A DNA stretch of 64,000 bases from positions 5,644 to 69,643 of the forward strand of contig JBJXGV010000010.1 of assembly GCA_046160485.1 (NCBI GenBank). The letters run 5' to 3'. Source of the stretch: a bacterium (GTDB lineage Bacteria; Orphanbacterota; Orphanbacteria; JBJXGV01). Under the pieces are notes generated by a model that was not told the origin of the DNA, ran no database searches, and saw only the letters and a list, made by a program, of their open reading frames with translations. Below, in pieces: positions 1-64,000 of this stretch. Position numbers and translations under genes: made by a program. Within the stretch, counting starts at the first letter, position 1; every line of letters starts with the position of its first letter.

Positions 1-853
1 TGATGAGCACCGTCTCTTCGTCGAGAAGCTTCCCCCAAGTGTCGATGTGGTGAATGCCCGACGTCGAGATGTCGGGCAACACGTTGTACGTGTCGACGCC
101 GTAGTACTCGCGAATGAACTCTGCGATCTCGGATTGGCTCATCGACGTGTTCTCGTTCCAAACCAGGTCCGTCGAATACGAAAGCCCGTGTCCTTCCGTC
201 ATGTAGTTCCCACCCGTGTGCCACAGGTCGTGCTCGACGACCGGAATGCCCCAGAGGCTTCCGAGCACGGAGGGAATCACGTTGTCGTTCGGCCGCGACG
301 GCCGGTTGTAGTAGTGATCCATGATGACCTGGTCGCCATTGCCGTCGAAGACGAACCACGGTCCGTAGTCGCGCGTCCAAATCGAGTTGTTCGCGGCGAC
401 GATGAAATCGACGCGCGAGGTGTCGACGCCGTTCGCGAGAAAGTTCGCCACCGCGGCGCTCGCGTTCGCGCTGTTGACGACGACGTGAACGATCACGTCC
501 TCCGCCATCTCTTTGATCAAGTTGTACGGGACGCCGAGCGGATAACGGATGAGCGCTCCCGTGCACGGCTCGAATTCGGCGACGTTGCGAATCGGCGCGA
601 GCGGCGGCGGATCGGTGACGAGCGCCTTGCGCTGAAACAGCGCGCGAAACGCGGCTTCCTCGGCGGTCTCGCCGATCGGCAGGAGTTCCTCGTCGCCGTC
701 GACCGAGCGCTCCGCGGACGCGTGGCGCGGCGCGGACAAGCCGGTCGCGCAGCTCAACGCTACGGCGAATGCCACGTGGCGCGCGGCCTGCGCGGCAAGC
801 GTCGCGCCACGCGGTTCGCCGAGTCGATTGCGACGGGGAATCATGCCGCCCAT
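1..853 (-). CDS. Secreted agmatine deiminase / peptidylarginine deiminase family protein (runs off window start)
   Basis: Not in ORF track; manual minus-strand translation from ATG 853/844 gives a signal-like N-terminus then 'AEFEPCTGALIRYP', 'SIWTRDYGPWF' and 'GIHHIDTWGKLLDEETVLI', typical PAD/agmatine deiminase motifs. Confidence 0.85.
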   Translation of the reverse strand, partial: MGGMIPRRNRLGEPRGATLAAQAARHVAFAVALSCATGLSAPRHASAERSVDGDEELLPIGETAEEAAFRALFQRKALVTDPPPLAPIRNVAEFEPCTGALIRYPLGVPYNLIKEMAEDVIVHVVVNSANASAAVANFLANGVDTSRVDFIVAANNSIWTRDYGPWFVFDGNGDQVIMDHYYNRPSRPNDNVIPSVLGSLWGIPVVEHDLWHTGGNYMTEGHGLSYSTDLVWNENTSMSQSEIAEFIREYYGVDTYNVLPDISTSGIHHIDTWGKLLDEETVLI

Positions 854-926
854 TGTATCGAAGCGGCCGCGATCGGTCAGCGTCGATTTCGCGCGCGCGG
901 CGCGTGTGCTATTCTGCGGCCCTTCG

Positions 927-2519
927 ATGCGCGCCATCACGAACGGCAGTCGTTCCGCTCTTCTCCTCGCGATCCTCGTCGTCTTGACACACGGCTACTT
1001 CTACAACGGCGCCGGCTGGAACCAGGGCGCGCGCCTCGGCAGTATCTTCGCCTTTGTCGAGCCGGGGCCCGATCAGTGGAGCTTTCGAATCGATCGCTTC
1101 TTGAAGGATGCCGAACGCGGCATCGTCACGGGCGACTGGGCGCGCGTCGGTGACACGCACTACTCGAATAAGGCGCCGGGAACGACGTTCCTCGGCGTGC
1201 CGTGGTACTTCGCGCTGTTTCATCTCGAACGCGCGGCGGGCGTCGATCCGACGAGTCCGCGCTGGACGCTCGTCAATGGCTACGCACTGAGTCTCGTGTG
1301 CGGCGCGCTCTGGGTCGCGGCCGCCGCCGCTGCGTTCGTGCGGTTCCTCGTCGGGACACGGCGTTGGACGGAGCGCGACGCTCTCGCCGCAGCGTGCGTA
1401 TTCGCGTTCGCCACGCTCGTGTTCCCCTTCGACTCGTCGCTCTGGGGACATCCGGCGGCTGCGGCGTGCGGGCTCCTCGGCGCGATATTCCTTCTGCGCG
1501 CAGCCGACGACGCTCACGGCGACGACGCACACGCCCAGCCGCGTGCGCGCGCGCGCACGAACGGTTCGTCCCGTGACCTTGCGCTCGCCGGCTTCTTCAG
1601 CGCGATGGCGCTTCTGACCGAGTACCTCTCCGGCATCTCGCTCGTCGCCGCCGCGGCCTATGTGCTGCTCGCGCGACGCCTCCGCCCCCGCGCCGCGCTC
1701 TTTTTCCTCGGCGCGGCGATTCCCGTCGCCGCGCTTCTCATCTATCAGAAATCGTTGTTCGGCGGGTTCCTGACAACCGCGACGTCGCTTCAGAATCCCG
1801 GCTTCCTCGGCGCAAGGCGCGGCGAAGCGATGTTCGGCGCGCCTTCGCTCGAGATCGCCGCGGCGATGCTCGTGTCGCTTCACCGCGGGCTCTTCGTCTT
1901 CATGCCGGTGCTCGTCTTCGCGGTGTTCGGCGCGCTGCGGCTTGCGCGGAGCCGCGCGTCCGCCGATCGCGGACTCGTCGCGCTGTGCGCCGCGAACACC
2001 CTCGGCGCGATTCTCGCGGTCTCCTGCTTCAAGGCGGGCTGGCACGGCGGCGACAGCGCGGGTCCGCGCTATCTCATCGGCTCGATTCCGTTTTGGTGTC
2101 TCTTGCTGCCGCAAGTCTCATCGCTCTCGCGCGCGGCCGGAGCCGCGTTCGCGGTCGCGAGCGCGCTGTCGCTTGCAAACATGCTCGTCATCAACGCCAC
2201 GACGACGATGGTTCCTTCCGACGTGCCGAATCCGCTCTTCGGCGCGCTTTACGGCGCGCTCTTGCGCGGGGAGATCGGCGCGCGCGCCCAGGTCTTCAGC
2301 CTCGGCGGCGTTGCGTTCGGCTATGAAGGGATGATTGCGCTCGCGCCGCTGGTAGTTGTGCTCGGCGCCGGCGGATGGGTTCTCTTGCGGGTCTCACGCG
2401 CCCCGCGAGCGTCGCGAACGGCGCACGCGTCGTTCTGCGCGACGCCTAACGCACAGAGCGCTTCTTCTCCTCGAGCGATCGCAGAAGCGCCTCCGCCTGC
2501 GGATGCCCAGGATTCTTGA
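927..2519 (+). CDS. Polytopic membrane protein, GT-C-like glycosyltransferase
   Basis: Many hydrophobic segments; 'YSNKAPG' loop and 'GPRYL' motif seen in PMT-like membrane proteins; ATG 927 preferred over ORF start 828. Confidence 0.6.
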   Translation: MRAITNGSRSALLLAILVVLTHGYFYNGAGWNQGARLGSIFAFVEPGPDQWSFRIDRFLKDAERGIVTGDWARVGDTHYSNKAPGTTFLGVPWYFALFHLERAAGVDPTSPRWTLVNGYALSLVCGALWVAAAAAAFVRFLVGTRRWTERDALAAACVFAFATLVFPFDSSLWGHPAAAACGLLGAIFLLRAADDAHGDDAHAQPRARARTNGSSRDLALAGFFSAMALLTEYLSGISLVAAAAYVLLARRLRPRAALFFLGAAIPVAALLIYQKSLFGGFLTTATSLQNPGFLGARRGEAMFGAPSLEIAAAMLVSLHRGLFVFMPVLVFAVFGALRLARSRASADRGLVALCAANTLGAILAVSCFKAGWHGGDSAGPRYLIGSIPFWCLLLPQVSSLSRAAGAAFAVASALSLANMLVINATTTMVPSDVPNPLFGALYGALLRGEIGARAQVFSLGGVAFGYEGMIALAPLVVVLGAGGWVLLRVSRAPRASRTAHASFCATPNAQSASSPRAIAEAPPPADAQDS

Positions 2520-4911
2520 CGAGCACCTGCCGCACTTGATCGATCGCTTTCTCGACCTCGCCCTTCGCCTCGTACGCCAACGCGAGATTGTGGCGCGCGC
2601 CGAAGTTGTCGGGCGCGATCGTCACCGCTTCGAGGAACTCGCGAATCGCCTCGTCCGTCTTGCCCGCGCGGCCGAGGATCGCGCCGAGATCGGCATGCGC
2701 ATTGGCATTGCCCGGCTCCAGCGCGAGGAACTTCCGGTACTGCGCAATGGCCTCGTCGCTACGATTCTGTAGGCGATAAGCGCGTCCGAGGTTTTCGTAC
2801 GGCTTGGTGTAGTCGGGATCGATGCGCATCGCCGATTGGTACTCAGCGATCGCCTCGTCGAGTTTGCCTTGGCGCGCCAGCTCGACGCCGAGGTTGTTGC
2901 GCGCCTCGGCGAAGTCGGGTCGGATTCGCAGCGCGTTTCGATACGCGGCGACCGCTTCGTCGCCGCGCGAAAGCCGCGCCAGCTCCACGCCCAAGTTGAC
3001 GTACGCTTCCACGTACTCGGGATCGAGCTGGAGCGCGGCCTCGTACGCCAACACCGCGTCCGCCGCACGATTCTGACTCGACAGCGCAATTCCGCGGTTG
3101 AAATTCCCCTCCGCACTCGTCGGGTCCGACTCGACTCCCTGCTGGAATTCCGCGGCAGCCTCCGCGGAACGCCCGTGCGCATTGAGAAGCGCGCCGAGTT
3201 TCATCCGCACGTCGCCGTCCTGCGGCGCGAGCTCGATCGCGCGCCGGAAGAAGCCGACTCCCTCATCGACGCGGCCCGACTGCGCGAGCGACGCGCCGAG
3301 GTTCACGAGCGCATCGATGAAATCCGGCTTCTCCTCGAGCGCCTTGCGATACTCCTCGGCCGCGGCAGCATGATTCGCGCGGCGCGTGTACGCGGCGCCG
3401 CGATCGAACCGCCACCACGACGCGTCGGGCGTGTAGCGCACGAAGGTGATGTGCGTCAGCACGAGAAACCCTGCCAGGCACGCGCTCCACGCCAACACGC
3501 GTTGCGCGTCGCGCGCGCGCGCGACAGTCCACAGATGATCCGCGCCGTACGCGCCCAGCAGGATGAGGAACGGGATCGCCGGCACGCGAAATCTTCCAGC
3601 GGCGAGGAAAAAAACGTATGAGCCGAGATACGCCGCGGCGAAGAGCCCCAGGAATACGATCTGCTCCGAGCCGCGCGCGGCGGCTGCACGCGCCGACTCC
3701 TTCGCGACAGCGCGTCCGCGTTCCGCGAACAACGCGACGGCCACGCCGACGAGCGCGAGGGTGAGCACGATCGGGAACCCAGGAAGGAAGGAAAGCACTC
3801 GTGAGTTCGAGCGCTCCAACTGATCGACCTTGTTGTTGGACACCTCGGCGGGACCGAGCATGAGAAGCGCGCGTTGCGCCGCAAGACCGATGGAACGCCC
3901 CGGATTCGCGGCGATGTAGTCCATCGCCTTCTTGCTGAAGTAGCGGTCGACATCCGAGTAGCTCATTTCGCGGCCTTCGAGGCGCGCGACGCCGCGCACG
4001 ATCTCGCCGTACGAAAACCAACTCCAGCCGCGCACCCCCGCGACCTCGCGCAGGTCGGGAATCCGCGGCGACACGGGGTCGCTCTTCGGGTTGTTGCCGA
4101 TGTAGAGATTGATCGCGCCGTTGCACGAGATCAGAACGGGGTCGCCGCTGACGACGAGGTTGCGAATCGTCGCGGGCGCGATTGCGAGCGCGGTGCCGAG
4201 CACGATCGCGGCGGCGTCACGGACGAATCGGCGCGAATCGCCGCGGCGGCGGAGCACCCAGAACGCCCACGCGAGCAGAATCGGAAGACAGGCGAGGATG
4301 TTCGGCCGCGCGAGCGCCGAAAGCCCAGCGACAGCGCCGATCGCGAGCGCGAGCCGCGCGGAAGGACGCGCGTGCCAACGCGCGACCGCGAGCACGAGCA
4401 CGAGCCCAAGCGTCACGAGCAGCACGTTGTCCTGGAACTCGCCCTCGAAATAGATGAGCGGCCACGCGGCGCCCATGAGCGCCGCCGCGATGAAACCGGC
4501 GCGGCGCCCGAAGAGCGAACGCGCCACGAGAAACGCGAGCACAACGTTGACGAGACCGAGCGCGAACTGAATCACGCGCGCGCCCATGTAACTCGAACCA
4601 GTCACCAGATAGCTCGCCGCGAGGAAATACGGGTAGCCCGGCGGCCGCAGGAACGGCGTCGACGAAATCTGCGGATCCGTTTCGCCCGCGGGGGGCGTCC
4701 AGTTCCCTGAGACAAGGCCGCGCGCCCAGTAGTCGTGGAACGCGGCGTCGGCGTTCGGCGACGCAAAGTCGGGCGCGTTTCGAATCTCGCTTGCGTACGC
4801 GATGCGAAGCGCCAGCGCGACGAGGAGGATGATCGCGAGCGGCCAATCCGCGCGCGTGAACAAGCCGCCGGACGACGCGCGCGCGTTTCGCTTGATGTCG
4901 GAAGCGCTCAT
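2446..4911 (-). CDS. PMT/ArnT-like (GT-C) membrane glycosyltransferase with C-terminal TPR repeats
   Basis: N-terminal 'DAAFHDYWA...FLRPPGYPYFLA', multiple TM helices, 'ARPN', then about 8 TPR repeats (e.g. 'AEARNNLGVELARQGKLDEAIAEYQSAMRIDP'). Confidence 0.8.
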   Translation of the reverse strand: MSASDIKRNARASSGGLFTRADWPLAIILLVALALRIAYASEIRNAPDFASPNADAAFHDYWARGLVSGNWTPPAGETDPQISSTPFLRPPGYPYFLAASYLVTGSSYMGARVIQFALGLVNVVLAFLVARSLFGRRAGFIAAALMGAAWPLIYFEGEFQDNVLLVTLGLVLVLAVARWHARPSARLALAIGAVAGLSALARPNILACLPILLAWAFWVLRRRGDSRRFVRDAAAIVLGTALAIAPATIRNLVVSGDPVLISCNGAINLYIGNNPKSDPVSPRIPDLREVAGVRGWSWFSYGEIVRGVARLEGREMSYSDVDRYFSKKAMDYIAANPGRSIGLAAQRALLMLGPAEVSNNKVDQLERSNSRVLSFLPGFPIVLTLALVGVAVALFAERGRAVAKESARAAAARGSEQIVFLGLFAAAYLGSYVFFLAAGRFRVPAIPFLILLGAYGADHLWTVARARDAQRVLAWSACLAGFLVLTHITFVRYTPDASWWRFDRGAAYTRRANHAAAAEEYRKALEEKPDFIDALVNLGASLAQSGRVDEGVGFFRRAIELAPQDGDVRMKLGALLNAHGRSAEAAAEFQQGVESDPTSAEGNFNRGIALSSQNRAADAVLAYEAALQLDPEYVEAYVNLGVELARLSRGDEAVAAYRNALRIRPDFAEARNNLGVELARQGKLDEAIAEYQSAMRIDPDYTKPYENLGRAYRLQNRSDEAIAQYRKFLALEPGNANAHADLGAILGRAGKTDEAIREFLEAVTIAPDNFGARHNLALAYEAKGEVEKAIDQVRQVLVKNPGHPQAEALLRSLEEKKRSVR

Positions 4912-4962
4912 CGCGCCGCATCCTATCATTCGCGTTCGCGGGGAGCTAGACGCGCGAGCCCA

Positions 4963-5805
4963 CTACCAGAGCGGAGCGGCGGCGTCCCGGAGCATCTCGA
5001 GCTTCATTCGCTCCATTGCGAGGATCTGCTCGCGCCGCGGCTCGCTCGACGGCGCCAAGATCGATGCGCGTTCGCCTCCGCGCACTTCCGCGGCTTGGCC
5101 GCCGGCGGCGACGATGCTTGCGACGCCATCGAGAACGCAGAGACACGTGCTGTCCGGGCTCGCGATGACGGCCAGCGTCGTGCCGACGACGTCGATCCGC
5201 GCGCGGGGCGCGTCAATCGTCAAATGCGCGCCGTGGAAACCGTCGCCGGTGACGACGCGCAGTTCGCCTCGGCGAACGTCGCAGCGCGACGAGCGGGCGA
5301 ACCATCGCCCGGCCGACGACGGTGACGCGATCTCCGAGCCGGGAGCGACCTGCATGATCACCTGGCCGGCGCAGCGTATGTCGAGCTGCGCGGTGCCGTC
5401 CGTGCGCAGCACCGTACCCGGCCGCAAACGGATCGCGAGCTGCTGCGCGCGCTCTACGTGGATCGTCGTGTCGCCCAACGCGATTTCGCCGACGCCGTCG
5501 CAGCCGGTCACCGTCCACGCAGGACCGCGATTCAGCAACATCGCGGTCGAGACAAGCAGGATCGTGGCGGCGATCGCGAGGCCGGCGAAACGCCGTAGCC
5601 GCGGGGCCGGCGCGCCGCTCCTGCCGAGATCGGACGCGCGCGCGAACTCGCCGCGCTCGATCGTCCCGCCGGCGAATTCGGATCGCAGCCGCGCGCGGAA
5701 CGCCGGGTCGAGAGGCTCGTCGGGGAGATCGCGGACGCGGCGAGCCGCCTGCGCGCCGTCGAAATCTTGCGGTTCGTTGCCGCGATCGCGATGCGTAGGC
5801 GTCAC
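4963..5805 (-). CDS. FecR-domain anti-sigma factor
   Basis: Downstream of ECF sigma; single TM then FecR-like 'LTIDAPRARIDVVGT...VLDGV'; GAAGGAG RBS before GTG 5805. Confidence 0.7.
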   Translation of the reverse strand: MTPTHRDRGNEPQDFDGAQAARRVRDLPDEPLDPAFRARLRSEFAGGTIERGEFARASDLGRSGAPAPRLRRFAGLAIAATILLVSTAMLLNRGPAWTVTGCDGVGEIALGDTTIHVERAQQLAIRLRPGTVLRTDGTAQLDIRCAGQVIMQVAPGSEIASPSSAGRWFARSSRCDVRRGELRVVTGDGFHGAHLTIDAPRARIDVVGTTLAVIASPDSTCLCVLDGVASIVAAGGQAAEVRGGERASILAPSSEPRREQILAMERMKLEMLRDAAAPLW

Positions 5806-5839
5806 GCGCGCACTCCTTCGCCTGGGGCGAACGTGTCGG

Positions 5840-6622
5840 TCATGAGAAGAACCTCTTCAGTTCGCGCGCGAGTTGCGAGAGCGCGCGGGAATATCGCTTG
5901 CGTGCCGCAGCGTGACTGACACCCGTCAGCGCAGCAACCTCGTCGTGCCCGAGCCCATGATAGTCGTAGAGGACAATGGCGGCGCGCAGTTCACCCGGCA
6001 AGCGAGAGATCGCCTTCTGGACGAGGCGCGACTCCTGCCGGCGAACGACCGCGGCCTCCGGGTTTTCATCGCGGCTCCTCAGATCGGCCGTCTGGGACGC
6101 GGCATCGTCGATGGAGATCGTCTGGCGCGACATTGCATGCGTCTTGGATCGCCAGTAGTCGCGGCACGCGTTGTAGACGACCGACGTCAGCCACGGCTCC
6201 ACGTCTTGATCGAGATCGATTTGGTGCGCGGCGCGATGCACGCGATAGAACACTTCCTGCGAGACGTCTTCCGCGGCGTCGCGCGACCCGATGAGACGGA
6301 ACACGAGTGCGTAGATCCACTCACAGTGCGCGTCGAAAAAGTTCGCGAGCGCGTCGGGATCCCGCTCGCGCAAGCGGACGCGCCACTCCCGCGAAGCCAC
6401 GATCGCGCGCTTCGCGGCCAGCTCCGCGCTCACGGCGCGCAAAGATCTCAACGGCAATCCCACATTCTGTTTCGGCTCTCGAATCGGCGGCGGCTTCGGG
6501 TGCACTCGCGACGTTAGGCTCGCTGACACGGAACGCGCTTTTTCCGTTCCGACGCCCATCATACGCTCTACGTCTGGAGGCGAACAGAAGGCTCGGACGT
6601 CGCGCCGAGCCTTCCGTCGCAT
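5840..6622 (-). CDS. ECF RNA polymerase sigma factor (start uncertain)
   Basis: Region 2 'AAEDVSQEVFYRV...PWLTSVVYNACRDYWR'; region 4 'LPGELRAAIVLYDYHGLGHDEVAALTG'. Confidence 0.9.
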   Translation of the reverse strand: MRRKARRDVRAFCSPPDVERMMGVGTEKARSVSASLTSRVHPKPPPIREPKQNVGLPLRSLRAVSAELAAKRAIVASREWRVRLRERDPDALANFFDAHCEWIYALVFRLIGSRDAAEDVSQEVFYRVHRAAHQIDLDQDVEPWLTSVVYNACRDYWRSKTHAMSRQTISIDDAASQTADLRSRDENPEAAVVRRQESRLVQKAISRLPGELRAAIVLYDYHGLGHDEVAALTGVSHAAARKRYSRALSQLARELKRFFS

Positions 6623-6674
6623 TTCTGTGAATCAACGCCCACTGTGTGCGTCGTCGCTCCCACTTCTTGCGGTC

Positions 6675-7598
6675 CTACGGCATGATCTGGGTCGTGATGT
6701 TGTTCAGAAACTGATTCGTCCCGTTGAAGTCTTCCCACGCGAGAGCGAAGTACTCGATGACGTTCGCGTTGAAGCCGTTGTAGCTCGAGCCTTCGCTCGT
6801 CTGTATGCCCTTGCCGAATCGGGATAGCTTGTTCTCGATGACGAGGTCGCCCGAAGGACCGGCGGGTCCCTCACCCATAGCGGGGTTGTAGCAAATCGCC
6901 AGAAGTCCGTTGTCACCGCCGACGACAAGATTGTGCGCGATGCGATTGCCGCTACTGCCGCCGCCGCGCACGAAAATGCCGAGATTCACGAGCGTGCACG
7001 TGTTACGACCAACGAAGTTCCGCGAGCTATTGACGAGCAGAAAGCCGATCTGCGGCGGATTCGCCGGCGGGGCCGCGGTTTCGTCGCCGCCCTCAATGTT
7101 GATTCCGCGCACGATGCAGTGCTCCGCGCTCTGCAGCGCCACGCCGATTCCAAACGTAGCCACCGTACCGTTCGACACGCGAGCGCGATTCGCGCCATCG
7201 ACAACGATCGCGCGGCCCAGTTTGTTTCCTGGCCCGCTGATTACGTGTCCGCCGAGGTCGAGCATGACATCGTCGGCCTGAATGACGATCCCATCGCCGG
7301 TTTCCGCCGAAACGCTGAAGTCGTTCGCGACAAGATATTCTCCCGGCGTGGTGATGACCGTCGGCGCGCTGATCGGCGTTGCGACGCCTCGTGTTTCTCG
7401 CGCGGATTCACCCGCGCCCAGCGTCTTTAGGAAGTCGTGCTCCGATTGTGGCGCACCGGCAAGGCTCTCGATCCGGCCGCTGTCGGGCGACGAAAGCGGC
7501 GTACCGGCTCCTTGGCAACCCGCCAGGATGGCGACCGCCGCCAGAAGGCCTACCCAAACTCGGTTCCGTCCAGCCGTGGATTGATCGTGGTTTCTCAA
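6675..7598 (-). CDS. Right-handed beta-helix repeat lipoprotein
   Basis: Lipobox 'LAGC'; 'ITTPGEYLVAND...GIVIQADDVMLDLGGHVISG' and N/G-rich beta-helix repeats; strong AGGAGG RBS before TTG. Confidence 0.75.
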   Translation of the reverse strand: MRNHDQSTAGRNRVWVGLLAAVAILAGCQGAGTPLSSPDSGRIESLAGAPQSEHDFLKTLGAGESARETRGVATPISAPTVITTPGEYLVANDFSVSAETGDGIVIQADDVMLDLGGHVISGPGNKLGRAIVVDGANRARVSNGTVATFGIGVALQSAEHCIVRGINIEGGDETAAPPANPPQIGFLLVNSSRNFVGRNTCTLVNLGIFVRGGGSSGNRIAHNLVVGGDNGLLAICYNPAMGEGPAGPSGDLVIENKLSRFGKGIQTSEGSSYNGFNANVIEYFALAWEDFNGTNQFLNNITTQIMP

Positions 7599-7826
7599 TG
7601 TTTCCTCCTTAAGAGTGAATGCGGGTGTGAATGACGTGCGGAGTGCGCGCTCCCAGTAGCAGGTACGACGCGGCGCGGCGAGTGTGACTCGATTTCTGGA
7701 TGGGCCGCACGGAGCGGCGCGGCGCGATTTTCTTTTCTTGCGCGGGCGCGCAAGCCGCTACACTCGCGCGGCCGCGACGCATGGCCCGCACGACGAGCGA
7801 TCGTGGCGCCCTTCAAGGAGATCGCG

Positions 7827-8363
7827 ATGACATCGAGCAATCCGGCAAGCCAGGCGAAGGAGACCGCCGATCAGTACGTGCGGGGCCTTCTCGAACTACT
7901 CGGCGAGCGCGATCCTCTACAAGTGCAGGGCGAACTCGCCGCCGCCGTGGAGTCGCTCGTCGCAGGCCTCGACGACGCGAGCATGCGCCGCCCCGAAGCG
8001 CCCGGGAAGTGGTCGATCATCGAGGTCGTGCAGCACCTCGCGGACACGGAGATCGTCTACGGCTACCGCATGCGCGTGATCCTCGCGAACCCGGGAGTGG
8101 CGATCGCCGGATACGATCAAGATGCGTGGGTGCGCGCGCTCCGCTACCGCGACGCGAGCCTCGAGCAGGCGTTCGCGCAAATTCGCGCGCTTCGCGGAAG
8201 CAACATCTCGCTTATGCGTTCGCTCGGCGATGAGGAGTGGGAACGCGCCGGGATGCACTCGGAGCGCGGGTTGGAGAGCGTGCGCCAGATCTCGAAGCTC
8301 ATCGCCGCGCACGATCTCGTGCACCGCGCGCAGATCGCGCGCGTCAAGGCCGCGCTCGACTAG
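7827..8363 (+). CDS. DinB family protein
   Basis: 'PGKWSIIEVVQHLADTE' and 'AAHDLVHRAQI' His motifs; AAGGAG RBS before ATG 7827. Confidence 0.85.
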   Translation: MTSSNPASQAKETADQYVRGLLELLGERDPLQVQGELAAAVESLVAGLDDASMRRPEAPGKWSIIEVVQHLADTEIVYGYRMRVILANPGVAIAGYDQDAWVRALRYRDASLEQAFAQIRALRGSNISLMRSLGDEEWERAGMHSERGLESVRQISKLIAAHDLVHRAQIARVKAALD

Positions 8364-8460
8364 CCGCTCGCCGCCGACTCGCGCGCGCGAACGCGGAGAG
8401 TGCGATTCGCGCCTAAACGACTTTCAAAGGCTCGGCAGCAGGCGCATTCCGCGGAAGTAA

Positions 8461-9012
8461 CTACTTCGTCCTGCCCTCAGCGACGGTCCTCAGCTGGGCG
8501 AGCCCCTTCTCGATGTCCGTGCCGAGCATCTTGTCCATGTCCATGAACATGCCGAAGGCTTTGCCGATGAAATTGTGGTTCCCATCCATCGACCACGTCA
8601 CGAACGAGCCGGTCGGCGTGCCCGCGACGGTGAGCGCACACGTCGCCGTGGACTTCATCGGCTTCACAAACTCGAGCTTCATGCCCACCTGCTGACCCGG
8701 GATGCTCTCTTCGATCGTCAGCTTGCCCTTGCCGACTTCCTTGTTGCTGTTCCACGCAAACGACTGACCGACGCCCGCCGCGGGGCCGTCGAACGTCTTC
8801 TCCATGTTGGGATCGAGCTCCTCCCAAGGCGATCCGAAAAGGACCAAGACACCCGCGAACTGGTGGAGGTCGTTGAGAACACCGAACACGCGTTCGGCTG
8901 GAGCGGCGAGCTCGAGCTTGCGCTCGACGTGATAGGTGGACGGCCGTGTGGCTACCACCGCTACGAAGAGCACAAAACCGGCCGCAACACCGATGAGAAT
9001 TTTCGCGAGCAT
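8461..9012 (-). CDS. SRPBCC (polyketide cyclase-like) family protein
   Basis: N-terminal anchor; 'SPWEELDPNM...GVGQSFAW...MDMDKMLGTDIEKGLAQL'. Confidence 0.8.
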   Translation of the reverse strand: MLAKILIGVAAGFVLFVAVVATRPSTYHVERKLELAAPAERVFGVLNDLHQFAGVLVLFGSPWEELDPNMEKTFDGPAAGVGQSFAWNSNKEVGKGKLTIEESIPGQQVGMKLEFVKPMKSTATCALTVAGTPTGSFVTWSMDGNHNFIGKAFGMFMDMDKMLGTDIEKGLAQLRTVAEGRTK

Positions 9013-9069
9013 GGGAGCTCCCCGAGGTCACTCAGAGGAATTCGGAACTGGCCAGCAACCGAAAGGCGT

Positions 9070-9525
9070 TTAGCGAAACTCTTCCGCCGGCACGACGAGC
9101 GTCGAGTCGAGAATCGTCGTGTCGAGCGCCACCACCTCGAAGTACGTGTAGCCCGCTTCGAACGGCTCGAGCTGGATCGTCACATCGAAGGTCGACACCA
9201 CGGGCAGGTATGTCACGTCGCGCTCTTCGTAGTGCCGGATTCGCGGTTCGATGGTCCACGTCCGATTTCGCGAGCGAGTCTCGATGATCTCGAGGCGGTA
9301 GGCACTGCTCGGGCCCGCCTCTCCCTTGATGCGCACGGAAATCAGCGAGTCGCTCGAGGTGGTGTCGGGCACCTGAATGAGTGTCACCCGCCCCGCGACC
9401 AGTTCGTCGAATCGCACGTTTTCCGGCGACACGAGGCAGCCCGCCGCCACCGCGGCCATCGCGATCAACCCAAGGACAATTCGCATCGATTTAGCCATGA
9501 TCGCGCGCTTGCGTGGGGTATTCAT
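9070..9525 (-). CDS. Hypothetical lipoprotein
   Basis: Signal with lipobox 'AAGC'; ATG at 9525 or 9498; host-like codon use. Confidence 0.55.
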   Translation of the reverse strand: MNTPRKRAIMAKSMRIVLGLIAMAAVAAGCLVSPENVRFDELVAGRVTLIQVPDTTSSDSLISVRIKGEAGPSSAYRLEIIETRSRNRTWTIEPRIRHYEERDVTYLPVVSTFDVTIQLEPFEAGYTYFEVVALDTTILDSTLVVPAEEFR

Positions 9526-9734
9526 CTCGGGACTCCTGTGCGTAAGGTGGACGCGATCCTCGCGGCCGCGAGCACGATAGCCGCAAGCTCCGGGCGGGTC
9601 AACGACGAGCCGCCACCGTGCGAGCCGCCGCCGGCCGCTGCCGAGCCGCCCCCGCGAGCGCGAGAAATCTTTCGGGATCGGTAAGCGCCAGACGAGCGGC
9701 GCCCGTCTTACTCTCTGCAACACGGGAGACCGAC

Positions 9735-10340
9735 GTGACGGAACCATCTGACATTCGCACGGACTGGGACCTCGCAAGGCAAGCTGCGGGAGGATGCGAG
9801 GAGGCGTGGCGCGCGATCTACGAGCGCACGGCCGACAAACTCTTCGCGTTCCTCTGCTACCAGTCGGGCAATCGCGAAGACGCGCTCGATCTCATGCAAG
9901 AGACCTACCTGCAAGCGCAGCGGCGCCTCGAGAGTTACCGGGGCGAGGCGCCTCTCGGTTCCTGGTTGCGCACGATCGCGCTGCGGAAGTCGCTCGATTG
10001 GCGGCGGCGCGTGCTCTCGCCGATGCGCCGCACGCTCGAGCTGACGGAGAACACCGCGATCGTCGAGGAGGAGAGTGACGTCGTGCAGTTTCACTCGGAG
10101 AAAGCCGCGCTTCATCGCGCGCTTAAGACGCTCTCGCCGCAGCAGCGCGCCGCGTTACTTCTTCGCGAATGGGATGGGCTTTCCTTCCGCGAGATCGCCT
10201 CGATGATCGGCTGCCAAGAAAACACGGCGCGCGTTCATCACACGCGCGCAAGAGAGAAGATGCGAGACCGAATGAAAGATGCCTTCGCCAACGACCCCGA
10301 GGCACTGTCAACAGAGCGCCTCAACGAGCAGAGAATATGA
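9735..10340 (+). CDS. ECF RNA polymerase sigma factor
   Basis: 'DALDLMQETYLQA...GSWLRTIA', 'LSPQQRAALLLREWDGLSFREIA'; GTG 9735 with GGGAGA RBS; ATGA overlap with next gene. Confidence 0.9.
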   Translation: MTEPSDIRTDWDLARQAAGGCEEAWRAIYERTADKLFAFLCYQSGNREDALDLMQETYLQAQRRLESYRGEAPLGSWLRTIALRKSLDWRRRVLSPMRRTLELTENTAIVEEESDVVQFHSEKAALHRALKTLSPQQRAALLLREWDGLSFREIASMIGCQENTARVHHTRAREKMRDRMKDAFANDPEALSTERLNEQRI

Positions 10341-13048
10341 GAGAGAAACTCGAGCACTACCAAGAGAAGTTGACGGACCGCGAGAGGCTGGCGGTTTGGG
10401 AGCGCGTGCGCGATGCGCGCGGCGCGAGCGGTGCGCTCGACGCGCTGAGCGACGCGGATCGGCGGCGCGCGCTGTGGCCGAAGTACCGGCTCGCGGGATC
10501 GCTCGCGATCGGGCTCCTCGCGATCGGCGCGGTCGTCGCGGTGCATCGCGCGACGCAGCCGGAGCAGATCGCCGAGCGGCGCGTCGCGCAGCGTGTCGAG
10601 AGTGAGAAGCGCGCCGATCGCACGCGACGCTCGCTCAACTTCGCGTGGCACGGGGATTCGACGGACACGGCGCGGCCTGGCTCGTATCCCGAGCCCGACG
10701 TGACGATGCTCGCGAAGAAGGGCGCGATCGACGAGATCGCACTCGCGAAGGAAGCGCTCGATCGCTGGGCGGAGAACACGGTCGGAATCGCGAAACCGAG
10801 CGAGACGAGCAGCCGCATCACGGTCGCGGAGACAGCCGATTCGCTCGAGATCCGCGGCGTCGTCGTCGATGCGAAGAGCGGCGCGCCGATCGCGTTCGCG
10901 AACGTGACCCTCGAAGGCACTCACCTCGGCGCGAACACGAGCCTCGACGGAACGTTTGCGATTCGCGGCCTCGTGCCCGGGACCTACGTTTTGCGCGTGG
11001 CGATGCTTGGATTCGCAACGCAGCTGGACAGCGTCCTCGTCGCGCCACGCGCACCGGCGGAGATCCGCTTCGCGCTCGCCGAGGCGGAGGTGACGACGCT
11101 CGCGTCGATCGGCGTGAAGGATCAGGAGCGCCGCGGCGAAGTTGAATCCGCGTCTTCGAGCACCGCGATCGACACGAAGTACGAGTTCAGGCATCGCGCG
11201 CCGACTGACCAGCTTTCCAGCGAGAAGAGTACCGCGATGAATTCGCAGGACGGCCAGCTTCACGTCCGCGGCGGACGCGCGAGCGAGGCGAAGCGCCTCG
11301 CGAACGGACTTCCGTCACCCGACGCGAGCGCCACTGCGGGCATTCAAGAGCTTGGCGACGGCGGCCTGATGTCGAGCCCCGCTCAGACTGAAGTGCTCCA
11401 CTCGCTCGGCAACGGTGGCGGCGGCGGCGGCTGGAGCGCGGCGGCCCTGGGAGCGCCGCACGTTCCGGTCCACGGCGGCTCGACGCTCCCGAACGACGAA
11501 GTCTACGACTCGATGTTCTTCGAGCACTACGGCGTCAATCCGTTCATCCCGACCGACGAAGATTCGCAGTCGACGTTCGCGGTCGATGTCGACGCCGCGT
11601 CGTACACCGTCGCGCGCCGCTACATCGACGGCGGACACCTGCCGCCTCAGGAAGCCGCGCGCGTCGAAGAGTTCGTCAACTTCTTCGAGCAGGACTATCC
11701 GAGCTTCACCGACGTCGACTTCCGCGTGCTGATCGACGCGGCGCCGTCGCCGTTCGGCAACGGCTACCAGCTCATGCGCGTCGGCATCAAGGGACGCGAG
11801 GTCGATGCGCGCAATCGCAAGCCCGCGAATCTTGTGTTCGTGATCGATACGTCGGGTTCGATGAATCGCGAAGACCGGATCACGCTCGTAAAGCGGTCGC
11901 TCCATCTGTTGCTCGACGAGCTGCGACCGGACGACACGGTCGGGATCGTCGCGTACTCGAACGACGCGCGCGTCGTGCTCGAGCCGGCGGCGCTCGGCGG
12001 CGCCGGCGAAGACGACGAGAGCGATCCGCGCGCGATGCGCGACGGCGCGGGGCGCGACGCGCGGCGCGACGATCGCGTTCGGCTCGCGGGCCCCGACGAG
12101 GTCGCGCGCGCGATCGACGCGCTCTGGCCCGACGGTGGCACGAACGCCGAGGCAGGCCTTACGCTCGGCTACGAAATGGCGAGACGCGCATTCCGCCCCG
12201 GCGCGATCAATCGCATCATCCTCTGCTCCGACGGCGTCGCGAACATCGGCAGGACCGGCTCCGAGTCGATCCTCGAGAGCGTGCGGCGCGAGGCCGACCG
12301 CGGCATCCATCTCTCGGCGATCGGCGTCGGCATGGGCAACTACAACGACGTGCTACTCGAACAACTCGCCAATCGCGGCGACGGCAATTACTACTACGTC
12401 GACGACATCGACGAGGCGCGGCGCGTCTTCGTCGAGAACCTCACCGGTACTCTTCAGACGATCGCGAAGGACGCGAAGGTGCAGGTCGAGTTCGATCCGC
12501 GGCTCGTTCTGCGCTACCGGCTGCTCGGCTTCGAGAACCGCGACGTCGCCGACCGCGATTTCCGCAACGACGCGATCGACGCGGGCGAGATCGGCGCGGG
12601 GCACGAGGTCACCGCGCTCTACGAGGTGAAGCTCGCGAGTGGCGTCACGCGCGGGCGTCTCGCGGCAGTGCGTCTGCGCTATGCCGCCCCCGAGGATCAG
12701 CTCGGCGCCGCGGGTCGCGTGCGCGAGATCGAGACCGGCTTCGACGCGCGCGACATCGCGCGGAGCTTCGACGCCGCGTCGCCGCGCCTGCGCCTCGCCG
12801 CCGTCGTCGCCGAGTTCGCCGAGATCTTGCGTCACAGCTACTGGGCGAAGGAGAACACGATCGCCGCGCTCGTGCCGATGGCGCGCGCCCTCGCGCGCGA
12901 TCTGCCGCGCGACCCCGCCGTCGCCGAGTTCGCGCAGCTCGTCGAGCGCGCCGCCGACCTCTCCGACAAGCTCACGCCCGAGGAGCGCCGCGCGCTCGAG
13001 CCGCCTCCGCTGCCGGCGGGCATGCGTGATGGCGTTTCGATGCGATAG
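10337..13048 (+). CDS. Membrane-anchored vWA (YfbK/DUF3520-type) protein with carboxypeptidase-regulatory-like domain; putative anti-sigma fusion
   Basis: TM near N-terminus; 'IRGVVVDAKSGAPIAFANV...GTYVLRVAMLGF'; 'STFAVDVDAASY'; MIDAS 'VIDTSGSM'; 'LLGFENRDVADRDFRNDAIDAGEIGAGHEVTALYE'. Confidence 0.85.
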   Translation: MREKLEHYQEKLTDRERLAVWERVRDARGASGALDALSDADRRRALWPKYRLAGSLAIGLLAIGAVVAVHRATQPEQIAERRVAQRVESEKRADRTRRSLNFAWHGDSTDTARPGSYPEPDVTMLAKKGAIDEIALAKEALDRWAENTVGIAKPSETSSRITVAETADSLEIRGVVVDAKSGAPIAFANVTLEGTHLGANTSLDGTFAIRGLVPGTYVLRVAMLGFATQLDSVLVAPRAPAEIRFALAEAEVTTLASIGVKDQERRGEVESASSSTAIDTKYEFRHRAPTDQLSSEKSTAMNSQDGQLHVRGGRASEAKRLANGLPSPDASATAGIQELGDGGLMSSPAQTEVLHSLGNGGGGGGWSAAALGAPHVPVHGGSTLPNDEVYDSMFFEHYGVNPFIPTDEDSQSTFAVDVDAASYTVARRYIDGGHLPPQEAARVEEFVNFFEQDYPSFTDVDFRVLIDAAPSPFGNGYQLMRVGIKGREVDARNRKPANLVFVIDTSGSMNREDRITLVKRSLHLLLDELRPDDTVGIVAYSNDARVVLEPAALGGAGEDDESDPRAMRDGAGRDARRDDRVRLAGPDEVARAIDALWPDGGTNAEAGLTLGYEMARRAFRPGAINRIILCSDGVANIGRTGSESILESVRREADRGIHLSAIGVGMGNYNDVLLEQLANRGDGNYYYVDDIDEARRVFVENLTGTLQTIAKDAKVQVEFDPRLVLRYRLLGFENRDVADRDFRNDAIDAGEIGAGHEVTALYEVKLASGVTRGRLAAVRLRYAAPEDQLGAAGRVREIETGFDARDIARSFDAASPRLRLAAVVAEFAEILRHSYWAKENTIAALVPMARALARDLPRDPAVAEFAQLVERAADLSDKLTPEERRALEPPPLPAGMRDGVSMR

Positions 13049-13061
13049 TTTTCGCGCCCCA

Positions 13062-13087
13062 CAATCCGAATCCGTCCTGCGCTCGTA
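13062..13087 (+). promoter_or_regulatory. Candidate ECF (SigK-like) promoter CAATCC-N16-CGTA
   Basis: Directly upstream of GTG 13095; same ATCCG...CGTA motif at 17067-17093 and 18105-18130. Confidence 0.5.
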
Positions 13088-13094
13088 GGATGTA

Positions 13095-14642
13095 GTGCGG
13101 TTCGTGTCGCGCGACACGACGCACACGGGAGCAGCACTGACGCCAATTCACGGAACTCGCGCCGCACGCCGGAACGCGGTGCGCGCGACGATCGCACTCA
13201 TCGCGGCAGCGCTCGCAAACGCCGCGCCGGGCTCGAGCACGAACGCGCACGCCGCCGGGTGGCGGCAGCACATCGTGCCGCTCGCGAGCGAGCGCGTGCG
13301 CGCCGAGTTCGTCAACTGGTACGGCGGCACGGCCGACGCACCCGGAGTCGACACCTACACCTTCTTCGCGAGCCAACTTCGCGTCGGCGCGCGCGCGACG
13401 TATCCGCGAGTGCAGGCGCTCGTCGAGTTCCAGAACACGCGGCTTGCCGGCCTTCCCAACGACGCGAGCCTCCCAGCGCCGCGCGGCAACCTCGGACCCG
13501 GCGCCGTCTACTACGCCCACACGCGCGAATCCGATCAGGGCGAAACGTTCCTGCGCCAAGCGTTCGTCGCCGCGCGCTGGAAGGGCGTGCAGGCGGCGCT
13601 CGGGCGATTCGAGTACGCCGACGGCCTCGAGACGACTCCCGGCGATCCGACGCTCGTGTGGTTGAAGCGCGCGCGCATCGCTGAGCGCCTCGTCGGCCCG
13701 TACGGCTACACGCACGTCGGCCGCGTCTTCGACGGCGCGCGCCTCTCGGCGGACCGTCGCGCGTTCAACATCTCCGCGATCGCCGCGCGCCCGACTGCCG
13801 GCGGATTCGAAGTCAGCGCGGGACCGCAGCTCGGCGACGTCGACCTCGCGGGCGTGTCGCTCACCGCGAAGCGCCTCGACGTCGCGCGACCCGCCGACAT
13901 GCGCGTCGCGTACTTTTTCTACGAGGATCGCCGCGGCGCGGATGGAACGCCGGTACGCGTCGACAATCGCCCGGCGGCCGTGCGCGCGGAGGATCGCGGC
14001 GCGATTCGCATTCACACGCTCGCGGGCCACGCGATCGCGGCCGCGGACATCGGCGCCGGCCGCGGTGATGCGCTCGCGTGGTTCGCGCACCAATCCGGCG
14101 ACTGGGGTTCGCAATCGCACCGCGCGTGGAGCGTCGCCCTCGAAGCGGGATACCAGTTGCCGCGCGTCGCGGGCACTCCGTGGTTTCGCGGCGGCGCCAA
14201 CGTCGCGTCGGGCGACGCGAACGCGCTCGACGACGAACACCGCACGTTCGTGCCGCTCCTACCGACGCCGCGAATTTACGCGCAGCTCCCCTTCTACAAC
14301 GGAATGAATATTCGCGACCTCTTCGCGCACGTCATCGTGCGCCCGCACAGCATGATCACGGTCCGAGCCGACTTTCACGAGCTACGCCTTCGCGAGGAGA
14401 ACGATCTCTGGTATTCGGGAGGCGGCGCGACATCGGAGCGGATCTTCGGCTACGCCGGAATCGCAGCGGTGCGCGGGACCGATCTGGCGAACGTCGCGGA
14501 GATTTCCGTCACCGCGTCGCCGCACCGGCGCGTCACGCTCTACGCGTTCTACGCCTACGCGTCCGGCGGTGAGGTCATGCGAAGCGTCTTCGCCGACGCC
14601 GACATCCGGTACGGCTACTTCGAGACGACGCTCCGGTACTAG
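13095..14642 (+). CDS. Alginate-export-family outer-membrane beta-barrel protein
   Basis: Signal-like region, 'ERLVGPYGYTHVGRVFDG', 'ASGD...TFVPLLPT', alternating beta-strands, C-terminal aromatic residue. Confidence 0.75.
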   Translation: MRFVSRDTTHTGAALTPIHGTRAARRNAVRATIALIAAALANAAPGSSTNAHAAGWRQHIVPLASERVRAEFVNWYGGTADAPGVDTYTFFASQLRVGARATYPRVQALVEFQNTRLAGLPNDASLPAPRGNLGPGAVYYAHTRESDQGETFLRQAFVAARWKGVQAALGRFEYADGLETTPGDPTLVWLKRARIAERLVGPYGYTHVGRVFDGARLSADRRAFNISAIAARPTAGGFEVSAGPQLGDVDLAGVSLTAKRLDVARPADMRVAYFFYEDRRGADGTPVRVDNRPAAVRAEDRGAIRIHTLAGHAIAAADIGAGRGDALAWFAHQSGDWGSQSHRAWSVALEAGYQLPRVAGTPWFRGGANVASGDANALDDEHRTFVPLLPTPRIYAQLPFYNGMNIRDLFAHVIVRPHSMITVRADFHELRLREENDLWYSGGGATSERIFGYAGIAAVRGTDLANVAEISVTASPHRRVTLYAFYAYASGGEVMRSVFADADIRYGYFETTLRY

Positions 14643-14670
14643 TGGCAGGCTCGCGCGAGCGGGGCGCGCC

Positions 14671-15447
14671 TTACGAACTCTCGAGCACCGTCGGGCCGCT
14701 CGGTTGCAGCGGCGCGTCGACGGGCTCGAGCGTCACGTAGAGCCGCGTCACCGGCGCGGTGTACGACTCGACCGGCACCGGCAGTTGGCTGAGCACTGCG
14801 CCCGTGGCATTGAGGCCGAGCTTTCCGCAGTAGACCGGCCGCGCGTCGACCTCGGCCCACAAGCGGTACGTCATTCCCTCGGGCGGCTCGGGCAGGCCGT
14901 GCACCGCGACCGCGGCCTTCTTCGCGTCGAGATCGATGAGGATCGTGCCGGCGGCGTTCGCGCGGCCGCCCGCGCTCGTCATCGCGAAATCGAGGACGAC
15001 GTTGGGCTGGTGAAGCACGCCGAACGCTTGATCGCGGAGCTGCATTTCGCGGCGGAGGCGCGCGTTGTCGAGAACAACGATCGCGAGCATCGCCGCAGCA
15101 GCAAGCGCGGCCGCCGGGCGCCAGAAGCGCAGCGCGCTGCGACGGATCACGCGCGCCGGCGGCGCGGGCGAACTCGAGTGCGCGGTGGCGCGCCGGGCGC
15201 TTTCGGCCGTCGCCGACAGCACACGCGCGCGCAGCCGCGCCGGCGGCGCCACAGCGACCGGACGCGCGAGCAAGTGCAGCGTCGCGCGGAAGCTCTCGGT
15301 CTCCGCGGCGAGTGCGGCATCGTTCGCCACGCGCTGCTCGAACGCCGAGACCTCCGCCTCGCTCAGCTCTCCGAGCAAGTACGCAATGATCTCGTCGATT
15401 CGATCGTCGTTCGGTTCCATCGGCTCGGTCGGCTTCATCGGCGTCAC
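14671..15447 (-). CDS. RskA-like anti-sigma factor
   Basis: 'AYLLGELS', 'VAPPARLRARVL', TM, 'GLPEPPEGMTYRLW...VTLEP...PSGP' RskA C-terminal domain. Confidence 0.85.
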   Translation of the reverse strand: MTPMKPTEPMEPNDDRIDEIIAYLLGELSEAEVSAFEQRVANDAALAAETESFRATLHLLARPVAVAPPARLRARVLSATAESARRATAHSSSPAPPARVIRRSALRFWRPAAALAAAAMLAIVVLDNARLRREMQLRDQAFGVLHQPNVVLDFAMTSAGGRANAAGTILIDLDAKKAAVAVHGLPEPPEGMTYRLWAEVDARPVYCGKLGLNATGAVLSQLPVPVESYTAPVTRLYVTLEPVDAPLQPSGPTVLESS

Positions 15448-15480
15448 GGTTTCATCGCAGTCGCGATTAGATGTGTCATG

Positions 15481-16083
15481 TCATTCCACCAGGTCGCGCA
15501 GGCGCTCGCGCAAACTCAGAAGAGCGCGCCGCGACCAACTCTTCACGGTTCCGAGCGGAACACCCGTCGAGACCGCGATCTCGGATTGGCTGAGGCCATC
15601 GTAGTACGCGAGCTCGAGCACGCGGCGCTGAGCATGCGGCAGCGCCTCCATCGCGTCGCGCACGCGCGACGCGCTTTCGTCGAGCGCGAGCTGCTCGAGC
15701 GAGCCCGTCGATTCGACCGGCTCCGGCATCTGGCGGCCGACGACCTCGAGCAGCCCATCGAGCCGCCGCCGCGATCGAAGCCTGTCGAGCGCGCGCGAGC
15801 GCGTCAGCGTCACGAGGTACGCACCGAGCGTACCCCGCGCGGGATCGAAAGCACGGCGGCGGTAGAGCGCAATGAAAACCTCCTGCGTCAGGTCCTCGGC
15901 CTCGTCCGCACTCGCCAGTATCGAACTCGCAAGGCCGAAAACCAGACTCGAGTATCGATCGTAGATCGGCGCCATCGCGCTCGGGTCTTCGGCGCCGAGA
16001 GCGCGGTACAACTCGTCATCGCCACGCCGCACGGTGTTGCCCCGCCGCACTACCGAGAACTGTTCCTGAGGCGTCGGCAGCAT
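15481..16083 (-). CDS. SigK-like ECF sigma factor
   Basis: 'EAEDLTQEVF...FDPARG', 'VLELAYYDGLSQSEIA...PLGTVKSW', upstream of RskA. Confidence 0.9.
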   Translation of the reverse strand: MLPTPQEQFSVVRRGNTVRRGDDELYRALGAEDPSAMAPIYDRYSSLVFGLASSILASADEAEDLTQEVFIALYRRRAFDPARGTLGAYLVTLTRSRALDRLRSRRRLDGLLEVVGRQMPEPVESTGSLEQLALDESASRVRDAMEALPHAQRRVLELAYYDGLSQSEIAVSTGVPLGTVKSWSRRALLSLRERLRDLVE

Positions 16084-16094
16084 CCGGGCTCAGT

Positions 16095-17060
16095 CTAGTT
16101 TCCCGCCGCGAAAGGCTTCGGCAACACGGCGAGACCGACCAACCTGAGCGTTCCGTCGCCAATCGTTCCGAGCGCGACCGCGGCCCCCGTCGCGAGGTCG
16201 ACGCGATAGAGCACGGAGCCCGTCGCCGCGAACGCACGCTCGCTCTCGCCGGGACCCGAAAGTATGTCGAAGCCGGACTCGGAATCGAAGTCGACGCCGA
16301 GCGAGCCGATCGTGCGCAGCACGCCGTCGTTCGGTGGATCTTGCAGAACGAGAACGTCGGTGCCCGCGTCGATGTTGAAGAGCTGCGTCGTCGCGGCGCC
16401 GGCGATCGAGCGCGTGTACGCGGCCGCGGCGAGGCGCGGGCGCGTTCCGGCGTTCGCGTCCTTCGGCGCGTACGTCAGCGCGCCGTCCGTCGCCGCCGCG
16501 CCGAGATCGACATGCACACGAAGGTTCTGCCCGTTCTCCGCGACGAGCCGAAGGCGATCCGCCTGCGGATTGAAATCGAAACCGGAGTGCGTGCCGCCGT
16601 CGAACGGCGCCGTGAGCGTGCTCGCGCTCTTGGCCTTGCCGGTCGCCGCGTCGATGACGTAGAGGTCGTACCCGTCGGAGAGCGCGTAGAGGCGCGCGTC
16701 CGCGGGACGCACGTCGATCCCGACGAGCGTGCCGCTCGCGCCGGTGATCGGCGTCGAACTCACGACGCCGGGTGAAGCGGCGTTGAATCTCACGAGCGTA
16801 TTGTCGTGGGTCAGCGCGACGATCTCGACGTTGTCGGCAATGCCGGATTTCTGAGCGCTCTGCGAGTGGGCAACGCGCGCCGCGGGCGGCAGCGCCGGCG
16901 CGAACGCCGCCGCGACTACCGCGAGCGGAGCGAACCAACGCGCCAGCGGCAACGCACGCGAGAACTTCGCGCGACGCCCCCGCGACACGCAGCCCCGCGA
17001 CGCGCCGCCGGCACAGTTGAGTGTTTTCACGGTTTCGATCACAAGTTCACGTCCCCTCAA
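16095..17060 (-). CDS. DUF4394 domain-containing secreted protein (start uncertain)
   Basis: 'VGIDVRPAD', 'GFDFNPQADRLRLV', 'AAAYT', 'QDPPNDGVL'. Confidence 0.85.
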   Translation of the reverse strand: MRGRELVIETVKTLNCAGGASRGCVSRGRRAKFSRALPLARWFAPLAVVAAAFAPALPPAARVAHSQSAQKSGIADNVEIVALTHDNTLVRFNAASPGVVSSTPITGASGTLVGIDVRPADARLYALSDGYDLYVIDAATGKAKSASTLTAPFDGGTHSGFDFNPQADRLRLVAENGQNLRVHVDLGAAATDGALTYAPKDANAGTRPRLAAAAYTRSIAGAATTQLFNIDAGTDVLVLQDPPNDGVLRTIGSLGVDFDSESGFDILSGPGESERAFAATGSVLYRVDLATGAAVALGTIGDGTLRLVGLAVLPKPFAAGN

Positions 17061-17066
17061 ACTCTC

Positions 17067-17093
17067 TACGAGATCAGCGGGGGGTCCGGATCG
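17067..17093 (-). promoter_or_regulatory. Candidate ECF promoter CGATCC-N17-CGTA
   Basis: Immediately upstream of the 17060 gene; matches the two other copies. Confidence 0.45.
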
Positions 17094-17106
17094 CCCGAAC
17101 CCCCCG
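17078..17106. terminator. GC hairpin between the DUF4394 paralogues (terminator or RNA stabiliser)
   Basis: CGGGGGG-TCCGG...CCGAA-CCCCCCG inverted repeat; no clear U-tract. Confidence 0.4.
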
Positions 17107-17138
17107 GGAAGTGAGGCGCGCCGATGTTGTGTTCAGAG

Positions 17139-18050
17139 TTAGCGGTAGATCCCCTTGATCGCGCCCCACGTCGTTGCCTCGGTCGCGTTCGGAGGCGGCT
17201 CGCCGAAGATGCTCATGCTCCGAATTGTCTGCCCGCCGGCGATGGCGCCGAGCAGCGTCGCCGATCCGGTCGAGATGTCGAGCGCGTAAAGACTCGAGAC
17301 GCCGGCCGCGTTGTTGAACGCCGCGTACGCGACGCCCGTCGCGCCCGAGATATCGAACGCCGCCACGTTCGAGGGATTCACGCCGAGCGCACCGACCGTA
17401 TTGAGCACGCCGTTGTTCGGCGGCGACTGCGTCGCGAGAAGATTGAACACCGTCTCGACGTCGTAGAGCGTCGTCGTCGCCGGGGGCGGATCGAACGAGT
17501 TCGTGTAAGCCGCGGCCACGCAGTACGGATCCTCGCCGAAGTTCGGATCGGCGGCCGCGTAGCGCAGCGTCGAGTCGACCGCGACGATCGTTCCGAGATC
17601 CGGATGCGCGCGAAGATTCTGATCGAGATCGCTGATGATGCGGATGCGATCGACGGTGGGATTGAAGTCCATGCCGAACTCGGCGCCGTTGAGCGGCGGC
17701 GAGAACGGACCCGCGCCGATCGCGGTCGCGACGCCCGTCACGCGATCGATTTCATAGAGGCGGCTCGAGCTGCCGAGACCGTAGAGACGGCCGACCGGCG
17801 CCTTCGGCCGGAAGTCGACCGCGAGAATGTTTTCGCCCGGCATGAGGCCAGTCACGGGAACGCTGTACGTGATGCTCCCCGGCGTCGCCGTGTCGAAAAC
17901 CATGAGCGTGTTGGTGGTCGAGACGCAGTACGCGCCCTCTTGCGCGCGCGACGACGCCGGTGACGCGAGCAGTGCGGCGACGCTGAGCAGACCGGCGGGC
18001 ACGAGACGCAGACAACGCGAACCGAGCGTTAAGCGGGAACGACTCTTCAC
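17139..18050 (-). CDS. DUF4394 domain-containing secreted protein with C-terminal 'TWGAIKGIYR' tail
   Basis: GAAGGAGG RBS before GTG 18050; signal peptide; 'VDFRP', 'GMDFNPTVDRIRI', 'AAAYTN', 'QSPPNNGVL'. Confidence 0.85.
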   Translation of the reverse strand: MKSRSRLTLGSRCLRLVPAGLLSVAALLASPASSRAQEGAYCVSTTNTLMVFDTATPGSITYSVPVTGLMPGENILAVDFRPKAPVGRLYGLGSSSRLYEIDRVTGVATAIGAGPFSPPLNGAEFGMDFNPTVDRIRIISDLDQNLRAHPDLGTIVAVDSTLRYAAADPNFGEDPYCVAAAYTNSFDPPPATTTLYDVETVFNLLATQSPPNNGVLNTVGALGVNPSNVAAFDISGATGVAYAAFNNAAGVSSLYALDISTGSATLLGAIAGGQTIRSMSIFGEPPPNATEATTWGAIKGIYR

Positions 18051-18104
18051 GGAAAAACCTCCTTCGCAGGCGCGGGGCCTGCAAGATTGTGGTTGATGCC
18101 CAAG

Positions 18105-18130
18105 TACGCTCGGCGCGGAGAATCGGATGC
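18105..18130 (-). promoter_or_regulatory. Candidate ECF promoter GCATCC-N16-CGTA
   Basis: About 55 nt upstream of GTG 18050; third copy of the motif. Confidence 0.5.
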
Positions 18131-18195
18131 GGGGGTGCGGAAGATTTCTGGGAAGCGGTGACCGCGGAAATCGCGATCTGATACGCTGACCCGAC

Positions 18196-21060
18196 ATGCA
18201 GAGTCTCACCGACTATCATGCGAAGTATTTCGCCTACGAGCTGACGCGGCGCTGCCCTCCGGACAGCGTGGAGAAGCTCGCGGCCGCGCTCGTCGACGCG
18301 CAGGTCGACCTGAATCCGCACCAGGTCGACGCGGCGCTCTTCGCGTTTCGCTCGCCGCTCTCGAAGGGCGCGCTCCTCGCCGACGAAGTCGGGCTCGGCA
18401 AAACGATCGAGGCCGGGCTCGTCCTCTCGCAGAAGTGGGCGGAGCGTAAGCGGCGCGTCCTCGTGATCACGCCCGCGAACCTGCGCAAGCAGTGGTATCA
18501 GGAACTCACCGAGAAGTTCTTCTTACCGTGCCGGATTCTCGAGACGAAGTCGTACAACGCGGCGATCAAGCAGGGCCGCTTCCGACCGTTCGAGGCGGAC
18601 GAGATCGTGATCTGCTCGTATCAGTTCGCGAAGAGCAAGGCGAGCGACGTTCATGCGATGCCGTGGGACATCGTCGTCATCGACGAAGCGCACCGTCTGC
18701 GCAATGTCTACAAACCGGCGAACGTGATCGCGAACACGCTGAAGCAGGCTCTCGCTGGACGCGACAAGCTGCTGCTGACAGCGACGCCACTCCAAAACTC
18801 GCTGCTTGAACTCTTCGGCCTCGTGAGCTTCATCGACGAACACACGTTCGGCGACCTGAAGAGCTTTCGCGAACAGTTCGCGAGCCTGAGCCAGGAGCAG
18901 GTCTTCCACACGCTCAAGGCGCGGCTGAAGCCCGTCTGCCATCGCACCCTTCGCCGTCAGGTTCTCCCGTACATCAAGTACACGCGGCGTTGGCCGATCG
19001 TGCAGGACTTCACGCCCGAAGCGAGCGAAGACCGGCTCTACAACCTCGTCTCCGAGTACTTACAGCGCGACAATCTCCAGGCGCTTCCGGCGAGCCAGCG
19101 CACGCTCATGACGCTCGTCCTGCGGAAGCTGCTGGCGTCTTCGACGTTCGCGATCGCGGGCGCGCTCACCACAATCTCCGCGCGACTGAAGGCGAAGCTT
19201 CGCAGGCAAGAACCGACGGCGGCGCTCGAAGATGAACTCAGCGCCGACTACGAGGCCCTCGACGAAACCGCCGAAGAGTGGGACGAGGATACCGTAGCCC
19301 CGCCGCTCTCCGAAGGCGACCGCGCCGCGATCGAGCGGGAGATCGCCGATCTCGATGAGTTCGCGCGCCTCGCGACATCGATCGATCACAACGCCAAAGG
19401 AAAGGCGCTCCTCACCGCGCTCGGCATCGCGTTCGCGAAAGCAGCCGAACTCGGCGCCGCGCAGAAGGCCATCATCTTCACCGAGTCGCGCCGCACTCAG
19501 AGCTACCTACTTCGCGTTCTCGCGGACAGCCCGTTCGCCGAAGGAATCGTCCTCTTCAACGGCTCCAACACCGACGATCGGTCGAAACAGATCTACGCGG
19601 CGTGGGTCGCGCGGCACGAAGGCACCGATCGCGTGACGGGATCGCGCACCGCCGATATGCGCTCCGCGATCGTCGACTACTTCCGCGAGGAGGGTCGCGT
19701 CATGATCGCGACCGAGGCCGCCGCCGAAGGGATCAACCTCCAGTTCTGCTCGCTCGTCGTGAACTACGACCTGCCGTGGAATCCACAGCGCATCGAGCAG
19801 CGCATCGGCCGTTGCCATCGCTACGGCCAGCAGCACGATGTCGTCGTCGTGAACTTCCTCAACCGGAAGAACGAGGCGGACCAGCGCGTCTTCCGCCTTC
19901 TCGCAGAGAAGTTCCAGCTCTTCGAGGGGGTCTTCGGCGCGAGCGACGAAATCCTCGGCGCCATCGAGTCCGGCGTCGATTTCGAGAAGCGCATCGCCGG
20001 GATCTACCAGCGCTGCCGCAAGCCGGTCGAGATCCAGGTCGCGTTCGACCAGCTTCAGCTCGAACTCGGGCTCGAGATCGACGAGTCGATGACGCGCACG
20101 CGCCAGCAACTCCTCGAGAACTTCGACGACGAGGTCCGCGAGAAGCTCAGAATGCGCAACGAGGATTCAAAGGCGTACTTGAATCGCTACGAGCGCCTTC
20201 TCATGCAGCTCACGCGGCACGAGTTGGAAGGTTGCGCTGAGTTCGTCGACGATTCGTCGTTCCGGCTCAAATCGCAGCCGTTCCCGGATCGCGCCGGCGA
20301 GATCGCGCTCGGCTTGTACGAGCTGCCGCGCCGCTCGGGCGAGGCGCACCTCTACCGCCTCACGCACCCACTTGCCGCGAGCGTCCTCGAACGCGCGAAG
20401 GCCCGCGATCTCCCGCCCGCCGACATTCAGTTCGCGTACGGCGAGCACGAAGGAAAGATCACGCTGCTCGAGTCCTTCATCGGCAAGAGCGGCTGGCTCA
20501 CGGTATCCTCGCTCAGCGTCGAATCGCTTGATCAAGCCGAAGACCATCTGATCATCGCTGCGGCCACGGACGACGGGCAGGTGCTCGACGATGAAGTCGC
20601 GGCGCGCTTGCTCACGTTGCCGGGGCGTGTCGGCGGCTCAGCGCCAACCGGCGTTGAGCCCGCGGCGTTGGGGACGATCCTCGAGCAACGCCGCGCCGAC
20701 ATCCAGCGCGGAGTCTCGGAGCGCAACGCCCGCTTCTTCGAAGCCGAAGCCGACAAGCTCGACGGGTGGGCCGACGATTTGAAGCTCGGCCTCGAACGCG
20801 AGATTAAGGACATCGATCGGCAGATCAAAGAAGCGCGGCGCGCGGCAACCACCGCGCTGACGCTGGAAGCAAAGCTCGCGAGCCAGAAGCAGATCAAAGC
20901 GCACGAAGCCGAACGCAATCAGAAGCGCCGCACACTATTCGACGCGCAGGACCAAATCGACGCTCAGCGCACGGAACTCATTGCAAAGATCGAAGGCAAG
21001 CTCACACAATCCGTGTCGCTCGACGCGATGTTCTCGATTCGCTGGGAACTCGCCCGCTAA
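18196..21060 (+). CDS. SNF2-family helicase/ATPase associated with a type III R-M locus
   Basis: 'LLADEVGLGKT', 'DEAH', 'LLLTATP', 'EGINLQ', 'EQRIGRCHRYGQ'; coiled-coil C-terminus. Confidence 0.92.
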   Translation: MQSLTDYHAKYFAYELTRRCPPDSVEKLAAALVDAQVDLNPHQVDAALFAFRSPLSKGALLADEVGLGKTIEAGLVLSQKWAERKRRVLVITPANLRKQWYQELTEKFFLPCRILETKSYNAAIKQGRFRPFEADEIVICSYQFAKSKASDVHAMPWDIVVIDEAHRLRNVYKPANVIANTLKQALAGRDKLLLTATPLQNSLLELFGLVSFIDEHTFGDLKSFREQFASLSQEQVFHTLKARLKPVCHRTLRRQVLPYIKYTRRWPIVQDFTPEASEDRLYNLVSEYLQRDNLQALPASQRTLMTLVLRKLLASSTFAIAGALTTISARLKAKLRRQEPTAALEDELSADYEALDETAEEWDEDTVAPPLSEGDRAAIEREIADLDEFARLATSIDHNAKGKALLTALGIAFAKAAELGAAQKAIIFTESRRTQSYLLRVLADSPFAEGIVLFNGSNTDDRSKQIYAAWVARHEGTDRVTGSRTADMRSAIVDYFREEGRVMIATEAAAEGINLQFCSLVVNYDLPWNPQRIEQRIGRCHRYGQQHDVVVVNFLNRKNEADQRVFRLLAEKFQLFEGVFGASDEILGAIESGVDFEKRIAGIYQRCRKPVEIQVAFDQLQLELGLEIDESMTRTRQQLLENFDDEVREKLRMRNEDSKAYLNRYERLLMQLTRHELEGCAEFVDDSSFRLKSQPFPDRAGEIALGLYELPRRSGEAHLYRLTHPLAASVLERAKARDLPPADIQFAYGEHEGKITLLESFIGKSGWLTVSSLSVESLDQAEDHLIIAAATDDGQVLDDEVAARLLTLPGRVGGSAPTGVEPAALGTILEQRRADIQRGVSERNARFFEAEADKLDGWADDLKLGLEREIKDIDRQIKEARRAATTALTLEAKLASQKQIKAHEAERNQKRRTLFDAQDQIDAQRTELIAKIEGKLTQSVSLDAMFSIRWELAR

Positions 21061-21074
21061 CTCTGGAGCCCGAC

Positions 21075-22544
21075 GTGATCCCGAGCACACCGACCAATCA
21101 GAAGGAACTTGCGAGCCTGCTCAAGAAAGGCGAAGGGCAGTCGCTGGAGTTCAAGCGCTCGACGGCCGAGCTGCGCGAAGCGTTGCAGACGCTCTGCTCG
21201 TTTCTGAATGGCGCGGGCGGATTGGTGGTGTTCGGAGTGCGCCCCGACGGCACGCCCGAGGGACAGCAAGTTTCGGACAAGACGCTTCGTGAAGTCGCGC
21301 AAGCGCTCGATCAGTTCGAGCCGCCGGTGAGCGTCCCGATCGAACGGCTGCGTCTCAAGGCCGGGCGCGAGGCCCTCATCCTTCGCGCGGCGCCGCTCTC
21401 CGATGCGATCCCGTTCACGTTCGAGGGACGAGCGTACGAGCGCGTCGCGAGCACCACGCGCAAGATGTCGCAAGAGAAGTACGAGAAGCTGCTGCTGGAG
21501 CGCGCGCACTCGCGCCGACGCTGGGAGAATCAGCCGGCCGAAGGCACGCGCCTCAAGGCTCTCGACCGCGAAGAAATCCTGCGCACGCGCGAGGCCGCGA
21601 TTCAGCAGCGCCGCATCTCCGCCGCGGCCAGCCGCAGCGCGGGAGACGTCCTCGACCGTCTCGGCCTTCGCATCGATGGCGTCATCACCCAGGCCGCGCA
21701 AGTTCTCTACGGCACTCGCTTCATGCCCGACTATCCGCAATGCCGCCTCAAGATGGGCCGCTTCCGCGGCAGCACGGTCACCGGCGACATCGTTGACGAC
21801 CGGCAGGACTACCTCAACGCGTTCGCGGCCGTGCGCGAAGGGATGGCGTTTCTCGATAGAACGCTGCCCCTCTCGGCGCATTTCACGGAAGGCAAGATCT
21901 TCCGCGAGGATCGCCTCCCCGTCCCGCCGAACGCGCTGCGCGAGATCCTCCTCAACGCCGTGATGCACCGCGACTACTCCGACCCCGGTGGATATGTGGC
22001 CATTGCGGTCTTCGACGATCGCATCGAGATCCGCAGCGCCGGCCGGCTTCCCGCGAGCGTGACCGCCGAGATGCTCTCCGGCCCGCACCTCTCGAAGCTC
22101 CGCAACCCGCTCATCGCCGACGCCTTCCACCGAACGGGCGCCGTCGAGATGTGGGGACGCGGCACGAACCGCGTGATCGACGAGTGCAAGCGCTACGGCA
22201 TCGATCCGCCCGTCTTCACGGAGATGAGCGGCTTCGTGATCGTGACCTTCCGCGTGAGCCTGAATGCGACCACGCAAGTCACCCCGCAAGTCACCCCGCA
22301 AGTCACCCCGCAAGTCGCGGCGCTTCTCGAGGCAGCCCGTGAACCGAGGAGTCGGGATGAACTGAAGGCCGCGGCGGGCATCCGGGACAGAGAACACTTC
22401 CGCAAGCAGTTCCTTATTCCTCTCGTCGAGACCGGCTGGCTCGAACGCACGATTCCGGATAAACCGAACAGTCGGTTGCAGCGGTATCGGATTACGAAGA
22501 CAGGCGCCCACGCGCTAACCACTTCGACGCGGGAGAAAAAATGA
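21075..22544 (+). CDS. AlbA_2 (Schlafen-like) + HATPase-like + wHTH putative regulator
   Basis: 'GEGQSLEFK', 'SFLNGAGG...GVRPDG', 'ALREILLNAVMHRDY', 'RNPLIA', 'EMWGRGT', QVTP repeats, 'TIPDKPNSRLQRYRIT'. Confidence 0.85.
   Translation: MIPSTPTNQKELASLLKKGEGQSLEFKRSTAELREALQTLCSFLNGAGGLVVFGVRPDGTPEGQQVSDKTLREVAQALDQFEPPVSVPIERLRLKAGREALILRAAPLSDAIPFTFEGRAYERVASTTRKMSQEKYEKLLLERAHSRRRWENQPAEGTRLKALDREEILRTREAAIQQRRISAAASRSAGDVLDRLGLRIDGVITQAAQVLYGTRFMPDYPQCRLKMGRFRGSTVTGDIVDDRQDYLNAFAAVREGMAFLDRTLPLSAHFTEGKIFREDRLPVPPNALREILLNAVMHRDYSDPGGYVAIAVFDDRIEIRSAGRLPASVTAEMLSGPHLSKLRNPLIADAFHRTGAVEMWGRGTNRVIDECKRYGIDPPVFTEMSGFVIVTFRVSLNATTQVTPQVTPQVTPQVAALLEAAREPRSRDELKAAAGIRDREHFRKQFLIPLVETGWLERTIPDKPNSRLQRYRITKTGAHALTTSTREKK
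22273..22316 (+). repeat. 12-bp in-frame tandem repeat (CAAGTCACCCCG) x3.5 encoding QVTP
   Basis: Perfect copies at 22275, 22287 and 22299, partial at 22311. Confidence 0.95.
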
Positions 22545-23395
22545 CAACATTTCACTTGTTCCGAATCAAGGTCCTGAAGCGGAGTCAGCGACCGCTCTTC
22601 GAGCCTGAACAGTCGACGTCCGAGATTCTGCGCGAGGCCATTTCACAGAAACCCTCGGCAGAGCTGCGGAAAAATCACACGTGGCATATCGGAAACAACA
22701 CGGAACTTGACGAGAATGGCATCTACTTCGCGATCGGCCGGACGACTACCGCGACAGTGCCGCGGTATGACAAGAAAGAGGGCAACTTCACAGAAGCAGC
22801 ATCCGACACGGCGCCGTTCACACACGTTCTAGCCGACTTCCAGCTTCAAGTAGCGGGCATCGCCGCAAAGAGTCTCGTGGCACCGACCGTACCCGATATC
22901 GCCAGGAAGCTGGAGAAGGTGCTGAACAGTGCGCCCGCCGCATCAACGCACGAGGTCGATTTCGAGATCTGCCCGATCACTGATCCGGAAACCTTCATCG
23001 AGATACTGCGCTCCGCATACGCGATCGAGAAGTTTTCCTTCACTGTCTCTCGGCCGAATCCTTTCGATGCCAACAAAGAGATAATGCGACCGCTGGCTTC
23101 CTTTTTGAGCGCAGCTTCCGCCACGCGAGGCCGCGCGAGCATCTCAGGTACAAGCCTGAACGCCGACTCTCTCGAGGACGTCGCAAGATCGGCAGCCGTC
23201 GCAGGTGAGGATGCAGAAGCCCGGGTTCGAGTGTCCGCGCACGAAACACCGGTCGTTAAGCGCCTCCGAGGCAACGCCGTTGCGCTGACTGAAGAGGAAC
23301 CGGACTCAAAGGAGAAGCGGCTTGGACTCCTCGCTCGGATTCGTGCGACTTTCTCCAAGTTGCGTCAGGAACCCGACGTCGGATCCAAATCATGA
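22541..23395 (+). CDS. Hypothetical soluble protein (284 aa), possibly DUF4747-like; candidate defence protein
   Basis: Intact ORF, ATGA-coupled on both sides, visibly lower GC; 'FSFTVSRPNPFD' recalls DUF4747-type proteins (unverified). Confidence 0.7.
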   Translation: MTTFHLFRIKVLKRSQRPLFEPEQSTSEILREAISQKPSAELRKNHTWHIGNNTELDENGIYFAIGRTTTATVPRYDKKEGNFTEAASDTAPFTHVLADFQLQVAGIAAKSLVAPTVPDIARKLEKVLNSAPAASTHEVDFEICPITDPETFIEILRSAYAIEKFSFTVSRPNPFDANKEIMRPLASFLSAASATRGRASISGTSLNADSLEDVARSAAVAGEDAEARVRVSAHETPVVKRLRGNAVALTEEEPDSKEKRLGLLARIRATFSKLRQEPDVGSKS

Positions 23396-23925
23396 ACTAC
23401 TGGCACTGGTTTTTTCGCGGGACGAGCGGCGAACCCGGCTACAGGAAGTTCGTGAACCGTTGGCTGCTATTTCACGCTGTCGTTGGCGCGGCGCTTTTCT
23501 TTCTCGTGCCCATTTCACTCAAGGACGCCGCGAACACGGTCCTGCTTCCACTCACCGGGGTCTTCATTGGCCTCTCATTCGCGTGGGCCGGCAATGCGCT
23601 CACTCTCTTGCAGTCCGAAGAAATCGAGCATCTCGCGGAGCACCGCGTCGGCGACCTCAAAGAGTACGTCTTCACTTATCAGTCAGCGATTCTCGCGATT
23701 CTCGTTACCCTTTCAGTCTGGGGTATCGCGGGTCTTGGGGTGATCGATAGCCCCAGTCCGATCCGGTGGGCTCATAGGCTGTATCCTGCTGTCGCGGTTG
23801 CACTCTATGGTCTAGCGAGCCTCACGCTGCGAGAGTGCTGGCATGTCGTCTTGTTCTCGCAGCTTCTTCTGCTCGCCAGACGCGAAATCCGCCGCGCGAC
23901 ACGACCACCGGAAAACAGTGGTTAG
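23392..23925 (+). CDS. Hypothetical 4-TM membrane protein (177 aa); candidate defence effector
   Basis: Four hydrophobic segments; ATGA overlap with upstream gene; low-GC codon use. Confidence 0.7.
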   Translation: MNYWHWFFRGTSGEPGYRKFVNRWLLFHAVVGAALFFLVPISLKDAANTVLLPLTGVFIGLSFAWAGNALTLLQSEEIEHLAEHRVGDLKEYVFTYQSAILAILVTLSVWGIAGLGVIDSPSPIRWAHRLYPAVAVALYGLASLTLRECWHVVLFSQLLLLARREIRRATRPPENSG

Positions 23926-23972
23926 TTGATGCCAGTGCGGTCTCACTATTCGCTCAAGATCGGTTTCAGGTG

Positions 23973-25682
23973 ATGCGTAACGCGAAGCTGGAACTCACGT
24001 GGATCGGGAAGGAGAACCGGCCGAAACTGGAGCCGCGCATCCTGCTCGGAGAGCCGGAGAAATCGCATCACGCGAAACATCGAGTGGCCGAGAACGACCT
24101 GTTCGACAACCGCCTGATCTTTGGGGACAACCTGCTCGCGCTGAAAGCGCTCGAAGCCGAGTTCGCAGGGAAGATCAAGTGCATTTACATCGACCCGCCG
24201 TTCAACACCGGCCAAGCGATGGAGGACTACGATGATTCGCGAGAGCATTCAATTTGGTTGAGTCTGATGAGAGATCGTCTCGTCTTGCTTCAGCGACTTC
24301 TCTCGCCAGACGGAACGCTGCTGGTGCACATAGACGACAACGAGCTCGGGTATCTAGTCGTTCTGCTCGACGAACTCTTCGGCCGCGACAATCGACTCTA
24401 TGTCGTCACATTCAAGCAAGGGTCAGCCACTGGCCACAAGTCCATCAACCCCGGCTGCGTCAGCACAACGAATTTCCTCCTGATGTACGCGAAGGATAAA
24501 TCAAGGTGGAACCCGAATAGAGTCTTCACTGCGCGCGAGCGGGACACGCGCTATGGCCAATACATCGAGAACCTTGAAGATCCATTCGGGCAATGGCGGA
24601 TCATCACCCTCATGAAGGCCTTTGCCGTCGCGAATCGGATATCGGAGAAAGACGCGCGGCTACTCGCTAAGAGCCATCCGGCGAAACTCGACGAGTTCGT
24701 CGTGAGTCGGGCACCGTGCGTCGTCCAGCTTGCCAAGCCGAACTATGAGAGCGTTAGCGCGGAGGCGCGGAAGCTCATCGATCGCTCAGAAGAGGACGTT
24801 GACGAAATCTTTCGACTTCAACGTGATGAGTATTCGGACATCTACCTCAAGGGTGGCAAACGCATTCTCTTCTACTCCGACAAACTGAAAAAGGTTGATG
24901 ACGAATGGGTTGCAGCCGAGCCGTTGACAACTCTATGGGACGACATTCTCTCGAACAATCTCCACGCGGAGGGTGGCGTCACGTTTCCAAAGGGGAAGAA
25001 ACCAGAGGGCCTAATCAAGCGCGTACTGGAGCTGTCGACAACCGCTGGCGACTGGATCCTCGACTCCTTCGCCGGCTCCGGCACGACCGGCGCGGTCGCG
25101 CACAAGATGGGCCGACGCTGGATCATGGTCGAGCTGGGCGAGCACTGTCACACGCACATCATCCCGCGCATGAAGAAGGTCATCGACGGCGAAGACCCGG
25201 GCGGCATCACCGAGGCCGTCGGCTGGAAGGGCGGCGGCGGCTTCCGCTACTACCGGCTCGCGCCTTCGCTCATGGAAAAGGACAAGTGGGGCAACTGGGT
25301 CATCAACAAGGACTACAACGCGGCGATGCTCGCCGAGGCGCTGTGCAAGCTCGAAGGCTTCACGTACGCGCCGAGCGATTCCGTCTACTGGCAGCACGGC
25401 CGCTCCACCGAGCGCGACTTCATCTACGTCACGACGGCGAGCTTGAGCCACGACCAGCTTCAGCAGCTGAGTGACGAGGTCGGACCGGAGCGGTCGCTCC
25501 TCGTGCTCTGCACCGCGTTCCGCGGGCGCGGCGAGTACGCGAACCTGACGGTGAAGAAGATTCCGAAGCAGGTGCTGTCGCGCTGCGAGTGGGGCCACGA
25601 CGACTACAGCCTGCGCGTCGAGAACCTCCCGAAGGCGCCGCCGAAGCCGGGGCAGATAAAGATGGAGCTGGCTGGGGAATGA
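23973..25682 (+). CDS. mod: Type III R-M DNA methyltransferase (Mod, beta-class amino-MTase)
   Basis: 'KLELTWIGK', 'LIFGDNLLALKAL', motif IV 'IDPPFN', 'KPEGLI', motif I 'DSFAGSGTTG'. Confidence 0.9.
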   Translation: MRNAKLELTWIGKENRPKLEPRILLGEPEKSHHAKHRVAENDLFDNRLIFGDNLLALKALEAEFAGKIKCIYIDPPFNTGQAMEDYDDSREHSIWLSLMRDRLVLLQRLLSPDGTLLVHIDDNELGYLVVLLDELFGRDNRLYVVTFKQGSATGHKSINPGCVSTTNFLLMYAKDKSRWNPNRVFTARERDTRYGQYIENLEDPFGQWRIITLMKAFAVANRISEKDARLLAKSHPAKLDEFVVSRAPCVVQLAKPNYESVSAEARKLIDRSEEDVDEIFRLQRDEYSDIYLKGGKRILFYSDKLKKVDDEWVAAEPLTTLWDDILSNNLHAEGGVTFPKGKKPEGLIKRVLELSTTAGDWILDSFAGSGTTGAVAHKMGRRWIMVELGEHCHTHIIPRMKKVIDGEDPGGITEAVGWKGGGGFRYYRLAPSLMEKDKWGNWVINKDYNAAMLAEALCKLEGFTYAPSDSVYWQHGRSTERDFIYVTTASLSHDQLQQLSDEVGPERSLLVLCTAFRGRGEYANLTVKKIPKQVLSRCEWGHDDYSLRVENLPKAPPKPGQIKMELAGE

Positions 25683-25882
25683 AGCGCGCGAGTCCAGGCA
25701 TCGCCTTCGCTGAATACGAGAATTCCGACGCAGTGCGTCGGAATTCCGCAAACGAGGGAATTCCTTACGCACTGCGTAAAGAATTCGCGCAGGTCGCGAT
25801 TCGCCACGCACCGCGTGGCGAATCCCCTAGAGCCCTTGCGGCGATAGCGGCTGGAGTTATTTCGCGGGATGCGCGACAATGA
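25679..25882 (+). CDS. 67-aa ORF built on palindromic repeats; possible DUF1016 (YhcG) relic
   Basis: ATG overlaps Mod stop (ATGA) and its TGA overlaps the next ATG; peptide MKRASPGIAFAEYENSDAVRRNS...IRHAPRGESPRALAAIAAG. Confidence 0.35.
   Translation: MKRASPGIAFAEYENSDAVRRNSANEGIPYALRKEFAQVAIRHAPRGESPRALAAIAAGVISRDARQ
25720..25824. repeat. Three palindromes with exact 39-bp periodicity
   Basis: GAATTCCGACGCA-G-TGCGTCGGAATTC (25720-46), GAATTCCTTACGCA-C-TGCGTAAAGAATTC (25758-86), GATTCGCCACGC-ACC-GCGTGGCGAATC (25798-824); centres 25733/25772/25811. Confidence 0.9.
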
Positions 25883-26133
25883 GATTCGAATTAACCGCAC
25901 ATGCCAAGGAAAGCTTGCGGAAGCGCCCGAACATCCGATTGGAGTGGGTCGAGCGCGTGATCGAGGGACCGGAGCGCGTCGAAGTTGATCGGGTCGACGC
26001 TGAACTGGAACATCGCCTCGGGCGCGTGCCGGAATATGGTGGTCGTGTACTTCGCGTGATCGTCCGACGAGGCACGTCCCCGCTGCGGATCGTCACGTTG
26101 TTTTTCGACCGCAAGATGAGGAGCCAGCTATGA
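25879..26133 (+). CDS. DUF4258 domain protein (putative toxin, RelE/BrnT-like)
   Basis: 'FELTAHAKESL...GRVLRVIV...IVTLFFDR'; paired with DUF2283. Confidence 0.75.
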   Translation: MRFELTAHAKESLRKRPNIRLEWVERVIEGPERVEVDRVDAELEHRLGRVPEYGGRVLRVIVRRGTSPLRIVTLFFDRKMRSQL

Positions 26134-26354
26134 AGCTCAGAATTGACGAAGAGGCCGACGCGCTGCATCTCCAGCTCGTGGATGTTCCCGTGAATGAGTC
26201 CGAGGAGGTCGCGCCAGGCATCATCGTCGACTACGACGAGGCCGACCAGATCGTAGGCATCGAGATCCTCCATCTCTCGAAGAGGCCGCACCCTGTCAAT
26301 CTGATGGACGTCCAGCTCGAGAGCCGCCCGAGAAGACTCGCATCCGGCGAATAG
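26130..26354 (+). CDS. DUF2283 domain protein (putative antitoxin)
   Basis: 'DEEADALHL...SEEVAPGIIVDYD...IVGIEI'. Confidence 0.85.
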   Translation: MKLRIDEEADALHLQLVDVPVNESEEVAPGIIVDYDEADQIVGIEILHLSKRPHPVNLMDVQLESRPRRLASGE

Positions 26355-26369
26355 CGGCCGTGCCGTGAC

Positions 26370-29081
26370 ATGAACCGCCACGTCAACGCGATCGCTGGGC
26401 GTCTGAGCCTGCGCCCGCCGCAGAGGCGCTCTCTCGAGATTCTCGACCGCATCACTGAGATCGCGCCGCCGAAGAAGGGCGCGGATGTGGCGGCGGCGCT
26501 CGACGCGATTCGCAGCGAATTCCCGCAGGTCACGGACTTCGAGCGCGAGTTTCCTTCAGTCTGCTTCGCGCTCGCGACGGGCGTCGGCAAGACGCGGCTG
26601 ATGGGGGCGTTCATCAGCTACCTGCGACTCGCGCACGGCATCAATCACTTCTTCGTGCTGGCGCCGAACCTCACGATTTACAACAAGCTCATCGCCGACT
26701 TCACGCCGAACACGCCGAAGTACGTCTTCAAGGGAATCGCCGAGTTCGCGACCGAGCCGCCGAAGATCATCACGAGCGACAACTACGAGTCGGGCGCGGG
26801 GCTGCGACCGGCGCTGGTTCCCGGGTTCGAACGCGAAGTGCACGTGAACATCTTCAACATCTCGAAGATCAACTCGGAGGTGCGCGGCGGGAAGTCGCCG
26901 CGTATCAAGCGGCTTTCGGAGTACATCGGCGAGAGCTACTTCGACTATCTGGCCGGGCTGCCAGACCTCGTGCTGCTGATGGACGAGTCGCACCGCTATC
27001 GCGCGAGCGCGGGTGTGCGCGCGATCAACGAGCTGAAGCCAGTGCTTGGTCTGGAGCTGACGGCGACGCCGGTCGTGGAGACGACGAAGGGCGCGGTGCG
27101 ATTCAAGAACGTGATCTACGACTACCCGCTCGGCGCGGCGATGGCGGACGGCTTCGTGAAGGAGCCGGCCGTCGTCACGCGCAAGAACTTCAATCCGGCC
27201 GGCATGCTGCCTGAGGCGATCGAACGCATGAAGCTCGAGGACGGGCTGCGGCTGCACGAGAGCGTGAAGGTCGATCTCGAGACGTATGCGCGCGAGAACG
27301 ATCAGGCCATCGTGAAACCGTTCCTGCTCGTGATCGCGCGCGACACGACGCACGCGGGCGACCTCGTGAAGCTCATCAAGTCTGAGAGTTTCTTCGAGGG
27401 GCGCTACGCGGACAAGGTGATCCAAGTCGACTCGAGCCGGAGCGGCGCCGAGGAAGAGGAGATGATCGAGCGCCTTCTCAAGGTCGAGCACGCGGACGAG
27501 CCGACGGAGATCGTGATCCACGTCAACATGCTGAAGGAAGGCTGGGACGTGACAAATCTCTACACGATCGTGCCGCTGCGCGCCGCGAACGCTCGCGTCC
27601 TCATCGAGCAGTCGATCGGCCGCGGCTTGCGGCTGCCGTACGGGAAGCGAACGGGCGTGACGTCCGTCGATCGCCTCAACATCATCGCGCACGACAAGTT
27701 TCAGGAGATCATCGACGAGGCCGGGCGGCCGGAGTCCACCATCCGGCTCCAGGCCGTCGAGATCGACGCCGACGAGCTTGCGCGGAAGACCGTGACCGTC
27801 GTGTCGCAGTCGCGACTCGCGACAGCGCTGGGGCTCGTGCCGCCGAATCTGACCGCAAGCACGATTGTGGCAGGTAGCGAGGAACCTCACGCGTTCACGA
27901 ATCCCGAAGACCAGAAGGTCGCGCAGCTCGTGTACGGGCAGATCCGCAAGCTCGAGCACCAACCGCAGCTCGTGCCGACAATCGCCTATTTGATGAAACC
28001 GGATGTTCAGGCCGCCATCGTGCGCGAAGTCGAGGCGCAGTACACACCCGCGCAGATGACGCTCACGGGCATCGTGGAGCGGCCCAACATCGTGGACGTG
28101 ACGGCTAAGACGGTCGCGCTCGTCGTTCGGGAGACGATCAGCATCCCTCGTATTTCTGTCGCTCCCACTGGCAACGTGACGTCGGGCTTCCGGCCGTTCA
28201 CGCTCACGCTCGACGCGCTAAACTTTGCGGCCGTTTCCGAAGACCTGTGGATTCGGCATCTGCGGACGAGTGAACTCGAAGTTCTGACACTCAGCGACTC
28301 GGGCATCGAAGAGGCGCGCCTCGAAGACTACATCGTGTTCGGATTGGCCGACTTCAACGACCTCGCGTACGACACACACGCTGATTTTCTCTACGAACTC
28401 GCAAGCCAGGCCGTGCGGCATTTTCGCGCCTACTTATCCGAGGACGACACGCGCAAAGTGCTTCGATGCCATCAGCGCGAGATCACGCGACTCATCCGCA
28501 GCCAGATGCAGCCGCACTACTGGGAAGAAGCAGACGGCTTTGAGGTGCAGGTTCGGCAGACGTTCACCGAGATGAAGCGAAGCGCCTACAAGCAAACGGT
28601 CGGCGAGCCAGTGCTCGACTTTCGCGCGTCGCCGAGGGACAAGAGCAACATGATGAGGTATCTATTCGGCGGGTTTCAGCGCTGTCTCAATCACGTCGAA
28701 AAGTTCGCATCCGATGCTGAGCGTAAGCTCGCGGTCATCCTCGAGCGCGACACGATCAAGTGGTGCAGGCCACCCAGAGGCCAGTTCCTGCTTTTCTACC
28801 GCGACGGTGCAGATCAACTCGAGTATCAACCGGACTTCGTTGCGGAGGCCGAGGAAGTGATCTACATGCTCGAGCCGAAGGCGAGCGATCAACTGAACGA
28901 TCCGATCGTTCTTGCAAAGAAGGACGCTGCGGTCACGTGGTGCCGCAACGCCGCGAAGCATTCGACGACATACGGCGGCAAACCATGGCGGTACGTCTTG
29001 ATCCCGCACGACCAGATCGCGGACAACATGACGCTCGAAGCGCTCGCGAAACGGTTCGGAACTAGAGAGACGGGCGCGTGA
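26370..29081 (+). CDS. res: Type III restriction endonuclease Res subunit
   Basis: 'LSLRPPQ', Walker A 'LATGVGKT', 'DESH', 'LTATP', 'LKEGWDV', 'EQSIGRGLR', C-terminal nuclease 'YQPDFVAE...LEPK'. Confidence 0.9.
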   Translation: MNRHVNAIAGRLSLRPPQRRSLEILDRITEIAPPKKGADVAAALDAIRSEFPQVTDFEREFPSVCFALATGVGKTRLMGAFISYLRLAHGINHFFVLAPNLTIYNKLIADFTPNTPKYVFKGIAEFATEPPKIITSDNYESGAGLRPALVPGFEREVHVNIFNISKINSEVRGGKSPRIKRLSEYIGESYFDYLAGLPDLVLLMDESHRYRASAGVRAINELKPVLGLELTATPVVETTKGAVRFKNVIYDYPLGAAMADGFVKEPAVVTRKNFNPAGMLPEAIERMKLEDGLRLHESVKVDLETYARENDQAIVKPFLLVIARDTTHAGDLVKLIKSESFFEGRYADKVIQVDSSRSGAEEEEMIERLLKVEHADEPTEIVIHVNMLKEGWDVTNLYTIVPLRAANARVLIEQSIGRGLRLPYGKRTGVTSVDRLNIIAHDKFQEIIDEAGRPESTIRLQAVEIDADELARKTVTVVSQSRLATALGLVPPNLTASTIVAGSEEPHAFTNPEDQKVAQLVYGQIRKLEHQPQLVPTIAYLMKPDVQAAIVREVEAQYTPAQMTLTGIVERPNIVDVTAKTVALVVRETISIPRISVAPTGNVTSGFRPFTLTLDALNFAAVSEDLWIRHLRTSELEVLTLSDSGIEEARLEDYIVFGLADFNDLAYDTHADFLYELASQAVRHFRAYLSEDDTRKVLRCHQREITRLIRSQMQPHYWEEADGFEVQVRQTFTEMKRSAYKQTVGEPVLDFRASPRDKSNMMRYLFGGFQRCLNHVEKFASDAERKLAVILERDTIKWCRPPRGQFLLFYRDGADQLEYQPDFVAEAEEVIYMLEPKASDQLNDPIVLAKKDAAVTWCRNAAKHSTTYGGKPWRYVLIPHDQIADNMTLEALAKRFGTRETGA

Positions 29082-29128
29082 ACCACTTCCCCCGACTCGT
29101 CACAGACGGCACCTAAGGAGTTCAACTC

Positions 29129-29713
29129 ATGGCCAAGACCGCTTCTACGATGCTCGCGCTCGGCACACCGGCGCCCGACTTCGCGCTGCCGGATGTCGTG
29201 ACGGGCGGCACGATTTCGCTCGAGACGTTTCGCGGCAAGACTGCGCTGCTCGTGATGTTCATCTGCCGGCACTGTCCGTTCGTGATTCATGTGCAGGATG
29301 AGTTGGCGCGCGTGGGGCGCGACTACGCGAGCACGGATCTCGGCATCGTCGCGATCAGCGCGAACGACGCGTCGGTTCACACCGAGGACGCGCCCGCCAG
29401 CTTGCGCGAGATGGCGCAGAACCTCGGCTTCACGTTCCCGCTCTGCTACGACGAGACGCAGGCCGTAGCGAAGGCATTCCGCGCCGCCTGCACGCCCGAC
29501 TTCTATCTCTTCGACGCGGCGCGCCGGCTCGTCTACCGCGGCCAGCTCGACGACGCGCGCCCCGGCAGCGACGCGCCCGTCACGGGGCGCGACCTACGCG
29601 CGGCGATCGACGCGACCCTCGCCGAGCGCGCGCCCGACGCGGCGCAGCGCCCCGGCATCGGCTGCAACATCAAATGGAAGCAAGGCAACGCGCCGGAGTA
29701 CTTTGCCACATAG
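29129..29713 (+). CDS. Thioredoxin-family (AhpC/TSA-like) protein
   Basis: 'MFICRHCPFV', 'ACTPDF', 'YRGQLDD', 'GCNIKW'; TAAGGAG RBS. Confidence 0.9.
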   Translation: MAKTASTMLALGTPAPDFALPDVVTGGTISLETFRGKTALLVMFICRHCPFVIHVQDELARVGRDYASTDLGIVAISANDASVHTEDAPASLREMAQNLGFTFPLCYDETQAVAKAFRAACTPDFYLFDAARRLVYRGQLDDARPGSDAPVTGRDLRAAIDATLAERAPDAAQRPGIGCNIKWKQGNAPEYFAT

Positions 29714-29739
29714 GAGAGTGCCCACATTAGGAGATCGCA

Positions 29740-30303
29740 ATGCGCGACGACGATCACTTCCTCAGCCACAGCGTCGTGTTCAACATCCATCTCCGAAATT
29801 TCGTTCTGGCGAACAGCCCCGACGTCGTGTGGCTATTCACCGATGATGCCGACGCCCTTCTCGCGCGCTTTTGGAACCGAACGGCCGCCGGCATCGATGA
29901 GCCTCATCGGCGACCCGCGGCTGGACTGACCGGGCTGTCCATACACCGCGTCGAGAACCACCTGACTCGCGTGATCGCGTTTCCGCCGCCCGAGAGGATG
30001 ACCGAGAACTACTTCATCGCGATCGCGTGCCCTCCGGAGAATGAGCGCGGCGATTCGCCGGAGCGACCGCCCCCAACCCCGCGATACTTCACGCTCGAGA
30101 TGGGCCACGAAAGCCGGAAGACGGGAACCGTGCTAGCGGAGTGGACGCCGCATGCGCACCTGAACTACGGGGAAGGGCCCGAACCGAAAGAATCGGCCTT
30201 CTTGGCGTGCGTGGCACGCCTTCTATCCGGAGACGTAAAGGTTGACGCCGCATTCATGCGACCGACGCCCCCCACATTGCCGCGCGACGAGACCCGACAC
30301 TGA
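29740..30303 (+). CDS. Hypothetical protein (187 aa)
   Basis: AGGAG RBS, intact ORF co-oriented with thioredoxin; no family recognised. Confidence 0.5.
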   Translation: MRDDDHFLSHSVVFNIHLRNFVLANSPDVVWLFTDDADALLARFWNRTAAGIDEPHRRPAAGLTGLSIHRVENHLTRVIAFPPPERMTENYFIAIACPPENERGDSPERPPPTPRYFTLEMGHESRKTGTVLAEWTPHAHLNYGEGPEPKESAFLACVARLLSGDVKVDAAFMRPTPPTLPRDETRH

Positions 30304-30363
30304 CAAGATGAGCTACAGAGAGGCGAGCGCCTCTTGGGCCATCGCCGACGCACGCGCGGATAA

Positions 30364-30528
30364 GGCGTTCAGATCGGGATCGTCAACAACACCGATTCGA
30401 TGTCGGGCTTTCAGCTCGCGTTCATCAACGTGGCGCGAAAGATGTACGGCCTGCAGATCAGGCTCCTGAACATCATCAACGAGAAAGAGAACTTGCCGAT
30501 CCTGCCGATCGTGAACTGTAACTTCCAA
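30364..30528 (+). pseudogene. Relic of an LA_2272-type GxQxGxxN repeat surface-protein C-terminus
   Basis: Frame reads GVQIGIVN...GFQLAFIN...GLQIRLLNII...LPILPIVNCNF; in-frame TAA immediately upstream, no N-terminus. Confidence 0.55.
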
Positions 30529-30538
30529 CGAGGCGGCA

Positions 30539-32122
30539 CTAGCTCGCGAGGCGCTCGCGCATGGCCTCGGCGCTCGCGTCGAAGCGCGCGCCGGCGCGCG
30601 GCAACATCGCGCGGTAGAACGCAACCGCGATCGCGAAGGCCGCGGCCTCGCCCGCGAGGAGCGCCGGCGCGCCCGACGCATCGAGCGCGAACCAGACGCC
30701 CGCCGCGGCGACCCAGATCGCGAGCCCGACGACGGCGCCGGCCAGACCCCCTGCCTGATCGACGCGATCGAAGTTGTAGAAGTGGCGCGGCGCGGGCGCG
30801 CGCACCGACACGACGTTGCCCCACGCGGCCGTGAGCACCATCGCGCTCGCGACGCACAGAAACATCGTTAGCGCCGAGGGGGCGCCGAAACGCGCGGCTC
30901 CCGTGACCCACAGCGGCAGCGTCTGCATCGCGACGAGTGCGAACGCGGCGACGTTCTTCGACGCGATGACGCGGGCGCCGTCGAGGGGCAGCAGCCGGTA
31001 GCGGTCGACGCCGCCGCGATCGAGGCCGAACGCGTTCAGCGGGATCGCCATTTCGGCAACCGCGACGAGCGACGCGAGCCCGAGGAGTGCGATGTCGGGC
31101 GGGCTCGCGCGCAGCGCGAGGAACACCGCGCCGCCAGCGCCGATCGCGAACCCCATCCACGCGTCCATCGTTCGCAGGAGGTAGCGCAACTCCTTCGCGG
31201 CCGCCGCGCCGAACGGCGCCGACACGAACGGCCAGCCGGAGATCGCGCGCGTCTTCCGGCCGGCGCTCGCGACGCCGGCGACGGGATGAAGGAGCATGCG
31301 ACGCACGCTCCACACGGCGACGCCGAACGCCGCCGCCGCGAGGGCCGCGAGCGCGGCGATCGACGCGGCCGCATCGCGCCCCGCCGCGGCGCGCGCGGCG
31401 AGCGACGCGGGGCTCCAGCGCCCGAGCGCGACGAGCGCCCCCTCGGTGCCGCTGCGATTCACGAGGAGCCATTGCTGGTCGCGATAGCGCATCACGAAAC
31501 CGGAGTCCTCGAGCGCGAAGTCGATGCGCGCGGCGAACACGACCGCCACGATCAGCACAAGAAGGAGCGCGGTCGCTGCCTCGCGCGCGCGGCGGCTCGC
31601 GAGGATCGCCGCCGACGCGAGCGCGATCGCCCACGACAGAAGCGCCGACACAGCGACGAAGAGGGCGCCGGCGATGGCGCCCGCAAACGGGCTCGGCGCG
31701 ACCGCGAGCGGAATGAGCGAGAGCGCCGACAGTATCGCGAGCGCCACGTAGACCGGCTGCACGAGCGCGCCGGCGATCGTGACGGCGAAGATCTGCGCGG
31801 CGGAGAGCGGGAACTGCGCAAGCCGCGCCGGCGCGAAACCGGGGCGCGCGATATCGATGCTCTGGAGCAGAAGCGGAACGCAGATCCACGCGAAGAGAAG
31901 ATTCGTCATCGTGGCGTTCGTCAGGAGCAAACCCATTTCAAGCTCGCCTGCGCGCAGGCGCGACGCGGCGGCGAAGCAGAGCGCAGCATGCCCCGGAAGC
32001 GCCAGCACGCAGATCACCGCGAAGATCGCGACCTCGGCGCCGCGCATCGCGCCGCGCCGCGCAAGGCCCCGCCAGTACGCGCGAAACTGATACGGCAGAA
32101 GCGCCGCTACGACGTGAGCCAC
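30539..32122 (-). CDS. Putative ABC exporter permease
   Basis: About 12 TM segments, 'AAKELRYLLR', 'NAFGLDRGG'; downstream of and overlapping ABC ATPase. Confidence 0.7.
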   Translation of the reverse strand: MAHVVAALLPYQFRAYWRGLARRGAMRGAEVAIFAVICVLALPGHAALCFAAASRLRAGELEMGLLLTNATMTNLLFAWICVPLLLQSIDIARPGFAPARLAQFPLSAAQIFAVTIAGALVQPVYVALAILSALSLIPLAVAPSPFAGAIAGALFVAVSALLSWAIALASAAILASRRAREAATALLLVLIVAVVFAARIDFALEDSGFVMRYRDQQWLLVNRSGTEGALVALGRWSPASLAARAAAGRDAAASIAALAALAAAAFGVAVWSVRRMLLHPVAGVASAGRKTRAISGWPFVSAPFGAAAAKELRYLLRTMDAWMGFAIGAGGAVFLALRASPPDIALLGLASLVAVAEMAIPLNAFGLDRGGVDRYRLLPLDGARVIASKNVAAFALVAMQTLPLWVTGAARFGAPSALTMFLCVASAMVLTAAWGNVVSVRAPAPRHFYNFDRVDQAGGLAGAVVGLAIWVAAAGVWFALDASGAPALLAGEAAAFAIAVAFYRAMLPRAGARFDASAEAMRERLAS

Positions 32123-32871
32123 GACAGCTCGGGCGGCGCGGCATCGCGCGCACCCACCGACTCCGCGAAGAGATCGTCGAGGCGCCGCCCCGATGCGCGC
32201 AGCTCTTCAAGCGTGCCCTCCGCGACGATCCGCCCCTTCGCGATGATCGCGTAACGATCGGCGAGCCGCTCCACGATCTCGAGGATGTGCGACGTCAGGA
32301 AGATCGTCACGCCGCGCCGCGCGAGCGTCGCGAGCAAGAGGCGGATCTGCTTCCCCGCGATCGGATCGATTCCCTCGAACGGCTCGTCGAGGAAGAGCGT
32401 CGTCGGATTGTGAATGAGCGCGACGGCGAGCGCGAGCTTCTTGCGCATTCCGTGCGACGCGTCCACCGCGTAGGTGCCGCGATCGTCCCAGAGATCGAGA
32501 AGCCGCAGGAGATCCTCGGCGCGCCGCGCGGTTTCCTCGCGCGCGAGGCCGTAGACGCTGCCGACCATCGTGAGGTGTTCCCAGAGCGAGAGCCGGTCGA
32601 ACAGCGCGAGGTTGTCGGGGACGACGCCGATCTCGCGCTTCACCGCGAGCGCGTCGGTGCGGATCGAGCGGCCGCCGATGAGCGCGTCGCCCGAGTCGGG
32701 AGCGAGGAGCCCCGTGAGCATGCGCACCGTCGTCGACTTCCCCGCGCCGTTGGGCCCAAGAAAACCGAACGAACATCCGCGTGGAATCGCGAGGCTCACG
32801 TTGTCGACGGCGACGCGCGCACCGAATCGCCGCGTTAGCTCGCGCAGTTCGATCGCGTGCGCCGCCGTCAT
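32107..32871 (-). CDS. ABC transporter ATP-binding protein
   Basis: Walker A 'GPNGAGKS', 'SHGMRKK', Walker B 'LFLDEP', 'TSH'. Confidence 0.95.
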   Translation of the reverse strand: MTAAHAIELRELTRRFGARVAVDNVSLAIPRGCSFGFLGPNGAGKSTTVRMLTGLLAPDSGDALIGGRSIRTDALAVKREIGVVPDNLALFDRLSLWEHLTMVGSVYGLAREETARRAEDLLRLLDLWDDRGTYAVDASHGMRKKLALAVALIHNPTTLFLDEPFEGIDPIAGKQIRLLLATLARRGVTIFLTSHILEIVERLADRYAIIAKGRIVAEGTLEELRASGRRLDDLFAESVGARDAAPPELSWLTS

Positions 32872-33965
32872 CGCGCGAGGAACCATTCCACGAGCTCCGC
32901 GTCATCGACGATCGACCAAGTGTGCGGCGACGACCCCGACTCGAAGCCGTCGCGCGCTTGATGTGTCGTGACGAGTTCCGCGTCGACGCTTCCCAAGAGC
33001 TTCAGGTCGTTGATGAACGCGGCGAGGTCGATGGAGTTGATCTGGTAGTAGCTCTTACGGCGATTCTCTACCCACCAATCGACGTCGGGCTCGTGGTAGG
33101 CGCGGACCGGCAGGCCGACCAGTTCGCGCGCGCGCCCGCCGGCGTCCGCCGAGAAGACGTACGGCGAGTACTCGACGTAGCGATCGAATCTCTCGCGCGG
33201 CGTTCCGCCGAGGTTCGTCTCGAGCAGGTAGTTCACCCAGCGGCCCTCATCGGCGGCGGCCGCGTGGAAGTTGTCGCGCGTCGCGCGGCGGCACGACTCC
33301 CACATGCGCACCATGTCGAGCGGCGCGTCGACGACGGCGACGCCGGCGACTCGGAGCGCGGACGCCTCCGGGTGCCGTCGCACGTGAAGCGCGATGCGAA
33401 GCGCGCGCGTCCCGCCCAACGACTGCCCGGCAAGATACACGGGAGCGCCGCGCACTCCGTTCTCCGCGAGCGCCGCTCCGATCCGCGCGACGACATCCGC
33501 CGTCGTTGCGTCATCGAAGTAGAAATCGAGCGGGTTACCAGTTGTGATTCGCAGGATCGCGAGCCCGCGCGCCAACGCTTCGCGATCGAACGACCCGACG
33601 GGAGGCACGCCCTCGCCGATCTTGACGCGCCACCCGTCGGGGAAGACGACGACTCCGACGGTTGGCGCGCCGCCGCCCGGCAGAATGAGTCCGAAGCCTT
33701 TCTCAGTGAGCGGTATCGCGCGCTCTGGCTCGGGGCCGATCCGCAGGAAACCGTCCTGCGGCGAATAACGTTCGATCACTTTCGGGAGCGGCAGCTCGTG
33801 CGCGGTGTCGTGTGCGGTGCCGTGTGCGCCGGCGCTCGCAAGCGAGTCCGCGGCTGGCCCGCGTTCGACGGCCCGCGCTCGCGGCGGCGCCATCGCGAGC
33901 AACGCCGCGAGCGCCGCGCAAAACATCCATGCACCGCGAATCGAAAACTTCTCGGAGAGACGCAT
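32868..33965 (-). CDS. Secreted alpha/beta hydrolase
   Basis: Signal peptide; nucleophile elbow 'GQSLGG'; C-terminal 'PHTWS'. Confidence 0.7.
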   Translation of the reverse strand: MRLSEKFSIRGAWMFCAALAALLAMAPPRARAVERGPAADSLASAGAHGTAHDTAHELPLPKVIERYSPQDGFLRIGPEPERAIPLTEKGFGLILPGGGAPTVGVVVFPDGWRVKIGEGVPPVGSFDREALARGLAILRITTGNPLDFYFDDATTADVVARIGAALAENGVRGAPVYLAGQSLGGTRALRIALHVRRHPEASALRVAGVAVVDAPLDMVRMWESCRRATRDNFHAAAADEGRWVNYLLETNLGGTPRERFDRYVEYSPYVFSADAGGRARELVGLPVRAYHEPDVDWWVENRRKSYYQINSIDLAAFINDLKLLGSVDAELVTTHQARDGFESGSSPHTWSIVDDAELVEWFLAR

Positions 33966-34100
33966 CTGTGAACCTCCGCGTTGAGGTCGCTACGGCGCGG
34001 ACGAGTATACCCGCCGCACGCGGGAACCGCTGCCGTCATCCGCGCGGATCGCGGCAAGAATCGGGTGGTTGCGGCGCGAGCGCGCGAGTAACGTACGCGA

Positions 34101-35045
34101 ATGAACCCGCGCCAAGTCGATCCGCGAAGCGACGATAACGAAGAAGCTGCACCGAGCGCCGCGCACCATCCGTGGGCCGCCGCGTTTCACCTCGGCGTCG
34201 TCTACATCGTCTGGGGCAGCACGTATCTCGCGATTCGTTACGCGGTGCGCGAGGGCTCGGGCTTCCCGCCGTTTACGATGAGCGGCATGCGCGTCGCAGC
34301 CGCCGGCGCGATCCTCCTCGCGTGGTCGGCGCTCACGCGCAAATCGCTGCGACTTTCGCGCGATGAACTTCGTGTACTCATTGTCTCAGGGCTTTTGCTC
34401 TGGGTCGGCGCGAACGGGCTCGTCGTCTGGGCCGAGCAACGCGCAAGTTCTGGCTACGCGGCTCTCCTCGTCGCCGCGATGCCGATCTGGACGGCGCTCA
34501 TGGTTGCGATCATCGATCGCCGGGCGCCGTCGCGCCTCCTGATCGCATCGCTCCTGATCGGATTCGCGGGGATGGGCGTGCTTTCCGCGCCCGCGCTCCT
34601 ACACGGCGCGCGCGCCGACGTCATGAGCACCGTCGCGCTCCTCATCGCGCCGATCAGTTGGAGCGCGGGCTCGCTCCTCCAGCAGCGCCGCTCGGTGCGC
34701 GTCGCCGCGGAGGTCAGCTCCGGCTACCTCATGCTCTTCGGCGGAATCGGATTCGCGATCGTGGCGCTTCTCACGCGCGAGCCGCTCCCGACGCCGACAC
34801 CATCCGCGTGGATCGCATGGGCGTATCTTCTCGTCTTCGGCTCGCTGCTCGGATTCACGTCGTTCGTGAAAGCGCTGAAGATGCTGCCGACGAACGTCGT
34901 TATGACGTACGCCTACGTCAATCCTTTGATCGCGGTGTTGCTCGGCTGGGTTTTCTTGCGCGAGCCGCTAACACTTGCGACGTGGATCGGCACCGCGCTC
35001 ATTCTCGCGGGAGTCGCCGGCGTGTTTCGCGCGCGGCAATCGTAG
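34101..35045 (+). CDS. EamA/DMT family transporter
   Basis: 'VYIVWGSTYLAIR', 'YAYVNPLIAVLLG'; about 10 TM. Confidence 0.92.
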   Translation: MNPRQVDPRSDDNEEAAPSAAHHPWAAAFHLGVVYIVWGSTYLAIRYAVREGSGFPPFTMSGMRVAAAGAILLAWSALTRKSLRLSRDELRVLIVSGLLLWVGANGLVVWAEQRASSGYAALLVAAMPIWTALMVAIIDRRAPSRLLIASLLIGFAGMGVLSAPALLHGARADVMSTVALLIAPISWSAGSLLQQRRSVRVAAEVSSGYLMLFGGIGFAIVALLTREPLPTPTPSAWIAWAYLLVFGSLLGFTSFVKALKMLPTNVVMTYAYVNPLIAVLLGWVFLREPLTLATWIGTALILAGVAGVFRARQS

Positions 35046-35080
35046 CGCGCACCCCGCGTGTCGGGGCGGCGCGCCGAACG

Positions 35081-37828
35081 CTACGCCGGCAGCTTGACCT
35101 CGACGGAGAGGATGCGATAGCGGCGCTCGTGGCCGTCGACGATCACGCTCGCTTCGTCTCCGGCACGCCGTCCCGCGAAGGCCTTCCCGAGCGGCGCGAG
35201 GTACGACAGCACGTTCTCGCCGTGAATGTCGTCGCCTTCGCCGAGAATCCAGTAGGTCGAGCGCTCGTTGTTGTCGACGCTCTCGATCTCGACTTGCGTG
35301 CCGGGCCCGACGACACCCGCCGCAACCATCGACGGTTCGAGCACGAGCGCGCGGCTCCACTTCTCCTCGAGTTCCGTCAGGCGCGCGGCGTAGCGGCGCT
35401 GCTTGTCCTTCGCCGCCTCATACTCTGCGTTCTCGCGAAGGTCGCCGTGCGCGCGCGCGATTTCGATCGCACGCGGTATCGACGTCTTCAGTTCCATCCC
35501 GACCTCGTGCACCTCGTCGCCGAGTTTGGTGTAGGCGGCTTGCGACATGAGAAGGCGGCCGACGAAACTCGTGAGCGGCTGCGGGCCCGAGGGCGCAAGC
35601 GGCGGCGCGCCGCTCTCCGCGCGCTTGGCGGCCGCTGCCCGGCCGGCGCTCGCGCGCCGCGCTTCGCGCACGTCGTTCGCGAACGCCTCGCGCCCGACGC
35701 CGTCGAGCATCTCGAGAATCGGCAGCAGCAGGCGCTCCGACACGCGCCAGTTGATCAGCTCGAGCCGCAACGTCTCGAGCGTTTCGGGAATCGGCTCCGA
35801 ATCGCGAAGGCCTTCGCGCAAACTCTTGTTCTCGGCAAGCTCCTTGAGCGCGACCTTCTCGTGCGTCTCGCGCTGCGGCGCGGCGATGATGCGCAAGAGT
35901 GCAAGCAGCGCATCCCACGCCGGCCAGCCGCGCACGAGTTCCGGCTGCGACACGAGATGAAAAATCGCCGGCGTGCGCGCGGGGCTCTTCACCATCAGTT
36001 TGAGGATGAAGTTGAGGTAGTCCTCGGCGTAATGCGCGGCGAGCAACCCGAGCGCCTCCTCGCGAATCGGCTTCGTGCGCGACGCGAGCGCGGCAAGATA
36101 CACCGGCGTCGGGTCCACCATTCCGGTGGCGAGCGCGAGGCACCGAGACTGCGCGTCCTTCCCCACCGACGGCGGGAACTCGTCGCTTGCGTCGAAGTAG
36201 ATCTCGCACGCGTTGCGCGCCTCTTCGTCGCTGATCGCGTTCATTCGCAGAAGGAGCAGCGCGCACGCAAGCCGCGGCCCGCTCTCGAGCGGCTCCTTCG
36301 CGTAGAGTTTCGCCATCGACGCGGCGTGCGCCTCGCACAACGCGTCGGCGAGCTGGGGGCTCTCGTCGAGAAACTTCTCGAGCGTGTCGACGCGCCGCCA
36401 GAGCGCTTCCTTCACGTCGAAACGCGGCACGGAAACCGCCGGGCGCTTCGAAGGATCGACGATGCGATAGATTTTGCGAACCGTCTGCGAGAGGTCGAAG
36501 CGCGGATCGTCTTTCATCCCTTTTTGCGCGCGCTTCCAAAAGTCGGTCCACGCCGCGAGCGGAACCGTGGCGGGAATCAGCGCGCGCTTCAGATCGTTGA
36601 GCGATCCCTCGCCGCGCAATCCGACGAGCGCTGAGTGAACGATGTTCGCGGGTGCTTCGGCAAGATCGCGCGTGACGCCCTCCTTGTCGTAGACGAGCCG
36701 AACGCGCATGTCGTCGGCGCTGAGCTTCAGGAGCGAACGGCCCGCGATCTCGAGCGACAATTCTTGCGTCCCTTTCGGAAAATCGATGCGCAGCATTTCG
36801 CAGTTGTTGGACGCGACGCGGCCGATGCCGCTGAAGCGATGATCGACGTGAAGGCCCGGCGGCCAGCCGAGCAGAAGATCCGTACGCGTGATCGCGTCGG
36901 GGAGCGGCCGCGTCGGCGACTGCAATCCGGGCGCGTCGATCAGGTCGTCGGGGATTCCGCGCTCGCGCGCGATGCTCCTAAACGAACGAAACGCCGCGGG
37001 ACGCAGCGCATCCTGATCCGCGTGGCGGCCGACGTACTCCTTGAGGAACGTCCACGTCGCATTGTGAAGCCGCTTCGCCTCGAGAAACGCCGCCGCCAAC
37101 TCCCAGTACGGCGCGGCCACGCGGCCGCCGGCGTGACGCGTCAAAAGACAGAGCGTCTCGAAGAGCGACTGCGCGACAGTCGCGTCTTCCGTCTCGAGGA
37201 GCCGCAGGAACGCTTCCTCGATTCGCGGGAACTCGCCCTTCTCCACGAAGCCGGCGAATGATTTCGCGATGTAGCGCTCGCTCTCGGCGCGCGCGCCCTG
37301 GCGGTCGAGCGCGAAGCCCGCGGCCCAGAGAAGGCGATGATCGTCGGGCGCGATGCGCGCGGCTTCGACGAGAAGTGCCGGCGGAACTCCGTCGGCGCCG
37401 CCCTTCTCCCACGCACGCGCCAGACAACGCGCGAAATCCGGGCTCGACGTGAGCGAAAGCGCTCGCGACGCCGCCGCGACGAATCCATCCCACGCCCCCG
37501 CGCGCTCGAGCGCCGCGGTGACCTGCGTGAAGGCCTCGCGCGCGCCGGTCTCGTTGCCGGCCACCGCTTCGAGCACGCCCGCGGCGTAGAGTCCCGCGGT
37601 ATTCGGATTGCGAGCGCCCGTCGTGGCGCTGGCACGCAGGCGAGCGAGAAGATGGGCCGCCGCCTCGGCATCGATCGTGTCGCCGCCGAGCGCGGCGTCG
37701 ATGCTGACGGCCGTCTCACGCGTCATCGGCCGGCTGACGTGGTTCTGTACGATTTCGCCGAGCGAGCCAGCAATCTGTTCGGGAGTCTGATTCATCTGCG
37801 CTGCGTTCTCTCCATCCAAGCGGTTCAC
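35081..37828 (-). CDS. greA: Transcription elongation factor GreA with long N-terminal extension
   Basis: C-terminal 'ARAHGDLRENAEYEAAK...SYLAPLGKA' GreA signature; about 750-aa helical N-terminus. Confidence 0.85.
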   Translation of the reverse strand: MNRLDGENAAQMNQTPEQIAGSLGEIVQNHVSRPMTRETAVSIDAALGGDTIDAEAAAHLLARLRASATTGARNPNTAGLYAAGVLEAVAGNETGAREAFTQVTAALERAGAWDGFVAAASRALSLTSSPDFARCLARAWEKGGADGVPPALLVEAARIAPDDHRLLWAAGFALDRQGARAESERYIAKSFAGFVEKGEFPRIEEAFLRLLETEDATVAQSLFETLCLLTRHAGGRVAAPYWELAAAFLEAKRLHNATWTFLKEYVGRHADQDALRPAAFRSFRSIARERGIPDDLIDAPGLQSPTRPLPDAITRTDLLLGWPPGLHVDHRFSGIGRVASNNCEMLRIDFPKGTQELSLEIAGRSLLKLSADDMRVRLVYDKEGVTRDLAEAPANIVHSALVGLRGEGSLNDLKRALIPATVPLAAWTDFWKRAQKGMKDDPRFDLSQTVRKIYRIVDPSKRPAVSVPRFDVKEALWRRVDTLEKFLDESPQLADALCEAHAASMAKLYAKEPLESGPRLACALLLLRMNAISDEEARNACEIYFDASDEFPPSVGKDAQSRCLALATGMVDPTPVYLAALASRTKPIREEALGLLAAHYAEDYLNFILKLMVKSPARTPAIFHLVSQPELVRGWPAWDALLALLRIIAAPQRETHEKVALKELAENKSLREGLRDSEPIPETLETLRLELINWRVSERLLLPILEMLDGVGREAFANDVREARRASAGRAAAAKRAESGAPPLAPSGPQPLTSFVGRLLMSQAAYTKLGDEVHEVGMELKTSIPRAIEIARAHGDLRENAEYEAAKDKQRRYAARLTELEEKWSRALVLEPSMVAAGVVGPGTQVEIESVDNNERSTYWILGEGDDIHGENVLSYLAPLGKAFAGRRAGDEASVIVDGHERRYRILSVEVKLPA

Positions 37829-37961
37829 TCTGTCGGTCGCGACGCGCGCGCGCCAGCGCGACGATGCGTCGCGGGCATGACACGGGTCCCCATTCTAAGC
37901 GCAACCGGCTCCCGCGCGGTAGTCGTTCGTGGCGGACCCGCGCGCGTGATATTCTGCCCGC

Positions 37962-40442
37962 ATGGACTACGAGAAACTCGGCGCGTTCTACTTGGGACGA
38001 TTGCGCGATCCCGGCGCGGCTGCGGCGCGGCCCGATCTTCTTCTCTACGACTCGAAGGATCTCACGACGCACGCTGTCTGCGTCGGCATGACGGGAAGCG
38101 GCAAAACGGGCCTCTGCATCGGGCTGCTCGAAGAGGCGGCGATCGATGGCATCCCCGCGATCATCATCGATCCGAAGGGCGATCTCGGGAATCTTCTCCT
38201 GACGTTCCCGCAACTCGCGGCGAGCGATTTTCAGCCGTGGATCGACGAGGGCGAGGCCGCGCGCAAGGGTGAGACGGTCGACGCGGCGGCGGCGCGCGTG
38301 GCGGCGATGTGGCGCGACGGACTCGCGGAGTGGGGGCAGGACGCCGCGCGCATCGCGCGGTATCGCGACGCGGTCGATACGGTTGTTTATACGCCGGGCT
38401 CGAACGCGGGGATCCCTCTCTCGGTGCTGCGCTCGTTCGCCGCGCCGGGGCGCGCGCTCCTCGACGACGCGGACGCACTGCACGAACGCGTCGGCTCCGC
38501 GGTCTCCGGGCTCCTCACGCTCATCGGCCGCGACGCCGATCCGATCGCAAGCCGCGATCACATCCTGATCGCGAACATTCTCGCCGCTGCATGGCGCGAG
38601 GGGCGCGACCTCGACATCGCCGGCATCATCCGCGCCGTGCAGTCGCCGCCGATGACGACGATCGGCGTGCTCGACATCGAGTCGTTCTACCCGGCGAAGG
38701 AGCGCATGGCGCTCGCGATGGCGCTCAACAACCTGCTCGCGTCGCCCGGGTTCGCCGCGTGGATGGAGGGCGAACCGCTCGATGTCGCGCGGCTCTTGTG
38801 GACGCCCGAAGGACGGCCGCGCCTGGCGATCATCTCGATCGCGCACCTCGGCGACGCGGAGCGCATGTTCATCGTCACGCTTTTGCTCAATGAGATGATC
38901 GCGTGGATGCGCGCGCAGGCGGGGACGTCGAGTCTGCGAGCGCTTCTCTATATGGACGAAGTCTTCGGCTACTTCCCGCCGACCGCGAATCCGCCGTCGA
39001 AGATTCCGATGCTCACGCTGCTCAAGCAGGCGCGCGCGTACGGACTCGGCGTCGTGCTCGCGACGCAAAATCCGGTCGACCTCGACTACAAGGGGCTCTC
39101 GAACGCGGGGACGTGGTTCATCGGGCGCTTGCAGACAGAGCGCGACAAGGCGCGCGTGCTCGAAGGACTCGAAGGCGCGAGCACGGCCGCGGGCGCCGCG
39201 TTCGACAAGGCCGCGTACGACGCGATGATCTCCGGGCTCGGGAGCCGCGTGTTTCTCATGAACAACGTGCACGACGACGCGCCGGTGCTCTTTCAGACGC
39301 GATGGACGCTCTCCTATTTGCGCGGGCCACTGACGAAGGCGCAGATCGCGGGGCTCATGGCGGCGCGCAAAGCGACGGCGGCGGCGAATGCGCAAGGCGC
39401 GACAGGGATGTCGGCCGCAAGCCCGACGACGACTTCACCCTCCTCGACATCATTACCCGCGACGCCGTCATCCGCGTCGACGCCGCCATCCGTATCGTCG
39501 TCGAAGAGCGCCTCGCCCGCGCCGCTATCGCCGGGCGCGCGACCCGTCCTCCCCGCGGATGTCGCGGAGGCTTTTCATCGCGCTGCAGCGGGAGCCGCGC
39601 CGCTTGCGCCATCGCTTTTCGGAGTGGCGCGCGTCCACTTCATTTCGGCGAAGGCCGATGTCGACATGTGGGAAAACGTCGCCGTCGCCGCGCCGATCGC
39701 GTCGTCAGCGCTCGGCGATCCGTGGGAGAGCGCCGCGCCGATCGACGGCGGCGAGGCGGCGCTCGGTGCGGAGCCGCCGGCCAGCGCGCGCTTCGCGGAG
39801 ATCCCGGCGGGCGTGCTCGCGGCGAAAGCGCTCGCGCGCTGGCCCAAACTCCTCGCTGATCATCTCTACCGCACACGCACGCTCACGATGTGGAGCGCAC
39901 CGGAGTTGAAATCCGTGTCGCGCGCCGGCGAAAGCGAGGGCGAGTTCCGCGCGCGCCTTGCACACCGCGCGCACGAAGACCGCGACGCGCTGAAGGAGAA
40001 GATTCGCGCGAAGGCCGCCCCGCAGCTTGCGCGCATCGAGGAGCGGCTGCGCACCGCCGTGCAGCGCGCGGAGCGCGAGAAGGCGCAGTACGAGCAGCAG
40101 AAAATGCAGAGCGCGATCTCGATCGGCGCGACGGTTGTCGGCGCGCTTTTCGGGCGCAAGATCGCGAGCACGGGAAACGTCGGGCGCGCGACGACGGCGG
40201 CGCGCGGCATGGGCCGCGCCGCGCGCGAGCGCGAGGACGCAGCGCGCGCCGAGGAGTCCGTCGACGATCTGCGCGCGCGCCTCGCCGAAATCGAAGCGCA
40301 AATCGAAGCCGACCTCGCCACCGCAGCCGGCCCCGTCGATCCCGCATCGATCGCGCTCGAGCCGCTCGAAATCCGCCCGCGCAAGTCCGACATCTCCGTC
40401 ACGCGCGTCGGGATCCTTTGGGGCGCGGGTTCGCGAGCGTAA
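37962..40442 (+). CDS. HerA/DUF87-like P-loop ATPase
   Basis: 'THAVCVGMTGSGKT', 'IIDPKGD', 'LYMDEVFG', 'VLATQNPVDLDYK'. Confidence 0.85.
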   Translation: MDYEKLGAFYLGRLRDPGAAAARPDLLLYDSKDLTTHAVCVGMTGSGKTGLCIGLLEEAAIDGIPAIIIDPKGDLGNLLLTFPQLAASDFQPWIDEGEAARKGETVDAAAARVAAMWRDGLAEWGQDAARIARYRDAVDTVVYTPGSNAGIPLSVLRSFAAPGRALLDDADALHERVGSAVSGLLTLIGRDADPIASRDHILIANILAAAWREGRDLDIAGIIRAVQSPPMTTIGVLDIESFYPAKERMALAMALNNLLASPGFAAWMEGEPLDVARLLWTPEGRPRLAIISIAHLGDAERMFIVTLLLNEMIAWMRAQAGTSSLRALLYMDEVFGYFPPTANPPSKIPMLTLLKQARAYGLGVVLATQNPVDLDYKGLSNAGTWFIGRLQTERDKARVLEGLEGASTAAGAAFDKAAYDAMISGLGSRVFLMNNVHDDAPVLFQTRWTLSYLRGPLTKAQIAGLMAARKATAAANAQGATGMSAASPTTTSPSSTSLPATPSSASTPPSVSSSKSASPAPLSPGARPVLPADVAEAFHRAAAGAAPLAPSLFGVARVHFISAKADVDMWENVAVAAPIASSALGDPWESAAPIDGGEAALGAEPPASARFAEIPAGVLAAKALARWPKLLADHLYRTRTLTMWSAPELKSVSRAGESEGEFRARLAHRAHEDRDALKEKIRAKAAPQLARIEERLRTAVQRAEREKAQYEQQKMQSAISIGATVVGALFGRKIASTGNVGRATTAARGMGRAAREREDAARAEESVDDLRARLAEIEAQIEADLATAAGPVDPASIALEPLEIRPRKSDISVTRVGILWGAGSRA

Positions 40443-40443
40443 C

Positions 40444-40737
40444 GTGTCGGACGCGACGCGCACACCACCTCCCAGCTACCGAACGCAATCGCGCGACACG
40501 AGCTACGAGGCCGAGCAGTTCTACTTCGCCCAGATACGCGCGCTCCCAATCTGGGAGCGCGCGGCTCGAGCGATGGCGCTACAAGAAGCCGTTGAGAGGC
40601 TCAGCGAGGTCGGCATCCGCCAGCGCTTTCCCGATGCCACGCCCGAGGAAATGCGCTTGCGGATCGGTGCGTTACGCGTCGATCGCGAAACGATGATCCG
40701 CCTCTACGATTGGGATCCTCTGGAGAAAGGCTATTGA
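40444..40737 (+). CDS. Small helical protein, MenA1-like putative antitoxin
   Basis: GTG 40444; 'SRDTSYEAE...[13 protein letters not shown]'; stop overlaps NTase start (TTGA). Confidence 0.55.
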
Positions 40738-41321
40738 AGTACACGAATCCGCTGGAGATTGCGCTCATGGTGGCAGAAGTGTTCGAGACGCTGGATGTTT
40801 CGTACGTCATCGGAGGTTCGCTCGCGAGCACGATCCATGGAGAAGCGCGCAGCACTCAAGACGTCGATCTCGTGGCCAACATGAAATCTGAGCATGTGGC
40901 TGCCTTTGTCGCGGGTCTCGAACATCGATTCGATATCGACACCGAACAGGTTCATCGAGCGATTCGTGAACATGGGAGCTTCAACATTTTCTACCGAAAG
41001 TTGATCTTCAAAGTCGACGTCTACGTGCCCGCGTCGAACGCGCTCGACAAAGCGCAGATGGAGCGTCGGCGCCGACAACGCATTCTTGAGGATCCCGAAC
41101 GATGGGCCTACATACCGAGTGCCGAGGACTCGGTGCTGCAAAAGCTCCGCTGGTACCGCATTGGTGGTGAAGTCTCCGACCGCCAATGGCGTGACGTGCT
41201 CGGCGTGATGAAGGTTCAGGCCAGCACGATCGACCTCGAATACCTCCGCCGTATGGCAGGCGCCAATGGACTTTCCGACTTGCTCCTTCGCGCGTTGGCA
41301 GAGTCGGGCATCGGAGCCTAG
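40734..41321 (+). CDS. Nucleotidyltransferase (MenT/AbiEii-like putative toxin)
   Basis: '[24 protein letters not shown]' NTase motif; 'EDSVLQKL...RQWRDV'. Confidence 0.75.
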
Positions 41322-41422
41322 ATCTCCAAGCGCAGCACGTCTGGTCGCGCGCAGCGGCAGCGCTTATACTGGCCGCGAGTTTCGCGAACAACCCGCGACC
41401 GAGAGGAAGAACACCCCACGCC

Positions 41423-42565
41423 ATGAAGAGAAATCCGACACGCGCGGTGCGCGCGGGCACGGTGACGATCGGCGGCGGCGCGCCGATCGTGGTGCAGAGC
41501 ATGTGCGCGACGAAGACGACCGACATCGCCGCGTCGGTCGCGCAGACACTTGCGCTCGCGGAGGCGGGCGCGGGGCTCGTGCGCCTCGCGGTCGATTCGC
41601 AGTCCGACGCGCGCGGCCTCGCCGAAGTTCGCCGCGAGACGCGCGGCCGCGCGAACCTCGTCGTCGACCTCCAGGAGAACTACCGCCTCGCGGCCGACGT
41701 CGCGCCGCACGTCGACAAGATTCGCTACAACCCGGGGCATCTCTATCACCACGAGAAAGAGAAGCCGGTACGCGAAAAGGTGCGGTTCATCGTCGAGACG
41801 GCGCGCGCGCACGGTTGCGCTTTGCGCATCGGCGTCAACTGCGGCTCCGTCGACCCGCCGCTCGCCGCGCGCTTCCCCGACGACGACGTCTCCGCAATGG
41901 TCGAGTCGGCGCTCGAGCACTGCACGCTTCTCGACGAACTCGGCTTCGCGAACTACGTCGTCTCGCTTAAGGATTCCGATCCGAACAAAGTGATCGAGGC
42001 GAACGCCGCGTTCGCGGCGCGGCGCGCAGACGTGCCGCTTCATCTCGGCGTGACGGAGGCTGGGCTTCCGCCCGACGGCGTCATCAAGACGCGCATCGCG
42101 TTCGAGCAACTCCTTGCGCGCGGCATCGGCGACACGATTCGCGTTTCGCTCACGCTGCCGAACGATCGCAAGCCGGAGGAGGTCGTCGCGGGCCTCAAGA
42201 TTCTCGAGGACGTCGCCAATGGACGCTTCCGCTCCGTGCCGCGCTTCGAGAACAATCGCCTCAACATCATTTCGTGTCCGTCGTGTTCGCGCGTCGAGAA
42301 CGAAAAGTTCGTCGAGCTTGCGGAGGCGGTGCGCGAGATGACGCGCTACGCCGAGCGGCACAAGATCACGATCGCGGTGATGGGATGCCGCGTGAATGGG
42401 CCCGGCGAAACGGACGACGCCGATCTCGGACTCTGGTGCGGGCCGAACCACGTCAATCTCAAGCGCGGCGAGGCGACTGTCGGCGCGTTCGGATACGACG
42501 AAGTGCTCGGCCGGCTGCGCGCCGAACTCGATCAGATGATCGCCGCGCGCGCGACCGCTTCGTAG
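41423..42565 (+). CDS. ispG: (E)-4-hydroxy-3-methylbut-2-enyl-diphosphate synthase
   Basis: 'IVVQSM', 'KIRYNPG', 'RIGVNCGS', 'HLGVTEAG', '[11 protein letters not shown]', 'SCPSCSR', '[11 protein letters not shown]'. Confidence 0.95.
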
Positions 42566-42572
42566 ACAAACG

Positions 42573-42607
42573 AAAGCGGGCTCGTTCGAGGAGTCGCCCG
42601 AGCCCGC
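42573..42607 (-). terminator. Intrinsic terminator between ispG and convergent small gene
   Basis: GCGGGCTCG...CGAGCCCGC stem followed by TTTCGTTT on minus strand. Confidence 0.6.
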
Positions 42608-42635
42608 CCACGGATTTGTCGAATTGACGCGCTAG

Positions 42636-42803
42636 TTATTCGTCGTCGTCGTCGATGAGTTCGTCTTCTTCATCTTCGAATTCGTCTTCCTCCTCGAATT
42701 CTTCCTCGTCGAGATCCGCGCACTCGTTCGTGCAGTACGTCTTGTCGTTCCGCGCGACTGGCCTGCCGTCGATGTCGTCCCCGCAGTAGGCACATTCGGC
42801 CAT
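42636..42803 (-). CDS. 55-aa CxxC...YCxxxC metal-binding protein with acidic tail
   Basis: MAECAYCGDDIDGRPVARNDKTYCTNECADLDEEEFEEEDEFEDEEDELIDDDDE; AAGGGGG RBS; own terminator; below ORF-track cutoff. Confidence 0.75.
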   Translation of the reverse strand: MAECAYCGDDIDGRPVARNDKTYCTNECADLDEEEFEEEDEFEDEEDELIDDDDE

Positions 42804-42941
42804 GGAAACTCACCCCCTTCTGGCACACAGCCGGGTTCCTCGGAGCGGGCGCGAAGGGTCGTCGCGACCGCGTTTTCCCAGGGCGGCGGGAACATATCAC
42901 CGCGCGGCGAGCGCCTTCAAGGGGGATATAATCGGCGCGCA

Positions 42942-44744
42942 ATGGCCTCGTTCGCTCATCGATTTTCGCCGCGCCGCGCCGCGATTTTGCTCCTCGCCGC
43001 CGCGATCATCCCGTTCCTTCCGGCGCTCGGCGGCGAATTTCTCTACGACGATTTCCCGGCGATTCTGAAGAACCCGAGCGTGCAGCGCGGCGATGTCGGC
43101 GGCGTTTTTTCTAGCGGCAGCTACTGGCGCGAGGAGATTGTCGGCTACCGGCCGATCGCGACGCTGTCGTTCATCGCAAATCGCGCGGCGAGCGGCGACG
43201 CGCCGTGGGCGTTTCACGCGACGAACCTCGCGCTTCACGCGATCAACACGCTTCTCGTCGCGGCGCTGGCGCGACGGCTGCTCGTGCGAGGCGGCTTCGA
43301 TGCGCAGTGCGCGAGCGCGGCGAGCGTCGCCGGCGCGCTGCTCTTCGCGGTTCATCCCGCGCAAGTCGAAGCCGTCGCCGGCATCGCGGCGGGTCGCGCC
43401 GAACTCTTGTCGCTACTCTTCGTTCTCGCAGCGCTCGTTGTGAGCCTCCGCGAGCGAATCGCCCCGTGGTCCCGCGCGGTGGCACTCGGAGCCTTCTATC
43501 TCATCGCACTTCTCTCAAAGGAGAGCGCGCTCGTGTTGCCGGCGCTCCTTCTCGTGCTCCATGGGCGCACGCGCGCGGAAAACGCGCTGCGGTTGTGGCA
43601 CCTCGCGCCGTGTGCGCTCGCGCTCGCGGCCTACATCGCTCTGCGCCACGCCGCGCTCGGGCGCATCGGCGGAATGATGCCGGCGTTCCTCGACAATCCG
43701 CTCGCGCACGCCGTGTCCGCGTCGCCCGCGGCGATTCTTCCCGGCGCGCTTCGCGTGCTCTCCGAGTACGCGCGGCTCATCATCTTCCCCGCCGCGCTCT
43801 CCGCGGACTACGGGTTCGACGCGATCCCGCTTCCGCCGACCTTGTTCTCGCGCGCGGTGCTCCCTGGCGTGCTCTTCGCCGTCGCGATTGCAGGCGCCGT
43901 CATCGCCGTCGTGATCCGCGCGCGGCGGCCGAGCGACGCGCTCGCACACTCTCTCGCCGCGACGCTGCCGCACGCCGCGATCGCGATCCTCGTCACGCTC
44001 GCAATCCCGCTCCACCTTGTTTCGACGCTTCCCGCGATCGCGGCGGAGCGATTCCTCTGCATGCCGATGGCGTTCGTCGCGCTGATCGCCGCGTCGCTTG
44101 CCGGCGCATGGCTGTCGGCGGATGCGACGCGGCGCGCGGCGCGCCCCGCACTCCGCGCCGCGGTTCGCGCGACCGCGATCGCCGTCGTGCTCATCCTCGC
44201 GGCGCGCTCCGGCGCGCGCGCGTTCGACTGGCGAAACGAACGCGCGCTCTTCGAATCGAGCGCGCGCGCGAAACCCGGCAGTGCGCGCCTTCACAACGCG
44301 CTCGGGATCGCGTACGCGAACGAAGGCAACGCGACGCGCGCAGAAGCCGAGTACCGCCGCGCGCTCGAGATCTACCCCGAGTACGCCGCGGCGCTCGTCA
44401 ACATCGGGAATGTCGAGCTGCGGCGCGGCGACGCGGCCGCTGCGCGTGCGCGCTACGAACGCGCGGTCGCGCTCGATCCGAACTACGTGAAGGCCCGCTG
44501 GAATCTCGCCGTCGCGCTCGAGAAGCAAGGCGACGTGAACGGCGCGGCGCGCGAGTACGGCGAGATCGCGATGCGCGACGCGACGCACTTCGACGCGCGA
44601 CTACGGCTCGGCGAGATCCTCGCGGCCGCGGGTCGAGCGCGCGAAGCGGAGCGCGCGTTCACCGAAGCGCTCGCGCTTCGTCCCGGCGACGCGGCGGCGA
44701 CGCGCGCCCTCGACGCCGCGCGCGCTTCGGCGCCGCAGAACTGA
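42942..44744 (+). CDS. TMTC-like (GT-C + DUF1736 + TPR) membrane protein
   Basis: 'FLYDD...NP', 'YRPIATLS', 'FHATNLALHAIN', 'FAVHPAQVEAV', 'LSKE', 'LSADY', 'AERFL', TPRs. Confidence 0.85.
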   Translation: MASFAHRFSPRRAAILLLAAAIIPFLPALGGEFLYDDFPAILKNPSVQRGDVGGVFSSGSYWREEIVGYRPIATLSFIANRAASGDAPWAFHATNLALHAINTLLVAALARRLLVRGGFDAQCASAASVAGALLFAVHPAQVEAVAGIAAGRAELLSLLFVLAALVVSLRERIAPWSRAVALGAFYLIALLSKESALVLPALLLVLHGRTRAENALRLWHLAPCALALAAYIALRHAALGRIGGMMPAFLDNPLAHAVSASPAAILPGALRVLSEYARLIIFPAALSADYGFDAIPLPPTLFSRAVLPGVLFAVAIAGAVIAVVIRARRPSDALAHSLAATLPHAAIAILVTLAIPLHLVSTLPAIAAERFLCMPMAFVALIAASLAGAWLSADATRRAARPALRAAVRATAIAVVLILAARSGARAFDWRNERALFESSARAKPGSARLHNALGIAYANEGNATRAEAEYRRALEIYPEYAAALVNIGNVELRRGDAAAARARYERAVALDPNYVKARWNLAVALEKQGDVNGAAREYGEIAMRDATHFDARLRLGEILAAAGRAREAERAFTEALALRPGDAAATRALDAARASAPQN

Positions 44745-44871
44745 TCCCGCAACCAAGATCGCGCGGCACGGCATGTGCTACCATGCGCCTCGAACGTCGC
44801 GCCACCGCGACACGATCACGCACAAAGTCCAGCAAAGTCCTCCGCCGTCATTACCTTCGAGGGGTGCGCGC

Positions 44872-47481
44872 ATGAACACTCTCCACACGATCCGAGTCGG
44901 CTCGACAGACGCGCTGACACACGTTCCGAGTCATTGCGTCATCGCGACGGCGCGCGCAATGCTCGTCGCCCTCGCCGCCGCCGCGGCGATCCTCGCCTTC
45001 GCGCACGCGGCGTTCGCGGATTCCGATCGCATTCCAGAACTCGTCCCGTACCGCAGCGCTACCGACATTCTCGCGGCAACGCCGTCCACCGACGACGGCG
45101 CGATCGGTGCGCTCTTCAATCCCGCGCAGTGGGGCGTCCTAGAAAAACCCGAGGCTGCGTTCTGGTGGTCCGATCGCAACGTTCGGCCGAACGGCCTCGA
45201 TAGCTGGGGATTCTCCGCGGGCAAGGGCGCCGGTTTCTCGGTGCGCCGCACCGACGCGCGCACGACGATCGGTCTGCGCAGCGTCACCGACTATCAATTC
45301 GGCATCGGCGGCGGCGGGCGCGGCGATCACTTCGCCGGCGTCGCGTACGGCTGGTCGTCCGGCGATCAAGACCTCTTCGATCGCAAGAGCTTCATCTCGC
45401 TCGGATCGATTCATCGCCCGTCGCGCTGGGCCTCGATCGGCTCGACGGCGCGCTTCGCGCTCGGCGACGACGACATTGACGGCTCCATCGACGCGGGCAT
45501 TCGACCGTTCGGCACGCCGCACCTCACGCTCTTCGCCGACTACGCGATGGCGCGCGGCGACCGCTGGGACGACGGCTCGCTCGCGGGCGGCGTCGCGATC
45601 CAACCGATTCCCGGCCTCGCCGCCGCGATCAAGTTCGACGACTACGAGAACGTTCATCTCGCGCTCGGCGTCACGATCAATCGCGAAGGCTTCCAAGCGA
45701 TTCCGCACTACGATAAGGACGGCGACCTCGCGTCGACGAACTACATCGTGCGCGCGAACCCGCCGGTGCGCGGCGCGGACCTCGACGGCGTCATCTCGAA
45801 GAGCCGCCGCGTCGCGACGCTCGACATGAAGGGAAACATCGTCTACCAGAAGTACCGCTTCGGCGACGACTCATCGATCGCGTTGCGCGGCGTGACGCGC
45901 GCGCTGCAGTTCGCGATCGACGACCCGACCGTCGGCGGAGTCGCGCTCAATCTCTCCGGACTCAACGCGAACGTCGAGGCGGCGTGGGAGATTCGCGAGA
46001 AACTCCTTCGCGTCAAAGCCGCGGGGAAACGCGTCCTCATCTACGGCGACGACTTCGGCATGACGCAGTACTACCTCGCGTCCGTCGCTGATGAGATCGT
46101 CGTCGATCCGCAGGGCGGGCTTCTGATTCCGGGCCTCCAACTTTCGCGCACGTACTACAAGGACGCGCTCGCGAAACTCGGCATCGCATTCGACGAGTGG
46201 CGCTTCTTCGAGTTCAAATCGGCGATGGAATCGTTCTCGCGCACGAACATGTCCGACGCCGACCGGCTGCAGCGTCAAGCGATCGTCGACGAGTCGTACG
46301 CGGAAATGGCGAACGGTATCGTGGCGACGCGCCGCGTGACGCGGACCGAACTCGACCGCATCGTCGACGAGGAGCCGGTGCTCTTCGCGAAGCGTCTCGT
46401 CGAACTCGGGCTCGCCGATCGCATCGGCCACTGGGAAGACGTCGATGACATCGCCGACACGCTCACCTCACGCGACGTGCACCTGGCGAGCGCCGGAAAA
46501 CTCCGCAACATGCGCTGGCAGCCGAACGAAGAGTGGGGCGCGCCGCCGACCATCGCGCTCGTCTACGCCGTCGGCCCGTGCGCGATGGACGAGGGCATCA
46601 ATGGCCGCGCGACCTCGAAGGCGATGAAGGCATTCCGCGAGCGGAAGGATGTCGCGGCCGTCGTGCTGCGCGCCGACTCCCCCGGCGGCTCGCCGCTCCC
46701 CTCCGATCTCATCGCCAACGAAATGCTAAAGCTGCGCGAAGCGAAGAAACCGATTCTCGTCAGCCAGGGCCGCGTTGCCGCAAGCGGCGGCTACTGGATC
46801 AGCATGAACGCTGACGCGATCGCCACCTCGCCGTTTTGCATCACCGGCTCAATCGGCGTGATCGCCGGCTGGTTCTGGAACGACGGCTTCGGCGCGAAGG
46901 TCGGCCTCACATCGGACCGCGTGCAGGCGGGCCACAGCGCCGATCTTCTCGGCGGACTCCGCCTCCCGCTGCTCGGCGCGACGATCCCCGAGCGAAACCT
47001 CGACGACGGCGAGCGCGCCTACATGCAGAAGTCGATTCTCGCGCTCTACGACGATTTCACGAACGCCGTCGCGGAAGCGCGGAAGCTCGACAACGACTAC
47101 GTGCGGCAGATCGCCGAGGGCCGCGTCTACATGGGTCGCACCGCGATCGAGAAGAAGATCGTCGATCGCATCGCGACGCTCGACGAAACAATCGATGCGG
47201 CGCAGGAAGCGGCGGGAATCGCGCGCGGCCGTCGCGTGCGCGTCGTCGAATACCCGGAGCCGGGCTTCTTCCGCTTCCCGACGAGCGGGCTGCCGATCGG
47301 GCTTGCCGCGCGCGCGCTTGCAGCCATCGGCGTCGACTCCGCGATCGCGCCCGCGCTCACCGCGCCGCGCGCGCTCAGCCACGAAGAAACGGCGCTCGAC
47401 GCAATTCTCCGCGCTCCCGGCCAGCCGCTCACGCTCACGCCGACCGGCTATTTCCCCGACGAGCCGGCGCCAACGCGCTAA
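44872..47481 (+). CDS. sppA: Signal peptide peptidase SppA (S49) with N-terminal beta-rich domain
   Basis: 'YYLASVAD', 'EFKSA', 'LRADSPGGS', 'AASGGYWIS', 'ITGSIGV', 'IAEGRVY'. Confidence 0.85.
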   Translation: MNTLHTIRVGSTDALTHVPSHCVIATARAMLVALAAAAAILAFAHAAFADSDRIPELVPYRSATDILAATPSTDDGAIGALFNPAQWGVLEKPEAAFWWSDRNVRPNGLDSWGFSAGKGAGFSVRRTDARTTIGLRSVTDYQFGIGGGGRGDHFAGVAYGWSSGDQDLFDRKSFISLGSIHRPSRWASIGSTARFALGDDDIDGSIDAGIRPFGTPHLTLFADYAMARGDRWDDGSLAGGVAIQPIPGLAAAIKFDDYENVHLALGVTINREGFQAIPHYDKDGDLASTNYIVRANPPVRGADLDGVISKSRRVATLDMKGNIVYQKYRFGDDSSIALRGVTRALQFAIDDPTVGGVALNLSGLNANVEAAWEIREKLLRVKAAGKRVLIYGDDFGMTQYYLASVADEIVVDPQGGLLIPGLQLSRTYYKDALAKLGIAFDEWRFFEFKSAMESFSRTNMSDADRLQRQAIVDESYAEMANGIVATRRVTRTELDRIVDEEPVLFAKRLVELGLADRIGHWEDVDDIADTLTSRDVHLASAGKLRNMRWQPNEEWGAPPTIALVYAVGPCAMDEGINGRATSKAMKAFRERKDVAAVVLRADSPGGSPLPSDLIANEMLKLREAKKPILVSQGRVAASGGYWISMNADAIATSPFCITGSIGVIAGWFWNDGFGAKVGLTSDRVQAGHSADLLGGLRLPLLGATIPERNLDDGERAYMQKSILALYDDFTNAVAEARKLDNDYVRQIAEGRVYMGRTAIEKKIVDRIATLDETIDAAQEAAGIARGRRVRVVEYPEPGFFRFPTSGLPIGLAARALAAIGVDSAIAPALTAPRALSHEETALDAILRAPGQPLTLTPTGYFPDEPAPTR

Positions 47482-47514
47482 CGCACGCGCCGCGTCTGTC
47501 CGGCGCCACATGAC

Positions 47515-47554
47515 GAGGCGAGCGGGTCTGTTTCCCCCGCTCGCCTCTGGTTTT
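47515..47554. terminator. Probable bidirectional terminator between convergent genes
   Basis: GAGGCGAGCGGG...CCCGCTCGCCTC 12-bp stem then TGGTTTT. Confidence 0.7.
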
Positions 47555-47571
47555 CGAGTGCAGTTCGATCG

Positions 47572-48606
47572 TTAGCGGAACATGCCCTTGATCCGACCCC
47601 AACTCTTGTTCTCGACCGCGTTGGGTTCCTCGCACGGATTCGGCGAGCACGCGACGTCGTCGCCCCGATAGATGCCGCCCTGCGCGACGCACTGCTCCTG
47701 GCCGAGCAGGATGCAGTCGTCTCCGAAGCAGCACGCTCCCGTCTCCGGCGGCGGCGCGCACGTGAAGCTCTGACAAGCGATCATCACATTCGAATCGAGC
47801 ACGTGATCGCCCGCGTCGGCGATCGCCAGCTTCATGCGATTGGTGCCAGGCTGGATCTGCGCCGTCGCATAGAAGACCTGAGTAAGTCCATCCATCTCCG
47901 TGTCGATCGTTCCGCCGGCGTCATCGAGGTCGTTGTTGCGGTAGCAATTGCAATTGAGTCCGCCGGGCGGCATATAGGGATCGCCGCAATTGACGTCGTT
48001 GATCGAGACCGGAATGCCGGGGTCGCTGCACGCGGCCGGCACGATCGCGATGTTGCTCCCGTTGAGGAAGAACCCGAACACGTCGTTGAATTCGGAATTG
48101 ACCCACTCGTTGTACTCCTCCGACGCGAAGACGTACTGGAACGAAACGACCGTCGGGTTCTGGCAGGTGAAGTCGAACTCGAGAATCGTTGCGTCGTAGG
48201 TCGTGTAGCCAGGAATCAAACTGTCGAGCTCCGCGTCGCCCGGGTACGCATTGTCGAACGACGTGTTGTCCAACAAGTTGGGCCCGACGACCGTGACGAT
48301 GTTCCCGCTGCTCAGGATGAGTCCTTGATCGAAGCCGATGATGCCCGCCGCACCCATGAAGAGGCCGGCTGCGCCAGGCGCAGCCGTGAGGACCGCGTTG
48401 GAAATCTCCACGTCGGGACCGATGAGACATTGGAGAAGTCCGTTGAGGTCCGTCTCCTGAACTTGGATGCCGGTCATCGCGTCGTGCGGAACGTAGTTGT
48501 TGCGCTCGGCGCCGAGCTGGACGCGCTCGACCGCCGGCGCGAGTGTGGCGGCGGCAAGCATGAGGAAAACGCCTGTCGCGATACGAAGTCCTTTCGCGAT
48601 GGTCAT
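47572..48606 (-). CDS. Choice-of-anchor L domain secreted protein with GACC Cys motif and 'SWGRIKGMFR' tail
   Basis: AGGAGA RBS; 'LEFDF...FQYVFASEEY...FNDVFGFF', 'KLAIADAGD...DS'; 'GACCFGDDC...C...GG...C..NPC'. Confidence 0.8.
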   Translation of the reverse strand: MTIAKGLRIATGVFLMLAAATLAPAVERVQLGAERNNYVPHDAMTGIQVQETDLNGLLQCLIGPDVEISNAVLTAAPGAAGLFMGAAGIIGFDQGLILSSGNIVTVVGPNLLDNTSFDNAYPGDAELDSLIPGYTTYDATILEFDFTCQNPTVVSFQYVFASEEYNEWVNSEFNDVFGFFLNGSNIAIVPAACSDPGIPVSINDVNCGDPYMPPGGLNCNCYRNNDLDDAGGTIDTEMDGLTQVFYATAQIQPGTNRMKLAIADAGDHVLDSNVMIACQSFTCAPPPETGACCFGDDCILLGQEQCVAQGGIYRGDDVACSPNPCEEPNAVENKSWGRIKGMFR

Positions 48607-48887
48607 GTCGAATCTCCTGGGCTCTCGCCGGCGGGTCGTGATGGAGCGTGGCGGGCCGGGCGAAGAGTTCCCGTTCATGTGACGGGCGCACGGATCGAAA
48701 AACCGCCGAGCCGTTCGGCTCCGAAAGCGAGTCAGCGCAAGCCCGGGTGCTGATGTTTCGGTTTGTGTGCGCCGTTGGGAGGGACTCGAAGACTACTCCG
48801 CGTGGGTCGCATGCGCCACTCCCGCGATGGCCTGCGACATCATGTCGCGACGGGCGCCGCGACGCGGCCGCCGGGGACCGACGGCCA

Positions 48888-48992
48888 GCGACGTACGCGT
48901 AGCGCACGTTTACGCCCGCCGCCGCGAGCTTCGCGAGCAGATCGCGAAACTCGCCCGCGCGATTCGAGAGCGCGACCGCGAGCGCCTCTTCG
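48888..48992 (-). pseudogene. 105-bp diverged fragment of the neighbouring ACT-domain gene
   Basis: 97/105 nt identical to 49849-49953 in the same orientation. Confidence 0.9.
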
Positions 48993-49120
48993 TGTCGGCA
49001 CGTGGCGAGGAGGTCCGCGCGCCGCGTTCCGCAATTCCTCGGATGGGCGCCAGGGGCGTGTGCAATACTCCGCCCCGCCCCTCCGCCCGCACATCTCAAC
49101 TCGAACCTGGAGGTCAGATC

Positions 49121-49756
49121 GTGAAGATGCGCCAGTTCGCCGCAGTCATCGTTGTCGGTATTCTCGCGATCGCCTCGATCATCGCGGTGGGATCCGCTGC
49201 CTCGGCACAACCCATGGGTTTGGAATCGACGCGGCCCGTGAGCTTCGGCATCGGCGGTGGTGTCTCCGTTCCGACGAGCGACGCCGGCGAAGCGTTCAAG
49301 AACGGCTGGAACGGGCAGGGCTTCGTGCGCCTCAATCTGAGGTCGCTCCCGTTCTCACCGCGCGCCGACTTCACATTCCAGAAATTCGACTTCGACGATG
49401 TCGTCATCGCCACTCCGGGTCTCCCGGGCCCCGAACTGATCGCCGGCGGCGGGACGGGACAACTCTTCGCGGGAATCGCCGACGTGCAGTATTTTCTGCT
49501 GAACTCGGGATCGATTCGCCCCTACATCGTCGCGGGCGTCGGCGCGTACAACTTCAAGACGGAGAGCGACAGCGTGAACGTCGAGTCGTCGAGCACCACG
49601 GACTTCGGCGTCAACGGCGGCGCGGGGATCATCTTGCGACTCGGCGCGATCAGCGCGTACATCGAGGGCCGCGTCGACAACGTCTACACCGACGCGGGAG
49701 CGATCACTGCGGATCAAATCAAGGTTGTGCCGGTGACGTTCGGCCTCGTGTTCTAG
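49121..49756 (+). CDS. Outer-membrane beta-barrel (OmpA-like 8-strand) protein
   Basis: GGAGG RBS, signal peptide, 'IRPYIVAGVG', 'FGVNGGAG', C-terminal 'TFGLVF'. Confidence 0.8.
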   Translation: MKMRQFAAVIVVGILAIASIIAVGSAASAQPMGLESTRPVSFGIGGGVSVPTSDAGEAFKNGWNGQGFVRLNLRSLPFSPRADFTFQKFDFDDVVIATPGLPGPELIAGGGTGQLFAGIADVQYFLLNSGSIRPYIVAGVGAYNFKTESDSVNVESSSTTDFGVNGGAGIILRLGAISAYIEGRVDNVYTDAGAITADQIKVVPVTFGLVF

Positions 49757-49763
49757 CGACGAG

Positions 49764-50162
49764 TTAGTTCGCTTCGATCGCTTTCAGCGCGCCAGACACG
49801 TCCGACACCGAGAGCACGATCACCGCGCTCTTCGAGCCCTTCTCGCACGCGACGTACGCGTAGCGCACATTCACGCCCGCGGCCGCGAGCTTCGCGAGTA
49901 GGTCGCGGAACTCGCCCGCGCGATTCGAGAGCGTGACCGCCAGCGCCTCTTCGAAGAACGCGGCGTAGTCGCCGCGCTCGATGATGCGCATCGCGGCTTC
50001 AGGATCCTCGGCGAGTACTTTCACGTCGCCGCTCTCGGGCCCCGTGTCGGGCGCGGAGAGCGCGAGGATGTTGACACCCTTGTCAGCGAGAAGGCCGACG
50101 AGGTCGGCGAGCGCGCCCGGATGATTCTCGGTCTTGATCGACAGCACACGAACCTTTGCCAT
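49764..50162 (-). CDS. Tandem ACT-domain protein
   Basis: 'ENHPGALADL...KGVNI' and 'NRAGEF...AGVNVRYAY'; AAGGAG RBS. Confidence 0.85.
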   Translation of the reverse strand: MAKVRVLSIKTENHPGALADLVGLLADKGVNILALSAPDTGPESGDVKVLAEDPEAAMRIIERGDYAAFFEEALAVTLSNRAGEFRDLLAKLAAAGVNVRYAYVACEKGSKSAVIVLSVSDVSGALKAIEAN

Positions 50163-50219
50163 GTCTCTTCGCTCCTTCGTTGCGTGTTCGCCGCGCGGCG
50201 CGTGCCGCGCGCGCTGCGG

Positions 50220-52490
50220 TCAACGCGGAGGCGCCGCCGCTCCCGCGCGCGCCGCGCCGCCATCGGCGCCGGGCGCCATGGTCCGCGGCGCCGCCATCCC
50301 GACGACGTCGGCCGCGAATGCCCACTGATCCGCGCGCTCCTCGATGAACTTCGTTGTCGGCTTCCCGCTGCCGTGCCCCGCCGACGTGTCGATGCGAATG
50401 AGCACCGGCCGATCGGCGCCCTGCGCAGCCTGTAGCGCGGCCGCGTACTTGAACGAGTGCCCCGGCACGACGCGATCGTCGTGATCGCCCGTCGTCACGA
50501 GTGTCGCCGGGTACGCCGCGCCTTTCTTGAGATTGTGGTACGGCGAGTAGGCGTAGAGCGTCTTGAATCCATCGGGTGTTTCGGGCGAACCGTAGTCGGA
50601 TGTCCACGCCCAGCCGATCGTGAACTTCGTGAAGCGCAGCATGTCCATCACGCCGACCGTCGGGAGCGCCGCCGCGAACAGGTCAGGCCGCTGGTTCACC
50701 ACCGCGCCCACGAGCAGCCCACCGTTCGATCGCCCGTGCAACACGAGTTTCTCCTTCGACGTGTAGCCGGAGTCGATCAAGTACTCCGCCGCGGCGATGC
50801 AGTCGTCGAAAACGTTTTGCTTGTCGTGCAGCCTGCCGCCGTCGTGCCACGCCTCGCCGTACTCGCTGCCGCCTCGCAGATTCGCCACGGCGTAGACGCC
50901 GCCCATCTCGAGCCAGACGAGGTGCTCGACGTTGAACGCGGGCGTCATCGCCACGTTGAATCCGCCGTAGCCGAAAAGCATCGTCGGGTTCGATCCGTCG
51001 AGTGGCGCGCCCTTCTTCATCGTGATGAACATCGGCACACGCGTGCCGTCCTTGCTCGAATAGAACACCTGCCGCGTCTCGTAGGCGCTCGCATCGAAAT
51101 CGATCGCCGGCTTGCGGAAGACTTCGCTCGTCCCCGTCGCGAAGTCATAGCGAAATACCGTCGTCGGGTAGAGGTACGACGTGAAGCTGTAGAACGTCTC
51201 CATGTGGCCGCGCTTTCCGGTGAAGCCGCTCGTGGCGCCGAGCGCGGGGAGCGCGATGTCGCGCTCGTGCACGCCCGCCACGCTGAAGATGCTCACCCGG
51301 CTATACGCATCGTGCAGGTAGCGCGCAACGAATCGCTCGCCGACGAGCGAGACGCCTTGAAGCGTGTCGTCGGATTGCGCAATGAGCGTCTTCCAGTTCG
51401 CCGGCGCAGGCGCCGCGATGTCGATCGCGACGAGCCGCCCGCGCGGTGCGTCGCGGTCGGTATGAAAATAAAACGTCGTGCCGTCGTTTCCGACGAAGTT
51501 GTACGACGCGTCCGCCGCGTCGAGCAGCCGATTCACCGGCCCGTTGAGCTTCGGCTCGTCCGCGTCGATGAGATCGACTACGTGAATGCGATTCTTCGTC
51601 TCCGAGCCTTCCGAGATATCGATGACCACGTAGCGCCCGTCGTCCGTCGCGGTCGCGGCCATGCCCCACGAGGGCTGATCAGGCCGCGCGTAGACTTTCA
51701 GATCCGCGGATTGGTCATTGCCGAGGTAGTGGTAGTACACCGTGTGGCCGCGATTCTCGGCCGTCAGTTCGTTTCCCTTCGGCTCGGGATAGCGGCTGTA
51801 GAAGAATCCCTTTTTGTCGTGCGTCCACGCCGCGCCCGAAAACTTGATGTGCCGCAGACGATCGGGCAGGTCGCGGCCCGTCGCCACGTCGCGCACGAAG
51901 AACTCCTGCCAATCGGAACCGGCGACCGCCTTGCCGTACACCGCGAGCGAGACATCCGCCGAAAACTCGAGCGCCGTCAGCGCCGCCGCGCCATCCGCCG
52001 AGAACGTATTGGGGTCGATGAAAACCGACTGCTCGCCCGTCGCCGCGTGTTGCTTGTAGACCACCGCCTGATTCTGAAGACCGTCGTTCTTCTTGTAGAA
52101 GTACCAATCCCCTTTTCGCGTAGGCGTCTCGTAGCGCTCGTAGTTCCAGAGCGCCGTCATGCGCGCGCGAATCGCGTCGCGCTGCGGGATCGCGGCGAGG
52201 TGGGCGAAGGTCACCTCGTTCTGCGCCTTCACCCACGCAGCCGTCTCCGGCGCGTCGGCGTCCTCGAGCCAGCGGTACGGGTCGGCGACCGCGACGCCGT
52301 GATAGTCGTCGACGACGTCGACGATTCGCGAAGCGGGGTAACGCGGCGCGGCGACGACCGTCGCGTCGACCGCCCACGCCGAAGCCGACGCGAAACACCC
52401 CGCGACGGCGAGCGCGAACGCCGCCGCGAAGGCCGGCGCGTTGCGCCTAGAACGAACCAAGCGAGCGAAGTGCTTCGAGCGATTCCGCAT
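50220..52490 (-). CDS. Prolyl oligopeptidase (S9A)
   Basis: 'ADPYRWLED', 'GYGGFN', 'GRSNGG', 'GDHDDRV', 'AGHG'. Confidence 0.95.
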   Translation of the reverse strand: MRNRSKHFARLVRSRRNAPAFAAAFALAVAGCFASASAWAVDATVVAAPRYPASRIVDVVDDYHGVAVADPYRWLEDADAPETAAWVKAQNEVTFAHLAAIPQRDAIRARMTALWNYERYETPTRKGDWYFYKKNDGLQNQAVVYKQHAATGEQSVFIDPNTFSADGAAALTALEFSADVSLAVYGKAVAGSDWQEFFVRDVATGRDLPDRLRHIKFSGAAWTHDKKGFFYSRYPEPKGNELTAENRGHTVYYHYLGNDQSADLKVYARPDQPSWGMAATATDDGRYVVIDISEGSETKNRIHVVDLIDADEPKLNGPVNRLLDAADASYNFVGNDGTTFYFHTDRDAPRGRLVAIDIAAPAPANWKTLIAQSDDTLQGVSLVGERFVARYLHDAYSRVSIFSVAGVHERDIALPALGATSGFTGKRGHMETFYSFTSYLYPTTVFRYDFATGTSEVFRKPAIDFDASAYETRQVFYSSKDGTRVPMFITMKKGAPLDGSNPTMLFGYGGFNVAMTPAFNVEHLVWLEMGGVYAVANLRGGSEYGEAWHDGGRLHDKQNVFDDCIAAAEYLIDSGYTSKEKLVLHGRSNGGLLVGAVVNQRPDLFAAALPTVGVMDMLRFTKFTIGWAWTSDYGSPETPDGFKTLYAYSPYHNLKKGAAYPATLVTTGDHDDRVVPGHSFKYAAALQAAQGADRPVLIRIDTSAGHGSGKPTTKFIEERADQWAFAADVVGMAAPRTMAPGADGGAARAGAAAPPR

Positions 52491-52612
52491 GGGATTCCTC
52501 CCGGGGATTAGACACGAGGGTGCGATGAAGCCAGATGCCGCGATCGACGCGCGAGCCTAGCACGCAGTGTGTGAAGTGTCACGCGCGCGCGGGCTCGTGA
52601 TAGATTTCCCGC

Positions 52613-53491
52613 ATGCTCGAAATCGATTCGTCGCGCGCGCCCGCCAACCTGCTCCTCGGGACGTCGTCGTTCTCGAGCGCGGACTGGCGCGGCGCGTTCT
52701 ATCCCGAGGGCACCAAGCCTGCGGACTTCCTGACGCACTACGCGGCGCAGCTTCGCACGGTCGAGATCGACGCAACGTGGCACGCGATGCCGGCACGCCG
52801 AACATTCGAGGAGTGGGCGCGAAAAACTCCCAACGCGTTCGTCTTCGCGCTGAAGGTCCCCAAGACGATCACGCACGAGAAGTACCTCGAGGGCTGCGAA
52901 GACGAATGGGCGCGTTTCCTCGATGCGAGCGATGCGCTCGGCGCGAAACGCGGGCCGCTCATCTTTCAGTTTCCGTACGTGGCGAAGGGGAAGGACGCGG
53001 AGGAGTACGCGACGGGGCGCGACTTCGTGCGGCGCCTCGAGGCCTTTCTGCCGCTCGTGCCGCGCGAAGTCGCCGCCGCGGTCGAAGTCCGAAACGAAAA
53101 GTGGCTCACTAAGCCTCTTCTTGATTGCTTGCGCGCGCACGCCGTTGCGCTCGTGCTCGTCGACTACTACACGATGCCCGCTCCGGCGCGGCTCTTCGCG
53201 CCATCCGCGCCCGACCCCGTCACCGCGCCGTTCTGCGTCGTGCGGTTTCTCGGCCATCATCGCGACATGGATGCGCTCGTCGCGCGCCTTCGCGCCGAGA
53301 AAGGGAAGACGCGCGAGTGGGACGAACTCGTCGTCGACCGCAGCCGCGAAACGCGCGCGTGGATTCCCGCAATCCAGCGATTGCTCGAACGCAACCTGAA
53401 GGTCTTCGCGTACTTCAACAATCACTACGCCGGCTTCGCGCCCGGATCGATCGACCTCTTCCTGAGGCTCTGGCGCGAAGAAATCCGATAG
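52613..53491 (+). CDS. DUF72 family protein
   Basis: 'GTSSFS...WRGAFYP', 'VEIDATW', 'KVPKTITH', 'VEVRN', 'YFNNHYAG'. Confidence 0.9.
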   Translation: MLEIDSSRAPANLLLGTSSFSSADWRGAFYPEGTKPADFLTHYAAQLRTVEIDATWHAMPARRTFEEWARKTPNAFVFALKVPKTITHEKYLEGCEDEWARFLDASDALGAKRGPLIFQFPYVAKGKDAEEYATGRDFVRRLEAFLPLVPREVAAAVEVRNEKWLTKPLLDCLRAHAVALVLVDYYTMPAPARLFAPSAPDPVTAPFCVVRFLGHHRDMDALVARLRAEKGKTREWDELVVDRSRETRAWIPAIQRLLERNLKVFAYFNNHYAGFAPGSIDLFLRLWREEIR

Positions 53492-53634
53492 ACCGGCCGC
53501 GCGGCTCCATGATGTAATGCGCATCAGGAGGGTTACTCTGCGGAGCGTCCGTTCCCCCGGGCCCGCCGCGACACACACCCACGCACGCCCTTCGCGCCGT
53601 CGCTCACGAACCCCTGCTTTCAAGGAGACCCGCA

Positions 53635-56394
53635 ATGAAACGCATCCTGCTCGCGTTCGCTGGACTCGCTGCGGCCATCGTCATGACGGCCACGCCGGTC
53701 TTGGCCGACGCACTGCCCAAGCTCGAATACGAAAAGTTCGAGCTCCCCAACGGGCTCGACGTCATTCTCTACCGTGATGTCTCGTCGCCGATCGTCGCGG
53801 TCAACGTCTGGTACCGCGTCGGCTCGCACTACGAGAAGCCGGGTCGCACCGGGTTCGCGCACCTCTTCGAGCACATGATGTTTCAAGGCTCGCAGCATCA
53901 CGACCGCGACTACTTCGAACCGCTCGAGAAAGTCGGCGCGTTCGTGAACGGCTCGACGACCGAGGATCGCACCAACTACCTCGAGGATGTTCCGCCCAAC
54001 TACTTGGAACTCGCGCTCTGGCTCGAAGCGGATCGCATGGGCTTTCTGCTTCCCGCGATGACGCAAGAGAAGCTCGACAATCAGCGCGACGTCGTGAAGA
54101 ACGAGCGCCGCCAGGGACTCGACAACCAGCCGTACGCGAAGGCCGACGAAATCATTCGCACGATGCTCTACCCGTCGGATCACCCCTACTCGTGGGAAGT
54201 CATCGGCAGCATGGAGGATCTCTCGGCCGCATCGCTCGAAGACGTGGCGGAGTTTTTCAAGATGTACTACACGCCGAACAACGCGTCGCTTTGCATCGCC
54301 GGCAACTTCGATCCGGCGCAGGCGAAGGCGCTCGTGACGAAGTATTTCGCGCCGCTTCCGCCGGGACCGTCGGTGACGCGCGCGACGACCTGGGTGCCGA
54401 AACTCGACGGCATCAAGCGCGGCATGACCGAGGACGACGTGAATCTCCCGCGCCTCTACATGTCGTGGCATAGCGCGGGTGTATACCAGCCAGGAGACGC
54501 GGAGATGGATCTTGTCGCAAGCGTCCTGGCGGGCGGGAAGACGTCGCGGCTCTACAAGACGCTCGTGTACGACCAGCAGATCGCGCAGGACGTCGTGGCG
54601 TTTCAATCGTCGGCGGAACTGGGAAGCACGTTCCAGATTCAAGCGACGGCGCGCGAAGGCCACACGCTCGAGGAGATCGAGAAGGCGATCGACGCGGAGT
54701 TGGCGAAATTTCTCGCGAAGGGCGCGTCGTCATCGGAGCTCGCGAACGCGAAGACGGTCTTCGAGGCGCGCTTCGTTCGCCGAATGGAAGAGCCCGGCGG
54801 ATTCGGCGGGCTTTCCGACCAGATGAACGGCTACAACACGATGCTCGGCTCGCCGGACATGTTCCAGTGGGACCTCGATCGCTACATGCAAGTCACCCCC
54901 GCGAGGCTCTTGGAGGAGGCGCGTGCGACGCTCGCGCTCGATCGCCGCGTCATCTTCCGCGTCATGCCGCGCGGTGCGCTCTCGGCCGCGGAGGACGAGC
55001 CGCTCGCGCGCGCGAATCTCCCGCAGCCCGGCCCGGATCTGCGCTTCACGCCGCCGTCGATCGAGCGCGCGAAGCTCGGCAATGGCCTCGAGCTTTACGT
55101 CGTGCGCAAGAACTCGCTTCCTCTCGTTCAGGCGAACCTCATGATCAAGAGCGGTTGGGCGTCGGATCCCGCGGACAAGCCGGGCGCGGCGGCGCTCACG
55201 GCGGCTCTCCTCGACGAAGGGACGCAGAAGCTCGCGGCGCTCGAGATCTCCGAGACCGCGAAGTCGCTCGGCGCGAACCTCGGCACGGGAAGCGAGTACG
55301 ACGGCTCCTCCGTGACGCTCAATGTGATCAAGCGCAACATCGCGCCCGCGATGAATCTCATGCGCGAGATCGCGCTGCGCCCCACGTTCCCCGCCAGCGA
55401 AGTCGAGCGGCAGCGGCAGATTTACCTCGGCCGCATCACGCAGGAAGAGAAGCAGCCGTTCGTGTCGGCGTTCAAGACGTTCCAGCGCGAGCTTTTCGGC
55501 AAAGACCATCCGTATGGGCAGCCGTTCACGGGCTCCGGTACGGCGGCGTCGATCTCGGCGATCACGCGCGACGACCTGCTCGCGTTCTATCGCGCGCACT
55601 ACTACCCGAACAACGCCGCGCTCATCATCACGGGCGACGTCACGATGGACGAGGCGATCGAGCTCGCTGAGAAAACGTTCGGCTCCTGGGAGCCGGGCGA
55701 GGTCGCAAAGCACGACGTGCCGACGCCGCCGGCGCTGAAGGAGACGCGCATCTGCATCGTCGACAAGCCCGGCGCCGCGCAGAGCACGATTACCGTCGGA
55801 CACCTGGGACTCCGCCGCGGCGATCCGGCGTTCGACACGTTCGACGTGATGAACAACACGCTCGGTGGTCAGTTCGGCAGCCGGCTCAACATGAACCTGC
55901 GCGAAGACAAGGGCTACTCGTACGGAACGTTCGCGCTCGCGCTCGGCCTTCGCGGAGTCGGCCCGTACGTCGTGTTCGCGCCGGTGCAGACGCAAAGCAC
56001 GAAGGAAGCGATCTCCGAAATCGTGAAGGAGATTCGCGACATCACGCAGTCGCGCCCCGCCACGGACGAAGAAGTGGCGAACAGCAAGAGCAACCTCGTG
56101 CAGAGCTTCCCGCAGAAGTTTACGAGCGCGGCCGGCATCGCCAACGAGGTCGAGTCGATCGTGATGTACGACCTGCCGGAGACGGAGTGGAAGGACTACG
56201 TCGCGCGCATCAACGCAATCAGCGGCCAGTCAGCGACGAAGGTGGCGAAGGACTTCCTCCGCCCCGACGCGCTCTTGATCGTCGTCGTCGGAGATCGCGA
56301 AAAGATCGAGGCGGGCATTCGCGAGCTTGGGCTCGGCGACGTCGAGGTCGTCACGGTCGCCAGCCGGGAGAACGATAGCCCATCCGCCCACTAG
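53635..56394 (+). CDS. M16 (pitrilysin-family) zinc peptidase
   Basis: 'GFAHLFEHMMF' HxxEH, 'VVKNERR', 'LREDKGYSYG'; signal peptide; AAGGAG RBS. Confidence 0.95.
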   Translation: MKRILLAFAGLAAAIVMTATPVLADALPKLEYEKFELPNGLDVILYRDVSSPIVAVNVWYRVGSHYEKPGRTGFAHLFEHMMFQGSQHHDRDYFEPLEKVGAFVNGSTTEDRTNYLEDVPPNYLELALWLEADRMGFLLPAMTQEKLDNQRDVVKNERRQGLDNQPYAKADEIIRTMLYPSDHPYSWEVIGSMEDLSAASLEDVAEFFKMYYTPNNASLCIAGNFDPAQAKALVTKYFAPLPPGPSVTRATTWVPKLDGIKRGMTEDDVNLPRLYMSWHSAGVYQPGDAEMDLVASVLAGGKTSRLYKTLVYDQQIAQDVVAFQSSAELGSTFQIQATAREGHTLEEIEKAIDAELAKFLAKGASSSELANAKTVFEARFVRRMEEPGGFGGLSDQMNGYNTMLGSPDMFQWDLDRYMQVTPARLLEEARATLALDRRVIFRVMPRGALSAAEDEPLARANLPQPGPDLRFTPPSIERAKLGNGLELYVVRKNSLPLVQANLMIKSGWASDPADKPGAAALTAALLDEGTQKLAALEISETAKSLGANLGTGSEYDGSSVTLNVIKRNIAPAMNLMREIALRPTFPASEVERQRQIYLGRITQEEKQPFVSAFKTFQRELFGKDHPYGQPFTGSGTAASISAITRDDLLAFYRAHYYPNNAALIITGDVTMDEAIELAEKTFGSWEPGEVAKHDVPTPPALKETRICIVDKPGAAQSTITVGHLGLRRGDPAFDTFDVMNNTLGGQFGSRLNMNLREDKGYSYGTFALALGLRGVGPYVVFAPVQTQSTKEAISEIVKEIRDITQSRPATDEEVANSKSNLVQSFPQKFTSAAGIANEVESIVMYDLPETEWKDYVARINAISGQSATKVAKDFLRPDALLIVVVGDREKIEAGIRELGLGDVEVVTVASRENDSPSAH

Positions 56395-56438
56395 CGCCGA
56401 ACGGCCCGCGCACGCGGTGCGAGGGGGGACTTTGGGAA

Positions 56439-57881
56439 CTGACGGCGGACGTCAGCGAGTCTCCCCTCCACAACGCGGATCTTGCGCCGACGCGCATCGC
56501 GCACCGCACGTGGGGCACGTACAACATCGCGTCGTTGTGGGTCGGGATGAGCGTTTGCATCCCGACCTACATGCTTGCGAGCGGGCTCATGAGCGGCGGC
56601 ATGAGCTGGCGCCAAGCGATCTTCACGATCTTCCTCGGCAATCTCATCGTTCTGTTTCCGATGATTCTCAACGCGCACGCAGGCACGAAGTACGGCGTGC
56701 CGTTTCCGGTGCTCGCGCGCGCGTCGTTCGGCCCGATCGGATCGAACGTGCCGGCGCTCATGCGCGCGGTCGTCGCGTGCGGCTGGTTCGGCATCCAAAC
56801 GTGGATCGGCGGCGCGGCGATTCACTCCATGCTTTCGATCTTGTTTCCCGCGTGGAAGGAATTCGGCGCCGGACCGAGCGTTGCGTTCGCGTTCTTCTGG
56901 CTTCTCAATATCTACATCTGCGTGAAAGGGCCCGAGTCGATCAAGTGGCTCGAGTCGTTGTCGGCGCCGTTTCTCATCGCGGTCGGGCTCGCGCTTCTCT
57001 GGTGGGCGGTCGCGGCGGTCGGCGGCTTCGGCCCGATCCTCGCGCAGCCGAGCCGCTTCACGACAAGCGGTGAGTTCTTCAAGTTCTTCGTGCCGTCGCT
57101 GACGGGAATGGTCGGCTACTGGGCGACACTCGCGCTCAACATCCCCGACTTCACACGCTTCGCGAAGAGCCAGCGCGACCAGATGCTCGGCCAGGCGATC
57201 GGGCTGCCGTTCACGATGACGCTCTACGCGTTCATCGGCGTCGCCGTCACCTCCGCGACCGTCGTGCTCTTCGGCGAGGCGATCTGGGATCCGGTTGTGC
57301 TTCTGAGCCGCTTCACGAATCCCGTCGTCGCGATCATCTCGCTCTTGTCGCTGTTGATCGCGACGCTCACGACGAACATCGCCGCGAACGTGGTGTCGCC
57401 CGCGAACGACTTCGCGAACCTGATGCCGCGGCGCATTAACTTCGCACGCGGCGCGATCATCACCGGCGTCATCGGCGTTGCGATGATGCCGTGGAAGCTT
57501 CTTTCCGATTTCGGCACGTACATCTTCGGCTGGCTGATCGGCTACTCGGGATTTCTCGGCACGATCGCGGGCGTGATGATCGCCGACTACTTCGTGATTC
57601 GCGGCCGGAATCTCGAACTCTACGATCTCTACGTGATGGACGGCGCGTACCGCTACCGCAATGGCGTGAATCCGCGCGCGCTCGCCGCGCTCGCCGGCGG
57701 CATCGTTGTCGCGTTCATCGGCCTGGTCGTTCCGCCGCTGCGATTCCTCTTCGACTATGCGTGGTTCATCGGCTTCGCGGTCGCGTTCGTGCTGACGCTC
57801 GTCCTCATGTGGCCCGAGCGTGCGCGGCTGCGCGCAGCCCGCGCGACCGCCGCGGCCGCAAGCGGAGCGCGCGCCGGGTGA
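56439..57881 (+). CDS. NCS1 nucleobase:cation symporter (start uncertain)
   Basis: 'GTKYGVPFPV', 'GWFGIQ', 'WATLALNIPDFTR', 'NIAAN'; conserved 'SPLHNADLAP...RTW' lies upstream of first TTG (56535). Confidence 0.9.
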   Translation: MTADVSESPLHNADLAPTRIAHRTWGTYNIASLWVGMSVCIPTYMLASGLMSGGMSWRQAIFTIFLGNLIVLFPMILNAHAGTKYGVPFPVLARASFGPIGSNVPALMRAVVACGWFGIQTWIGGAAIHSMLSILFPAWKEFGAGPSVAFAFFWLLNIYICVKGPESIKWLESLSAPFLIAVGLALLWWAVAAVGGFGPILAQPSRFTTSGEFFKFFVPSLTGMVGYWATLALNIPDFTRFAKSQRDQMLGQAIGLPFTMTLYAFIGVAVTSATVVLFGEAIWDPVVLLSRFTNPVVAIISLLSLLIATLTTNIAANVVSPANDFANLMPRRINFARGAIITGVIGVAMMPWKLLSDFGTYIFGWLIGYSGFLGTIAGVMIADYFVIRGRNLELYDLYVMDGAYRYRNGVNPRALAALAGGIVVAFIGLVVPPLRFLFDYAWFIGFAVAFVLTLVLMWPERARLRAARATAAAASGARAG

Positions 57882-59530
57882 ACCTCGGCGGCCGGAGCGC
57901 GGAGCGCGCGCTTCTACTTCTTCCCATCGCGTTGGCGGTGGCGACGTGGTTCGGGTTTCTCGCCGACCGCGCGCCCGGTACCCCCGCGGCCCGCGACGGA
58001 TTCCCGCTCGATGATGCGTGGATTCATTTCGTCTACGCGCGCAGTCTCGTCGACGAGGGCGGCTTCAACTACAACGCCGGCGTGCCGGAAACGGGGATGA
58101 CGAGCCCGTTGTGGGTCGTACTCGCGGCGGGAGCGCACGCGGTCGTGGGTGAGCGGCCGCGCGCGCACGACGCGAGCGGGCGCGCGGGCTCGGCGGTCGA
58201 GACCGCACCATCAGCGCACACGCGCGACGCTGCGCTCGCGCGCAACCCGGCGTGGCGCGTCGTCATCGGCGCGAAGATTCTCTCGCTCCTCTGCGGGCTC
58301 GCGGGCGTCGTCGTGCTCTACGCGCTGGCGCGCGCGCTCGGCGAAGGCCGTGCGGTCGCGCTCGCCGTTGCGTGCCTCGCCGCGCTCGATCCATCGATGA
58401 CGTTCGCGCGCGCATCGGGGATGGAGGTGCCGCTCTTCATCGCGCTCGTTCTCGGCGCGCTCCTCGCGGCGATTCGCACGCGCCCGATTCTCGCCGGACT
58501 TGCCGCGGGCCTTTCGGTCGTCGCGCGTCCCGAAGGCGTCGTCGTGCTGCCGATCGTCGTCGCGCTCCTTGCGCGGCGCGAAGTCTTCCGCCGCCCGCAC
58601 GCGTTGCGCACGCTCGCGCTCGCCTCGCTCCTCGCGATCCTTCCCGCGCTCCTTTACGCGCTGTTCTGCCTGAGCGCCACCGGCGCGCCGCTCCCCAACA
58701 CGTTCTACGCGAAGTTCACCCCGCGGAATCCGATCTCCGGCGGCACCCTCGAGACGATCGCGTTCGGATGGCGCCACTACGTCGCGGGCAACCTCCCGTA
58801 TTTCGCGCTCGGCGTCGGCGCGATTCTCGCCGTCGCAGGCGGCGTTCGCGCCGCCAGCGCGCGCAACACGGCGGCGCTCCTCACGCTCGCCGCGGGCCCG
58901 ATCCTTTTCGTCTCCGCGCTCGCGACACGCGGCTTCGCGCCCGGCCATTTCTTCTATTGGGAGCGCTGGCTAATTCCCGCATTTCCATTCTTCTTTCTCG
59001 CGATGGCGATCGGCCTCGGCGCGTTTCGCGACGCAGCCGCCGCGATCGCCGCTCGCGGCGACAACGCGCGCGCGCGCGGCCTCGCCGGCGCCGCTCTCTT
59101 CGCCGCGCTCGCCGCGCTGGCACTCTGGCCGCTCCCGCAGGCTCTCCGCGAGCGCTCGCACCTCTACGCGTGGAATTGCCAGAACATCGAGGAAATGAAC
59201 GTCGCGCTCGGGCGATGGATCGACGCCACGCTTCCGCGCGGCACGGCCGTCGCGGTCAACGACGCGGGTGCGCTCCGCTACTTCGGCAACCGGCCGACGG
59301 TCGATCTTCTCGGCCTCAACGATCACGCGATTCTCCGGCGCGATCCGAGTCTCGGCGTGCGGCCGCTCGCCGATCGCGGCGTCGAATACTTCGTCATATT
59401 CCCCTCGTGGTTTCGCGATCTTGGCAGAGCGATCCGCCTGGCTCCCGTGCACGAGGTGCGTTCGCCGCATTACACGATTTGCGAAGGCGAGCAGGATCTG
59501 ATGGTCGTCTACAAGTGGGAGCGGCCGTAA
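57878..59530 (+). CDS. GT-C-like membrane protein (arabinosyl/mannosyltransferase-like)
   Basis: 'PLDDAWIHFVYAR', 'TSPLW', 'SGMEV', 'ARPEG', 'PNTFYAK', 'DAGALRYF...DLLGLND'; GTGA overlap. Confidence 0.75.
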   Translation: MNLGGRSAERALLLLPIALAVATWFGFLADRAPGTPAARDGFPLDDAWIHFVYARSLVDEGGFNYNAGVPETGMTSPLWVVLAAGAHAVVGERPRAHDASGRAGSAVETAPSAHTRDAALARNPAWRVVIGAKILSLLCGLAGVVVLYALARALGEGRAVALAVACLAALDPSMTFARASGMEVPLFIALVLGALLAAIRTRPILAGLAAGLSVVARPEGVVVLPIVVALLARREVFRRPHALRTLALASLLAILPALLYALFCLSATGAPLPNTFYAKFTPRNPISGGTLETIAFGWRHYVAGNLPYFALGVGAILAVAGGVRAASARNTAALLTLAAGPILFVSALATRGFAPGHFFYWERWLIPAFPFFFLAMAIGLGAFRDAAAAIAARGDNARARGLAGAALFAALAALALWPLPQALRERSHLYAWNCQNIEEMNVALGRWIDATLPRGTAVAVNDAGALRYFGNRPTVDLLGLNDHAILRRDPSLGVRPLADRGVEYFVIFPSWFRDLGRAIRLAPVHEVRSPHYTICEGEQDLMVVYKWERP

Positions 59531-59601
59531 GCGCTCGGGTGTTATGATGCGCGCGGCGCACCGAGGCGCCGAACACTTCACTCACGCATGAGGCCTGATC
59601 G

Positions 59602-60723
59602 ATGCGAGCCGAAGCGAAAAACACGACACGCGCCGCCGCGAGCGATGCGCCTGCGCTCGCGCGCTCGCGCCGCTACGCGATTCTCGCCGAGGCGCGCTTT
59701 TCGCCGATGGGTTCGAAGACGGCGAACGGGTTGCTTCGCTACTGCCCCGAGGAAGCCGTCGCTGTCATCGACTCCACGCGCGCGGGACAACGCGCCTCGG
59801 CGATCATCGCGCACGGCGCCGACGTACCGGTCGTCGCCACGCTCGACGACGCGCTCGCGCTCGGGCCGAATGCGCTCCTCGTCGGCATCGCACCGACGGG
59901 CGGCGACATCCCCGCCGGTTGGCGCTCGATCTTCTTGCGCGCCTGCGCCGCGGGTCTCGACATCGTGAGCGGGCTCCACACGTTTCTCGCGAACGACTCG
60001 GAGATCGCCGCCGCCGCGCGCGCGGCCGGCACGCAGATTTGGGATCTGCGCAACTACCCGCCGACGTCGGGCGTGGCGCGCGGCCGCTGGCGCGAAATCG
60101 AGGCGAAGGTCGTGCTCACCGTCGGCACCGACGCGCGTTCCGGCAAGATGTCGACGGGGATCGAAGTCGAACGCGCGCTCGCTCGCACCGGAGTGCGCGC
60201 GACGTTCATCGCGACCGGTCAAACCGGAATCCTCATCATGAAACGCGGCGTTCCCGCCGATGCGCTGCGCGGCGATTTTCTCGCCGGTGCGATCGAGAAC
60301 GAAGTCCTCGAAGCCGATCGTGCAAGCGAAGTCATTATCGTCGAAGGCCAGGGCTCGATTCTGCACCAGGGTTTCTCGGCGGTGTCGATGGGGCTTCTTC
60401 ATGGCGCGGCGCCGGACTTGATGGTGCTCTGCCACCACTCGACGCGACACGGCAACGACTACGGCGATCGGATCGATGACCTGCCGCGCGCGATTCGCCT
60501 TCACGAGCAGGCGCTCTCGTTTAAGCCGGCGCGCGTTGTCGCGATCTCGCTGTTGACGCACGATCTCGCCGAGGCCGAGGCGCGCGCCGCGATCGAACGC
60601 GCCTCGCGCGAAACAGGGCTCCCCGCGAGCGATCCGATTCGATTCGGCGTAGGCCCGATCGCGCAGGCCATCGCGCGCGCACCGCATCGCCGCCATGAGC
60701 GCGGCAACGAGAGTGCGGCGTGA
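59602..60723 (+). CDS. DUF1611 family protein (DgcN-like D-glutamate N-acetyltransferase)
   Basis: 'KTANGLLRY', 'SGLH', 'TVGTDARSGKM', 'ATGQTG', 'VEGQGSILH'. Confidence 0.85.
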   Translation: MRAEAKNTTRAAASDAPALARSRRYAILAEARFSPMGSKTANGLLRYCPEEAVAVIDSTRAGQRASAIIAHGADVPVVATLDDALALGPNALLVGIAPTGGDIPAGWRSIFLRACAAGLDIVSGLHTFLANDSEIAAAARAAGTQIWDLRNYPPTSGVARGRWREIEAKVVLTVGTDARSGKMSTGIEVERALARTGVRATFIATGQTGILIMKRGVPADALRGDFLAGAIENEVLEADRASEVIIVEGQGSILHQGFSAVSMGLLHGAAPDLMVLCHHSTRHGNDYGDRIDDLPRAIRLHEQALSFKPARVVAISLLTHDLAEAEARAAIERASRETGLPASDPIRFGVGPIAQAIARAPHRRHERGNESAA

Positions 60724-61772
60724 GCGCGCCTGCCTGGCGCCACGCGGCGTTCACGCTGCGGCTGCGCCGCACGTTTCGGATTAGCCGCGGCGCGTCGGAC
60801 ACGCGCGAAACGTTCTACGTTGCGCTGCACCGCGACGGCATCGTCGGCCTCGGCGAAGGGGCGCCGCCGCCGCGCTACGGCGAGAGCGCCGCGCAGGCGC
60901 GCTCGCTCGCCACGGAGTACCTTGCGCGCGTCGAGCTTCCCACGCTTCCCGGCGCGACCGCCGAAACGCTCGCGACGCCCGAGATTCTCGAATGCCGCGC
61001 GCTCCGCATGGCGGCCGACGTCGCGCTCCACGACTGGCTCGCAAAAGCGCGGCGCGAGCGCCTGCACGAAATGCTCGGTACGCAACTCGAGAAGGCGCCG
61101 CAAACTTCGTACACGATTTCGATCGAAGAACCCGAGCTGCTCGCGTCGCGCGTCGCCGAAGCGGACCAGTTCGCGGCACTCAAGGTAAAACTCGGCGGCC
61201 CGCGCGACGAGGATTCGCTGATCGCGGTACGCCGCGCGACCGACAAGCGCATCCGCGTCGACGCGAACGAAGGGTGGACGCCGGCCGATGCCGCGCAGCG
61301 CATCGCACTCTGCGCCGAAATGGGCGTCGAGCTGATCGAGCAACCGCTTCCGCAAGGCATGCTCGAGGAAACGGCGCGTCTGCGCGAGCACTCGCCGATT
61401 CCAATATTCGCCGACGAAGATTTCCGCACCGCCGAGGATGCCGCGCGACTGGCCGGCGTGTACGACGGCGTCAACGTGAAGATGGTGAAGTGCGGCGGTA
61501 TTCGCGGCGCGGTGCACGCCATTCGCGAGGCGCGCCGGCACGGCTTGCGCGTGATGCTCGGGTGCGGAATCGAATCGAGCGTCGGCATCGCGGCATCGGT
61601 CGCGATTTCGCCGCTCGCGGATTTCGTCGACCTCGACGGCGCGATCCTCACGTCGAACGATCCGGCGGCGGGGCTTCGCCTGGCGGACGGGCGGCTCCTC
61701 CCGGGATCGGGCGCCGGACTCGGCGTCACGATTCGCGACGAGGAGCTGGCGCGCGCGCTGATCGCGCCGTGA
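60720..61772 (+). CDS. Enolase-superfamily dipeptide epimerase (AEE/DgcA-like)
   Basis: 'FRISRG', 'KVKLG', 'VDANEGW', 'EQP', 'ADE', 'VKMVKCGG', 'DLDG'. Confidence 0.9.
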   Translation: MSAPAWRHAAFTLRLRRTFRISRGASDTRETFYVALHRDGIVGLGEGAPPPRYGESAAQARSLATEYLARVELPTLPGATAETLATPEILECRALRMAADVALHDWLAKARRERLHEMLGTQLEKAPQTSYTISIEEPELLASRVAEADQFAALKVKLGGPRDEDSLIAVRRATDKRIRVDANEGWTPADAAQRIALCAEMGVELIEQPLPQGMLEETARLREHSPIPIFADEDFRTAEDAARLAGVYDGVNVKMVKCGGIRGAVHAIREARRHGLRVMLGCGIESSVGIAASVAISPLADFVDLDGAILTSNDPAAGLRLADGRLLPGSGAGLGVTIRDEELARALIAP

Positions 61773-63538
61773 TCGTCGAAGCGATCCTCGACGTCTCGAG
61801 CGGCTGGCGCCCGCGAGTGCGCTACGCGCTCGACTTTCTCGCGCAGGCGACCGGCATTCCGATTCGCGTCGTCGACGCCTCGACCGCGAGCGATTCGATT
61901 CTTCTTTTCTACGGCGAGCCGAGCACAATCGCGGCTGCGCCGATCCCGCCGACGATCTCGGGCGCACCGCGCGTCGCGATTCTCATTCCGGCCACGGGGG
62001 ACGGCGCGGACGATAGCGCGCTCCTGACGCACGCCGCCGCGCTCTCGGGGCTGCCCGGCCTCCCCGGCGATCCGCCGACGCCGATCTTCGGCCCCGTCTT
62101 GTCGAACGCGATCGCCACGCCGCTCGCCACGGACAAGCCGACCAACGACGACCGCGCGCGGCGTACACTTCTCCAGTTCGACCTCATCGCCAATATCTTC
62201 GTGCATCTCTCGCGTCTGGAAGAGACGATTGCCCACGAGCGCGATCGCTTCGGGCGCTTTCCCTCGGCGTCGAGCGTTCTCGCCCAGCATCGCGCGCTGC
62301 ACACACCCGTCGTCGATCGTCTCGCCGCGCTGTTTCTCGAACTCGTGCGCCGCGAGCAACTCGCCGCGGGCGGCGCCCTGGCGCGCATCGCTCACTGGCC
62401 GTCGGGCGAGCCATGCGCCGTCGCGCTCACGCACGATGTCGACCAGTCGCTCTCGTGGCCGCGCCAGTTCGCGCGCGGCCTCGCGGCGGTCGCGCGCGCT
62501 CTCCCGCGTGGCGGCGGCGCGAACGGCGCGCCGAGCCGGCGCACGGCGTTCGCGCGCGCGCTCCGAAGTCTGTCGCGCGAGCGCCGCGACCCGCTCCTCT
62601 TTTCGCGCCGCGTTCGCGACTACGAACGCGCCGAGGGCGTATCGTCGAGCTGGTTCTTTCTCACCGTGCCGAGCGACTCGGAAGGACGCCGCTACAACGT
62701 CGAGTCGCGCGCGTTCCGGCGATTCCTTCGCGAATTGCACGCGCAAGGTTTCGAAGTCGGACTCCACGGCAGCATTCAGTCGGCGGCGAGCGCTCACGCG
62801 ATGACGAACGAGCGCCGCATGATCGAGCACGTGCTCGGCGCGCGCGTCGAGAGCAACCGCCAGCACTATCTCGTGTTCTCGGCGAGCGGTTCGTTCTGGG
62901 ATCTACGCGAAGCCGGCATTCAATACGATTCGTCCATCGGCTACTCGGATGCGACCGGCTTTCGCGCGGGGACGTCGCTTCCGTTTCGGCCATTCGATCA
63001 CGCGCGCGACGAAGCGGTCGCGCTCCTCGAGGTGCCGCTCGCGATGATGGACGTCGCGCGCATCCAGCCGGCGGACGCAAGCGTCGCGCTCGATCCGCTC
63101 TGGCGCGAGCTTCTCGATCGCTCCGCCGTACTCGGCGGCCTCGTCACGATTCTGTGGCATCCGCGGATGTTCGACTCCGACACGCATCCCGCTGGGCGTG
63201 CCCCTTACGAATCGTTCGTGCGGATGGCGAAAGCGCGCGCTCTACCGTTCCTCCGCGTAACGGACGCGGCGCGCTGGTGGCGCGCCCGAGAAGGCGTCGC
63301 GTTTCACGCGTGCGAGACACGCGCGGGCGCGACCACGCTGCGCTATAGCACCAACGAAGCGCTCGAGCGGCTCACGATCGTCGTCGATCGCGCGCCAACC
63401 GGTGACGGCGCGCGCGTCGAGCCGAACGTCTCCGTGCGCGGCGGAAACCTCGTCGCGCGCAGTGGGAACGCGTCGCGGCTCGCGATTACACTCGGCGGTC
63501 TACGCGCCGCCTCGGATTTCGAGGTCGTGATCGACTAG
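61769..63538 (+). CDS. Polysaccharide deacetylase-like protein
   Basis: 'DRFGRF', 'PVVD', 'ALTHDVD', 'EVGLHGS', 'RQHYL', 'YDSSIG...GFRAGT', 'ILWH'; GTGA overlap. Confidence 0.8.
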   Translation: MIVEAILDVSSGWRPRVRYALDFLAQATGIPIRVVDASTASDSILLFYGEPSTIAAAPIPPTISGAPRVAILIPATGDGADDSALLTHAAALSGLPGLPGDPPTPIFGPVLSNAIATPLATDKPTNDDRARRTLLQFDLIANIFVHLSRLEETIAHERDRFGRFPSASSVLAQHRALHTPVVDRLAALFLELVRREQLAAGGALARIAHWPSGEPCAVALTHDVDQSLSWPRQFARGLAAVARALPRGGGANGAPSRRTAFARALRSLSRERRDPLLFSRRVRDYERAEGVSSSWFFLTVPSDSEGRRYNVESRAFRRFLRELHAQGFEVGLHGSIQSAASAHAMTNERRMIEHVLGARVESNRQHYLVFSASGSFWDLREAGIQYDSSIGYSDATGFRAGTSLPFRPFDHARDEAVALLEVPLAMMDVARIQPADASVALDPLWRELLDRSAVLGGLVTILWHPRMFDSDTHPAGRAPYESFVRMAKARALPFLRVTDAARWWRAREGVAFHACETRAGATTLRYSTNEALERLTIVVDRAPTGDGARVEPNVSVRGGNLVARSGNASRLAITLGGLRAASDFEVVID

Positions 63539-63563
63539 GCACGCTCAACGCCGCGGAGAGAAC

Positions 63564-64000
63564 TTGGGCATTTCGATCTCAACCGTCAGCATCGTATTGA
63601 TCGCCGCGCAGATCATGCACGCCTCGATCGCGGGAATCGTGCGCGATGCCGAGAGCGGCGCGGCGCTTGCGGGCGCCACGGTTTCGCTCAGCGATATCGA
63701 GCGCGCCGCGACCACCGACGCGGAAGGTCGCTACTCGCTGACCGATGTTTTGCCCGGCCCGCAGCACATCGTTGTGCGGCGCATCGGTTACGCGCCTCAA
63801 ACGTTTCACGCGCTCGTACCGCCCGACGGCGTCGTCGAGATCGGCGTCGCGCTAGAGCGAGCACCCATCGAAATCGGGGCCATCGACGTGAGCGCACCGG
63901 TCGCGGTGCGCGGCCTCGATGACGGCGATAGCGCGATCGATTCCGACCGCGCGGTTTCGCAGGCGGCGATCCGCAATCATCCTCTGGCGTCGGAGCCCGA
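63564..64000 (+). CDS. Carboxypeptidase-regulatory-like domain protein, probable TonB-dependent receptor N-terminus (truncated by window end)
   Basis: Not in track; GGAGAG then TTG 63564; 'IAGIVRDAESGAALAGATV...TDAEGRYSL...PGPQHIVVRRIGY'. Confidence 0.7.
   Translation, partial: MGISISTVSIVLIAAQIMHASIAGIVRDAESGAALAGATVSLSDIERAATTDAEGRYSLTDVLPGPQHIVVRRIGYAPQTFHALVPPDGVVEIGVALERAPIEIGAIDVSAPVAVRGLDDGDSAIDSDRAVSQAAIRNHPLASEP

Follow-up and report, generated by a model that had tools for sequence, protein, structure and literature searches.

C-terminal sorting signals decide which proteins a bacterium displays on its surface, and of the signals known to date (LPXTG, PEP-CTERM, the T9SS CTD and others), each has, to our knowledge, opened a pathway and improved genome annotation. 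The window analyzed here, a stretch of 64,000 nucleotides from an uncultured Eisenbacteria-like bacterium (its own genome, 99.4% complete, is labeled G000), encodes two exported proteins, a DUF4394 protein and a choice-of-anchor L protein, that end in a similar run of 17 residues. An earlier note on this DNA had proposed that the shared ending is an uncharacterized signal for secretion or surface anchoring, which raises the question of whether the tail is a signal at all and, if so, what reads it. The tail looks like a docking or sorting tag, and it is an unusual one, since it is not a folded domain and does not span the membrane either; modeling it would at once relabel many “hypothetical proteins” as envelope proteins. 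Newly found in this work are tandem tails and the docking of the tail onto a family of NTF2-like lipoproteins, the latter as confidently predicted by AF2.

The same tail on two proteins of the window

The last residues of both window proteins read ...PNA[TV]E..[ST]WG.IKG[IM][YF]R, directly before the stop codon (Table 1), and direct comparison bears out the earlier note in that 10 of the 17 residues are identical and lie at an equal distance from the stop. Tail profile A1 matches the DUF4394 ending PNATEATTWGAIKGIYR at 1.0e-10 (G000:C10:22785-22844) and the choice-of-anchor L ending PNAVENKSWGRIKGMFR at 9.3e-11. The first of these closes an open reading frame on the minus strand (17139..18209) whose signal-peptide-bearing start lies at 18050, with Pfam placing PF14339 (DUF4394) on residues 101-332 of the longer frame at 8.7e-74; the second closes the frame 47572..48678 on the same strand, with its start at 48606. 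The tail is also C-terminal in three close homologues of the DUF4394 protein (65-67% identity), and the adjoining DUF4394 paralogue lacks it, so the tail is modular, as had been noted. At the junction between passenger and tail, the choice-of-anchor L protein carries a Cys-rich spacer (residues 281-320; mean pLDDT of 75-90 per 10-residue block in the AF2 model), a module that is repeated six times ahead of a CTD in a paralogue on contig C9.

Table 1. Features of the tail system, with positions in the window except where a G000 contig is named
Feature	Position	Strand	Evidence or remark
17-codon tail PNATEATTWGAIKGIYR of the DUF4394 protein	17142..17192	-	Translation; stop codon 17139-17141
Tailed DUF4394 protein, 303 aa	17139..18050	-	N-terminal signal-peptide-like segment, hydrophobic N-terminus
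Adjoining DUF4394 paralogue without tail	16095..17060	-	PF14339 7.8e-78; C-terminus ...LPKPFAAGN
17-codon tail PNAVENKSWGRIKGMFR of the choice-of-anchor L protein	47575..47625	-	Translation; stop codon 47572-47574
Tailed choice-of-anchor L protein, 344 aa	47572..48606	-	NF038133 8.9e-68; signal-peptide-like N-terminus
Cys-rich spacer module, ~40 residues (GACC...C...C...C..PNPC), at the passenger-tail junction	47626..47745	-	Invariant Cys columns in alignment A3
Tail-less NTF2-like lipoprotein ORF	C45:17730-18359 (G000)		Ends directly after the domain

A strictly terminal tag on unrelated exported proteins

In order to count the motif across the genome, the expression WG.[ILVM]K..[YFW] was run over 40,772 six-frame stop-to-stop segments of at least 60 amino acids from G000. 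It returned 61 matches, where residue frequencies predict 0.46 anywhere and 0.013 near the C-terminus by chance, confirming the tail far above expectation. The match lies exactly 1 residue from the stop in 52 cases and 2-5 residues from it in 7, with only 2 internal; placement is therefore strictly C-terminal (59/61 within 5 residues), and 59 terminal tails were counted among the six-frame ORFs of the genome. Tailed genes are dispersed, and about 1 in 70 genes of this genome carries the tag. Across the 52 canonical tails, W, G, K (the invariant Lys at position -5), [ST] at -10, [IVL] at -6 and [YF] at -2 are each present in 52/52, the last residue is [RK] in 51/52, with Lys there in 3/52, and E stands at -13 in 41/52. 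The resulting consensus of ~17-20 residues reads [TV]-E-x-x-[ST]-W-G-x-[IVL]-K-x-[LIM]-[YF]-[RK], after which come either the stop or 0-5 more residues.

The same placement holds well beyond this genome. When 1.84 billion cluster representatives were searched with a profile, 247 matched at E<=0.001, and among the best 150 of these the motif ends at most 5 residues from the C-terminus in 149 and exactly 1 residue from it in 137. Genomes of the Krumholzibacteriota type keep W-G-x-[IV]-K with a variable ending (LY-stop, LYR, LYKE, MYRE, MYE), and in other phyla the tails end in Y, YE or YRE. Three proteins (P0299, P0302, P0367) carry 2-4 copies of the tail in tandem, ~10 residues apart.

Signal-peptide-like N-termini were found on 52/59 tailed ORFs, compared with 198/241 ORFs that end in a T9SS CTD and 813/3056 background ORFs (27%), so that signal peptides are enriched on tagged proteins. 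Pfam assigned the tailed ORFs to 14 families, each matching just 1-2 of them, with any Pfam family present in at most 15/59, and NCBIfam recognized choice-of-anchor L and V proteins, an ice-binding protein, plastocyanin and NosD-like proteins as well as one MYXO-CTERM-anchored family. The carriers are thus Sec-exported and mutually unrelated, as the two window proteins had suggested. The frequency of lipoboxes (6/59 tailed proteins, 13/241 CTD proteins) was uninformative for telling tail from CTD. Taken together, the tail is a real, portable and strictly terminal address tag.

Distribution and exchange with known sorting signals

None of the Pfam and NCBIfam models matches the tail, and no description of it was found in the literature searched; it is undescribed and absent from the curated libraries. 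The tag occurs on hundreds of protein families in Eisenbacteria, Krumholzibacteriota, Latescibacterota and allied uncultured phyla, with 16-46 tails in each of seven same-class relatives. The occurrence in FCB candidate phyla mentioned in the earlier note was borne out, the tail being widespread there, and the occurrence in Poribacteria was not found, with a match in 0/5 genomes searched at E<=1e-4, four of them labeled Poribacteria. Among 401 sampled genomes, SprA (TIGR04189 at E<=1e-20) was found in 21/21 that bear the tail and in 98/380 that do not; the tail was therefore present only in SprA-encoding genomes, and 98 of the 119 SprA-positive genomes lack it. The uncultured phyla that bear the tag, Eisenbacteria-like and allied ones, possess T9SS.

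Homologous passengers end in different signals. The 120 best choice-of-anchor L homologues comprise 56 with the canonical tail, 10 with a variant tail, 36 with a T9SS-type CTD, 8 with an IPTL-type tripartite signal and 10 with other or partial endings. In the same genome, 16/59 tailed proteins have a CTD-bearing paralogue, and the two members of one tandem tail/CTD pair (contig C5) share 68% identity and diverge from 3 residues past the end of the passenger. By these alignments, the tail replaces known sorting signals on homologous passengers.

A proposed role for the tail as a docking peptide

Our preferred reading, to which we give a probability of roughly 0.45, is that the tail is an uncleaved docking peptide for an envelope receptor, with small NTF2-like lipoproteins as the candidate. 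A flexible linker would present the [TV]-E part as a short strand, [ST]-W-G as a turn and W-G-x-I-K-x-L-Y as a helix of two turns, and this strand-turn-helix would bind the receptor non-covalently, holding the protein at the outer membrane. The candidate receptors, which would themselves be outer-membrane lipoproteins, may take up their own tail in cis as well as tails from other proteins in trans. We infer docking rather than cutting, and the identity of the receptor more cautiously still. Tandem tails and variable endings favor docking over a single cut, and the invariant W, G and K, which an enzyme substrate could have as well, count against it.

The two AF2 models differ in how the tail is held. 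The choice-of-anchor L model leaves it free, as a low-confidence helix (DSSP 336-343; 10-residue block means of pLDDT 37-39) within a stretch, residues 324-344, that has pLDDT <50. In the model of a 221-residue lipoprotein (L049), a linker with pLDDT <50 (residues 193-200) leads into a tail block with pLDDT 93 (211-220), which forms a strand (207-210) and a helix (213-219) by DSSP and is predicted to pack on the protein’s own domain; this cis-docking prediction is one AF2 model from a 15-row alignment. That domain is NTF2-like (26 Foldseek matches to the PDB at E<=0.001, e.g., 3rob, 3gwr and 3soy), and a type V pilin identity for the C65 lipoproteins was dropped because the fold is NTF2-like.

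G000 has 10 NTF2-like ORFs, of which 8 are tailed, 1 has a decayed tail and 1 ends right after the domain. Counting domain-length matches and per-genome best E-values only, as the profile includes tail columns, the family was found in 20/20 other tail-bearing genomes (7 GTDB families) and in 18/31 tail-less SprA-positive genomes, an enrichment with a hypergeometric P of 4.3e-4, uncorrected for relatedness. As most members carry a tail themselves, the presence of the family in tail-bearing genomes is partly circular, and its occurrence in 18 of the 31 tail-less genomes makes it non-discriminating by itself. The orientation of the receptor also matters. A periplasm-facing receptor would fit poorly with passengers that are usually extracellular (LTD, ice-binding-like, choice-of-anchor), and an outward-facing one would leave the outer-membrane crossing of non-lipoprotein cargo without an explanation.

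A bolder version, which we regard as doubtful, holds that the tail and the NTF2-like lipoproteins constitute a new two-part docking system in which the peptide plugs into the receptor cone. If this were true, any tailed exported protein would be fixed to the outer membrane, self-tailed lipoproteins could chain head to tail, and the system would run in parallel to T9SS in several uncultured phyla. In either form, having a candidate receptor opens the question of the reader to a bench experiment that needs a peptide and a single small protein.

Alternative readers of the tail

The T9SS itself might read the tail, through a PorV-family shuttle, a PorU-family C25 peptidase or SprA, with the tail serving export or surface attachment as a minimal alternative in place of the ~90-residue CTD. 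The confinement of the tail to SprA-encoding genomes agrees with this, as does the gene content of G000, which encodes SprA, a porU-porV operon, a second PorU-like paralogue, ~10 PorV-like paralogues and 241 CTD proteins, and which has on contig C32 an operon-like run of a tailed gene, a PorV-like gene and CTD genes. Tail and CTD interchange on the same passengers, and the invariant Lys at -5 recalls type A CTDs, in which, according to PMC10994853, a Lys near the C-terminus is almost invariant, functionally important and in contact with PorV. The same paper states that the translocon recognizes the folded 7-strand CTD by its size and shape, which speaks against a 17-residue substitute. No homology between the two signals was found either, a profile of the 241 G000 CTDs giving 0 hmmsearch matches to the 59 tail ends even at E<=1000 and hhalign giving P=0.22. 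The 98 SprA-positive genomes without tails mean that the link may reflect shared ancestry alone, and neither tandem tails nor tailed lipoproteins suit a translocation signal.

Individual T9SS components fared no better as readers. C25 peptidases occur in 44/44 genomes tested, in itself compatible with a T9SS reader, but their copy number (1-19) does not track tail counts, as genomes without tail matches reach 19 copies and one genome with 23 tail matches (G042) has a single C25 gene. The PorU-like paralogue (C21:11712-16262), whose closest relatives in a pattern scan belong to Poribacteria-labeled genomes without tails, was rejected on these grounds and is not required for the tail. The 1201-residue outer-membrane protein of the porU operon was likewise rejected, being present in 42/44 genomes, tail-less ones among them. 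We consider reading by the T9SS unlikely.

The tail may instead be an in-plane amphipathic anchor on a membrane leaflet or on LPS that needs no protein reader, much as the C-terminal helices of PBP5/6 and the membrane-targeting sequence of MinD are amphipathic membrane anchors. This recalls the short amphipathic helix of the earlier note, of which the helix stands, since AF2 predicts one over WGxIKGx[FY] in both models, while its amphipathic character is modest. In the last 10 residues the hydrophobic moment is 0.47 as a helix (0.37 shuffled) and 0.53 as a strand (0.36 shuffled), modestly above shuffled tails and within 1 SD (0.17-0.19) of them. Plotted as a helical wheel, the tail has its conserved W, [IVL], [YF], K and R on one face and its three variable positions next to one another on the other, an arrangement read by our geometric inspection of the logo with a chance expectation of ~0.11. 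Tandem copies would raise the avidity of such an anchor. An anchor without a reader also agrees with the neighborhood analysis, in which clustering of the ORFs of 38 G000 regions and 118 foreign loci (156), then of 20 loci from few-tail genomes, revealed no conserved non-tailed neighbor beyond CTD proteins, which are abundant there, two-component systems/regulators, ABC ATPases and NPP-like/TPR lipoproteins. The same result counts against the docking reading. The NPP-like/TPR lipoproteins were rejected as readers. They number 18 paralogues, which have a T-x-P-S-H nucleophile motif but lack a formylglycine motif; five are found no more than 4 kb from a tailed gene, and the three closest (within 800 bp) flank members of one passenger family, marked by an N-terminal IWTDxNGDGLPD motif.

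Several observations make a membrane anchor distinctly improbable. The helix has just ~9 residues, and the invariant W-G and K together with the upstream [TV]-E-x-x-[ST], kept in several phyla and on hundreds of families, exceed what membrane affinity needs. The tail packs on a protein domain in the L049 model, and since its conserved upstream part is predicted as a β-strand in that family, the signal would be more than an amphipathic helix.

Cleavage is a further alternative, in which the tail would be an IPTL-/PEP-CTERM-derived signal that has lost its membrane helix and is cut near N-A-[TV]-E by a sorting enzyme. The 8 IPTL-type choice-of-anchor L homologues do place ...IPTL[ST]EWG[ILM]II-TM-RRRR where others have the tail, and hhalign aligns the two over 18 columns anchored on W-G-x-I (P=0.0086), but with a probability of only 4.7%. 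A search of G000 with TIGR04174 (IPTL_CTERM) at E<=10 returned two weak matches elsewhere and zero on tails, which lack a TM helix as well as an Arg cluster. The enzymes do not fit either. Exosortase_EpsH (PF09721) has 0 matches in G000 at E<=0.01, and sortase (PF04203), of which G000 has one, occurs in 5/44 genomes and in 0/7 same-class relatives with 16-46 tails; both were rejected as readers. With tandem tails making a single cut site unlikely as well, we hold cleavage to be very improbable.

That the tail is no signal, and either recurs by chance or is a structural end-piece passed down among paralogues, is close to refuted: it could appeal to the predicted packing on the lipoproteins’ own domain, but the tail sits on unrelated folds, is free on the choice-of-anchor L protein, starts 3 residues past a passenger whose tandem paralogue has a CTD instead, and was observed 59 times against 0.013 expected.

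Comparison with known systems

Like T9SS type A CTDs, the tail is modular and C-terminal on Sec-exported proteins; it shares both genomes and homologous passengers with them, and has a near-invariant Lys near the end followed by hydrophobic residues and a usually basic last residue. Its presence only where the translocon is encoded (21/21 tail-bearing genomes) is a further likeness. As the earlier note had pointed out, it is far shorter, with 17 residues instead of a folded 7-strand domain of ~90, and the folded β-sandwich of about 70-100 residues recognized by the type A models (TIGR04183, PF18962 and PF13860, FlgD_ig-type) is absent; unlike a CTD, the tail is sometimes in tandem and also occurs on lipoproteins.

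With IPTL-CTERM the tail shares a short conserved motif at the extreme C-terminus of surface families such as choice-of-anchor L, including the W-G-x-[IL] of that signature, although this weak likeness around W-G and the lack of a TIGR04174 match do not make it a member. Inspection of the sequences upheld the statement that it has no TM helix, which, with the lack of a basic cluster, sets it apart from IPTL-CTERM, PEP-CTERM and LPXTG. Neither the combination of PEP motif, TM helix, basic cluster and exosortase nor that of LPXTG motif, TM helix, basic tail and co-distributed sortase accompanies it. GlyGly-CTERM/rhombosortase and MYXO-CTERM combine a signature motif and a TM helix with a dedicated rhomboid-type or other enzyme; of these features the TM helix is evidently missing from the tail, and the one ordinary rhomboid gene of G000 is uninformative, as the same Pfam model matches 14/14 control genomes. 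The BAM β-signal is an alternating hydrophobic strand that ends in an aromatic residue, whereas the tail ends in R/K in 51/52 and its carriers are soluble-domain proteins. In Lpp-type covalent attachment the C-terminal Lys is joined to peptidoglycan, and just 3/52 tails end in Lys.

The tail resembles the PBP5/6 and MinD anchors in that a short helix is predicted at its end, where aromatic and aliphatic residues stand next to Lys and Arg. In anchors of this type it is the amphipathicity that is conserved and not the sequence, and invariant W, G and K would not be anticipated; the tail keeps its individual residues across phyla and has a conserved strand-like part upstream. The remaining parallels are functional analogies only: the peroxisomal PTS1, which is read by PEX5, and the dockerin-cohesin docking pair. 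The tail has no sequence relation to either, belongs to the bacterial envelope and has a candidate receptor, but like them it is short, stands at the end of many unrelated proteins and is probably bound without being cut.

A C-terminal tag shared by unrelated exported proteins

The two window proteins that end in the tail were reported in the earlier note to share 10 of 17 identical residues with both copies ending at the stop, and the adjacent DUF4394 paralogue was reported to lack the tail; both observations held on re-examination (see table). Across six-frame open reading frames (ORFs) of the source assembly (4.67 Mb, 75 contigs, 66% G+C; contigs are designated C2, C5 and so on), the core motif W-G-x-[ILVM]-K-x-x-[YFW] matched 61 times, with 52 matches one residue before the stop, seven at 2-5 residues, making 59 within five residues, and two internal, against a chance expectation of 0.46 matches overall and 0.013 near an end. 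Together, the 52 canonical tails give the logo N-A-[TV]-E-x-x-[ST]-W-G-x-[IVL]-K-[GAS]-[LIM]-[YF]-[RK], in which W, G and K are invariant. Neither a Pfam nor an NCBIfam model matched the tail, also in a scan of only the 52 tails (E<=10), which answers the earlier note's question of an existing NCBIfam/TIGRFAM model. The tail is a genuine and widespread C-terminal address tag with no description in any curated library.

Using one uniform heuristic for tailed, CTD (T9SS type A C-terminal domain) and background ORFs, a signal-peptide-like N-terminus was called in 52/59 tailed ORFs and 198/241 ORFs with a T9SS-type CTD versus 813/3056 background ORFs, bearing out the enrichment for which the earlier note had proposed a test. 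Lipoproteins make up eight of the tailed set, and in these the lipobox Cys is followed by acidic residues. The carrier domains are unrelated (DUF4394, ice-binding-like, LTD, CHRD, cupredoxin, NosD-type beta-helix, choice-of-anchor L and V), and at most 15 of the 59 tailed ORFs match a Pfam family.

Directly after the signal peptide, seven tailed proteins contain an Asp-rich segment (consensus I-W-T-D-x-N-G-D-G-L-P-D, looser in two), and three of the seven lie <=800 bp from genes for NPP-like phosphodiesterase/TPR lipoproteins, a group with 18 paralogues in this genome and the nucleophile motif T-x-P-S-H.

Coordinates of the tailed proteins and other loci discussed in the text
Feature	Location	Strand	Remarks
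DUF4394 protein with tail	window 17139..18050	minus	C-terminal end PNATEATTWGAIKGIYR
Choice-of-anchor L protein with tail	window 47572..48606	minus	C-terminal end PNAVENKSWGRIKGMFR
DUF4394 paralogue, neighbour	window 16095..17060		without tail
Fusion of two complete NTF2-like lipoprotein units by read-through	C65:73646-74908 (locus L047)		one of the two internal motif copies
porU-porV operon	C27:12119-27190 (locus L191)		further genes for an M6-like inactive metalloprotease (with CTD), two small unassigned proteins and a 1201-aa outer-membrane protein
Second PorU-like C25 peptidase with own CTD	C21:11712-16262 (L190:2313-6860)		outside any T9SS gene cluster
Tailed proteins with Asp-rich start (n=7)	C12:29412, C15:90907, C15:92892, C21:4985, C21:49280, C36:199092, C73:98409		

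In the window, the DUF4394 pair, one tailed and one not, is followed on the same strand by genes for an ECF sigma factor and an RskA-type anti-sigma factor (positions 14671-18050, minus strand), which suggests that the pair is part of a cell-envelope signalling unit. The choice-of-anchor L gene is flanked by an S49 peptidase gene and, on the opposite strand, a gene for a small outer-membrane barrel. A roughly 40-residue Cys-rich module (GACC..C.......C...GG...G.G..C....C; positions 47626-47745, minus strand) is a spacer leading from the passenger domain to the tail or to a T9SS CTD; it occurs as six repeats in a 603-aa CTD protein of contig C9 and has no reported Pfam family.

The tail occupies the position of known sorting signals

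Among the best 120 choice-of-anchor L homologues, 56 end in the canonical tail, 10 in a variant tail, 36 in a T9SS-type CTD and eight in an IPTL-type tripartite signal, with 10 other or partial. Within the genome itself, a paralogue ending in a CTD exists for 16 of the 59 tailed proteins, and an adjacent gene pair on contig C5 is 68% identical as far as the passenger end, past which one protein has the tail after three residues and the other a linker and CTD. The tail therefore sits in the slot of known surface-sorting signals.

Some proteins contain two to four tandem tails, the [TV]-E-x-x-[ST] part being present in every copy, and in other phyla none to three residues follow the aromatic position. 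As judged from these sequences, the tandem tails and variable ends speak for a motif that is bound, rather than for cleavage at one site or strict recognition of the free carboxylate. Most multi-tail matches come from a family of NTF2-like lipoproteins. In the fusion, the tail of the first unit is now internal and joins the second unit directly. P0357, a family member from another source, contains an extra tail motif right after the lipoprotein signal peptide in addition to its C-terminal copy.

Candidate readers of the tail

Exosortase was rejected as the reader, as none was found in the genome. Sortase was likewise rejected: this diderm, T9SS-bearing genome encodes one classical sortase-domain gene (C2:276868-277227), and sortase is present in only 5/44 related genomes and 0/7 close relatives.

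The T9SS is complete, comprising SprA, the porU-porV operon, a second PorU-like paralogue and 241 proteins with a terminal FlgD_ig/T9SS type A CTD, a very large cargo set for a 4.7-Mb genome. The 1201-aa protein of the operon has a faint likeness to SprA and is kept in 42/44 genomes of these phyla, in which C25 genes number 1-19 per genome. NCBIfam release 20 includes models named PorU2 and PorV2; both C25 proteins fall far below the PorU2 cut-off, the second one also below that for PorU, and the porV product of the porU operon, the only PorV-family protein scanned, falls far below that for PorV2. In a 401-genome sample, SprA was found in 21/21 tail-bearing genomes versus 98/380 others, and the tail is thus nested within T9SS-bearing lineages. 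This nesting may reflect shared ancestry; none of the T9SS-specific features tested tells tail-bearing from tail-less genomes apart. The results weaken the case for a PorU paralogue as the reader.

The NTF2-like lipoproteins provide a candidate receptor. In the AlphaFold2 model of the choice-of-anchor L protein (46-row alignment), the tail is a free helix past a disordered linker, with a 10-residue block mean pLDDT of 37-39. In that of a 221-residue lipoprotein from the tandem array on contig C65 (a shallow, 15-row alignment), the domain is NTF2-like and the linker disordered, and the tail, at pLDDT 93, forms a strand (207-210) and a helix (213-219), which implies that it would pack on its own domain. 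Ten NTF2-like lipoprotein ORFs are present in the genome, eight tailed, one with its stop immediately following the domain, and one whose tail has decayed. A 216-aa lipoprotein encoded at C45:18504-19154 (minus strand), beside the tail-less NTF2-like gene and after a 690-aa ORF, has the decayed tail-like end K-S-W-G-E-L-R-G-R-T-R-S. Domain-length matches to the family were found in 20/20 other tail-bearing genomes versus 18/31 tail-less SprA-positive genomes (uncorrected P 4.3e-4), a co-occurrence that is partly circular and is weakened by the many tail-less genomes that also encode the family. We infer that the tail may be received by the NTF2-like cone: tails of the NTF2-like lipoproteins would be bound in cis by their own cone, and those of other carriers in trans. 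Both the docking mechanism and the receptor assignment are hypotheses.

Distribution across genomes

The organism is called Eisenbacteria-like because the nearest homologues that bear a source name are 'Candidatus Eisenbacteria'. Tail-profile matches numbered 16-46 per genome in 9/9 further members of its GTDB class and were found in 0/31 other genomes of the first sample. When one genome per species was scanned with a DNA pattern, at least 118 loci matched; among the 80 matches listed, 19 were labelled Eisenbacteria or Eiseniibacteriota, five Gemmatimonadota, four Latescibacterota, three Krumholzibacteria-type, two Acidobacteriota and one each Zixiibacteriota, Effluviviaceae, Desulfobacterales and Sulfurimonas, with 43 unlabelled. 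All 12 genomes of a small GTDB phylum that holds one 'Gemmatimonadota'-labelled genome contain the tail, as do 59/81 genomes of a Krumholzibacteriota-type phylum (at least one match, E<=1e-5) and 21 genomes from eight GTDB families in the 401-genome sample (E<=1e-6). The occurrence in Poribacteria stated in the earlier note was not found: none of five genomes searched, four of them labelled Poribacteria, gave a match (E<=1e-4). A search of 1.84 billion cluster representatives gave 247 matches at E<=0.001; of the 150 best, 149 have the end of the motif <=5 residues from the C-terminus.

Comparison with known systems

Full-text literature searches under spellings of the motif found no description of a W-G-x-I-K-type tail. 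Abstracts on Eisenbacteria T9SS/CTD, PorU2/PorV2, candidate-phylum sorting signals and IPTL-CTERM/choice-of-anchor proteins likewise contained none, and at this level no paper on a PorU2/PorV2 cargo signal was found. Around W-G the tail weakly resembles the IPTL-CTERM signature, whose model, TIGR04174, does not recognise it. With the T9SS CTD it shares no profile likeness. [quoted passage not shown]

Follow-up and report, generated by a model that had tools for sequence, protein, structure and literature searches.

No abortive-infection system has been known for longer than RexAB, yet the literature has still not settled by what means RexA senses infection or what RexB does in response. A DUF4747-type cytoplasmic protein with a four-transmembrane (4-TM) protein encoded downstream is the published architecture of RexAB, Sbash gp30-gp31, CarolAnn gp44-gp43, and Butters gp30-gp31. 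The characterized relatives all protect against phages, and overexpression of RexA in P. putida gives a RexB-dependent growth inhibition. A "DUF4747/CarolAnn prophage system" is already listed in the literature, and such operons sometimes adjoin or follow restriction-modification (R-M) operons. The validated soluble proteins of CarolAnn and Sbash reach DUF4747 through weak HHpred matches only.

In the stretch of bacterial DNA analyzed here (64,000 nucleotides; hereafter the window), a soluble protein of 284 aa and a membrane protein of 177 aa are encoded inside a type III R-M operon (Table 1). A preliminary description of the sequence had reported two intact genes of these sizes, joined by ATGA overlaps to each other and to an upstream regulator, and lying between an SNF2 helicase and a type III Mod; all of this was reproduced. 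Both ORFs were uninterrupted, one overlap was seen at 22541 (stop of the regulator and start of the 284-aa gene) and the other at 23392, where it couples the 284-aa gene to the 177-aa gene, and PADLOC and Pfam matches agreed on the flanking genes. The term "regulator" was fair at the domain level (AlbA_2, HATPase_c_4, and Fic-like_C wHTH). Judged from the many conserved full-length homologues of both proteins, the two ORFs did not arise by chance but are genuine genes. The Mod start is probably ATG 23974 rather than GTG 23835, because the PADLOC MTase_III alignment begins at residue 47 of the long ORF. Against NCBIfam DISARM_DrmD_b the SNF2 protein scored 694 bits, under the cut-off of 950, and its partners by PADLOC are type III Mod and Res. 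Between mod and res lie a DUF4258 protein, which we take to be toxin-like, and a DUF2283 protein, presumably antitoxin-like. A promoter and terminator scan of 16900-29900 gave a site count no higher than in shuffled sequence. A search for sequencing runs turned up four DNA runs, from a single biofilter-metagenome study, and no RNA run; one of the four may be the source.

Table 1. Genes of the SNF2-Mod-Res operon and its cargo in the window
Feature	Coordinates	Strand	Basis	Remarks
SNF2-family helicase (DrmD-like)	18196..21060	+	Pfam SNF2-rel_dom 5e-34 and Helicase_C; PADLOC DrmD 1e-207	Opens the SNF2-Mod-Res core operon
AlbA_2/HATPase_c_4/Fic-like_C (wHTH) putative regulator	21075..22544	+	Pfam	489 aa
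RexA-fold, putative DUF4747-superfamily soluble protein (proposed sensor)	22541..23395	+		284 aa, ATG start
Four-TM membrane protein (proposed effector)	23392..23925	+		177 aa, ATG start
Type III Mod methyltransferase	23974..25682	+	PADLOC MTase_III 2.9e-192; Pfam N6_N4_Mtase
DUF4258 small protein	25879..26133	+	Pfam DUF4258 3e-10	Between mod and res
DUF2283 small protein	26130..26354	+	Pfam DUF2283 9.7e-18	Overlaps the DUF4258 gene
Type III Res restriction subunit	26370..29081	+	PADLOC REase_III 3.9e-193; Pfam ResIII 1e-20

The 284-aa protein was found to share the two-domain fold of lambda RexA, consisting of one globular domain, which is split, and a central dimerization domain, and RexA was its top match in the PDB. 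It belongs to the RexA/DUF4747/RdgC-like fold group. Its loose resemblance to DUF4747 had been pointed out before, and rightly, as it falls in the DUF4747/RexA neighborhood: DUF4747 (PF15931) was precomputed on 4 of 20 family members, the 284-aa protein included, and occurred in 12-43% of the members of the nearest Atlas clusters. By hmmscan, DUF4747 did not match the 284-aa protein and matched 1/20 family members at an E value of 0.015, under the threshold. The family is large, with 645 representatives at E<=1e-3, and its invariant residues include W48, H49, and N52 and a P172-N173 motif.

Sequence comparison did not retrieve the link to RexA. Neither Pfam PF15969 nor the PADLOC RexA model matched the 284-aa protein, and the same models recognized lambda RexA (1e-97 and 9e-110). 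An hhalign comparison of the family alignment gave a probability of 0.04% with lambda RexA and 0.25% with CarolAnn gp44, and the family profile did not find RexA among the PDB sequences. More generally, neither protein of the pair had a significant match in Pfam, PADLOC, NCBIfam, or PHROGs, and no PADLOC family matched either one at E<=0.1. An 8xMP match to the 177-aa protein (E value of 0.082; 13 bits, with the cut-off at 30) was set aside as noise, as were two PHROGs without a known function (E values of 0.065 and 0.2). The lack of PADLOC matches says nothing in favor of a new system, since two experimentally validated pairs, CarolAnn gp44/gp43 and Sbash gp30/gp31, likewise go unrecognized by that library. 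Models for CarolAnn, Butters, and Rex exist in DefenseFinder. A tblastn search with both proteins against 50,697 phage records found no match at E<=1. Lambda RexA itself showed only four distinct homologue levels in the phage collection searched.

The four transmembrane segments ascribed earlier to the 177-aa protein were recovered by two approaches: a hydropathy scan found four hydrophobic stretches, and an AF2 model (pLDDT 89.1) had long helices at 23-38, 43-74, 89-114, and 127-170. The net-positive N and C termini suggest an N-in/C-in topology, with a predicted central cytoplasmic loop at residues ~72-90. Among 267 homologues, polar residues within the membrane segments were invariant, for example, N68, Q97, and R147-E148-C149-W150. 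Neither Pfam PF15968 nor PADLOC RexB matched the protein, with positive controls detected, and hhalign of its family alignment gave probabilities of 0.13% with lambda RexB and 0.14% with CarolAnn gp43. No match in a BFVD structural search reached E<=0.001; the best neighbor, a weak one, was a 165-aa Sbash protein (E value of 0.1, probability of 0.97, TM scores of 0.49/0.52), which we infer from its length to be gp31. A prediction of the complex of the two proteins gave no answer, with a score of 0.00 and a mark of 0.32, and is neutral either way.

Conservation of the pair and enrichment of defense genes around it, which the preliminary description had proposed to check, were both found. Of the 31 homologous loci that could be read, every one had, after its RexA-like gene, either a member of the 4-TM family (20 loci) or an FRG-domain protein (11 loci), the latter exemplified by the Opitutales-type pair of L015 (9971-11666), and the FRG-domain partner matches the PADLOC phage-defense candidate PDC-S15. 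The neighbors were dominated by DNA methylases, helicases, and restriction nucleases, with a DNA methylase no more than three genes away in at least 10 of 23 loci; this tally left aside L033 and L034 (nearly identical to L032), L016 (nearly identical to L015), and any locus whose length allowed no neighbors to be seen. Some flanking genes were housekeeping or mobile, namely carbamoyl-phosphate synthase, rhomboid, and transposase genes. The loci came from 16 genomes, 18 metagenomes, and 1 viral contig, and by record titles the RexA-like family spans at least nine bacterial lineages.

The island carrying the pair was horizontally acquired. The GC content of the two genes was 0.575 and 0.582, with GC3 of 0.66 and 0.68 and 0.11 CpG per nucleotide, compared with a GC content of 0.672 and 0.184 CpG per nucleotide outside the island. 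The SNF2 and regulator genes had GC contents of 0.637-0.654 and GC3 of 0.82-0.84. These values bear out the earlier remark that the pair is lower in GC and weaker in the host's CGCG-rich signature, but the low-GC3 block is not confined to it, extending over Mod (GC3 of 0.61) and the DUF4258 gene. The RexA-like gene was present in none of 100 other related genomes searched (1/101 when the window's own is counted), and the SNF2 gene in none of nine same-phylum genomes at E<=1e-100. The idea of a horizontally acquired sensor plus membrane-effector defense module thus held for the acquisition, the constant pairing, and the defense-rich surroundings; the functional half of it is argued by analogy.

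The position between the SNF2 gene and mod is variable. SNF2 homologues up to 77% identical were detected in 32 of the 401 genomes sampled from the phylum to which genome G101 belongs, and the 35 matches led to 29 fetched loci, leaving out G101 itself (which is L015), the contig-end matches in G279, G247, G358, and G138, and a weak second match in G484. None of these 29 homologous SNF2-Mod-Res operons had the pair; other Abi-type cargo stood at its position, comprising Abi_2, OLD-like, AAA_13, KAP, and NYN genes. Relatives of the AlbA_2-type regulator were present in some of them (L079, L080, and L085). The pair is most likely exchangeable Abi-type cargo of a family of SNF2-Mod-Res operons that has been transferred widely.

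Taken together, we consider that the pair is probably a highly divergent RexAB-type abortive-infection module carried as cargo of an R-M operon. If it works as lambda RexA, Sbash gp30, CarolAnn gp44, and P. putida RexApp do, the 284-aa protein would be a dimer that binds DNA non-specifically and senses a DNA or DNA-protein state induced by the phage. After contact with the sensor, the 177-aa protein would be the effector, which, as proposed from RexB, Sbash gp31, and RexBpp, may oligomerize and depolarize or permeabilize the inner membrane once triggered, so that growth of the infected cell would stop and phages would be held off. The module would then be no subunit of the restriction enzyme but one of many alternative Abi-type cassettes of the SNF2-mod slot, in the window translationally coupled to the AlbA_2-type regulator.

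A closer tie to the restriction machine is conceivable, though we rate it as unlikely. The PrrC anticodon nuclease guards the EcoprrI locus, and on this model the RexA-like module would be wired to the SNF2/type III R-M machine, keeping watch on that machine, on the DNA it produces, or on its inhibition by anti-restriction proteins of phages, and would kill the cell when restriction fails. Translational coupling of the pair into the operon is consistent with such wiring, as are the nearby DNA methylases, the R-M operons followed by DUF4747/CarolAnn operons in the literature, and the AAA_13 ATPase occupying the slot in L081, which is presumably of the PrrC/RloC family. Moreover, a P0004-type SNF2 gene (the helicase type of the window) stood directly upstream of the RexA-like gene in the window and in seven loci (L015, L016, and L032-L036). 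In a tree of the RexA-like proteins of 27 loci and the window, the window protein fell inside the 4-TM group, apart from the SNF2-adjacent FRG clade, which indicated that the adjacency arose at least twice. Excluded from this tree were L010 (its tblastn range continued beyond the stop), L017 and L028 (each with its match divided between frames, two in number), and the loci matched only in part (L011, L029-L031, and L037). However, 27 of the 35 fetched loci had no such SNF2 gene directly upstream, the independent adjacencies number only two, and some flanking genes are of the housekeeping or mobile type. The lack of the pair from all 29 homologous SNF2 operons also speaks against the wiring, and a general insertion hotspot would fit equally well. 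In its fullest form, to which we likewise give a low probability, this alternative would make the large, unannotated RexA/DUF4747 branch a modular sensor that diversifies together with interchangeable effectors and was recruited at least twice, independently, to the same position of SNF2/type III R-M operons as a second-line guard; it would read the state of DNA that the restriction machine has produced or failed to process, as a RexAB counterpart of PrrC-EcoprrI.

It is improbable that the pair is a toxin-antitoxin-like cassette that stabilizes a mobile R-M island and senses no phage, with a membrane toxin checked or triggered by the soluble protein. The second small toxin-antitoxin-like pair (DUF4258/DUF2283) in the same operon, the horizontal acquisition of the island, and the RexB-dependent growth inhibition in P. 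putida would suit such a cassette. The protection against phages by every characterized relative does not, and replacement of the membrane protein by an FRG-domain protein in 11 of the 31 loci is more easily reconciled with a sensor whose effectors can be exchanged than with a fixed toxin-antitoxin pair. An RdgC-like housekeeping DNA-binding protein modulating recombination or replication, next to an unrelated membrane protein and with no part in defense, was rejected as very improbable, given that the soluble protein matches no Pfam family, RdgC included, and has a strict partner, a patchy distribution, and surroundings rich in defense genes.

Several points follow for a RexAB-type module. 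The locus bears on both of the unsettled steps, sensing by RexA and action by RexB. A large chromosomal branch, with 645 sensor representatives and at least 267 4-TM proteins, has been missed by the thresholds of PADLOC, Pfam, and NCBIfam, and the lesson for annotation is that PADLOC silence at this locus reflects library coverage. The pairing of one sensor with two unrelated effectors, 4-TM or FRG-domain, is a natural experiment on what passes from sensor to effector, and some FRG/PDC-S15 candidates gain an assigned partner; among the papers listed for the terms and library searched, none linked the FRG domain with RexA or DUF4747. The SNF2-Mod-Res slot could be mined for more defense cargo, and the recurrence beside R-M genes offers a test of layered defense, with restriction first and suicide second. 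RexA-like genes inside SNF2/type III R-M operons were undescribed in the papers found, whose supplements (PMC13373217 Dataset EV2 and PMC6426596 Fig. S2) may list members.

Among the known systems, Kiwa also combines a membrane protein (the 4-TM KwaA) with a soluble partner (KwaB, a DUF4868 protein). The comparison with Kiwa made in the preliminary description was nonetheless not upheld, and identity with it was rejected: no KwaA or KwaB model of PADLOC matched, the gene order is reversed, with the soluble protein first in the window, and the fold of this protein is that of RexA. RdgC, which forms a DNA-binding ring associated with recombination (PDB 2OWL/2OWY), is encoded by a single housekeeping gene and carries an additional tip domain, unlike the window protein with its strict effector partner and defense context. 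P. putida RexABpp (PP_5643/PP_5644), compared by its description, lies in a prophage, close to a CI-like repressor, and has a published HHpred link to RexA of 98%. The Sbash, CarolAnn, and Butters systems likewise have a DUF4747-type soluble protein and a downstream 4-TM partner, but their soluble proteins are of about 370 aa and they are prophage-borne in Actinobacteria, whereas the family of the window lies mostly outside the viral collection (1 viral locus). Lambda RexA and RexB (Pfam PF15969 and PF15968; PDB 8TWQ), of 279 aa and 144 aa, differ from the pair in having no detectable sequence similarity to it and in being prophage-encoded near the immunity repressor rather than in an SNF2/type III R-M operon with coupling to an AlbA_2-type regulator; in addition, the window's 4-TM protein is longer than RexB and comes from a separate, strongly conserved family. 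Lambda RexAB and the pair nevertheless have in common a soluble gene followed by a small 4-TM gene and the two-domain fold of the soluble protein. This fold, together with the published RexAB/Sbash/CarolAnn/Butters architecture in the same gene order, leaves the earlier view of an unrecognized, candidate new system unsupported, and the pair is most likely a new branch of the known RexA/RexB kind.

The genes from the SNF2 helicase (P0004, DrmD-like) to the type III Res form a run on one strand of the window with very small gaps (18196-29081). ATGA overlaps had been claimed in the preliminary description at both junctions of the pair of P0001 (284 aa, soluble) and P0002 (177 aa, four-TM), and these were read in the sequence at 22541 and 23392. 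The longest Mod ORF begins at a GTG and would share 91 nt with the 4-TM gene; because the PADLOC MTase_III alignment of this ORF starts at residue 47 and ATG 23974 opens MRNAKLELTWIGKE, as homologues do, the latter is probably the true start. The lower GC reported for the pair was confirmed, as the P0001 and P0002 genes have GC of 0.575 and 0.582, GC3 of 0.66 and 0.68, and 0.11 CpG per nt, versus GC 0.672 and 0.184 CpG per nt in the window beyond the island. It was not confined to the pair, however: the low-GC3 block also takes in Mod (GC3 0.61) and the DUF4258 gene. GC3 was 0.82-0.84 in SNF2, the regulator and Res. From this GC3 pattern, the pair, Mod and the DUF4258 gene seem to have arrived together or later. 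Promoter and terminator scans yielded no excess over shuffled controls.

Features in and next to the SNF2-Mod-Res operon (window positions)
Feature	Position	Strand
279-aa ORF just 5' of the SNF2 gene; no Pfam or PADLOC match	17124-17963	+
SNF2 helicase (P0004)	18196-21060	+
AlbA_2 / HATPase_c_4 / Fic-like_C protein (putative regulator, 489 aa)	21075-22544	+
Tandem peptide repeat in the regulator	22290-22340	
284-aa ORF (P0001)	22541-23395	+
177-aa ORF (P0002)	23392-23925	+
Type III Mod	long ORF from 23835; probable start ATG 23974	+
Two small genes (DUF4258, DUF2283)	25879-26354	+
Type III Res	26370-29081	+

The repeat in the regulator (residues ~406-421; TPQV three times, preceded by TTQV) is placed between the HATPase_c_4 and Fic-like_C/wHTH domains. 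The DUF4258 (84 aa) and DUF2283 (74 aa) genes overlap and are inserted at the mod-res junction, which we take to resemble a small toxin-antitoxin-type insertion; two other small genes (181 and 114 aa) occupy that junction in L015, a locus with a P0001 relative.

P0001 gave no significant model in Pfam, PADLOC, NCBIfam or PHROGs. A word-indexed search returned 20 proteins, four of which, P0001 included, carried a precomputed PF15931 (DUF4747), and hmmscan detected DUF4747 in 1 of 20 family members (E 0.015). Against 1.84 billion representatives, the P0001 profile had 645 matches at E<=1e-3, of which 400 had E<=1e-30; judged by these relatives, P0001 belongs to a genuine protein family. The P0001 model comprises an N-terminal part of seven strands plus helices to about residue 136, a middle part (139-230) of four strands and three helices, and a C-terminal long helix (257-275). 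This predicted order fits the published layout of RexA, in which residues 1-139 and 248-279 make up a split globular domain and 143-234 the dimerisation domain. The global TM-score was low (0.31-0.32), as would be expected if there were an inter-domain hinge, yet this is also a caveat. The ESM Atlas independently put P0001 among clusters with DUF4747 in 12-43% of members; some nearby clusters carried DUF6731, one was 'Protein rexA' (PF15969 in 71%), and all 10 of the 10 best family-bearing matches concurred. The best BFVD match was a protein of Siphoviridae sp. ctylc9 (E 1.9e-13). The link to RexA/DUF4747 could not be shown at the sequence level; hhalign of the family profile revealed no similarity to lambda RexA or CarolAnn gp44, and a PDB sequence search with the profile did not find RexA.

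The four TM segments described for P0002 were borne out by its AF2 model (pLDDT 89.1), with four long helices at 23-38, 43-74, 89-114 and 127-170, and by four hydrophobic stretches, with net positive termini and an acidic central loop. P0002 had 267 homologues at E<=1e-3, and the polar helix residues N68, Q97 and R147-E148-C149-W150 were invariant in 38 sequences. Its profile matched neither RexB nor CarolAnn gp43, and its PDB structural neighbours were generic bundles. No BFVD match reached E<=0.001; the top one was an uncharacterised phage Sbash protein of 165 aa (E 0.1, prob 0.97, TM 0.49/0.52), and of the 77 Sbash features listed (89 in total), gp31 (165 aa) was the one CDS of 165 codons. 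Rank 9 was a protein of 172 aa from Siphoviridae sp. ctylc9, which is also the source of the best P0001 match. Weak as they are, these model-based scores from an independent protein point the same way as the P0001 evidence.

We fetched 35 loci with P0001 relatives, of which 16 came from genomes, 1 from the viral collection and 18 from metagenomes; 4 of the 35 end at a contig edge. Directly 3' of the RexA-like gene lay a P0002 family member in 20 loci and a ~270-283-aa FRG-domain protein in 11; all 31 readable loci thus had one of the two partners. The FRG partners (L010, L013-L016 and L032-L037) were confirmed by Pfam in L010, L013 and L015, assigned in L032-L037 by tblastn with the FRG proteins of those three as queries, and in L014 and L016 from near-identity of translations to L013 and L015. 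Genome-wide, no P0002 homologue was found in the genome of FRG-type L015, and four genomes of the 4-TM type held exactly one each, located at the pair. The type of sensor appears to track that of the effector: on a maximum-likelihood tree built from 28 RexA-like rows, a single change accounts for the partner labels (split support weak, 69/90), and 0 of 500 label shuffles scored as low. The FRG proteins of L015 and L013 match PDC-S15, a PADLOC single-gene candidate, which suggests that some PDC-S15 matches in fact belong to two-gene systems whose other member is RexA-like. In L017 (10001-10827) and L028 (1223-2040) the RexA-like match is spread over two frames, which may be due to a frameshift, to decay into a pseudogene or to faulty assembly; in both loci the 3' 4-TM gene is intact.

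According to record titles, family loci occur in Bacillota, Sedimentisphaerales, Gemmatimonadales/Gemmatimonadetes, Armatimonadota, Rhodospirillaceae, Acetobacter, Aminicenantes, Victivallis, Bacteroidota, Opitutales and Polyangiaceae. This range of lineages, together with the lack of the RexA-like gene in 100 relatives of the window's genome, indicates that the family spread horizontally. The pair's neighbourhood is rich in defence genes. For the 113 proteins encoded no more than three genes away from the pair at 23 loci, the commonest Pfam families were DEAD 7, Eco57I methylase 7, ResIII 6, Helicase_C 6, MmeI_Mtase 6, N6_Mtase 5, N6_N4_Mtase 5, SNF2 4, Mrr_cat 3, and RVT_1, AAA_15, AAA_21 and resolvase 2 each. 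The neighbourhood check proposed in the preliminary description came out in favour of a defence role, with every readable locus paired and methylases and helicases the commonest neighbours. Type IIG-like enzymes lie directly 5' of the pair in four loci (L002, L012, L020 and L022), and a methylase-Mrr fusion lies 3' in L003. L007 (3074-13593; Candidatus Aminicenantes bacterium per title) carries on one strand a PLD-SNF2 helicase (1150 aa), a 488-aa gene and an Eco57I-type methylase 5' of the pair, and a 705-aa reverse-transcriptase protein 3'. Some pair loci adjoin housekeeping or mobile genes (carbamoyl-phosphate synthase, rhomboid, transposase).

A P0004-type SNF2 gene lies directly 5' of a RexA-like and FRG pair in L015, L016 and L032-L034, followed by Mod-/Res-like genes, and in L035 and L036, where the contig ends. 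These seven loci form a single clade (100/100) of the RexA-like tree, distant from P0001. P0004 homologues (E<=1e-100; identity up to 77%) were present in 32 of 401 sampled genomes from the phylum of L015's genome, which is not that of the window. In 29 such loci fetched, a Mod-like gene lay 3' of SNF2 in 25, at about 0.6 to 4.3 kb, and a Res-like match was found in 11; a RexA-like, P0002-like or FRG gene was found in none. A bolder reading, in which the pair is coupled to the restriction machine as its guard and has repeatedly been recruited into one operon slot, is unlikely. The ten slot proteins scanned carried DUF2130 and an AAA_15 ATPase (L073), an AAA_23/SMC_N-type ATPase (L074), Abi_2 (L075), NYN (L077), DUF6119 (L078), AAA_15 with OLD-like TOPRIM and a KAP NTPase (L079), AAA_13 (L081) and AAA_15/AAA_21 (L082). 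Thus, the SNF2-mod interval is a variable slot for abortive-infection-type cargo, the RexAB-like pair being one option, and such operons may be a defence-cargo hotspot. In L087, L090, L097 and L100, distant P0004 homologues (42-50% identity) are directly followed by two ~1000-1100-aa genes that replace the slot and type III Mod/Res, which may represent a different, DISARM-like layout. A search of 9 further genomes from the phylum of the window did not find the SNF2 gene; thus, the whole island is foreign to the window's genome.

The pair is probably a defence module of a RexA-superfamily sensor and a membrane effector. By homology of fold and architecture, it would most likely work in the RexAB, Sbash, CarolAnn or RexABpp manner. 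A dimer of the 284-aa protein would bind DNA or a phage-specific DNA-protein intermediate, change conformation and activate oligomers of the 177-aa protein via the latter's cytoplasmic loop or tail; the membrane would then lose its potential or become permeable, and growth of the infected cell would stop. In the sister clade, a like sensor would drive an FRG-domain effector. The AlbA_2-type protein, with its translational coupling and wHTH domain, may regulate the cassette.

In the literature, Sbash gp30/gp31, CarolAnn gp44/gp43 and Butters gp30/gp31 are described as prophage-borne defence systems, each consisting of a cytoplasmic protein that weakly matches DUF4747 and, encoded 3' of it, a four-TM protein; their authors explicitly liken them to lambda RexA/RexB. 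These authors proposed that infection activates the soluble protein and that the membrane protein then acts as an ion channel opened by it, lowering membrane potential and ATP and aborting the infection. RexA, Sbash gp30 and CarolAnn gp44 bind DNA non-specifically (PMC11077077). A further source counts a 'DUF4747/CarolAnn prophage system' among known immune operons and places an R-M operon upstream of it at some loci (PMC13373217). PADLOC matched lambda RexA and RexB, but CarolAnn gp44/gp43 and Sbash gp30/gp31 matched no model, so its silence on the window pair is uninformative. The pair had been presented as an unrecognised, new system, which did not hold, because its soluble protein has the RexA fold and its gene architecture is of the known RexAB/Sbash/CarolAnn kind. 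It differs from these systems in falling outside the sequence families of RexA, RexB, gp44 and gp43 and in not being prophage-borne. The main texts searched yielded no description of RexA-like and FRG pairing or of RexA-like genes inside SNF2 / type III operons. What is novel here is the branch itself, which is large and chromosomal, has a dedicated 4-TM family, offers an FRG protein as the other effector and is repeatedly associated with R-M systems.
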